A DNA stretch of 32,000 bases from Mycolicibacterium smegmatis (GCF_001457595.1 NZ_LN831039.1:6420001-6452000), one strand, 5' to 3'. Counted from the stretch's first letter, positions 1 through 32,000 are shown. The notes: a model not told the origin generated them from the letters alone. Translations and numbers: made by a program.

Positions 1-596
1 AGGAGATCGCATCGGAGACAGGGCGAACGGCGTTCCCGTACTCGGTGCACGTGGGCCACTGGGACGAACTCGACGGGCTCGTCGACGCCGCGTACGAACG
101 GTTCGGCAAGGTCGACGTGCTGGTGAACAACGCGGGCATGTCGCCGCTGTACGAGTCGTTGAGCGCGGTCACCGAGAAGCTCTACGACGCGGTGTTCAAC
201 CTCAACCTGAAAGGACCGTTCCGGCTCTCGGCGCTGATCGGTGAGCGCATGGTCGCCGACGGTGGCGGCCGGATCATCAACGTCAGTTCGTCGGGGTCGT
301 TGCGGCCCGACCAGTACATGCTGCCGTATGCCGCGGCCAAAGCCGGGCTCAACGTGCTCACCGAGGGGCTCGCCAAGGCGTACGGCCCCACGGTGCGGGT
401 CAACACGTTGATGGCCGGGCCGTTCCTCACCGACGTGAGCAGGGCGTGGAACATGTCCGGCGACCCGTTCTCGCACCTGGCGCTGCGGCGCGCCGGTGAT
501 CCGCGCGAGATCGTCGGTGCGGCGCTGTTCCTGATGTCGGACGCCTCGAGTTTCACCACAGGCTCGATCGTGCGTGCCGACGGCGGCCTGCCCTAG
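1..596 (+). CDS. Short-chain dehydrogenase/reductase (SDR), 5' end lies outside the window
   Basis: Frame is open from nt 3 (EIASETGRTAFPYSV precedes the listed GTG at 45). Motifs VDVLVNNAG, NVSSSG and catalytic YAAAK (YxxxK). C-terminal GSIVRADGG is typical of classical SDRs. Confidence 0.85.
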   Translation, partial: EIASETGRTAFPYSVHVGHWDELDGLVDAAYERFGKVDVLVNNAGMSPLYESLSAVTEKLYDAVFNLNLKGPFRLSALIGERMVADGGGRIINVSSSGSLRPDQYMLPYAAAKAGLNVLTEGLAKAYGPTVRVNTLMAGPFLTDVSRAWNMSGDPFSHLALRRAGDPREIVGAALFLMSDASSFTTGSIVRADGGLP

Positions 597-2473
597 GGCG
601 TGACGATGCTGAAGTTCGGGTCGGGCCGGTCGAGCACGCGCAGGAACGACTGCAGCACGTCAGGGGCACCGGTGACCTGAAGTCCGGGCATCGCGGTGTC
701 GCCGATGAAGAAGGTCAGCAGCCGCATCCTGTCGGCGACGGTCACGCTGGCGTGCGCACTCGACGGATCCGGCTCGGTTCTGCGGTGCACCAGTACCCCG
801 TTGCGCAGCGTCAGCCGGTAGGTATCGCCGGTGTCGGCGAACGTGACGTCGATGGCGAGGTCGAGATCCCATGCGCGCGGCCCGTTCACGTTGATGGCGA
901 CCGCGTCGAAGATCTGCTCGGGTGTCAGCTGGGCGAGCAGTGTGGGCGAGGACGGCGCGGTCGGGGTGCCGAACTTGCCGTCACGCAACTCGGTGGCGCC
1001 GCCGAGGAAGAAGTTGCGCCAGACCGCGTTCTCGGCGCCGTAGGCGAGCTGTTCGAGCACCTCGGCGTACAGCGCGCGTGCGCCGCGATGGTGCTCATCG
1101 GTGAACACCGCATGGTCCAACAGCGTTGCCGCCCAGCGGTAGTCACCACTGTCGAAGGCGCGCCGCGCCAGCTCTACGACACGGTCGATGCCGCCCATCG
1201 CGTCGACGTAGCGCGGGCCGAGCGCCTCGGGCGGATGCTGCCACAACCGGCCGGGGTTGCCGTCGAACCAGCCCATGTAGCGCTGGTAGACCGCTTTGAC
1301 GTTGTGGCTGACCGATCCGTAGTAGCCGTGCGTGTGCCACGCGGCCTGTAACGCGGGCGGGAGCTCGAACTGCTCGGCGATCTCGATCCCGGTGTGCCCC
1401 TGGTTGATCAGACGCAACGTCTGGTCGTGCAGGTAGGCGTACAGATCTCGTTGCAGCGAAAGGTATTCGACGATGTTGTCGCGTCCCCACGTGGGCCAGT
1501 GGTGGGATGCGAACACCACGTCGGTGCGGTCGGCGAAACTGTCGATGGCCTCGGTGAGATATCCCGCCCAGCCGTGCGGGTCGCGCACCAGCGCGCCACG
1601 CAGGGTCAGGAGATTGTGCAGATTGTGGGTCGCGTTCTCCGCCATGCACAACGCCCGGAATTTCGGGAAATAGAAGTGCATCTCCGCAGGCGCCTCGGTG
1701 CCGGGCGCCATCTGGAACTCGATGTCGACACCGTCGATCGAGTGGATCTCCCCGGTTTCGCGGATGTCGAGGGTCGGCACGATCAGCGCCACCTCCCCCG
1801 TCGACGGCACCTGCCCCAGACCGCAACCCACCTGCCCCAGGGGCCCGCGGGCCAGCGCGGCGCCGTACATGTAGGCCGCGCGCCGCGCCATCGCCGTTCC
1901 CGCATACACGTTCTCCTGCACCGCGTGCGTGGTGAAGTGCTCGGGGGCGATCACCACGACCCTGCCCGCGTCCACGTCGGCCTGGGTTGTCACACCGAGC
2001 ACACCGCCGAAATGGTCGACGTGGCTGTGGGTGTAGATCACCGCGGTGACGCGGCGGTCACCGCGGTGCGCGCGGTACAACGCCAGCGCGGCGGCCGCGG
2101 TCTCGGTCGAGATCAGTGGGTCGATGACGATGACGCCGCTGTCGCCCTCGACGAACGTGATGTTGGACAGGTCGAGTCCGCGCACCTGGTAGATGCCATC
2201 GACGACCTCGTAGAGCCCCTGTTTGGCGCAAAGCCGGCTCTGCCGCCACAGGCTGGGGTGCACACTGGCCGGGGCCTGCTCGCTGTCGAGGAACCGGTAT
2301 GAATCGTTGTCCCACACCAACCGCCCGTCGTCGGCGGTGATCACGCACGGTTCGAGCGCGGCGATGAAGCCACGGTCGGCGTCGTCGAAATCTCGGCGGT
2401 CGCCGAACGGGAGGGTGGTGAGGTGTTCGCGGTGCGCGGCTTCGACGACGGCACTCGGTGGGTTCGACTCCAT
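593..2473 (-). CDS. Alkyl/aryl-sulfatase, metallo-beta-lactamase fold (SdsA1/Bds1 type)
   Basis: 626 aa. HSHVDHFGG (HxHxDH zinc motif). The long C-terminal extension fits the dimerisation plus SCP2-like domains of this family. 4-nt convergent overlap with the SDR stop. Confidence 0.88.
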   Translation of the reverse strand: MESNPPSAVVEAAHREHLTTLPFGDRRDFDDADRGFIAALEPCVITADDGRLVWDNDSYRFLDSEQAPASVHPSLWRQSRLCAKQGLYEVVDGIYQVRGLDLSNITFVEGDSGVIVIDPLISTETAAAALALYRAHRGDRRVTAVIYTHSHVDHFGGVLGVTTQADVDAGRVVVIAPEHFTTHAVQENVYAGTAMARRAAYMYGAALARGPLGQVGCGLGQVPSTGEVALIVPTLDIRETGEIHSIDGVDIEFQMAPGTEAPAEMHFYFPKFRALCMAENATHNLHNLLTLRGALVRDPHGWAGYLTEAIDSFADRTDVVFASHHWPTWGRDNIVEYLSLQRDLYAYLHDQTLRLINQGHTGIEIAEQFELPPALQAAWHTHGYYGSVSHNVKAVYQRYMGWFDGNPGRLWQHPPEALGPRYVDAMGGIDRVVELARRAFDSGDYRWAATLLDHAVFTDEHHRGARALYAEVLEQLAYGAENAVWRNFFLGGATELRDGKFGTPTAPSSPTLLAQLTPEQIFDAVAINVNGPRAWDLDLAIDVTFADTGDTYRLTLRNGVLVHRRTEPDPSSAHASVTVADRMRLLTFFIGDTAMPGLQVTGAPDVLQSFLRVLDRPDPNFSIVTP

Positions 2474-2486
2474 TGCGGCAGGATAT

Positions 2487-3365
2487 TCACCCCCGCGTCA
2501 AAGTGGTCATTTCTGACGCGATTCGGCTGATTTCGTCGTCGCCGTGCCCGGCCGCCACGGTCGCGTCGACATAGCCCCGGAAGGCTTCGAGCAGTCCGGC
2601 GTCGACCCCCGCCTCACGCGAGGCCGCGATCAGGTGCCGTACCGACGACGCGACCGATGACACCGATGCGCTGGCGTCCGAGTGCCGGTCGTCCTCGACG
2701 CGCTGGGCGACCTCGGTGAAGATCGGTGAGAGGATGCCGACGATGCCGTGCGCGTGCGGCATCAGCTCCGACGGTTCTATCCCGTTGGCGCGGGCCACCA
2801 TCAGCGCGTGGCCGAAGCCGCCGACCGAGGTCCAGAACAGGTCCAGCAGCGCCATGTCGAACGCCGCGGCGCGGCCGTGGTCTTCCCCCACCCACGTGAG
2901 TTGACCCAGCGTGTCGAGCACACCGCGGTGCTCGTCGAACAGTGCCTGCGGACCCGCGAACAGGATGCTGGCGCCGCGAGTTCCGATGGTGTCGATGGGG
3001 GTCATGATCGCGCCGTCGAGGTAACGGCCCCCGACATTGCCGACCAGCTTGGCGGTGCGCCGGGCCCGGTCGGGGGTGTCGGAACTGAGCCCGATGACGG
3101 TCCGGCCGGCCGGCGCGTCGCCTGCCGCGGTGAGGATCGCGTCCACCGCATCGTGGTCGACGACGTTGACCAGTGCGAGGTCGCTCGCGGCGATCGCGGC
3201 CGCGGGCGTCGGCGCCGACAGCGCGCCCCGGTCCCGCAGGGCCTGCGCCTTGCTCTCGGTGCGGTTCCACACCGTCACGGTGTGTCCCGCGTCGAGCAGC
3301 GCGCGCGAAAGCGCCTGCCCCATCGGGCCGAGGCCCAAAACCGTCACGGTCGGTGTGGTTGTCAT
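2487..3365 (-). CDS. NAD(P)-dependent oxidoreductase, imine-reductase / beta-hydroxyacid-dehydrogenase-like
   Basis: 292 aa. N-terminal Rossmann motif VTVLGLGPMGQALSRALLDAGHTVTVWNRT closely resembles the IRED/6PGDH-NAD-binding signature. Confidence 0.85.
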   Translation of the reverse strand: MTTTPTVTVLGLGPMGQALSRALLDAGHTVTVWNRTESKAQALRDRGALSAPTPAAAIAASDLALVNVVDHDAVDAILTAAGDAPAGRTVIGLSSDTPDRARRTAKLVGNVGGRYLDGAIMTPIDTIGTRGASILFAGPQALFDEHRGVLDTLGQLTWVGEDHGRAAAFDMALLDLFWTSVGGFGHALMVARANGIEPSELMPHAHGIVGILSPIFTEVAQRVEDDRHSDASASVSSVASSVRHLIAASREAGVDAGLLEAFRGYVDATVAAGHGDDEISRIASEMTTLTRG

Positions 3366-4234
3366 GCTGCGCTCCTGATGCTCTCGATGATCCTGGGGAA
3401 ACCGTCGCTGCCGTGACCGGCGTCGATCTGGCGATGGATGAACCGCTGGACGACGTCTACGAGTTCGGTGCTGATGCCCTGGGCGCGCGACGCTTCGACG
3501 ATGTCGCTGATGTCGGAGAATTCCAGGCTCTGCTGGCCGGGCACCGAGTAGTCGCCGCCGTCGATGATCTCGGCGTACCCGGTGACCGCCGGTGCCATGG
3601 CAGTGAGCCAGTCGGCGGCGCGGAAGGCGAAGTCCTTGGCCGACACGCCCTGCGCGGCGACCATCGCGGCGCCGTGGAAGAACCCGGCGAACATGGCGTA
3701 CATGCCCGCGAGCAGTGCCAGGTCGTACAGCGACGCGATGCCGGCGTCGTCACCGAGATACTCTGGTGTGCCCCAGGTTTCGAGCAGCGGATGAACATCC
3801 TCGAACAATCCCGGTGAACCGCTGTAGAGGATGCGCGATCCGGGGGTGCCGATCATGTCGGGCGTCGCGAGGATCCCGCCGTCGAGGTGTTCGGCGCCGT
3901 GTCCGGTGGCCCAGCGTCCCAGTTCACGCACGCCCTCGGGTGACGTCGTGGTCAGGTTGACCACGCGTCGCCCGGCAAGCCGGTGGGCCACGGGGTCCAG
4001 GACGTCGTGCACCGAGGCCTGGTCGAACAGGCAGACCACGATCGGGCCGTCTGCATCGTCCAGGGCGTCGGCCACGTCGGCGACGGCGCGCGCACCCGCC
4101 TCGACGAGCGGCGCGGTCTTCGACGGAGTGCGGTTCCACACCGTCACGCGGTGACCCGCGGCCAGCGCGGAATGCGCGAGCGCCGAACCCATTTCGCCGA
4201 CGCCGAGGAACGTTACGTGCTGTGTCGATGGCAT
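3362..4234 (-). CDS. NAD(P)-dependent oxidoreductase, paralog of the downstream gene (imine-reductase-like)
   Basis: I trimmed the listed ORF (3362..4492) to the ATG at 4234 (MPSTQHVTFLGVGEMGSALAHSALAAGHRVTVWNRT). The upstream 86 codons are not protein-like. Its stop overlaps the start of the next gene by 4 nt (3362-3365), suggesting coupling. Confidence 0.8.
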   Translation of the reverse strand: MPSTQHVTFLGVGEMGSALAHSALAAGHRVTVWNRTPSKTAPLVEAGARAVADVADALDDADGPIVVCLFDQASVHDVLDPVAHRLAGRRVVNLTTTSPEGVRELGRWATGHGAEHLDGGILATPDMIGTPGSRILYSGSPGLFEDVHPLLETWGTPEYLGDDAGIASLYDLALLAGMYAMFAGFFHGAAMVAAQGVSAKDFAFRAADWLTAMAPAVTGYAEIIDGGDYSVPGQQSLEFSDISDIVEASRAQGISTELVDVVQRFIHRQIDAGHGSDGFPRIIESIRSAA

Positions 4235-4267
4235 GTGACCATCGTTGGACGACACGCACCGTGCGAC

Positions 4268-4294
4268 AAGTACCCACTTAAAAGTGCGATACTT
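4268..4294. promoter_or_regulatory. A+T-rich imperfect dyad in the divergent promoter region, candidate HxlR operator
   Basis: aagtacccacttaaaagtgcgatactt. The outer arms AAGTA/TACTT and inner arms CACTT/AAGTG are each self-complementary. It lies between the start codons at 4234 (-) and 4323 (+). Confidence 0.3.
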
Positions 4295-4322
4295 ACCAAA
4301 ACGAAACCATTGGGGGTGACCA

Positions 4323-4661
4323 GTGACTTCATTGGGCAGGTACACCTGCGGACTCGACGCCGCGATGGCTGTCGTGGACGGCAAATGGAAACCGTTGATC
4401 CTGTGGGAGTTACAGGACGGGCCCAAGCGGTTCAACGCACTGCACCGCAGCCTCGACGGGATCTCGCAGAAGATGCTCACGCAGCACCTCAAAGAACTGC
4501 AGCGCCATGGCGTGGTGCACCGCGAGAGCTACCACGAGGTGCCGCCGCGTGTGGAGTACTCGATGACGCCGGCGGGTGTCGAACTGCTCGACGCGCTCAA
4601 CCCACTGGGCCTCTGGGCAGAAAAACACATCGACCTGATCTGCGCGGCCGACACGGCCTAG
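4323..4661 (+). CDS. HxlR-family winged-helix transcriptional regulator
   Basis: 112 aa. CGLDAAMAVVDGKWKPLILWEL..GPKRFNAL...GISQKMLTQHLKELQRHGVV.R..Y.EVPPRVEYSMT is the HxlR signature. GTG start. Divergent from the oxidoreductase pair. Confidence 0.9.
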   Translation: MTSLGRYTCGLDAAMAVVDGKWKPLILWELQDGPKRFNALHRSLDGISQKMLTQHLKELQRHGVVHRESYHEVPPRVEYSMTPAGVELLDALNPLGLWAEKHIDLICAADTA

Positions 4662-5155
4662 CGCTCGATCGCGTGCAGCACGACGTCGGTCAGTGCCCCG
4701 TTGTCGGCCGTCGCGGTCATATAGGTGCAGTAGGGCTGACGTCGACGATCGGTCGGCGATCCCGGATTCAGCAGGCGCAGACCGGTTTTCGCGGTGGTGT
4801 CCCAGGGGATGTGGCTGTGGCCGAACACCAGCACGTCGGTGTCCGGATATAGCTTGGCCATCCTGGCCTCGCGGCCGGTCGCCGCGCCGGTCTCGTGCAC
4901 GACAGTGAAGCGCAGGCCGCCCAGCATGACGTCGGCACGCTCGGGCAGGCGCCTGCGCAATTCGGGGCCGTCGTTGTTGCCCCAGCAGCCGACGAGTTGC
5001 TGCGCGCGTGCGCTCAGCAACTCGAGCAGAGCGGGTTCGACCCAGTCTCCCGCGTGGATGACCACGTCGGCGCGATCCACCTGGTCCCACACCGGTTTCG
5101 GCAGGTCCCGCGCTCGCTTGGGTACATGGGTATCGGCGATGAGCAGCAACCGCAC
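4658..5155 (-). CDS. Metallophosphoesterase, YfcE/MJ0936 family
   Basis: 165 aa. Phosphoesterase motifs IADTH, HAGD, GNNDG, VHETG and GHSH occur in the canonical order. Confidence 0.9.
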   Translation of the reverse strand: MRLLLIADTHVPKRARDLPKPVWDQVDRADVVIHAGDWVEPALLELLSARAQQLVGCWGNNDGPELRRRLPERADVMLGGLRFTVVHETGAATGREARMAKLYPDTDVLVFGHSHIPWDTTAKTGLRLLNPGSPTDRRRQPYCTYMTATADNGALTDVVLHAIER

Positions 5156-5304
5156 GAAACCAACAGTAGTGGAGACCGACAGGACCGCCCGGCGGCCCGC
5201 CGGACGGCACCTGGATAAACGCCGTACACAGGCCTACTCTGGACACAAGTTGGCGCGTCCCGCTCCCCCCTAGCTGAGCGTGGCGCGCTGACGTTTGCAG
5301 AGCA

Positions 5305-5310
5305 TAGACT
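5305..5310 (+). promoter_or_regulatory. Candidate -10 hexamer (TAGACT, TANNNT type) 6 nt upstream of the ATG, suggesting a possible leaderless transcript
   Basis: The sequence tagact ccgcgc ATG has no Shine-Dalgarno. The spacing fits mycobacterial leaderless mRNAs. Confidence 0.25.
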
Positions 5311-5316
5311 CCGCGC

Positions 5317-5667
5317 ATGGAACTACTACGGCACGTAGTTGTCTATCTGCATCTGATCGGATTCGCCGTGATGGTCGGCGCCTGGGTGGCCGAGGCCGCG
5401 GCGCGGCGCTTCGAGATCACCCGCGTGATGGATTACGGAATCCTGCTGTCACTGCTGACCGGACTGGCCCTGGCCGCACCCTGGCCCGCGGGCATCGAAC
5501 TCAACTACCCGAAGATCGGCATCAAGCTCGTCATCCTCGTGGCCCTCGGCGCGGTTCTCGGTATCGGCCGTGCCCGCCAGCGCCGGACCGGGCAACCTGT
5601 GATGCCGTTGTTCGTCGCGGCCGGTGTGCTCCCGTTGCTCGCAGCGGGTATCGCGGTGCTCTGGTGA
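5317..5667 (+). CDS. Small integral membrane protein (about 4 hydrophobic segments)
   Basis: 116 aa, strongly hydrophobic (VVYLHLIGFAVMVGAWV, ILLSLLTGLALAA, LVILVALGAVLGI, LFVAAGVLPLLAAGIAVLW). High third-position G+C. Confidence 0.7.
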   Translation: MELLRHVVVYLHLIGFAVMVGAWVAEAAARRFEITRVMDYGILLSLLTGLALAAPWPAGIELNYPKIGIKLVILVALGAVLGIGRARQRRTGQPVMPLFVAAGVLPLLAAGIAVLW

Positions 5668-5759
5668 AAGCTCTGATGAAACCGTCCTGACCACGAATCT
5701 TTTGACCGTCGCGTAAAGTCGACCGGCAAAGAGAATTCGTCGGGGGCAGGTACGGGTCA

Positions 5760-6188
5760 ATGGGTCACAAGCACGCCATGGCGACAGCCAAGGTCATGCG
5801 CACGGCGGCATTCACCGGGTGCGATTCACCGCATGGCGACGTCCGCGTAGTCCGCGCGCGGGCCCAGTCGGCGAACCTGCCTCGTCAGGCCCACCACGCA
5901 CCGTCCGACGATGCACGCAGGCGCCGCTACACCGGCCTGCGGCGCACCACCGCGCTACCGGGACGCTCGCCGTGGATGAACGATCGCGTGACGGTGCTGC
6001 TGCGGTACCTCACCGACGATCACGGCCTGCACGTCCCCGTCGAACTGGCGCGCGTCCAGGTGACCGGACACGTCGACCTGCTCGTGAGTGTGCTGCGCCT
6101 GGACCGCCAGACCGCGCGCAGGCATGTCACCGACGAGGTGCTGCGCGAACTCGCGTGTGACATCGCGGCCACCCTCATCGCCGACTGA
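5760..6188 (+). CDS. Hypothetical protein (alternative start ATG 5976 would give 70 aa)
   Basis: Third-position G+C is high across the whole ORF. I recognised no motif. The Arg-rich N-terminal half could be non-coding. Confidence 0.45.
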   Translation: MGHKHAMATAKVMRTAAFTGCDSPHGDVRVVRARAQSANLPRQAHHAPSDDARRRRYTGLRRTTALPGRSPWMNDRVTVLLRYLTDDHGLHVPVELARVQVTGHVDLLVSVLRLDRQTARRHVTDEVLRELACDIAATLIAD

Positions 6189-6192
6189 ACCC

Positions 6193-6861
6193 TCAGAACT
6201 CGATCAGCCCCAACGTGTAGAGCACGGCCACCGAGGTCGGATCGACGAGATCCTGCCCGAGCACCGGACTCTCGGCGGTGTCGATCGCCCGCTGAGCCAG
6301 GGCCGCGCGGGTGGCGTACCAGCAGACCGGGCACAGCCGGCCCAGCACGGCCGCCTCGGTGCCGTCGGGGTACACGAGGGTGTCGCCGTCGGCCGCGACG
6401 GTCACCGAATCGACGATCAGCGCATCCAGTTTGGCGCACACGAGTTGACGCATCGCCGCTGCGGCTCGCGACAGGTCGCGCACGTCGGGCGTACCGAGCC
6501 GTCCGCGCTCGTCGCGGGCGACGTGCAGCAGGTAGTCCTGCCCGTCGCTCAGCTCGATGCTCTGGCCCAGCGGCAGGGCGATGTTGATCATCGCCAGCAT
6601 CGACGCCTCGCGGCGCGCCGCGTGGAACCGGGCGATGTCACGCGCGAGCCGTTCGTCGTCGAGACGCCGGGCCTCGTTGTCGAGGAGATGCCGATCCTCG
6701 TCCACGTGAACGTGTACGTCGCCGTCGTCCGTGGACGGAGCGAGGTACGGCTGCAACGACTCACTGTTCGCGTACTCGACGAGCACCTCGTCGAACGGAA
6801 TGGCCTGCCGCGCGGGGAGGAACAGCCCCGCCGCGAAGGCATCCGGTATCTCACTCTGCAC
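6193..6861 (-). CDS. Hypothetical acidic protein, 222 aa, contains a CPVCW motif
   Basis: Long ORF with a GTG start and protein-like composition. Convergent with the previous ORF, with only 4 nt between the stop codons. No recognisable family. Confidence 0.65.
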   Translation of the reverse strand: MQSEIPDAFAAGLFLPARQAIPFDEVLVEYANSESLQPYLAPSTDDGDVHVHVDEDRHLLDNEARRLDDERLARDIARFHAARREASMLAMINIALPLGQSIELSDGQDYLLHVARDERGRLGTPDVRDLSRAAAAMRQLVCAKLDALIVDSVTVAADGDTLVYPDGTEAAVLGRLCPVCWYATRAALAQRAIDTAESPVLGQDLVDPTSVAVLYTLGLIEF

Positions 6862-7122
6862 TACCCCACCCCCAAAGCAGCTACTTTCACTTCATACCCA
6901 TTGAAGTGGATTGAAGTTTGCTGCGTGACAGCATACCGGGAGATTTCGTACGGTCGAGCAAACCAAATACTTGATTCCACAAGGGATTATTGACGCGTTT
7001 CGCAAATCCGTTGACTTGACATCCGTCAACTCGACCCGAGATGCACTTGCTTGCCAGTTGGCGCTAACATCCCTGCTCGTCAATCCTCAGCAAATAAATG
7101 AGGCAGCACAGGGGGTATCAAC

Positions 7123-7701
7123 ATGACCGAAACGGCACCGACGCAGCGCTGGTGGCGCAGGAAGAGCGCCCGCATCTCCTTCGTGGTGATCGGCACCGCG
7201 CTGATCATCCTGGCGAAGGTCGGCCTCGCCGAGAAACGCGAGGAACAACGCGCCGTTGCCGACGCCCGGCACGAGATCAGCAGCTTCTCGGTGGGTGACT
7301 GCGTCACCATCAGCCCCGGCGCCGGCAAGACCGGTCCGAACATCCAGCGCAGTTCCTGCACCACCGATCCCAGCTACACCGTGGGCGCGGTCATCGAAAC
7401 CGATCAGGTGTGCGGCAACGACAACTACATCGGTTACACGTGGACCGTCGGCCACGCCGAGACCGACAAGAACACCGTCGGCCGGCTCTGCCTCGTGGAG
7501 AACCTCACCGTCGGCCACTGCTACCACCCGCAGCCGGGAAGCGACCTCCTCGAGCAGACCGACTGCGCCACCGACGACGCCACGGCCTACCGGGTGGTGC
7601 AGCGGTTCGACGCCGCCGACCCGTCACAGTGCCCGCCGGACACCAGCGCCTACGACTACCCGGCCCCGGCCCGCACCTACTGCCTGGGCGTCACCCACTG
7701 A
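7123..7701 (+). CDS. Membrane-anchored Cys-rich protein with repeated G[DH]C...C modules (LppU/SCO3897-like architecture)
   Basis: SD-like aggggg lies 8 nt upstream of the ATG. N-terminal RWWRRK plus a TM helix (ISFVVIGTALIILAKV). Two similar modules (VGDCVTIS...SSCTTDPSYTVGAVI and VGHCYHP...TDCATDDATAYRVVQRF). Confidence 0.75.
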   Translation: MTETAPTQRWWRRKSARISFVVIGTALIILAKVGLAEKREEQRAVADARHEISSFSVGDCVTISPGAGKTGPNIQRSSCTTDPSYTVGAVIETDQVCGNDNYIGYTWTVGHAETDKNTVGRLCLVENLTVGHCYHPQPGSDLLEQTDCATDDATAYRVVQRFDAADPSQCPPDTSAYDYPAPARTYCLGVTH

Positions 7702-7734
7702 TCCAAGGCGCACCGGACGCGGTGCAAAGACGAA

Positions 7735-7766
7735 TCGGGGCGCGGTCTGTGATGACCGCGCCCCGA
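7735..7766. terminator. Perfect 12-bp stem / 8-nt loop hairpin between the Cys-rich gene and tRNA-Arg
   Basis: tcggggcgcggt ctgtgatg accgcgccccga. On the minus strand it is followed by ttcgtcttt. It lies downstream of both convergent transcription units. Confidence 0.5.
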
Positions 7767-7774
7767 CTCTCGTG

Positions 7775-7847
7775 TGCGCCCGAAGGGATTCGAACCCCTA
7801 ACCTTCTGATCCGTAGTCAGATGCTCTATCCGTTGAGCTACGGGCGC
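7775..7847 (-). tRNA. tRNA-Arg (anticodon ACG)
   Basis: Hand-folded 73-nt cloverleaf. Acceptor GCGCCCG/CGGGCGC, D arm GCTC-AACGGATA-GAGC, anticodon arm TCTGA-CTACGGA-TCAGA, T arm AGGGG-TTCGAAT-CCCTT, discriminator A. CCA is not encoded. Confidence 0.95.
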
Positions 7848-7884
7848 TTGGCTATTCAGTTATACACGGTTGACGAATCAACCC

Positions 7885-7976
7885 TGGCGGAGGCGAGAGG
7901 ATTTGAACCTCCGGTCCCCGGTAAGGGGGACAACTCATTAGCAGTGAGTCCCATTCGGCCGCTCTGGCACGCCTCC
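7885..7976 (-). tRNA. tRNA-Ser (anticodon GCU), class II with a long variable arm, CCA encoded
   Basis: Acceptor GGAGGCG/CGCCTCC, anticodon arm ACTCA-CTGCTAA-TGAGT, T loop GGTTCAAATCC, discriminator G followed by a genomic CCA (7885-7887). Confidence 0.95.
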
Positions 7977-8062
7977 TGAACTTCTGTGAGGGTACCGGAC
8001 TCCGTTTTGGTGCCCGTGACCGCCGAGGGAGAAGAGTACACACTCTCCCCTATCCTGACCAA

Positions 8063-9148
8063 GTGAGCATCCGATTGCGCGCCGAAATGGCCGACCTTCC
8101 CGCGTACGCACCAGGCAAAACAGTTCCGGGCGCAATCAAGATCGCGAGCAACGAAACCGTCCACGGACCACTTCCCAGTGTCCGCGAGGCGATCCTCAAG
8201 GCCACCGATCTGATCAACCGCTACCCCGACAACGGGTATCTTGACCTGCGGGAACGCCTTGCCAAGCACGTGAATTTCGCGCCCGAGAACATCTCTGTGG
8301 GCTGCGGATCGGTGAGTCTGTGCCAGCAGTTGATACAAATCACATCTTCCGTCGGCGACGAAGTGCTGTTCGCGTGGCGCAGTTTCGAGATCTATCCGCT
8401 GCAGGTCCGCACCGCGGGCGCCACGCCCGTGGCGGTCGCCCTGCGTGATCACACTCACGATCTCGATGCCATGCTCGCGGCCATCACCGACCGCACGCGT
8501 CTGATCTTCGTCTGCAACCCGAACAACCCCACCAGCACCGTCGTCGACCCCGGCGAGCTGGCGCGGTTCGTGGCCGCGGTACCGCCGCACATCCTCGTCG
8601 TACTCGACGAGGCCTACGTCGAGTACATCCGCGACGGCCTGCTGCCCGACAGCCTGGGCCTGGTGCGCGAGCACCGCAATGTCGTGGTGCTGCGGACGTT
8701 CTCGAAGGCCTACGGGCTCGCGGGCCTGCGCGTCGGGTACGCCGTGGCCGACCCGGAGATCGTCACGGCGTTGGGCAAGGTCTACGTGCCGTTCAGCGCG
8801 ACCAGCGTGTCGCAGGCCGCGGCCATCGCGTGCCTGGACGCCGCCGACGAACTGCTGGCCCGCACCGACGCCGTGGTCGCCGAACGCACCCGCGTGAGCG
8901 ACGCACTGCGCGCCGCCGGCTACACGCTGCCGCCGTCGCAGGCGAACTTCGTGTGGTTGCCGTTGGCCGAGCGCACGCTGGACTTCGTCGCCAGGGCCGC
9001 CGACAACCGCATCATCGTCCGGCCGTACGGTGAGGACGGCGTGCGTGTCACCATCGGTGCACCGCACGAGAACGACGCATTCCTGGACTTCGCACAGCGC
9101 TGGATCGCGCCGGGCGGGGCCGGGCCTCGAACAGGAGACAGCGCTTGA
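8063..9148 (+). CDS. hisC2: Class-II PLP aminotransferase, histidinol-phosphate/aromatic aminotransferase (Rv3772 HisC2-like)
   Basis: 361 aa, GTG start. LPAYAPGK N-terminus, NPNNPT, and the PLP-lysine motif RTFSKAYGLAGLRVGY. Its position next to the tRNA pair matches the M. tuberculosis locus. Confidence 0.88.
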   Translation: MSIRLRAEMADLPAYAPGKTVPGAIKIASNETVHGPLPSVREAILKATDLINRYPDNGYLDLRERLAKHVNFAPENISVGCGSVSLCQQLIQITSSVGDEVLFAWRSFEIYPLQVRTAGATPVAVALRDHTHDLDAMLAAITDRTRLIFVCNPNNPTSTVVDPGELARFVAAVPPHILVVLDEAYVEYIRDGLLPDSLGLVREHRNVVVLRTFSKAYGLAGLRVGYAVADPEIVTALGKVYVPFSATSVSQAAAIACLDAADELLARTDAVVAERTRVSDALRAAGYTLPPSQANFVWLPLAERTLDFVARAADNRIIVRPYGEDGVRVTIGAPHENDAFLDFAQRWIAPGGAGPRTGDSA

Positions 9149-9618
9149 CCGACGCACGGGGCACGTTCGAAGCATTCAAGAACCGCGACGGCGAGATCCC
9201 TGACGCCGAACTCGACGCCTTCTGGGCACTGCTACGCCCCGCCGGCATCGACTTCATGCTCGGTGAGTGGAAGGGCGGCGAGTTCTACACCGGCCACAAG
9301 GCCAACGGTTTCATGAAGAAGCTCAACTGGTTCGGCAAGACCTTCGTCTCGGCGTCGGAGGCCAAGCCACTGGTGTGCCTGGACGCCGACGGCAACAAGT
9401 TCTCCAACACCGAGGCCATGGGCGGCGAGGCCAGCCTGTGGCTCGAGGAGTTCCGCGGCGAGGTGACCGCGTCGATGGTCTACGACGGGCGTCCCGTGCA
9501 CGATCACTTCAAGGTCGTCGACGACAACGCCGTCATCGGCATCATGAACGGCAAGGGTGCGCTCGATCTCAGCTCGGGAACGCCGCGGCATCTGTACTTC
9601 TACCTGGAGCGGATCTGA
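9145..9618 (+). CDS. GXWXG / DUF4334 domain protein
   Basis: TTG start overlaps the hisC2 stop (cTTGAcc), with GGAG 7 nt upstream. GEWKG (GXWXG) motif. C-terminal VYDGRPVHDHFKVVDDNAVIGIMNGKG...YFYLER matches the DUF4334 pattern. Confidence 0.8.
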   Translation: MTDARGTFEAFKNRDGEIPDAELDAFWALLRPAGIDFMLGEWKGGEFYTGHKANGFMKKLNWFGKTFVSASEAKPLVCLDADGNKFSNTEAMGGEASLWLEEFRGEVTASMVYDGRPVHDHFKVVDDNAVIGIMNGKGALDLSSGTPRHLYFYLERI

Positions 9619-9620
9619 CC

Positions 9621-10436
9621 ATGGCTGACACGTACGAGTCGGTGACCGTCGAGGTCAAAGACCATGTCGCACAGGTGACCCTGATCGGGCCCGGCAAGGG
9701 CAACGCGATGGGGCCCGCGTTCTGGGAAGAGATGCCCGACGTGTTCGGCACCCTCGACGACGATCCCGACGTACGCGCCATCGTGCTGACCGGCTCCGGC
9801 AAGAACTTCAGCTACGGCCTGGACCTGCCCGCCATGGGCGCCTCGCTGCCCGCCCTGGACGCGGGCGCGAAGTCACGCTCCGACTTCCACAAGCGCCTGC
9901 AGAAGATGCAGGGCGCCATCACCGCGGTCGCCGACTGCCGCACGCCCACCATCGCATCGGTGCACGGCTGGTGCATCGGCGGCGGCGTGGACCTCATCAG
10001 CGCCGTGGACATCCGTTACGCGAGCGCCGACGCCAAGTTCTCGGTGCGTGAGGTCAAGCTCGCGATCGTCGCCGACGTGGGCAGCCTCGCGCGTCTGCCG
10101 CTGATCCTCAGCGACGGACATCTGCGCGAATTGGCGCTCACCGGCAAGGACATCGACGCCGCACGGGCCGAGAAGATCGGTCTGGTCAACGACGTCTACG
10201 ACGACGCCGAGGCCTCGCTGGCCGCCGCGCACGCCACGGCCGCCGAGATCGCCGCCAACCCGCCGCTGACGGTCGCAGGCGTCAAGGACGTGCTCGACGC
10301 GCAGCGCACCGCGCAGGTGGCCGAGAGCCTGCGGTTCGTCGCGGCCTGGAACTCGGCGTTCCTGCCGTCGAAGGACCTCGCCGAGGCGGTGACGGCGATG
10401 TTCGAAAAGCGCAGGCCCGAGTTCACCGGCGAGTAG
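9621..10436 (+). CDS. echA21: Enoyl-CoA hydratase/isomerase (crotonase) family, Rv3774 EchA21-like
   Basis: I trimmed the listed ORF to the ATG at 9621 (MADTYESVTVEVKDHVAQVTL), 2 nt after the preceding stop. Crotonase motifs GSGKNFSYGLDL and HGWCIGGGVDL. 271 aa. Confidence 0.88.
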   Translation: MADTYESVTVEVKDHVAQVTLIGPGKGNAMGPAFWEEMPDVFGTLDDDPDVRAIVLTGSGKNFSYGLDLPAMGASLPALDAGAKSRSDFHKRLQKMQGAITAVADCRTPTIASVHGWCIGGGVDLISAVDIRYASADAKFSVREVKLAIVADVGSLARLPLILSDGHLRELALTGKDIDAARAEKIGLVNDVYDDAEASLAAAHATAAEIAANPPLTVAGVKDVLDAQRTAQVAESLRFVAAWNSAFLPSKDLAEAVTAMFEKRRPEFTGE

Positions 10437-10500
10437 CACCCCCTCAGCGAAACCCGCTGGCCCGCAGAGCCTGTCGAAAACGGCCTGCGACGGCCTCCGC

Positions 10501-10523
10501 CGGCAAAGCTGCCGACTTTGCCG
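10501..10523 (+). terminator. 8-bp stem hairpin about 65 nt downstream of echA21 (weak terminator candidate)
   Basis: cggcaaag ctgccga ctttgccg. No U-tract follows. Confidence 0.25.
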
Positions 10524-10596
10524 CGCCGTCGCGTCCCGACGATTTCGGCTCCGCAGGTTTGGTTTTCGGCGATCGCGGCAATTCCCGCATGCGGCA

Positions 10597-11358
10597 ATGG
10601 CGCCACGGATTCGCTGTCGAGCTTTGGGGGTCGGGTCGGTGTTCAAGAGCACGCTTTCACGTTTCATTCCCGCGGTGTCCGCGGCGCTGTTGACCGCGGG
10701 CCTGGTCCCCGGTACGGCGGGCACCGCCAACGCCGAACCGCCGATCGAGGGCGCGGCGCCACCGTGCCCGGATGTCGAGGTGGTGTTCGCGCGCGGCACG
10801 TTCGAGCCGCCGGGTGTGGGGTTCGTCGGGCAAGCGTTCGTCGATGCGCTGCGCGGCAGGCTGGGCGACAAGAGCGTGGACGTGTACGCGGTGAATTACC
10901 CTGCGTCGCTTGACTTCCAGCGCGCAGCGGACGGAATCGTCGACGCCAGCCGCAAGGTCGAGCAGACCGCGGCGACGTGCCCGTCGACCAAGACCGTCAT
11001 CGGCGGTTTCTCGCAGGGCGCCGCGGTGGCCGCCTACCTGACGGCCGACTCCGTGCCCGCGAATTTCGTACTGCCCGACGGGATCACGGGGCCCATGCCC
11101 GACGACGTGGCCAAGCACGTCACCGCGGTGACGCTGTTCGGGAAACCCTCCAACGGGTTCATCAACACCGTGCAGTCCACGGCGCCGCCCATCAACATCG
11201 GGCACCTGTACACCGACAAGACCGTCGACCTGTGCATCGAGACGGACCCCGTGTGCTCGCCCACCGGCAGCGACGGGGCCAGCCACAACCTGTACGCGAC
11301 CAACGGCATGGTCCAACAGGCCGCCGACTACGTCGCCGCGCGAGTCCTGCCGCAGTGA
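10597..11358 (+). CDS. Secreted cutinase-family serine esterase
   Basis: Signal peptide (SAALLTAGLVPGTAGTANA). CPDVEVVFARGTFEPPGVG, nucleophile elbow GFSQG, and C-terminal DLC...D...C....SH..Y. The start may be the in-frame GTG at 10639. Confidence 0.85.
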   Translation: MAPRIRCRALGVGSVFKSTLSRFIPAVSAALLTAGLVPGTAGTANAEPPIEGAAPPCPDVEVVFARGTFEPPGVGFVGQAFVDALRGRLGDKSVDVYAVNYPASLDFQRAADGIVDASRKVEQTAATCPSTKTVIGGFSQGAAVAAYLTADSVPANFVLPDGITGPMPDDVAKHVTAVTLFGKPSNGFINTVQSTAPPINIGHLYTDKTVDLCIETDPVCSPTGSDGASHNLYATNGMVQQAADYVAARVLPQ

Positions 11359-11639
11359 GTGCGGGAGGCACCCCAGAAGCGTGATCTGGCGGGTTTCGGA
11401 TACCGAGTTGAGCTGCGGGTTCTGCAGCCGCAGCGGTGACATGTCCGTGAGGTGAAGGCAGGCAGGTGCCGTTCGGGGCAGGAGGCTAAGCGGGACTGGA
11501 CGCCGGGTTGCCGCATTCGTTTCTCGAAAGGCTCGACATTTTCTGAAAGCTCGCTGTGAATCTTGCGGATATGGTGCGCCGTACACCTCTGGTCATTCGT
11601 CCAAAGGCGAGTTCGGCTGTCGGGAAGGCAGGGACGACG

Positions 11640-11909
11640 ATGAGAACACTGATGGTGGGGTTGGCGACCGCCGCGGGTCTGATGCTGGGTACCGCGGGTG
11701 TTGCTGCGGCCGACGACGTCATCGTCTACGACGGTGCGACGGGAATCCCGTGGAGCTGGCCGACCGAGGGCGCATGCATATCCGACGGTCCGGACATGCA
11801 CCTGGAGAACGTGGGCGAGGACAACCTCTACCAGTACTGGTACTGCCTCCAGCACGACGACGGACTGTGGTACCTGCACAACAGCGACCAGCCGACCCAC
11901 GAGGAGTGA
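11640..11909 (+). CDS. Small secreted protein, 89 aa, two Cys in the mature part
   Basis: I trimmed the ORF to the ATG at 11640 (MRTLMVGLATAAGLMLGTAGVAAA signal peptide), preceded by gggaaggcaggga. The mature part is Trp/Tyr-rich and belongs to no family I recognise. Confidence 0.6.
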   Translation: MRTLMVGLATAAGLMLGTAGVAAADDVIVYDGATGIPWSWPTEGACISDGPDMHLENVGEDNLYQYWYCLQHDDGLWYLHNSDQPTHEE

Positions 11910-11982
11910 CCCCGAGCGACCACTTGATCCCGAGGGGCCACAACGCCCGAATTCTCACGGTGGCGAGCGCTGTAGTACCTGA

Positions 11983-12879
11983 TCAGAGATGAGCGCGGTA
12001 GGCGCTGGGTGTGACACCGACGCGTTGCTTGAATGTTGTTGCAAAATGGCTCGGACTGGAAAACCCTACTGTGAAGCTGATTTCGGTCATCGTCAAGGCT
12101 GTGCTCGCCAGCAGAGCCTTCGCGCGTTTGATCCGTTGGTCCAGAACGAACTGATACAGCGTGGTGTGAAACGCCTGAGCAAAAGCCGGCCGAAAGTCCC
12201 GGACGTTCATACCGACGATGTTGGCGGCGGTTCTCAGATCAATGCGTTCGTCAAGACTGTCGTGCAGAAACTCCACGAGTCGTCGCTGTTGACCTTGGTC
12301 GAGCATCTGCACACTCTTGCCGTCCGGAGACGGCGCTTCACCGTAGCGGTCCCGGATGTGCAGACGCAGCCCTTCGGCTATCGAGTCTCGAAGCAGGCGC
12401 GATAGAACATCATCACGCGCCGCCAGATCTGCGATCCTGTCGACCATGTTGTGCAACAAGGGATCCTGACGGTCGGCAACAGGACGCAAGGTCGCGCCTC
12501 CCACCGACGGGGCCGGCAGCGTCAGCTGAGCGAATTCAAACGCGGCGTTGCGCACCAACGCTGCTGACGAGAGCTCGGCGGGGATCACCCACACGTTGCC
12601 GTCTCGGGGTGTCATGCGGCCCGCTGATCCACCCTCGAACTGAAATTCTTTCGAGGACGCCCGCCCTCTGCGCCAGACCAAAATGGTGTGCTGCTTCCGC
12701 GAGAACGACCAGTCGACCGACTCTGCCATTCGCTGAGTGACGAAGCTGAATTCTACACTGAGGACCGTTATGTCGCGGCTGTGAAGGGAAACGCGGGTTT
12801 GGTCGGTGTGCTTGCTTTCGACTGGTTTCTCAGCTGTGGGTGCCTGCCCGTCACTTTCACCGCCCATACCACGCGACAC
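11983..12879 (-). CDS. AraC/XylS-family transcriptional regulator
   Basis: The C-terminal double HTH (LRTAANIVGMNVRDFRPAFAQAFHTTLYQFVLDQRIKRAKALLASTALTMTEISFTVGFSSPSHFATTFKQRVGVTPSAYR) is canonical AraC. 16 of the last 41 codons end in A/T, against 4 of the first 41 codons of the core gene at 7123. The start is uncertain (M51 at 12729 is possible). Confidence 0.85.
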   Translation of the reverse strand: MSRGMGGESDGQAPTAEKPVESKHTDQTRVSLHSRDITVLSVEFSFVTQRMAESVDWSFSRKQHTILVWRRGRASSKEFQFEGGSAGRMTPRDGNVWVIPAELSSAALVRNAAFEFAQLTLPAPSVGGATLRPVADRQDPLLHNMVDRIADLAARDDVLSRLLRDSIAEGLRLHIRDRYGEAPSPDGKSVQMLDQGQQRRLVEFLHDSLDERIDLRTAANIVGMNVRDFRPAFAQAFHTTLYQFVLDQRIKRAKALLASTALTMTEISFTVGFSSPSHFATTFKQRVGVTPSAYRAHL

Positions 12880-13091
12880 TAGCTGAACTGCCGACAGCGA
12901 AACGGTGTCCGCACAGGATCTCGCAATCGCATGTCAGTTTTTCGAAAGCCGGCTGATAACCCGCTGCGTACCGTCTGTGCGCAGATACACGTGGCAACAC
13001 CACCACGCGAAGAGGGAGTGCTGCGGCAGCAACGACCAACTCGACCGGAGTTGTGGAAGCACGCCGAGCATGGCATGTGGAGGGAAAATTG

Positions 13092-14000
13092 GTGCGGAGG
13101 CTCGTAACGGTTCTCATCGGACTCGCAGCGTTGGTGCTGATGTCGGCATGCGGTTCCGGGTCCTCGAGTTCACCCACAGCCGGCGGTTCGGATAAGTCGG
13201 CGAAACCGGGAGCAGTTTCGAATCCGGCCTCGAATGCGCAGTACTGCGCCCAGAATCGCGACCCGAGGTGCCCGAAGGGCAGCTATCACGGCACCCACGT
13301 CCTTCTCACGACCGCCGGTGGTTACTGGGATGCCAGCGGCAACCCGATCGACGGCGGGCCGATGGGCGCTGACGGGTCCACCGGCAATAACCACACCCAG
13401 GAGTACTGCGCGCGCAACGAGGATCCCGGTTGCCCGATGGGCAGCTACGTCGCCCCCGACGCCATCAAGAACCCCGACGGCAGCCCCAGCTACGTTGTCT
13501 GCGAAGGCACCATCTGCACCAACCCCAACCACGGGGCTGCGGATCCTGGCGGCTTCTGGGATGCCAACGGCAACCCGATCGACGGCGGGCCGATGGGCGC
13601 TGACGGGTCCACCGGCAATAACCACACCCAGGAGTACTGCGCGCGCAACGAGGATCCCGGTTGCCCGATGGGCAGCTACGTCGCCCCCGACGCCATCAAG
13701 AACCCCGACGGCAGCCCGAGCTACGTTGTCTGCGAAGGCACCATCTGCACCAACCCCAACCACGGCGCCGCAGACCCAGACGGCGACACCCCAGCGTCGG
13801 ACGAAGTCACGGGAGCCCCCGACGACGATCCTCCTGCTATCACTCCCGCGCCAGATACCGATCCTGGCGAGAATTCTCCGCGCGATGCGCAGACACCAGA
13901 CCAGCCGGCGTTACCCGAACAGCAGCCGGATGATGGTGACGCCTTCGATCCGGGATCGGTAGACGGCCCGGGCGACGAGCCGAATGTAGACGAACCGTGA
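13092..14000 (+). CDS. Lipoprotein with tandem 77-aa four-Cys repeats and an acidic Pro/Asp-rich tail (unknown family)
   Basis: GTG 13092 is preceded by ggaggg with an 8-nt spacer (alternative GTG at 13053). Signal peptide VRRLVTVLIGLAALVLMSAC has a lipobox Cys at 13149-13151. It contains two near-identical repeats plus one degenerate partial copy. The tail reads DPDGDTPASDEVTGAPDDDPPAITPAPDTDPGEN... Confidence 0.75.
   Translation: MRRLVTVLIGLAALVLMSACGSGSSSSPTAGGSDKSAKPGAVSNPASNAQYCAQNRDPRCPKGSYHGTHVLLTTAGGYWDASGNPIDGGPMGADGSTGNNHTQEYCARNEDPGCPMGSYVAPDAIKNPDGSPSYVVCEGTICTNPNHGAADPGGFWDANGNPIDGGPMGADGSTGNNHTQEYCARNEDPGCPMGSYVAPDAIKNPDGSPSYVVCEGTICTNPNHGAADPDGDTPASDEVTGAPDDDPPAITPAPDTDPGENSPRDAQTPDQPALPEQQPDDGDAFDPGSVDGPGDEPNVDEP
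13326..13787 (+). repeat. Tandem direct duplication, 2 x 231 bp, in frame (77 aa each)
   Basis: By hand alignment, copy 1 (13326-13556) and copy 2 (13557-13787) differ at 2 positions over the first 209 nt, g/a at 13336/13567 (Ser to Asn) and c/g at 13487/13718 (silent). They then diverge in the last ~22 nt. A diverged partial copy of the YC..N.DP.CP.GSY segment lies at 13239-13289. Confidence 0.95.
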
Positions 14001-14899
14001 CCGGGGGAGTCTATGCGCCCGTGCCTCCCGGCGTCCCGGCGCCGACGCCGACGCCGGTCAAGCCGCGCCGACGGATACTGCGTCGTCTGCTCATCACCAG
14101 CCTGGGCCTCGCAACAGTGCTCGCGGTGGCATTCGTCGCATTCGTGTTCTGGCCGAATCCCACTGTGCCAGCAGACCAACCGAACATGACACAGGTGATG
14201 ACCGGCACCGACAATGACTGGTTGTCGTTCGACGACTTCGTGCCGGGCACGGCGATTGCCGCCGACGGTTCCGACAACGACGAGTACGAGTGCACGCTGG
14301 GGTTCCTCGGACGCGACAGTTCCGGCACGCCGATCGGCTTCACCGCCGGCCACTGCGATCGCCCCGGCGACGATTCGCCACATTTCACCCGCAAGGCTGA
14401 CGAAGACACCCCCGTGGAACTCGGCCGATTCACCACCGTCCAGACCGCCGACACGCCGGACAAAGTCGTGAAGACCGGACCCGACGGGTGGTCGGACTTC
14501 GCGGTGATCGAAATCGACCCGTCGCTGACCGACTCAGCAGAAGACAATGCACGGATCGCGGGGGTGTATCGGGTGACCAAGGTGCTCGATTACGAGTACC
14601 TTCTGAACAACAACGTGACCTTGTGCAAGTTCGGATTTGTCAGCGGCGAAACCTGCGGCAAGGTGATCGGGCACGACAACCTCACCGTGGAAGCCGAACT
14701 GTATTCCGCCTCAGGGGATTCAGGCTCACCTGCATACGTCAAATTCGGCAACGACGAAGTCGCCGCCGTCGGCATCTTGCGAGGGTCACCGGAAGGTGAG
14801 GACAACATCACCGAGTTCTCCCTCCTCGCTCCGATACTCGAAGCGACGAGCTCATCCCTGTTCTGTGACGATCCGACCTGCCGCGGAAACGGATCGTAG
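13997..14899 (+). CDS. Membrane-anchored S1-family (streptogrisin / alpha-lytic-protease-like) serine protease
   Basis: GTG start overlaps the lipoprotein stop (GTGA at 13997-14000). Pro-rich N-terminus, RRRILRR plus TM helix LLITSLGLATVLAVAFVAFVFW. CTLGF...FTAGHC (His119, codon 14351-14353), DFAVIE (Asp167), GDSGSP (Ser242, codon 14720-14722). Paired Cys occur as in S1E enzymes. Confidence 0.85.
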   Translation: MTGGVYAPVPPGVPAPTPTPVKPRRRILRRLLITSLGLATVLAVAFVAFVFWPNPTVPADQPNMTQVMTGTDNDWLSFDDFVPGTAIAADGSDNDEYECTLGFLGRDSSGTPIGFTAGHCDRPGDDSPHFTRKADEDTPVELGRFTTVQTADTPDKVVKTGPDGWSDFAVIEIDPSLTDSAEDNARIAGVYRVTKVLDYEYLLNNNVTLCKFGFVSGETCGKVIGHDNLTVEAELYSASGDSGSPAYVKFGNDEVAAVGILRGSPEGEDNITEFSLLAPILEATSSSLFCDDPTCRGNGS

Positions 14900-15098
14900 G
14901 GAACTGCGGGACGAGACGGGTTGGTCTCAGCGGAGTAAGTCCCGTGCCATATGTCTATCCCACCGTGGGATCCGAAGGACCAGTCACGCGGCGACACGCC
15001 GACACAGCGCCGGACTGATCCCCGGGGAGCTGGGTCAAAAAGTGTCACTTTCAGCACCTGCCCGACGCCTGGTTCGACGCCGAAATGCTACTGATCAG

Positions 15099-15185
15099 CG
15101 GTGGCGGAGGGATTTGAACCCCCGGACGGTGTTAGCCGTCTCTCGCTTTCAAGGCGAGTGCATTAGGCCGCTCTGCCACGCCACC
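15099..15185 (-). tRNA. tRNA-Ser (anticodon UGA), class II, CCA not encoded
   Basis: 87 nt. Acceptor GGTGGCG/CGCCACC, anticodon arm CTCGC-CTTGAAA-GCGAG, long variable arm, T arm GGGGG-TTCAAAT-CCCTC, discriminator G. Its 3' end faces the AraC-lipoprotein-protease islet. Confidence 0.95.
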
Positions 15186-15203
15186 GCCGATAAGAGTACG
15201 GGA

Positions 15204-15680
15204 CTACACCCGGCCGATCTTGGCGGGCGGGGCTCCGTTCTTCAGCGCGGCGCTGATACGCCGGCAGTTCTCGCCCATCGCAGCGATCTGAGGACGCGAC
15301 AGGCGTCCCAGGAAGTGCGTGCGGACGCCCTGGCCGTAGGTCACCATCGCCTCGCGGACCGCGGCGCGGCCCTCGTCGGTGATCTTGGCGACCACGCCAC
15401 GTCCATCCTCCGGACTGGCGCCGCGCACCACGAAGTTCTGTACCTCCAACCGCCGGATCTGCCGGGTGACCCGGCTCGGGAGGGACATCAGCCGGTCGGC
15501 GAGGTCCCCCATCCTGGCCGAACCTGTCGGCGACTTGTCCAAATAGTCCAGCAGACGCACATCGTTCAGCGTCAGATGATGCTGGTCCACAAGCGACCGG
15601 TTCAGCGTCGCGTACAACCTCAGAGCCGAGTCGAGGTAGTTCTGCCACGACCTCTCCTCGGCGATATCCAGACCCGGCAT
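15204..15680 (-). CDS. MarR-family transcriptional regulator
   Basis: I trimmed the ORF to the ATG at 15680, with caGGAGac immediately upstream. 158 aa. The winged-helix core is LTLNDVRLLDYLDKSPTGSARMGDLADRLMSLPSRVTRQIRRLEVQNFVVR...DGRGVVAKITDEGR. Confidence 0.85.
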   Translation of the reverse strand: MPGLDIAEERSWQNYLDSALRLYATLNRSLVDQHHLTLNDVRLLDYLDKSPTGSARMGDLADRLMSLPSRVTRQIRRLEVQNFVVRGASPEDGRGVVAKITDEGRAAVREAMVTYGQGVRTHFLGRLSRPQIAAMGENCRRISAALKNGAPPAKIGRV

Positions 15681-15783
15681 GTCTCCTGCCGTGCGTCCGG
15701 CAATCATCCCCACCATGCGCGTAATCGTAAGGGACGTAAGTATTGCTGCGCGCGATAACTCGAAGGGTTGTACCGTCGAAAAA

Positions 15784-16761
15784 ATGCATGCAATTGTCGC
15801 CTCCGTGAACGGCGGGCTGAACTGGGAAAACGTAGCCAGTATCGCGCCAGCAAACGGTGAAGTTCTGATCAAGGTCCACACCGCAGGGATCAATCGCGCC
15901 GACTTGCTACAAGCCGCCGGGAAATATCCGCCCCCGCCGGGGGCAAGTGAGGTCATCGGGCTGGAGGTCTCCGGGACCGTCGAGGCGCTCGGCGACGGCG
16001 TGTCCGGGTGGTCCGTCGGGCAGCCCGTGTGCGCTCTGCTGGCGGGCGGCGGCTACGCCGAATACGTCGCCGTGCCCGCTCCGCAGGTTCTCCCCGTCCC
16101 CGACGGAGTGAGCCTGCGTGACGCGGCCGGTCTGCCCGAGGTGGCGTGCACGGTGTGGTCGAACGTCGTGATGACGGCGGGGCTGACGGCGGGCCATCTG
16201 CTTCTGGTGCACGGCGGCGCGAGCGGCATCGGCACACACGCCATCCAGGTGGCCAAGGCGATGGGTGCGCGCGTCGCGGTCACCGCGGGCTCCGAGGAAA
16301 AACTCGGAATCTGCCGCGACCTGGGTGCCGACATCACGATCAACTACCGCGAGGAAGACTTCGTCGAGCGGTTGCGCCGCGAGACCGACGGCGCCGACGT
16401 GATCCTCGACATCATGGGTGCGGCATACCTGGACCGAAATGTCGACGCGCTGGCGACCGGTGGCCGGCTCGTCATCATCGGCATGCAGGGCGGCGTCAAG
16501 GCCGAGCTCAACATCGGCAAGTTGCTGGGCAAGCGCGCCGGCGTCATCGCGACGTCACTGCGGCCGCGGCCGGTCGACGGGCCGGGAGGCAAGGGCGAGA
16601 TCGTGCGGGCCGTGCGCGAGAACGTGTGGCCGATGATCGCCGACGGCCGCGTGAAGCCCATCATCGGTGCCGAGCTGCCCATCGAGAACGCCCAGCAGGG
16701 CCACGATCTGCTGGCCTCCGGGAAGGTGACCGGGAAGGTCCTGCTGCGCGTCTCCGAATGA
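15784..16761 (+). CDS. NAD(P)H:quinone oxidoreductase, zinc-independent MDR family (Rv3777-like)
   Basis: I trimmed the ORF to the ATG at 15784 (MHAIVASVNGG). AGINRADLLQAAGKYPPPPGASEVIGLEVSG and the nucleotide motif VHGGASGIGTHAIQ. TACCGT lies 7 nt upstream of the ATG and no SD is present, so a leaderless transcript is possible. Confidence 0.88.
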   Translation: MHAIVASVNGGLNWENVASIAPANGEVLIKVHTAGINRADLLQAAGKYPPPPGASEVIGLEVSGTVEALGDGVSGWSVGQPVCALLAGGGYAEYVAVPAPQVLPVPDGVSLRDAAGLPEVACTVWSNVVMTAGLTAGHLLLVHGGASGIGTHAIQVAKAMGARVAVTAGSEEKLGICRDLGADITINYREEDFVERLRRETDGADVILDIMGAAYLDRNVDALATGGRLVIIGMQGGVKAELNIGKLLGKRAGVIATSLRPRPVDGPGGKGEIVRAVRENVWPMIADGRVKPIIGAELPIENAQQGHDLLASGKVTGKVLLRVSE

Positions 16762-16779
16762 CACCCCGGGCAGGCGTGA

Positions 16780-17976
16780 CTAGCCGAGGGAGGCCAGCGC
16801 CCGCACCAGCTGGTCGACCTCGGCGGTCGTCGAGTAGTGCGACAGGCCGATGGTCACCGCACCGCCGATGTCGTTGACACCGATGACGTCGAGCACGCGC
16901 GAGCTCGCGTTGGCGATCGCGAGCACGCCGTTGTCGGCCAGGCGCTGCACAACGCGCTCGGCCGGCACGTCGCGCACCGCGAAGCTGAGCACCGGGATGG
17001 AGGTCTCCGGGCTGCCGATCACCATCACCAGCGGCAGCGACCGCAGCGAGGTCTGCAGATAGTCGAACAGCCGGCTCAGGTAGACACCGGCGGATTGCAT
17101 TGAGATCTCGAGGCGTTCACGCCTGGTGCCGGATGCCGCCTCGTCGAGGTTGGACAGGTATTCGATGCTCGCGACAACTCCGGCCAGCAGCCCGTACTGG
17201 TGCACGCCGAGTTCGAGGCGGGCCGGACCGGTGGCGTAGGGGTTCAACGACACCGATCCGAACGAGTCGATCAGGGCCGGGTCGCGGAACACCAGGGCGC
17301 CGATCGGCGGACCACCCCAGCCGACGGCGTTGAGCGCGACGACGTCGGCCTCGATCTCGTTGACGTCGATGAGCCGGTAGGGCGCGGCTGCGGAGTGGTC
17401 GACCACGACGAGACCGCCGACCTCGTGTGTCAGCTTGGTCACCTCACGTAGGTCGGTGACGGTGCCCAGGGTGGACGACGCCGAAGCGATGGCCACCAGC
17501 CGGGTCGGCTTGTCGATGAGACCTTCCCACTGCCACGACGGCAGCTCACCGGTCTCGATGTCGACCTCGGCCCACTTCACCTTGGCGCCATAACGATTCG
17601 CCGCGCGCAGCCACGGCGCGATGTTCGCCTCGTCGTCGAGACGCGTCACCACCACCTCATAGCCCAGCCCGACGCGTGCCGACGACGCCTCGGCCAGCGA
17701 GGTCAGCAGATGGGCCCGGTCCGGGCCGAGGACCACGCCCCGCGGGTCCGCGTTGACGAGATCGGCTACCGCCTGGCGGGCCGCCGCGAGGACGGCGGCG
17801 CTGCGGCGAGCGGACGGGTGGGGGCCGAGTGCGCTTGGCATCGACCCGCGGAAAGCGGTGGAAACCGTGGTGGCGACCGCATCGGGTACCAACATCCCGC
17901 TCTGGGCGTCGAAATGCACCCACCCATCGCCCAGCGTTGGGTGCAAGCCACGCACCCGGGCGACGTCGTATGCCAT
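16780..17976 (-). CDS. Class-V PLP aminotransferase / cysteine-desulfurase-like protein (Rv3778c-like)
   Basis: I trimmed the ORF to the ATG at 17976 ([25 protein letters not shown]). At 398 aa its length and position match Rv3778c. Convergent with the quinone oxidoreductase. Confidence 0.82.
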
Positions 17977-18500
17977 GCCAGCCACCTTAAGAGCGTCCGC
18001 AACTACCACAAACTGCACGATGTGAAAGAGCCCCCGACCGTGCGTCTCGGCTGCCGAGGCCGCGCTCGGGACGGGTCGCCCTGGGCAGCCATACTAGTCC
18101 AGTGCGCTGCGGGTTCGGAGTGCTAATGGGTCTGCTGTTGCCGGACCATCCGCCGCGGTCATCGCCGGGGCGGCGGGCAGTGCACACCGGCGGCGACGGC
18201 AGTGGGCGTCTGCCTTGAGGTTCGGCGTCGTCGGGTTCAAGATCGGGCCGTTCGGCGCCCACACCGTGCCGTCGCAGGTCGCCACCACGGCGTTTGCTGA
18301 TCTTGCTTCCGATCACCCGGTGGAGGGTCTCCCCGGATTTCCTGACGCCGCCCCGGAATGCCGCCCTGGTCGTCGCGGCCGCACTGGCCTGCGCGGTGGC
18401 CCGGAGGCGCTCCACCTCGGTCACGTGATGACGAGCACCCCGGTGGCCGGGAGGTTCGTCATGCCCGACGGGCTAGTGTCGCTAGATACCTCACGGTCAA

Positions 18501-18527
18501 GGGAGAAGATCGTCGTGGGAGAAGATC
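18501..18527 (+). repeat. 11-nt direct repeat GGGAGAAGATC x2 (16-nt period) upstream of bpa
   Basis: Copies at 18501-18511 and 18517-18527 are exact. They lie 89-115 nt upstream of the bpa ATG. Confidence 0.6.
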
Positions 18528-18615
18528 CACGACAGCGGCGAGGATCACGGCGCGGATCGGATCCACCGCCGGCGTGAAGACGACCAACCGAACAACGACA
18601 GGTGACGGGAAGGCC

Positions 18616-19143
18616 ATGACCATCAATCCGGATGACGACAACATCGAGATCCTGACCGGTGCTGCGGGCGGTGCCGACACAGAAGGCGAGGGTGAGGGCG
18701 AGGGCAAGTCGCTCACCGACCTCGTCGAACAGCCGGCGAAGGTGATGCGCATCGGCACCATGATCAAGCAGCTGCTCGAGGAGGTGCGGGCCGCTCCGCT
18801 CGACGACGCGAGCCGCAACCGCCTGCGGGAGATCCACCAGACCAGCATCCGGGAGCTCGAAGACGGTCTCGCGCCCGAACTGCGCGAGGAGCTGGAGCGC
18901 CTCACGCTCCCGTTCACCGATGACAACGTGCCCAGCGACGCCGAGCTGCGCATCGCCCAGGCTCAGCTGGTCGGTTGGCTGGAGGGGCTGTTCCACGGCA
19001 TCCAGACGGCACTGTTCGCACAGCAGATGGCCGCGCGGGCCCAGCTGGAGCAGATGCGTCAGGGCGCGCTGCCACCCGGCATCCAGGTTCCCGGCGCCCA
19101 GCGTGGCGGCGCCACCCACCCCGGCACCGGGCAGTACCTGTAG
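18616..19143 (+). CDS. bpa: Bacterial proteasome activator Bpa/PafE (Rv3780 ortholog)
   Basis: I trimmed the ORF to the ATG at 18616, preceded by gggaagg. 175 aa. Disordered acidic N-terminus (TEGEGEGEGK), a helical core, and the diagnostic C-terminal GQYL proteasome-docking motif. Sits directly upstream of wzt as in M. tuberculosis. Confidence 0.92.
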   Translation: MTINPDDDNIEILTGAAGGADTEGEGEGEGKSLTDLVEQPAKVMRIGTMIKQLLEEVRAAPLDDASRNRLREIHQTSIRELEDGLAPELREELERLTLPFTDDNVPSDAELRIAQAQLVGWLEGLFHGIQTALFAQQMAARAQLEQMRQGALPPGIQVPGAQRGGATHPGTGQYL

Positions 19144-19150
19144 GACGCGC

Positions 19151-19960
19151 GTGACATCCTCTTCTGCACCGCGCATCGAGACGCGCGACGCATGGGTCGA
19201 GTTTCCGATCTTCGATGCCAAGACCCGCTCGTTGAAGAAGGCTTTCCTGGGCAAGGCCGGTGGTGCCATCGGCCGCAACCAGTCGAACGTCGTCGTCATC
19301 GAGGCACTGCGGGACATCACGATGTCGCTGGAGATGGGTGACCGGGTCGGCCTGGTCGGCCACAACGGCGCGGGCAAGTCGACGCTGCTGCGACTGCTGT
19401 CGGGCATCTACGAGCCCACACGGGGTTCGGCGACCGTCTCCGGCCGCGTCGCGCCCGTGTTCGATCTCGGCGTCGGGATGGACCCCGAGATCTCGGGGTT
19501 CGAGAACATCATCATCCGCGGTCTGTTCCTAGGGCAGACGCGCAAGCAGATGCTGGCAAAGGTCGACGAGATCGCCGAGTTCACCGAACTCGGCGAGTAC
19601 CTGTCGATGCCGCTGCGCACCTACTCCACCGGCATGCGCGTCCGCCTGGCCATGGGCGTGGTGACGAGCATCGACCCCGAGATCCTGCTGCTCGACGAGG
19701 GCATCGGCGCGGTCGACGCGGAGTTCCTCAAGAAGGCGCAGTCGCGCCTGCAGGACCTCGTGGAGCGCTCCGGGATCCTGGTGTTCGCAAGCCATTCCAA
19801 CGAGTTCCTGGCCCGGCTGTGCAAGACCGCGATGTGGATCGACCACGGCACCATCAGGATGACCGGCGGCATCGAAGAGGTCGTACGCGCCTACGAGGGT
19901 GAGGACGCCGCACGCCACGTGCGTGAAGTGCTCGAGGAAACCGCGCGTGACGCACACTGA
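19151..19960 (+). CDS. wzt: ABC transporter ATP-binding protein Wzt/RfbE (Rv3781-like, polysaccharide export type)
   Basis: GTG start at 19151. Walker A GHNGAGKST, signature YSTGMRVRLA, Walker B ILLLDEG, H-loop ASHS. 269 aa. Confidence 0.9.
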   Translation: MTSSSAPRIETRDAWVEFPIFDAKTRSLKKAFLGKAGGAIGRNQSNVVVIEALRDITMSLEMGDRVGLVGHNGAGKSTLLRLLSGIYEPTRGSATVSGRVAPVFDLGVGMDPEISGFENIIIRGLFLGQTRKQMLAKVDEIAEFTELGEYLSMPLRTYSTGMRVRLAMGVVTSIDPEILLLDEGIGAVDAEFLKKAQSRLQDLVERSGILVFASHSNEFLARLCKTAMWIDHGTIRMTGGIEEVVRAYEGEDAARHVREVLEETARDAH

Positions 19961-20855
19961 GGTCGTCTGTGCGGTCGTGGTGACCCACCGGCGTCGAGAA
20001 CTGCTGGCCACGTCGCTGGACGCCGTCGTCTCGCAGGACCGCAAACCCGACCACCTGATCGTCGTCGACAACGACAACGACCCGCAGGTGCGGGAACTGG
20101 TGACCGGCCAGCCCGTCCCGTCCACATATCTGGGGTCGCGCCGAAACCTCGGCGGCGCAGGTGGTTTCGCGTTGGGCATGCTGCATGCGCTGGCTCTCGG
20201 CGCCGACTGGATCTGGCTGGCCGACGACGACGGCAGGCCTGCCGACACGACCGTGCTCTCGACATTGCTGTCCTGCGCGCACACGCACAGCCTGGCCGAG
20301 GTCTCCCCCATGGTGTGCAACCTCGACGATCCGCAGCGCCTCGCGTTCCCGCTGCGCCGCGGTCTGGTGTGGCGCCGGCTCACCTCGGAACTGCGTACCG
20401 ACAGCTCGTCGTCATCGGGGGATCTGCTGCCGGGCATCGCGTCGCTGTTCAACGGCGCCCTGTTCCGCGCCGACACGGTCGACGCCGTCGGCGTCCCGGA
20501 TCTGCGGCTGTTCGTACGCGGCGACGAGGTGGAGTTGCACCGTCGCCTGGTCCGTTCCGGGCTGCCGTTCGGAACGTGTTTGACCGCAAGCTATCTGCAT
20601 CCTTGTGGCACCGACGAGTTCAAACCGATCCTCGGCGGGCGCATGCACACGCAGTACCCGGACGACGAGACCAAGCGGTTCTTCACCTACCGCAACCGCG
20701 GCTACCTGCTGTCACAGCCGGGTCTGCGCAAGCTCCTGCCGCAGGAGTGGCTGCGCTTCGGCTGGTACTTTCTGGTGTCACGCCGCGACCTCGCCGGTCT
20801 GCGTGAGTGGATTCGGCTGCGGCGGTTGGGAAGACGCGAAAGGTTCCAGCGATGA
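19947..20855 (+). CDS. glfT1: GT2 galactofuranosyltransferase GlfT1 (Rv3782-like)
   Basis: GTG at 19947 overlaps the wzt 3' end by 14 nt. VCAVVVTHRRRELL, VVDNDNDP, WLADDDGRP. 302 aa. Synteny is wzt-glfT1-wzm. Confidence 0.9.
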   Translation: MTHTEVVCAVVVTHRRRELLATSLDAVVSQDRKPDHLIVVDNDNDPQVRELVTGQPVPSTYLGSRRNLGGAGGFALGMLHALALGADWIWLADDDGRPADTTVLSTLLSCAHTHSLAEVSPMVCNLDDPQRLAFPLRRGLVWRRLTSELRTDSSSSSGDLLPGIASLFNGALFRADTVDAVGVPDLRLFVRGDEVELHRRLVRSGLPFGTCLTASYLHPCGTDEFKPILGGRMHTQYPDDETKRFFTYRNRGYLLSQPGLRKLLPQEWLRFGWYFLVSRRDLAGLREWIRLRRLGRRERFQR

Positions 20856-21682
20856 CGTTCACCGACGCGGCGGCGCAGTCGAAGACCATGGCCAGAGCCC
20901 GCCGCGACCTGGTCGAGGGTTTCGCCAAACGTGAACTGTGGGCCCACCTGGGCTGGCAGGACATCAAGCAGCGCTACCGCCGCAGCGTGCTCGGACCGTT
21001 CTGGATCACCATCGCCACCGGCGCGACCGCCGTGGCGATGGGCGTGCTGTACTCCAAGCTGTTCAAGCTCGAACTGTCCGAGCATCTGCCGTATGTGACG
21101 CTGGGCCTGATCATCTGGAACCTGATCAACGCGTCGATCCTCGAAGGCGCCGAGGTGTTCATCGCCAACGAGGGTCTGATCAAACAGCTTCCGACGCCGT
21201 TGAGCGTGCACGTCTACCGGCTGGTGTGGCGGCAGATCATCCTGTTCGCCCACAACATCATCATCTTCGTGATCATCGCGATCATCTATCCCAAACCGTG
21301 GACGTGGACCGATCTCGCGGTCATCCCGGCACTCGGGCTCATCATGCTCAACATGGTTTGGGTCGCACTGTGTTTCGGCATCCTGGCCACCCGCTACCGC
21401 GACATCGGGCCGCTGCTCGCCAGCGTCGTGCAGCTGCTGTTCTTCATGACGCCGATCATCTGGAACGAGTCGACGCTGCAGCAGCAGGGTGCGGGCTCGT
21501 GGGCCAAGATCGTCGAGATCAACCCGCTGCTGCACTATCTGGACATCGTGCGTGCTCCGCTGCTCGGCGCCGATCAGGAACTTCGGCACTGGCTGGTGGT
21601 CCTGGCGTTCACGGTGATCGGCTGGACGTTCGCGGCTTTCGCGATGCGCCAGTACCGCGGCCGCGTGCCCTACTGGGTCTGA
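20852..21682 (+). CDS. wzm: ABC-2 type transporter permease Wzm/RfbD (Rv3783-like)
   Basis: ATG at 20852 overlaps the glfT1 stop (ATGA). RELWAHLGWQDIKQRYRRSVLGPFW is the ABC-2 N-terminal signature. Six hydrophobic segments. 276 aa. Confidence 0.9.
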   Translation: MTFTDAAAQSKTMARARRDLVEGFAKRELWAHLGWQDIKQRYRRSVLGPFWITIATGATAVAMGVLYSKLFKLELSEHLPYVTLGLIIWNLINASILEGAEVFIANEGLIKQLPTPLSVHVYRLVWRQIILFAHNIIIFVIIAIIYPKPWTWTDLAVIPALGLIMLNMVWVALCFGILATRYRDIGPLLASVVQLLFFMTPIIWNESTLQQQGAGSWAKIVEINPLLHYLDIVRAPLLGADQELRHWLVVLAFTVIGWTFAAFAMRQYRGRVPYWV

Positions 21683-22074
21683 TCGAACGTGAAGAACCGC
21701 CCCGAGATCTCCTTCGGGGTGATGCGCACGTAGCGCCGTTTGGCCGGTGAGGTCCACAGCAGCAGTCCCGTCTGCTCGGCTTCGGCGATGTCCTCGGCGG
21801 TCTGCAGCAGTTCGGCGGTTCCGCGCACGATCACGCTCCAGCCGTCGGCGGCCGTGTGGGCGTCGGCCTCGAACAGCACGCGATCACTCATGATCGCGGT
21901 GATCAGCTTGGTGCCCTCGTTGGTGCGGAACAACACGGTGCGCTCCTGCACGGCGAAGTTCACCGGATAGATCTCCAGCCGTGTGCCGATGGTGGTGACG
22001 AACCGCCCGATCGGGACGCTCGCGAGCAGCCGCCAGCACTCGTTCTCGCTGAGCACTGACACCGGGCCGGCCAT
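21670..22074 (-). CDS. Pyridoxamine-5'-phosphate-oxidase-fold protein (PPOX / putative F420- or FMN-binding split barrel)
   Basis: 134 aa. LSENECWRLLASVPIGRFV...YPVNFAV.ERTVLFRT..GTKL pattern. The 3' end overlaps the wzm 3' end by 13 nt (convergent). Confidence 0.78.
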   Translation of the reverse strand: MAGPVSVLSENECWRLLASVPIGRFVTTIGTRLEIYPVNFAVQERTVLFRTNEGTKLITAIMSDRVLFEADAHTAADGWSVIVRGTAELLQTAEDIAEAEQTGLLLWTSPAKRRYVRITPKEISGRFFTFDQTQ

Positions 22075-22107
22075 GCGCCCAATCTAGCTTCGGTGGATCT
22101 GCCATAC

Positions 22108-22169
22108 CCGCGAGTGTGAAACCTCTGCGACTCCAACGCGGTTTTTTCGCTGAGGTTTCACACTCGCGG
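22108..22169. repeat. Perfect 18-bp inverted repeat with a 26-nt loop (candidate terminator or REP-like element)
   Basis: ccgcgagtgtgaaacctc (22108-22125) and gaggtttcacactcgcgg (22152-22169). The loop contains gcggttttttcgc. It lies 15 nt downstream of the CMD-family gene stop on the minus strand. Confidence 0.55.
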
Positions 22170-22183
22170 AAGGTCTGGGGGAT

Positions 22184-22645
22184 TCAGCGGCGCGGGAACG
22201 GCATCTTCACGGTGACGTTGATGCGGTTCCACGCGTTGATGGTCACAATCATCGCGATCAACTGACTGAGTTCGCGTTCGCTGAACACCGCGGCCGCACG
22301 TTCGTAGACGTCGTCAGACACCGGGCCGCGGTTGATCTCCGTCACGGCCTCGGTGAGCGCAAGTGCGGCCTGCTCACGCTCGGTGAACAGGTCACCGGCC
22401 TCCTCCCACGCCGCGATCAGCGCGAGCCGCTGCTCGGTCTCGCCCTGCTTGCGGGCGTCGCGCGTGTGCATGTCGAGGCAGAACCCGCAGCGGTTGATCT
22501 GCGACGCGCGGATCTTCACGAGCTCGCCGATGGTGTGGTCGAAATCCTTTGCGGACGTGGACGACAGCGTCATCATCGCGTCGTACAGCTCGGGGAACGC
22601 CTTGTAGACGTTGATGCGTTCGGCGGATTCGAGTGTCTGTGTCAT
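22184..22645 (-). CDS. Carboxymuconolactone decarboxylase (AhpD-like) family protein
   Basis: Only the last 153 codons of the listed 439-aa ORF are protein-like, starting at ATG 22645 (MTQTLESAERINVYK). CGFC (CxxC) within IRASQINRCGFCLDMHTRDA is the AhpD/CMD signature. Confidence 0.85.
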   Translation of the reverse strand: MTQTLESAERINVYKAFPELYDAMMTLSSTSAKDFDHTIGELVKIRASQINRCGFCLDMHTRDARKQGETEQRLALIAAWEEAGDLFTEREQAALALTEAVTEINRGPVSDDVYERAAAVFSERELSQLIAMIVTINAWNRINVTVKMPFPRR

Positions 22646-22694
22646 GACATCCACGCTAGCCATCAAAGGCCCGCCCAGGTGGTTCAATGTTGTA

Positions 22695-24104
22695 GTGACT
22701 TCACGGGCCAATTCTGGAGCTCGGGACCTCGAGCTGCACACCGTCATCACGCCGGGCAGCCGCACGGCCCGCGAAGACCTGGTCACCGCCCTGCGCGACG
22801 GCATCCGCTCGGGGCGCCTGGGCACCGGCACCGTACTGCCGCCGTCGCGCGTGCTGGCCGCCGACCTGGGACTGGCCCGCAACACCGTGGCCGAGGCGTA
22901 CGCCGACCTGGTCGCCGAGGGCTGGCTGGCCTCACGCCAGGGAGCGGGCACCTGGGTCGCGCGCACCGAGGCCCCGCGATTGACACCGCCGCCGCTGCGC
23001 ATCGCGGGCACGCCCAAGCACAACCTGATGCCGGGTTCGCCCGATGTCGCGGAGTTCCCGCGCACGGCGTGGCTGGCCTCCGCGCGCCGCGCACTGTCCA
23101 ACGCACCCGCGTCGGCACTGCGCATGGGCGATCCCCGCGGGCGGCTCGAATTGCGTTCGGCGCTGGCCGAATATCTGGGCCGCGTCCGCGGCGTGCGCAC
23201 CACATCGGAATCGATCGTGATCTGCTCGGGGGTGCGAAACGGCGTCGAACTGCTCGGCAAGGTGTTCGGGACACAGCGTTCCATCGCCGTGGAAGCGTAC
23301 GGGCTCTTCATTTTTCGCGATGCCCTCGCCGCGATGGGCATCGCCACGGCACCCATCGGCCTCGACGAACACGGCGCGGTGATCAGCGATCTCGACATGC
23401 TGGACGTACCCGCGGTGCTGCTGACCCCGGCACACCACAGCCCGCACGGCATGCCGCTGCACCCGTCGCGGCGCAGCGAGGTCATCGAGTGGGCGCGGCG
23501 CACCGGAGGCTACGTGATCGACGACGACTACGACGGCGAGTTCCGCTACGACCGCCAGCCCGTGGGCGCCCTGCAGTCGCTGGACCCCGAGCACGTCGCC
23601 TACCTGGGTTCGGCCAGCAAGAGCCTGGCGCAGACCCTGCGGGTGGGGTGGATGGCACTGCCACAGGCACTTGTCGAACCCGTGATCGCCGCGGCGGGCG
23701 GCCAGCAGTTCAACGTCGACGCCATCACGGCTCTGACGCTGGCCGACTTCATCGCCACGGGCGGTTACGACCGTCACATCCGGCGCATGCGCAACCGCTA
23801 CCGACGTCGCCGTGACCACCTGGTCGAGGCGCTGTCCGGCTTCGACGTCGGCATCCGCGGCCTGGCCGCGGGGGTCAACATGCTGCTCACCCTGCCCGAC
23901 GGCGCCGAACCCGAGGTGCTGCGCCGCGCGGGCGAGGCCGGCATCGCGCTGTCCGGCCTGGCGCTCATGCGTCACCCGCTGGCCCATCCAGACATCCCCG
24001 CCCCCGACGGCATCATCGTCGGGTTCGGCGCACCCGCCGAACATGCGTTCCGACCAGCGGTCGAGGCGCTGCGCGGCGTGCTGGAAGACGTCCTGTCCCC
24101 CTGA
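22695..24104 (+). CDS. MocR/PdxR-type regulator, GntR wHTH fused to a fold-type-I aminotransferase domain
   Basis: HTH segment LPPSRVLAADLGLARNTVAEAYADLVAEGWL. PLP-lysine region YLGSASKSLAQTLRVGW. I prefer the GTG at 22695. The in-frame ATG at 22644 would overlap the divergent CMD start codon. Confidence 0.82.
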   Translation: MTSRANSGARDLELHTVITPGSRTAREDLVTALRDGIRSGRLGTGTVLPPSRVLAADLGLARNTVAEAYADLVAEGWLASRQGAGTWVARTEAPRLTPPPLRIAGTPKHNLMPGSPDVAEFPRTAWLASARRALSNAPASALRMGDPRGRLELRSALAEYLGRVRGVRTTSESIVICSGVRNGVELLGKVFGTQRSIAVEAYGLFIFRDALAAMGIATAPIGLDEHGAVISDLDMLDVPAVLLTPAHHSPHGMPLHPSRRSEVIEWARRTGGYVIDDDYDGEFRYDRQPVGALQSLDPEHVAYLGSASKSLAQTLRVGWMALPQALVEPVIAAAGGQQFNVDAITALTLADFIATGGYDRHIRRMRNRYRRRRDHLVEALSGFDVGIRGLAAGVNMLLTLPDGAEPEVLRRAGEAGIALSGLALMRHPLAHPDIPAPDGIIVGFGAPAEHAFRPAVEALRGVLEDVLSP

Positions 24105-24122
24105 CCTCGCTAAGCTGCCGGG

Positions 24123-24530
24123 GTGGCCGAAACGACAGCACCCCGCCTGAGCCTGGGAACCCAGGCGTTCCGGTTCATCGTGACCGGTGGGCTGTCGGCG
24201 ATCGTCGACTTCGGCCTGTACGTGCTGCTGCTCGCGGCCGGGCTGCACGTCAACGTGGCCAAGACGCTCAGTTTCGTCGCGGGCACCACCACGGCGTACC
24301 TGATCAACCGGCGCTGGACGTTCCAGGCGCCACCCAGCAAGGCCCGGTTCATCGCGGTGTGCGTGCTGTACGCGGTGACCTACGCCGTGCAGGTGGGCAT
24401 CAACTACGTGTTCTACATGGCGTGGGACGAGAAGCCTTGGCGGGTGCCCGTTGCGTTCGTGATCGCGCAGGGCACCGCCACCGTCATCAACTTCATCGTC
24501 CAGCGCGCCGTGATCTTCCGTTTGCGCTAG
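24123..24530 (+). CDS. GtrA-family small membrane protein (Rv3789-like)
   Basis: 135 aa, GTG start. FRFIVTGGLSAIVDFGLYVLL...KTLSFVAGTTTAYLINRRWTF is the GtrA signature. Four TM segments. Confidence 0.85.
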   Translation: MAETTAPRLSLGTQAFRFIVTGGLSAIVDFGLYVLLLAAGLHVNVAKTLSFVAGTTTAYLINRRWTFQAPPSKARFIAVCVLYAVTYAVQVGINYVFYMAWDEKPWRVPVAFVIAQGTATVINFIVQRAVIFRLR

Positions 24531-24548
24531 AACCCCGCGCTAGAACCC
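24524..24548. repeat. Tandem 12-nt direct repeat GCGCTAGAACCC x2 at a convergent gene junction
   Basis: Copies at 24524-24535 and 24537-24548. Copy 1 supplies the TAG stop of the GtrA-like gene on the plus strand. Copy 2 supplies the TAG stop of the BKACE gene on the minus strand. Confidence 0.7.
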
Positions 24549-25478
24549 GACCGCCGCGGCACCCTTCAGGCCCAGGAACTGACGCGCCTCGTCGGGTGTG
24601 GCCGGTGCGCGGTCGAACGTAGCGGCGAGGTCGACGGCCTTGCGCACCAACTGCGCGTTGGAGGTCGCGTTCTCGGTCCTGGTGATCCGCAGGTTGTCCT
24701 CGAGGCCGACGCGCACGTTGCCGCCCAGGATCAGCGACAGCGCCGCGAGACCGAACTCGCCGCGGTAGCCGACGCCCGCGGCCGACCACGTGAACGCGTC
24801 CCGGCCGAACACCCGCTCGGCGGTGCGCAGCATGTGGATGAGCTGATCGGGCTCCGCGGCGTTGGCACCAAGGACACCGAGGACGAACTGCAGGTTGAAC
24901 GGCGGCTCCAGGACACCGTCCTTGACCAGCTGCTCCAGGTTGTAGATGTGGCCGACGTCGTACACCTCGATCTCCGGGCGCGTCTCGGACTGGCGCATCT
25001 GCTCGGCCATGTAGGTCATGTCCGCGAAGGTGTTCTTGAAGATGTAGTCGGTGGTGCCTTCGAGGTAGTCACGCTCCCAATCGGCGAACGGCAGATCCCG
25101 CGCCGCGACCGGGAACAGGCCGAAGTTGAAGCTGCCCGCGTTGAATGTGGCCATTTCCGGGCGGAACTTCAGCACCGACGCGCGCTCCTCCACGGTCATG
25201 CCGCGGCCGCCGCCGGTAGTGGGCTGGATGACGGCGTCGGTGTTCTTCTTGAGTTCGGTGAGCGCCCGCTCGAACAGGTCGAGATCGGCGACCGGCCGTC
25301 CCGTCGTCTCCTCACGCACGTGGACATGCAGCACGGCGGCACCGGCCTCGGCGGCCTCCACACCCGCGCGGACGATCTCGTCGACGGTGATCGGGATGGC
25401 CTTGGACTGCGCGGGCACGGTCATGCCGCCGGTCACGGCGCACGTGATGATGACCTTGTCGTTCATGGACTGGTTCAT
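24540..25478 (-). CDS. Beta-keto acid cleavage enzyme (BKACE, DUF849; 3-keto-5-aminohexanoate cleavage enzyme family)
   Basis: I trimmed the ORF to the ATG at 25478, with GGAG 7 nt upstream. 312 aa. IITCAVTGG, AAVLHVHVRE, QPTTGG and LGGNVRVGLEDN match the TIM-barrel zinc site pattern of this family. Confidence 0.88.
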   Translation of the reverse strand: MNQSMNDKVIITCAVTGGMTVPAQSKAIPITVDEIVRAGVEAAEAGAAVLHVHVREETTGRPVADLDLFERALTELKKNTDAVIQPTTGGGRGMTVEERASVLKFRPEMATFNAGSFNFGLFPVAARDLPFADWERDYLEGTTDYIFKNTFADMTYMAEQMRQSETRPEIEVYDVGHIYNLEQLVKDGVLEPPFNLQFVLGVLGANAAEPDQLIHMLRTAERVFGRDAFTWSAAGVGYRGEFGLAALSLILGGNVRVGLEDNLRITRTENATSNAQLVRKAVDLAATFDRAPATPDEARQFLGLKGAAAVGF

Positions 25479-25489
25479 GGTTTGACTCC

Positions 25490-26512
25490 TCATTGTCGAG
25501 CGGAAATCTGGGCGAGGGCTTCGAGCGTTTCCCGGCCGGGCGAGCGCAGGCCTTGTTCGCATTCGTGGACGAGTTCGACGATGCGCGCGTTGAACGGGCT
25601 TGCCACACCGGCTTTCGCCGCGGTGGTGCACACGCCGCCGTTGATCACGTCGACCTCGGTGGTCGCGCCGCGTTCGAGGTCCTGCAGCATCGACGCCTTG
25701 GTGGCGCCGAGCTTGCTCATCAGGACTTCGATTGCCGCATCGGCGCGTTCGCGGTCCGCTTCGGAACGCACGACGAGATCATCGGGCTGGATGCCGATGA
25801 GCGGGCCGACCTCGAAGCCGGCCGCACGCGCGACGTCGTACGACTCGGTCCACACGTGATACGCCATCGTGCGGCCCAGCGGATCGGCGGCGATCTCGCC
25901 GTACAGCATTCCGGTGACACCGGCGAGGCCCGAGAAGGTGCTGTTGAGAAGTAATTTCGTCCACACCTGGTTCATCACGTCGGTGGACACGTCCACCTCG
26001 GCTGCCGCGGACAGCACGCCGCGCAGGGTCTCCAGACGCGCGGTGAGCGTGCCGTCGACCTCGCCGATCACGAACGGGGCCACGGTGGTCTGCGCGACGT
26101 GCCCCGGACCGAGGTTGGTCGCGCCCCACTCGGTGATGCCGACGACGAAGCGCTCGGTACCGACGATCTGCTGAATGGTGTTCTGCACCAGTCCGTTTCC
26201 GAGGGATACGTAGGTGTCCACCAGACCGCGTTCGACCAGCGGCCCGAGCGCAGCCTGCAGATACGGGGCCTTGAGCGCCACCAGGGCGAAGTCGAACCGG
26301 CCCGTGAGGGCCGCGGGACTGTCGACCGCGGTGATCGTGACGTGGCTGGTCTCGCCGAGTTCGTCGAACTTCAGGCCCGGTGAGTTCATCAACCGGACGT
26401 GTTCGGCGTTGGCGTCGAGCACGGTCACGTCCCGCCCGGCGCGCGCGAGGTGCGCCGCGGTGACACCGCCGATCGCTCCTGCGCCGACGACGAGAATGCG
26501 TGCGTCGCTCAT
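25490..26512 (-). CDS. Ketopantoate-reductase (ApbA/PanE) family NAD(P)-dependent oxidoreductase
   Basis: I trimmed the ORF to the ATG at 26512 (MSDARILVVGAGAIGGVTAAHLARAG). 340 aa. The conserved K..LLN and SMLQDLERG segments of the KPR fold are present. The start overlaps the MFS stop (ATGA). Confidence 0.85.
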   Translation of the reverse strand: MSDARILVVGAGAIGGVTAAHLARAGRDVTVLDANAEHVRLMNSPGLKFDELGETSHVTITAVDSPAALTGRFDFALVALKAPYLQAALGPLVERGLVDTYVSLGNGLVQNTIQQIVGTERFVVGITEWGATNLGPGHVAQTTVAPFVIGEVDGTLTARLETLRGVLSAAAEVDVSTDVMNQVWTKLLLNSTFSGLAGVTGMLYGEIAADPLGRTMAYHVWTESYDVARAAGFEVGPLIGIQPDDLVVRSEADRERADAAIEVLMSKLGATKASMLQDLERGATTEVDVINGGVCTTAAKAGVASPFNARIVELVHECEQGLRSPGRETLEALAQISARQ

Positions 26513-27824
26513 GCTTTGACTCCCTTCAGTTCGGGTTGGGGCGCGGCGCGGACCTTGAGGGTCAGGCTCACCGCGGTGCCGATGACCAGCAGTGCGATGA
26601 CGAACCACAGTCCGGCCCCGGGGTTGTCGGTGACGGATTCGAGCAGGCCCATCACGAACGGGCCGACGAAGCCGCCGAGGATGCCGAGGGTGTTGACCAG
26701 GGCCAGGCCACCGGCGAGTGCGGCGCCGGTGAGCCTCGAGGCCGGCACGGTGAACAGGATCGACTGCACGACGAAGAACGTCGACGCCGCGATGCAGAAC
26801 CCGATGAGGGCGAGCGCGGGTCCGGCGACCGCGCCGATCACGAATCCGACGACCATGGCCGCCATCCCGCCGAACAGCAGCATCCGGGACCTGCGCCCGT
26901 CGGTGGCGTGCCGCGGCAGGACCAGCGTGCCGATCGCCGCCGCGACCCACGGCAGCGCGGTGAGCAAACCGATTGTCAGATCGGACATCTCGCCCCATCC
27001 GCCGATGATGCCGGGGAGGAAGTAGGTGAGGCTGTACACCGCGATCTGGTGCGTGAAGTAGACGGCGATGACCAGCAGGATCTGCTTGTCTCGGAACACC
27101 CCGGCGAACGAGTGGGTTCCCGATGCGGCGGCGCCTTCGGCCTTCTCGCGTTCCAGACGGTCGACCAGGGCACGTGCGGCCGCCGGTCCAGCCACTTGGC
27201 CTCGAGCGGACCGTTGGGCAGGACCTTGAGCACCACGGCCGCCAGCAGCACCGCGGGGATGCCCTCGATGACGAACATCCACTGCCACCCCTGCCAGCCG
27301 AGCACGCCGTCCATGCCGAGCAGGGCACCACCCACCGGCGCCCCGACGATGTTGGCCAGGCACACCGCGACCAGGAACGCCCCGTTGGCACGCGCTAGTT
27401 GATCGCGGCCGAACCAGTAGGTGAGGTAGAGCATCACGCCCGGGAACAGGCCGGCCTCGGCCGCGCCCAGCAGGATCCGCAGCACGTAGAACGACGCCGG
27501 ACCCTGCACGAACGCCATGGCCGCCGACAGCAGACCCCAGGTGACCATGATGCGGGCGATCCAGATCCGCGCGCCCACGCGGTGCATGATCAGGTTGCTC
27601 GGCACCTCGCACAGCGAGTACGCGAGGAAGAACAGGCCGGCACCCAGACCGTAGGCGGCTGCCGAGATCCCCAGATCGACCTCGAGGTGGTGTTTGGCCA
27701 GCCCGATGTTGGTGCGGTCGATGAACGCGATGATGTACGCCGCGATCAGCAGCGGCATCAATCTGCGAATGATGAGCCTGTCCAAGACAACGCTCCTTCC
27801 AGACCCCCACTCGGGGGTCGTCAC
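26509..27824 (-). pseudogene. MFS transporter (anion:cation symporter-like) interrupted by a single-nucleotide frameshift near 27175-27195
   Basis: The N-terminal half reads in the frame of ORF 26976..27824 (LMPLLIAAYIIAFIDRTNIGLAK ... LPNGPLEAKWLD) and then becomes junk. The C-terminal half reads in the frame of ORF 26509..27810 (AARALVDRLEREKAEG ... six TM segments). The two frames meet in the run gaccggcggccgcacg. Confidence 0.8.
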
Positions 27825-27852
27825 GATTCGATGTGGTTGTCGCTCAGTCGGT

Positions 27853-28911
27853 TCAGGCGGCGAGGTGCGGCCGCATCCTGGGGCAGCCGCACGTGGTTCC
27901 GATGCGCAGTTGGTGGGCGCGCAGCACCGACTGGTAGGAGCCTCCCGCTCCTTCGATGCGGCGGGTCAGCAGTTCGATGGACTGCTCGGCCATCTCACGC
28001 CGAGGCTGGTTGATTGTCGTGAGCTCCACGAGAGGTCCCGGGTAGAGCCCGTCGAAACCCGTGACGGCGACGTCGTCGGGAACGTTGAGGGACCGTTCCC
28101 GCAGTGCGCTGATGGCTCCGAGCGCGATGACGTCGCTGCCGCACACGATCACCCGCGGTAGCGATTTGCGAGCCAGCACCTGTTCGACGGCCTCGTAGCC
28201 GCCGCGCTCGCTGAGGTAGGTGCTGATGCGCTGCGAGGACACCGTCCGGATGCCGTGCGCCTCGGCGGTACGGATGAAACCCTCTTCACGCGCGGCCGAC
28301 GCACTCGACGAGCGCGGCCCGACCACGGTGACGATGTCCTGATAGCCGTGCGTGACAACGTGTTCCATCATCTCCGAGGCCGCGGCACGGTCGTCGATGC
28401 CGACGAAGTCGGCGTCGACGCGCTGGATGCGCCGCGACAACTGCACCAGTGGGATGCGCGCGCTGCGCAACGAACGGATCACCTCGCCGTCGTCGGGGTG
28501 CAGCACGGTGATCACGACCCCGTCGACCTGGCGGGCGATCATCGTGTCGACGATCGACCGCAGCGTCTGCGGGTCCTCCTGTGTGTGCGCGAGGAACACC
28601 TCGTACCCACGGGCCCGCGCGGCGTCGATGGTGCCTGCCGCGATCTCGGTGTAGAAGGGGTTGGCGATGTCGGTCAGGATCAGGCCGATCACCCGCGTCT
28701 GATGCGACCGCAGCCGATCGGCCCGCGCGCTCGAGATGTGCCCGAGCGCTTCGGCCACTTCGAGGATCCTCGCCCGCGTCTGTTCGGATACGCCCGCGCG
28801 TCCGTTCATGACGTAGGAGACGGTCGCCGGTGAGACGCCGACAGCCCGTGCCACGTCGGCCGCCGAGACCCGGGTGGATCGCTGCCGCCGCGACGGGACT
28901 TCTGCACTCAC
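27853..28911 (-). CDS. LacI-family transcriptional regulator
   Basis: GTG start with GGAGG upstream. HTH segment VSAADVARAVGVSPATVSYVMNGRAGVSEQTRARILEVAEALGH. Periplasmic-binding-protein-like effector domain. 352 aa. Confidence 0.9.
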   Translation of the reverse strand: MSAEVPSRRQRSTRVSAADVARAVGVSPATVSYVMNGRAGVSEQTRARILEVAEALGHISSARADRLRSHQTRVIGLILTDIANPFYTEIAAGTIDAARARGYEVFLAHTQEDPQTLRSIVDTMIARQVDGVVITVLHPDDGEVIRSLRSARIPLVQLSRRIQRVDADFVGIDDRAAASEMMEHVVTHGYQDIVTVVGPRSSSASAAREEGFIRTAEAHGIRTVSSQRISTYLSERGGYEAVEQVLARKSLPRVIVCGSDVIALGAISALRERSLNVPDDVAVTGFDGLYPGPLVELTTINQPRREMAEQSIELLTRRIEGAGGSYQSVLRAHQLRIGTTCGCPRMRPHLAA

Positions 28912-28965
28912 TGGTCACCTCCCCCTGCCGTCGTGTGTGTCCGACGTTAAGTGTGATCCAAATCG

Positions 28966-28983
28966 TTAAGCAACGTTAAGTTG
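28966..28983. promoter_or_regulatory. Candidate LacI operator A (imperfect palindrome CAACGTTAAGTTG)
   Basis: ttaagCAACGTTAAGTTG. The 13-nt core recurs as an exact reverse complement at 29083-29095. CGTTAAG also occurs at 28945-28951 and 28964-28970. Confidence 0.45.
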
Positions 28984-29082
28984 AATTGCAGCCCGATGCC
29001 CAGCTCGCCACCCGCTGTGCTGCGGCTTTCGTGCGAAAAAGTGGGTGCCACCACGCACGCCACCTGAAAATGCCGAAGATCA

Positions 29083-29100
29083 CAACTTAACGTTGCTGAA
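29083..29100. promoter_or_regulatory. Candidate LacI operator B, inverted copy of operator A, just upstream of a -10-like TAGCGT (29117-29122)
   Basis: CAACTTAACGTTGctgaa matches the reverse complement of site A at 17 of 18 positions. It sits 31-48 nt upstream of the lactonase ATG, which lacks an SD (possible leaderless transcript). Confidence 0.45.
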
Positions 29101-29130
29101 CATCTTCAGCCCGCCTTAGCGTTCACGCCC

Positions 29131-30033
29131 ATGGGAACCGCGATCAACCGCGACTACTCGATCACCGTCGTCGCCGATCTCAAGACGACCCTCGGTGAGG
29201 GACCGCTGTGGGATACCGAGCAGCAGTTGCTGTACTGGCTCGACAGCGCCGACGGCCGCATCTTCCGCGCGACTGCGGACGGCACGCAGATCCGGGCGTG
29301 GGACGTTCGGGAGAAGATCGGCTCGATGACGCTGTACCGCGACGGCACGGCCGCGCTCACCGCACTCGAAAACGGTCTGTACAGAGTCGATTTCGAAACC
29401 GGCGAGCAGACCGAGGTGCTGGAGTTGGAGCGCGACCTGCCCAGCAACCGGCTCAACGACGGCAAGGTCGACAAGCGCGGCCGGTTCGTGTTCGGGTCGA
29501 TGGACACCCTCGAGGAGTCCCGCAGCGGCAAGCTGTACAGCTACGGCCCCGACGGGACACTGCAGATACTCGACGAGGACATCACCGTCTCGAACGGTCC
29601 GTGCTGGAGCCCCGACGGGCGCACGCTCTACTTCTGTGACACCTGGACCGGCGAGATCTGGTGCTACGACTACGATCTCGATACCGGAAAGGTGTCCAAC
29701 CGGCGCACGTTCGCACGTGTGGACACCAGCGGCGGCGGTGCGGCCGACGGCGCGACCGTCGACGCCGAGGGCTACCTGTGGCAGGCGCTGGTGTACGGCG
29801 GCAAGATCATCCGCTACGCGCCCGACGGCACCGTCGACCACGTCATCGACTTCCCGGTACTGAAACCCACCAGCGTGATGTTCGGCGGGCCCGATCTCGA
29901 CGTCCTCTACGTGACCTCGATGGCGCGCCCGCCGCTGCCGCGGTTCCCCGAGGACGGACAACTGCGCGGCTCCCTGTTCGCCATCCATGGCCTCGGCGTG
30001 CGCGGCGTCCCCGAACCCCGCTTCGGCGCCTGA
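29131..30033 (+). CDS. SMP-30/gluconolactonase/LRE-family lactonase (six-bladed beta-propeller)
   Basis: 300 aa. LGEGPLWDTEQQLLYWLDSADGRIFR, NDGKVDKRGRFVFGSM, SNGPCWSPDGRTLYFCDT and ADGATVDAEGYLW follow the family pattern. Confidence 0.9.
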   Translation: MGTAINRDYSITVVADLKTTLGEGPLWDTEQQLLYWLDSADGRIFRATADGTQIRAWDVREKIGSMTLYRDGTAALTALENGLYRVDFETGEQTEVLELERDLPSNRLNDGKVDKRGRFVFGSMDTLEESRSGKLYSYGPDGTLQILDEDITVSNGPCWSPDGRTLYFCDTWTGEIWCYDYDLDTGKVSNRRTFARVDTSGGGAADGATVDAEGYLWQALVYGGKIIRYAPDGTVDHVIDFPVLKPTSVMFGGPDLDVLYVTSMARPPLPRFPEDGQLRGSLFAIHGLGVRGVPEPRFGA

Positions 30034-30058
30034 TCACTTCACAGTCAAGGACATCGGT

Positions 30059-31390
30059 ATGAAAATCGGCTCACGCAGGGTCTCGCTGCGCAACACGCAC
30101 AAGTACTCCTGGGTCTCGCTCGGTGTGTGCTGGCTGATCTGGGTGCTCAACGCCTACGACCGCGAGATCATCCTGCGGCTCGGCCCCACCATCTCCGAGC
30201 ACTTCGACTTCAGCCCCGACACCTGGGGTGCCATCGCATCGCTCATCATGATCTCGCTCGCGGTGCTGGCCATCCCGGGTTCCACGCTCAGCGACCGGTA
30301 CGGCGGCGGCTGGAAACGTGCCCGCTTCCAGGTTCCGCTCGTGATCGGTTACACCGCACTGTCTTTCGTCTCCGGACTGAAGGCCGTCAGCTCGCACGCC
30401 GCGGCGTTCATCGCGCTGCGCGTCGGGGTCAACCTCGGCGCAGGCTGGGGTGAACCGGTCGGCGTCAGCAACACCGCCGAGTGGTGGCCCAAGGAGCGAC
30501 GCGGCTTCGCACTGGGCGCCCACCACACCGGCTATCCGGTCGGATCGCTGCTCAGCGGCCTGGCGGCAGCCGCGGTGATAGCCGCGTTCGGCCCCGAGAA
30601 CTGGTCGTATGCATTGTTCCTCGGCCTGATCGTCGCGGTGCCGCTCATGATCTTCTGGGGCCGCTACTCGACCGCGGAGCGCATCAGCACCCTCTACGAG
30701 GACATCGCCGCCAAGGGACTCACCCCGCCCGAGGGTGACGAGGCACGGGCGGCCTCCGGCGGAAAGGGCCTGATCGGGGCGTGCTTCAAGATCCGCAGCA
30801 TCAATCTCACCGCGCTCACGACGCTGCTCACCCAGGTCGTCTACATGGGCATCAACGTCGTGCTGCCCGCCTACCTGTACAACGTCGTCGGGTTGTCGCT
30901 GGCCGAATCGGCCGGGCTGAGCGTCGTGTTCGCCTTCACCGGCGTCCTGGGGCAGATCTTGTGGCCCACGCTGTCCGACGTCATCGGCCGCAAGTCCACG
31001 ATCATGATCTGTGGCATCTGGATGGCCATCAGCGTCGCATGCTTCTACTTCGCGACGTCGTCAGTGCTCGTCGTCGTGATCCAACTGGCGTTCGGTGTGG
31101 TCGCCAACGCCGTGTGGCCCATCTACTACGCCGCAGCGTCCGACGCCGCACCCGAGGGCGCCGTGTCGACGGCCAACGGGATCATCACCACGGCGATGTT
31201 CATCGGCGGCGGCATCGCCCCGCTGCTCATGGGCAGGCTGATCGCCGTCGGCGGCGGCTGGGAGGCCCACCGCGGCTACATCATCTGCTTCTTCGTGATG
31301 TCGGCCTGCGCGCTGGCCGGCGCACTGCTCCAGATCTTCCTGCGCCGCCCGGCCATCGAGGAAGAGGAGCCCGTGCTCGCGTCTTCGTGA
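30059..31390 (+). CDS. MFS transporter (12 TM)
   Basis: I trimmed the ORF to the ATG at 30059, preceded by caaggac. 443 aa. The DRYGGGWKR loop 2-3 motif and about 12 hydrophobic segments are present. Confidence 0.88.
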   Translation: MKIGSRRVSLRNTHKYSWVSLGVCWLIWVLNAYDREIILRLGPTISEHFDFSPDTWGAIASLIMISLAVLAIPGSTLSDRYGGGWKRARFQVPLVIGYTALSFVSGLKAVSSHAAAFIALRVGVNLGAGWGEPVGVSNTAEWWPKERRGFALGAHHTGYPVGSLLSGLAAAAVIAAFGPENWSYALFLGLIVAVPLMIFWGRYSTAERISTLYEDIAAKGLTPPEGDEARAASGGKGLIGACFKIRSINLTALTTLLTQVVYMGINVVLPAYLYNVVGLSLAESAGLSVVFAFTGVLGQILWPTLSDVIGRKSTIMICGIWMAISVACFYFATSSVLVVVIQLAFGVVANAVWPIYYAAASDAAPEGAVSTANGIITTAMFIGGGIAPLLMGRLIAVGGGWEAHRGYIICFFVMSACALAGALLQIFLRRPAIEEEEPVLASS

Positions 31391-31410
31391 CCTCTGACAT
31401 CCGGGAGCGA

Positions 31411-31725
31411 TCAGTCCGTTCCTCCGACGGAACTGTCGAGGGCTCCGCCGGCTTCGTGATCCCGTCGTTCGTAGACATCGGCGGCAGTTCGCAGCCTGTC
31501 CCTGAGGCCTGTCAGATCGGTGCGTAACCGTTCTGCCTGAGAATGAGCGATGTCCACGAACTTGGCGAAACCTGGGGTGCCGGCTTCTTTCCACGCCGTC
31601 GTCTGGCCCGAGATGCCGTCAGCCATCGCCGTACGGCTGGACGAGGCCTCATGCGCAACCACGTCCATCTGGTCGGCCGAGCGGCGCACCTCGGCCGGCG
31701 TCACGTGTAGCTCAGGGTTCGTCAC
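31411..31725 (-). CDS. Small helical protein resembling type VII secretion targets (EspC/DUF2580-like)
   Basis: GTG at 31725 is preceded by GGGGAGG. 104 aa. The N-terminal ELHVTPAEVRRSADQMD and C-terminal LRTAADVYERRD resemble the L.V.P..L ... AA..Y...D layout of EspC-type proteins. An upstream in-frame GTG at 31821 is an alternative start (see findings). Confidence 0.5.
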   Translation of the reverse strand: MTNPELHVTPAEVRRSADQMDVVAHEASSSRTAMADGISGQTTAWKEAGTPGFAKFVDIAHSQAERLRTDLTGLRDRLRTAADVYERRDHEAGGALDSSVGGTD

Positions 31726-32000
31726 GATCCTCCCCTGCCCGTCGTTCTGGTGGGAACAGGTCCAGTTGTGGTCGGCAAGGGCGACGGCGCCGGTGTAGCG
31801 GTGGTGGCCGAACGGCGGCACTCGATTCTTCCGGCAATAACCGACGCTTCCGCAGTCCCGAATACAAGTGTCCGCCCGTCGTCGCTGCTGAACCGCACGT
31901 CGTGATTCCGACTGGCGTTCGCCATCACCGTGACGGTTCCCAGACCGGACTCCCTGGTCAGCCTCTCCACTACCGGGAATGCCGCTGCCCACTCGTCATC
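31722..32000 (-). CDS. Hypothetical ORF, open to the window edge, whose stop overlaps the downstream start (GTGA)
   Basis: The frame is open from nt 32000 (DDEWAAAFPVVERLTRESGLGTVTVMANASRNHDVRFSSDDGRTLVFG...). The coding signal is only moderate, and it is weak in the last 100 nt. Confidence 0.25.
   Translation of the reverse strand, partial: DDEWAAAFPVVERLTRESGLGTVTVMANASRNHDVRFSSDDGRTLVFGTAEASVIAGRIECRRSATTATPAPSPLPTTTGPVPTRTTGRGGS

Follow-up and report, generated by a model that had tools for sequence, protein, structure and literature searches.

Streptogrisin B and alpha-lytic protease (MEROPS S1, S1E) are secreted serine proteases with a long pro-domain; their catalytic domain, of about 190 residues, contains TAGHC ... 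D ... GDSG(S)P triad motifs and a disulfide of the Cys42-Cys58 type. Class II regulators of the AraC/XylS family (AraC, RhaS, MelR and XylS) carry a C-terminal dual helix-turn-helix (HTH) region and face a divergent target operon; they act at a pair of direct repeats separated by about two helical turns, and the promoter-proximal repeat reaches the -35 position. Genomic islands linked to tRNA genes lie at the tRNA 3′ end and have an atypical composition and a content that varies between strains or species. Dedicated protease/partner pairs have strict co-occurrence as their hallmark. In mycobacteria, the nearest named relatives of the protease described below form the Rv1815 family (NF051463) of exported S1-type proteases. 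Serine protease activity has been demonstrated for Rv1815 of M. tuberculosis (PMC13090312). This protein of 221 aa is found in culture filtrate after cleavage of a 27-aa signal peptide.

The locus presented here lies in a stretch of 32,000 nucleotides of Mycolicibacterium smegmatis (GCF_001457595.1, NZ_LN831039.1:6420001-6452000), referred to as the window. Sequence comparisons suggest that it probably constitutes a small AraC-activated regulon of exported proteins, situated in the hypervariable DNA which follows tRNA-Ser(UGA) (Table 1). The sequence-only reading had proposed a self-contained trio of AraC regulator, lipoprotein and protease genes. This did not hold, since a further gene, small89, has the same promoter signature and is the more constant neighbour of the protease. 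The unit includes small89 and consists of four genes spanning 11519-14899.

Table 1. Features of the M. smegmatis locus (positions counted from the first nucleotide of the window)
Feature	Position	Strand	Remarks
small89 promoter	11519-11575	+	two boxes, 19-nt spacer, -10-like element
small89 gene, 89-aa secreted protein	11640-11909	+	gene call; outside the interval of the sequence-only reading
AraC/XylS-family regulator gene	11983-12867 (longer ORF to 12879)	-	PF12833, PF00165
lipoprotein-protease promoter	12916-12974	+	inside the 224-bp divergent intergenic region
lipoprotein gene, 302 aa	13092-14000	+	NCBI label 'mesocentin'
lipoprotein module tandem duplication	13337-13765	+	in-frame, 231 bp = 77 codons
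S1-family serine protease gene, 300 aa	13997-14899	+	start overlaps lipoprotein stop (GTGA)
protease stop to tRNA 3′ end spacer	14900-15097	.	198 bp
tRNA-Ser(UGA)	15098-15185	-	ARAGORN; Rfam 57.9 bits; right-hand anchor of the hypervariable segment

Most of the layout given by the sequence-only reading was confirmed. The AraC gene is divergent from the lipoprotein-protease pair across a gap which had been put at 210 bp and measures 212-224 bp. The reported GTGA overlap within the pair is also present (lipoprotein TGA, 13998-14000; protease GTG, 13997-13999), as is the adjacency to tRNA-Ser(UGA), from which the protease gene ends 198 bp away. Since the tRNA gene is on the minus strand, its 3′ end faces the islet. 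The intervening spacer contains no Rfam match, no terminator-like site and no repeat of tRNA sequence.

The AT5-ADH-MarR-tRNA-Ser block is retained in 80 Mycobacteriaceae species loci. The tRNA itself was seen beside MarR-ADH-AT5, with an identity of 92-100%, in 78 of them, the remaining two (L057 and L068) ending before its position. Beyond the tRNA, the species loci differ widely, with as little as 13 bp and as much as over 8 kb of DNA between its 3′ end and echA21, and none of these other Mycobacteriaceae loci (0/80) carries the trio at the tRNA flank. The sequence-only reading had noted that the trio has no counterpart in the M. tuberculosis Rv3774-Rv3777 interval, and the comparison shows that it is not conserved at this site. 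The synteny also supports its placement next to the 3′ end of tRNA-Ser(UGA), in DNA that varies between lineages.

The atypical codon usage pointed out from the sequence is likewise real. The trio has a GC3 of 0.68-0.78 (AraC 0.675, lipoprotein 0.769, protease 0.777), against a mean of 0.874 (sd 0.032, minimum 0.803) for 21 other genes of the window, that is, 3-6 sd under the neighbours. Adjacency to a tRNA 3′ end, variability among relatives and atypical composition are the features by which tRNA-linked islands are recognised, and all three are found here. The trio might then be a recent, horizontally acquired islet, introduced by site-specific recombination at the tRNA-Ser(UGA) 3′ end and with a low GC3 inherited from its donor. 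Elements do integrate at this tRNA in relatives, as indicated by the partial tRNA-Ser duplicates flanking inserts in loci L025 (18006-18061) and L018; the site is hypervariable among the 80 species and, in M. houstonense, the tRNA flank carries an orthologue of the protease together with mobile-element genes (a truncated resolvase, an HTH_17 protein and a Tox-REase-5 toxin). In contrast to tRNA-linked islands, however, none of the genes called in the window from echA21 to the tRNA encodes an integrase or another mobility function, and 9500-15400 lacks any direct repeat derived from the tRNA (att), locus L001 having a single tRNA-Ser(UGA) match; there are also no phage matches. The classical insertion at a tRNA site that had been put forward is not borne out. 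Moreover, the lipoprotein and protease genes have a GC3 of 0.73-0.79 against 0.85-0.96 for flanking genes in all hosts examined. Low GC3 thus travels with the two genes, dates no event and provides no evidence of recent import, while small89 (0.84) and a cutinase gene (0.89) in the same variable segment are host-typical. Finally, identities to other species (74-84%) are near those of AT5 (81-91%), a vertically inherited neighbour, so that no recent donor is visible. Taken with this evidence, a recent acquisition at the tRNA seems rather doubtful.

AraC, small89, lipoprotein and protease genes recombine: they are found in differing orders, at different chromosomal sites and on one plasmid. In the following, identities are those of the proteins to the products of the window genes. 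In M. chitae, small89 (84%), lipoprotein (74%), protease (84%) and AraC (55%) genes follow each other in this order beside embB, with the same 4-nt lipoprotein/protease overlap as in M. smegmatis, and three metagenome loci (L107-109) have the M. chitae arrangement. The order is small89, lipoprotein, protease in L091 and lipoprotein, protease, AraC in L110. In M. mageritense and L093, the protease gene precedes AraC and small89 comes next on the opposite strand, while L094 includes two AraC genes, a 149-aa gene and small89, all co-oriented, with a divergent protease gene. AraC is followed by small89 in M. fortuitum and by the lipoprotein gene in M. abscessus (MAB_1313/1314). On plasmid pMchErm55, the lipoprotein gene is convergent with an AraC gene, the identity being 41% across the entire AraC protein. 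The gene set belongs to a flexible gene pool.

The products of small89 homologues (n=18) are all about 85-100 aa long. The small89 protein has a signal peptide ending in AAADD and two invariant cysteines, C46 and C69, 23 residues apart. The family is small: a set of 1.84 billion proteins yielded only 22 cluster representatives, including two spurious repeats. The small89 protein has neither a Pfam nor a PDB fold match. Its genes neighbour AraC or protease genes in M. chitae, M. mageritense, M. fortuitum and loci L091, L093, L094, L013, L023 and L025.

The two transcription units of the window share a promoter architecture in which two TTTC-N(1-2)-GAAA boxes lie about 20 bp apart and the proximal box ends 19 nt before a TANNNT element. 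Upstream of small89, the distal box GTTTCTCGAAAGG (11519-11531) and the proximal box TTTTCTGAAAGC (11539-11550) are followed, after the 19-nt spacer, by the -10-like TATGGT (11570-11575). The lipoprotein-protease promoter has a proximal box TTTTTCGAAAGC (12938-12949) and, after 19 nt, the -10-like TACCGT (12969-12974); its distal box (12916-12928) is degenerate (8/13, read by eye). In a k-mer enrichment on 19 upstream regions, with matches counted over 18, TTTTCTGAAAGC occurred in 11 of the 18, against shuffle maxima of 5-8. The window holds two motif matches at up to 2 mismatches, one in each relevant intergenic region, where 0.36 would be expected. In 1.47 Mb from 80 loci of unrelated context, four matches were found at up to 1 mismatch, one being a small89 promoter and three a single homologous site at the ADH gene start. 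In an anchored alignment, the distal box, the proximal box, the constant 19-nt spacer and TANNNT are seen across 14 promoters. From M. abscessus to M. smegmatis, at least 14 promoters retain the two-box architecture, which lies ahead of orthologous genes in many Mycobacteriales and was seen in 10 small89-type promoters. The same box-to-TANNNT spacing also precedes the protease gene in M. mageritense and L093, and the lipoprotein gene on pMchErm55 and in M. abscessus. No description of a TTTC-N-GAAA box was found in the literature searched.

As the tRNA flank carries diverse unrelated cargo in other species, the genes could in principle be functionally unrelated leftovers brought together by chance in a recombination hotspot. 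This is very improbable: the families recur together both on a plasmid and in unrelated parts of the chromosome, and their transcription units have a common conserved two-box promoter.

The AraC protein scores 77.8 bits with PF12833 (cut-off 33.6) and 50 bits with PF00165 (cut-off 26.6) over its C-terminal dual HTH, to which its PDB matches are also confined. Its N-terminal 190 or so residues have no Pfam match and belong to no recognised family; the lack of a known sensor family sets the protein apart from class II AraC/XylS regulators. More than 10 loci encode a full-length homologue (41-61% identity) beside lipoprotein, small89 or protease genes, and no regulator other than an AraC homologue recurs next to orthologues of these genes. 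Since the AraC identities are far below those of the protease and small89 (76-84%), the regulators may not be strict orthologues.

It is the co-location of boxes and regulator genes which makes the boxes candidate AraC sites; they could alternatively be the operator of a repressor or bind another factor. The small89 gene of M. abscessus has a motif-bearing promoter with no AraC gene in the flank examined, and the AraC protein encoded near the motif-bearing promoter of L091 is only 33% identical. For the AraC-activated regulon we favour, one promoter would serve small89 and the other the translationally coupled lipoprotein-protease operon. AraC would bind both boxes as a dimer, and the proximal box would overlap the -35 position by analogy with class II AraC/XylS activators, which the two directly repeated candidate sites and the divergent regulator gene also recall. 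The unclassified N-terminal domain may sense a signal and so switch on small89, lipoprotein and protease together, and AraC may also regulate its own gene from the shared divergent region. The candidate targets, unlike those of class II regulators, are exported proteins rather than a catabolic pathway. All of them would act outside the cytoplasmic membrane, with small89 as a soluble product and the lipoprotein displaying an acidic tail and at least two modules stabilised by disulfides. The four-gene set appears to be a real regulatory unit, modestly novel, with two members, the lipoprotein and small89, of no known family or fold.

The protease is a predicted signal-anchored S1E-like serine endopeptidase of the streptogrisin/alpha-lytic type. 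A short, Pro-rich cytoplasmic tail and the sequence KPRRRILRR precede a 22-residue hydrophobic anchor (TM signal-anchor, approximately residues 31-52), and the catalytic domain is predicted to be extracytoplasmic. H119, D167 and S242, in the order His-Asp-Ser and in TAGHC/D/GDSG motifs, are invariant in 21 homologues; cysteines C99/C120 and C210/C220 are also invariant among homologues. The streptogrisin-like character already recognised in the sequence is upheld by profile comparison with PDB, in which the best matches were streptogrisin B (4.1e-11) and alpha-lytic protease (2.9e-9) over profile positions 73-257. With these two enzymes the protein shares the triad motifs, the Cys42-Cys58-type disulfide and a catalytic domain some 190 residues long. 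The match to PF00089 (Trypsin) was 13.2 bits (E = 0.078), under the 20.6 cut-off, and some more distant homologues have precomputed PF00089 or PF13365 matches. In contrast to streptogrisin B and alpha-lytic protease, the protein is TM-anchored rather than secreted and has no large N-terminal pro-region of the alpha-lytic type, with about 30-40 residues between the anchor and approximately residue 83, the first conserved catalytic-domain column of the alignment. A second disulfide, C210-C220, and an unaligned C-terminal CDDPTC further distinguish it from streptogrisin B (SGPB). It differs from Rv1815 in its length and its signal-anchor, and its NF051463 score of 56 bits (E = 3e-15) is far under the 175-bit cut-off.

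The lipoprotein, from its GTG start at 13092, begins with MRRLVTVLIGLAALVLMSAC, in which the signal peptide ends in the lipobox LMSAC, as in bacterial lipoproteins. At least 90% of 120 homologues retain Cys20, the lipobox variants being LSAC, LAGC, VAGC and ITAC, and the protein is predicted to be lipid-anchored. At the sequence level, export and anchoring signals in both proteins agree with the earlier proposal that both products face the envelope.

The sequence-only reading had also raised the possibility that the lipoprotein is a dedicated partner of the protease, acting as its specific inhibitor, chaperone, sensor or substrate. On this view, the 4-nt overlap would ensure stoichiometric co-production at the membrane surface. 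The pair recalls the staphopain-staphostatin type in that a disulfide-rich, modular and predicted exported protein is encoded beside a protease and would be co-transcribed with it, and tandem disulfide-rich modules are, in general form, reminiscent of multi-headed protease inhibitors. The GTGA overlap is kept in M. smegmatis and M. chitae, the lipoprotein-to-protease order occurs in four contexts and both proteins are predicted to be tethered to the same membrane face; the four contexts may nevertheless stem from a single fusion event. Unlike in these inhibitor systems, co-occurrence is not strict. Among the eight distinct contexts in which close orthologues of the protease occur, four (M. mageritense, L093, L094 and M. 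houstonense) have no lipoprotein gene, and none of the 4 lipoprotein homologues checked outside the clade (M. abscessus, the M. chelonae plasmid, Gordonia and Hoyosella) has an adjacent protease. Distant protease relatives (26-41%) are never near a lipoprotein gene. The lipoprotein family extends far beyond the protease clade, with at least 124 matches in 6 genera (Mycolicibacterium, Mycobacteroides, Gordonia, Hoyosella, Rhodococcus and Nocardia) against 14 at ≥63% identity for the clade. Neither the lipoprotein, whose fold matched no inhibitor family, nor small89 has sequence or fold similarity to inhibitor families in Pfam and PDB. A dedicated pair is thus unlikely. Lipoprotein and protease appear instead to be co-regulated cargo, each able to occur alone, rather than an obligate pair.

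The lipoprotein is composed of a half-module, two 77-aa modules with four cysteines each and an acidic, Pro-rich disordered tail of 78 aa. The repeat belongs to no known family: no Pfam or NCBIfam match was found, and the best match to PDB folds had E = 6. The invariant module residues in 120 homologues are YCA-N-DP-CP-GSY ... CEGT-CTNPNHG, and an AlphaFold2 model gives the modules a pLDDT of 86-96 and the tail less than 57. A start at 13053 was replaced by that at 13092, which is preceded by a GGAGGG ribosome-binding site and matches the 225-aa call of a second strain plus 77 aa. The two modules are nearly identical at the DNA level: TRF reports a period of 231 and 1.9 copies with 99% matches, and 13337-13534 differs from 13568-13765 by 1 mismatch in 198 positions. 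Module copy number varies between strains, with GCA_022370375.1 and SRR32024586 having exactly one repeat copy fewer and hence a lipoprotein of 225 aa.

The genes under study lie in a compact layout around one regulator. Open reading frame calls, ARAGORN and Rfam (in which the tRNA was the sole match) bear out the arrangement described in the sequence-only reading, with AraC, lipoprotein and protease genes beside the 3′ end of tRNA-Ser(UGA) and a GTGA overlap between the last two. We add a fourth gene, small89, encoding an 89-aa secreted protein. The GC3 of the AraC, lipoprotein and protease genes (0.675, 0.769 and 0.777) is lower than that of the other 21 window genes (mean 0.874 ± 0.032, minimum 0.803), in agreement with the atypical codon counts noted from the sequence. 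This is not peculiar to M. smegmatis: the lipoprotein and protease genes have a GC3 of 0.73-0.79 wherever found, against 0.85-0.96 in flanking core genes. An identical protease product is encoded in two complete M. smegmatis genomes, GCA_019930745.1 and GCA_022370375.1. Elsewhere in the window, G+C falls to 0.632 at 20500-22000, where the genes are Rv3782-3783-like and belong to a glycosyltransferase / ABC-2 transporter region; GC3 is still 0.85-0.90 there, so that the dip sits in codon positions 1 and 2. A second tRNA pair, tRNA-Arg(ACG) and tRNA-Ser(GCU), occupies 7774-7976, on the same strand and 7 kb upstream.

Coordinates of the gene set, motif matches and related tRNA-flank features (window positions unless preceded by L, a locus fetched from another genome)
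Feature	Position	Strand	Remarks
Motif match	11539-11550		89 nt before small89
small89, 89-aa ORF	11640-11909	+	directly left of AraC gene and convergent with it
AraC-family ORF	11983-12867	-	left of lipoprotein gene
Motif match	12938-12949		142 nt before lipoprotein gene
Lipoprotein ORF	13092-14000	+	probable start GTG 13092, behind GGAGGG
GTGA overlap	13997-14000		lipoprotein stop overlapping protease start
S1 protease ORF	13997-14899	+	left of tRNA
tRNA-Ser(UGA)	15098-15185	-	ARAGORN and Rfam; 3′ end faces leftwards
Partial tRNA-Ser(UGA) duplicate	L025:18006-18061		56 bp; 5 kb beyond intact tRNA
Partial tRNA-Ser(UGA) duplicate	L018:10117-10195		79 bp; 1.4 kb beyond intact tRNA
M. houstonense tRNA-Ser flank	L012:13282-18246		712-aa PPE-like N-terminus + Tox-REase-5 toxin, DUF4253, HTH_17, truncated resolvase, then lone protease orthologue

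The variability of this flank was assessed in 80 loci from different Mycobacteriaceae species, fetched with the flanking class-V aminotransferase as probe. The aminotransferase-ADH-MarR block is kept in all 80 and the tRNA is present in 78; the other two, L057 and L068, stop short of its position. Between the tRNA 3′ end and echA21, the next conserved gene, lie as little as 13 bp (L063, L071) and as much as over 8 kb, and none of the 80 carries the AraC-lipoprotein-protease trio at this flank. In two other species, partial tRNA duplicates bracket inserted DNA in an att-like manner, indicating that elements do integrate at tRNA-Ser(UGA), which is documented here as a recombination hotspot across Mycobacteriaceae. 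In one of these (L025), the AraC orthologue begins right after the duplicate. The protease orthologue at the M. houstonense flank (82% identity) has none of the other set genes beside it and no two-box motif (described below) upstream.

These observations bear on the proposal that the islet was acquired at the tRNA, which stands only in part. The flank is hypervariable, relatives carry partial tRNA duplicates, and the islet has three features common to tRNA-linked islands; it differs from them in its lack of integrase and att, the window containing no integrase, tRNA-derived direct repeat or other mobility gene, and the low GC3 accompanies these genes in every host. The window sequence does not demonstrate a recent integration of the classical tRNA-site type, and we regard a recent integrase-type event as rather unlikely; it would be compatible with the regulon proposed below. 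Taken together, these observations place the segment in a recombination hotspot and in the flexible gene pool. Neither protease nor lipoprotein gave a tblastn match in 50,697 phage records. Plasmids yielded only distant S1 relatives of the protease (29-34%; encoded by several plasmids of mycobacteria, Rhodococcus and Tsukamurella, including the 'hypothetical protein' at NC_001381.1 1574-2203 of the classic M. fortuitum plasmid pAL5000) and a single lipoprotein homologue, on pMchErm55, and a phage or plasmid origin was dropped on these grounds.

Arrangement of the gene set in other genomes (arrows give the direction of transcription)
Genome or locus	Arrangement	Remarks
M. smegmatis (window)	small89 →; AraC opposite strand; lipoprotein → protease →	
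M. chitae, metagenome loci L107-109	small89 → lipoprotein → protease → AraC	beside embB; same 4-nt overlap
L091	small89 → lipoprotein → protease	
L110	lipoprotein → protease → AraC	
M. mageritense	protease → AraC →; small89 opposite strand	
L093	protease → AraC →; small89 opposite strand	
L094	DUF4436, AraC, AraC, 149-aa gene, small89 on one strand; protease divergent	
M. houstonense	protease alone	
M. fortuitum	AraC → small89	without protease
L025	AraC with small89, DUF4436 and 150-aa secreted protein	without protease
L013, L023	AraC with small89	without protease
M. abscessus MAB_1313/1314	AraC → lipoprotein	without protease
Plasmid pMchErm55	lipoprotein convergent with 41%-identical AraC	without protease
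Gordonia effusa, Hoyosella altamirensis	lipoprotein alone	

Protease contexts were counted for close orthologues (at least 64% identity); more distant relatives (26-41%) have none of these neighbours nearby. Because of the recurrence pattern across these contexts, the AraC gene appears as the hub of the set, and small89 is the most constant neighbour of both the protease and the AraC gene in the contexts compared. The earlier suggestion that the lipoprotein is a dedicated partner of the protease does not hold up well: no more than half of the protease contexts have the lipoprotein next to the protease, the lipoprotein commonly occurs without it, and we consider an exclusive pairing of the two improbable.

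When the protease is aligned with 20 homologues, H119 (TAGHC), D167 and S242 (GDSGSP) are invariant, and two pairs of Cys are conserved as well. The closest solved relatives of the resulting profile are streptogrisin B (4e-11) and alpha-lytic protease (3e-9), which upholds the initial view of a streptogrisin-like enzyme; we assign the protein to this branch of family S1 and predict that it works like other S1 members. It differs from alpha-lytic protease in the absence of the long pro-domain. The nearest named family, the Rv1815 serine proteinases, is matched at 56 bits, where the cut-off is 175, and by this measure the protein is a relative and not a member. Its N-terminus consists of a Pro-rich tail, KPRRRILRR and a 22-residue hydrophobic segment without an obvious cleavage site, a predicted signal-anchor common to close orthologues. 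In contrast, Rv1815 is a secreted 221-aa enzyme whose signal peptide is cleaved (PMC13090312). The window protease would add a membrane-anchored relative to the few S1 proteases of mycobacteria, of which Rv1815, the studied member, affects intracellular survival.

The lipoprotein is labelled 'mesocentin [M. smegmatis]' by NCBI, an annotation label only. It most likely starts at the GTG, from where it reads MRRLVTVLIGLAALVLMSAC; at least 90% of 120 homologues share the Cys. The lipobox is followed by a half-module (two Cys), two 77-residue modules of four Cys each (YCArNeDPgCPmGSY ... CEGTICTNPNHG) with the linker WDanGnPidGGPmGADGSTGNN, and a 78-residue acidic, Pro-rich tail. In an AlphaFold2 model (120 homologues) the modules reach a pLDDT of 86-96 while the tail is disordered. 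The modules were not recognised by Pfam, NCBIfam or Foldseek against the PDB (best E = 6.3, LRP2). Lowering the Pfam threshold to E values up to 10 gave only noise for the lipoprotein and small89 (Atracotoxin at 0.01, New_glue on low-complexity regions). Homologues, whose module number varies from one to four, are known from Mycolicibacterium, Mycobacteroides, Gordonia, Hoyosella, Rhodococcus and Nocardia. In the window one module is duplicated in-frame (231 bp; copies differ at 1/198 bp), and other M. smegmatis strains have exactly one module copy fewer. The gene caller missed the two-module gene in GCA_019930745.1 (L001:8872-10000, equivalent to window 12868-13996), and a one-module allele was called in GCA_022370375.1. 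In a Mycolicibacillus trivialis homologue (P0089), the sub-motif CEGTICTNPNHGAGEDPE alone is repeated four times, from which the four-Cys module seems to be built of two independently repeatable disulfide loops.

The small89 protein carries a signal peptide and two Cys that are invariant, and its family is tiny (18 word-index matches; 22 representatives, two of them spurious, in 1.84 billion proteins), with no Pfam relative and no PDB-fold relative (Foldseek best E = 1.3). Single-module lipoproteins of Nocardia (P0117, P0120, P0125 and others) end in a C-terminal domain of ~35 residues, EGAPCEGDGHWVHLEGGNAxHYGTEWLCxH, which by eye shares C-x2-DG-x3-HLE-x10-W-x-C and a 23-residue Cys spacing with small89. 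A domain-fusion link between the two was rejected (hhalign probability 5%; only about 4-7 bits for the Nocardia segments with a small89 HMM). M. chitae has a second small89 paralogue ahead of a Lactamase_B gene, a pairing also found in M. abscessus (L102). The lipoprotein and small-protein families are uncharacterised, yet already in databases as hypothetical proteins or 'mesocentin'.

We searched 19 upstream regions of the set genes for common motifs, counting 12-mers as shared at no more than two mismatches. The 12-mer TTTTCTGAAAGC occurs in 11 of the 18 other regions (shuffle maxima 5-6), and 14-mers likewise reach 11 regions (shuffle maxima 5-8). Matches in the 32-kb window number two, where 0.36 is expected. 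In an anchored alignment of 14 promoters, a distal box gTTTCtcGAAAgg is followed after 8-9 nt by the proximal box, which in turn is separated by exactly 19 nt from TANNNT (variants TATGGT, TACGGT, TAGGTT and TACCGT); this layout also applies to the M. abscessus lipoprotein promoter. In M. smegmatis, the sequence upstream of the lipoprotein gene (TTTTTCGAAAGCCGGCTGAT) is homologous to that upstream of the protease gene in M. mageritense and L093 (TTTTCTGAAAGCCGGCYGTG), where no lipoprotein gene intervenes, indicating that the same promoter drives either the protease alone or lipoprotein and protease. Scans for consensus sigma-70 promoters and terminators were uninformative in this GC-rich DNA. 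The 1.47 Mb of the 80 comparison loci hold four matches at no more than one mismatch, one being the L025 small89 promoter. The remaining three near-matches to the proximal box represent one homologous site at the ADH gene start of metagenome-assembled genomes (L033:12190, L047:12178, L050:12262) and are probably coincidental.

Class II AraC/XylS activators recognise paired repeats spaced by about two helical turns, of which the proximal repeat extends to the -35 position, and the two-box layout matches this arrangement. By its DNA-binding domain the regulator is classed as a bona fide AraC/XylS member, and since no regulator other than an AraC homologue recurs at these loci we infer that it binds the two-box sites. 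This newly recognised and well conserved cis-element is the most useful product of the analysis.

We think it fairly probable that these genes form an AraC-activated set of exported proteins. The activator, whose sensor domain is unclassified, would respond to some cue, switch on two promoters and possibly modulate its own divergent promoter. The products would be a soluble disulfide protein of 6-7 kDa, a modular lipoprotein tethered to the membrane and an S1E-like endopeptidase anchored in it; action of the protease on or with the other two is allowed, not required, by co-regulation and the conserved overlap. More tentatively, promoter, regulator, small89, 'mesocentin' lipoprotein and protease might together constitute a previously undescribed Mycobacteriales-wide extracytoplasmic response regulon with modular, exchangeable cargo and two folds without a solved relative, the small protein or the lipoprotein modules modulating the protease, or being processed by it, at the cell surface. 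Among open-access texts, no paper was found on the motif sequences, describing the regulon or the lipoprotein-protease pairing, or combining streptogrisin, Mycobacterium, lipoprotein and AraC, in line with the earlier statement that no described mycobacterial pairing of this kind was known. On present evidence no new kind of mechanism is revealed, and the system, built of known kinds, holds little surprise for the specialist. For two exported families that are uncharacterised, the 89-aa secreted proteins and the 'mesocentin' lipoproteins, the unit would provide a regulatory context for the first time; the lipoproteins occur in M. abscessus, on M. chelonae plasmids and in Gordonia, Nocardia and Rhodococcus. 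M. smegmatis serves as the standard model of mycobacterial genetics, which makes this compact regulator-target unit with its sharply defined candidate operator directly testable.

Two further features of the related loci may be mentioned. In L025:19033-20390 and L094:2045-5264, AraC and small89 are accompanied by genes for a DUF4436 membrane protein and a secreted protein of ~150 aa, which may also belong to the cargo of this regulon. An IS481-family transposase gene lies just downstream of the cluster AraC gene in one M. chitae genome (L097:7862-8833) and is absent from the other (L098).
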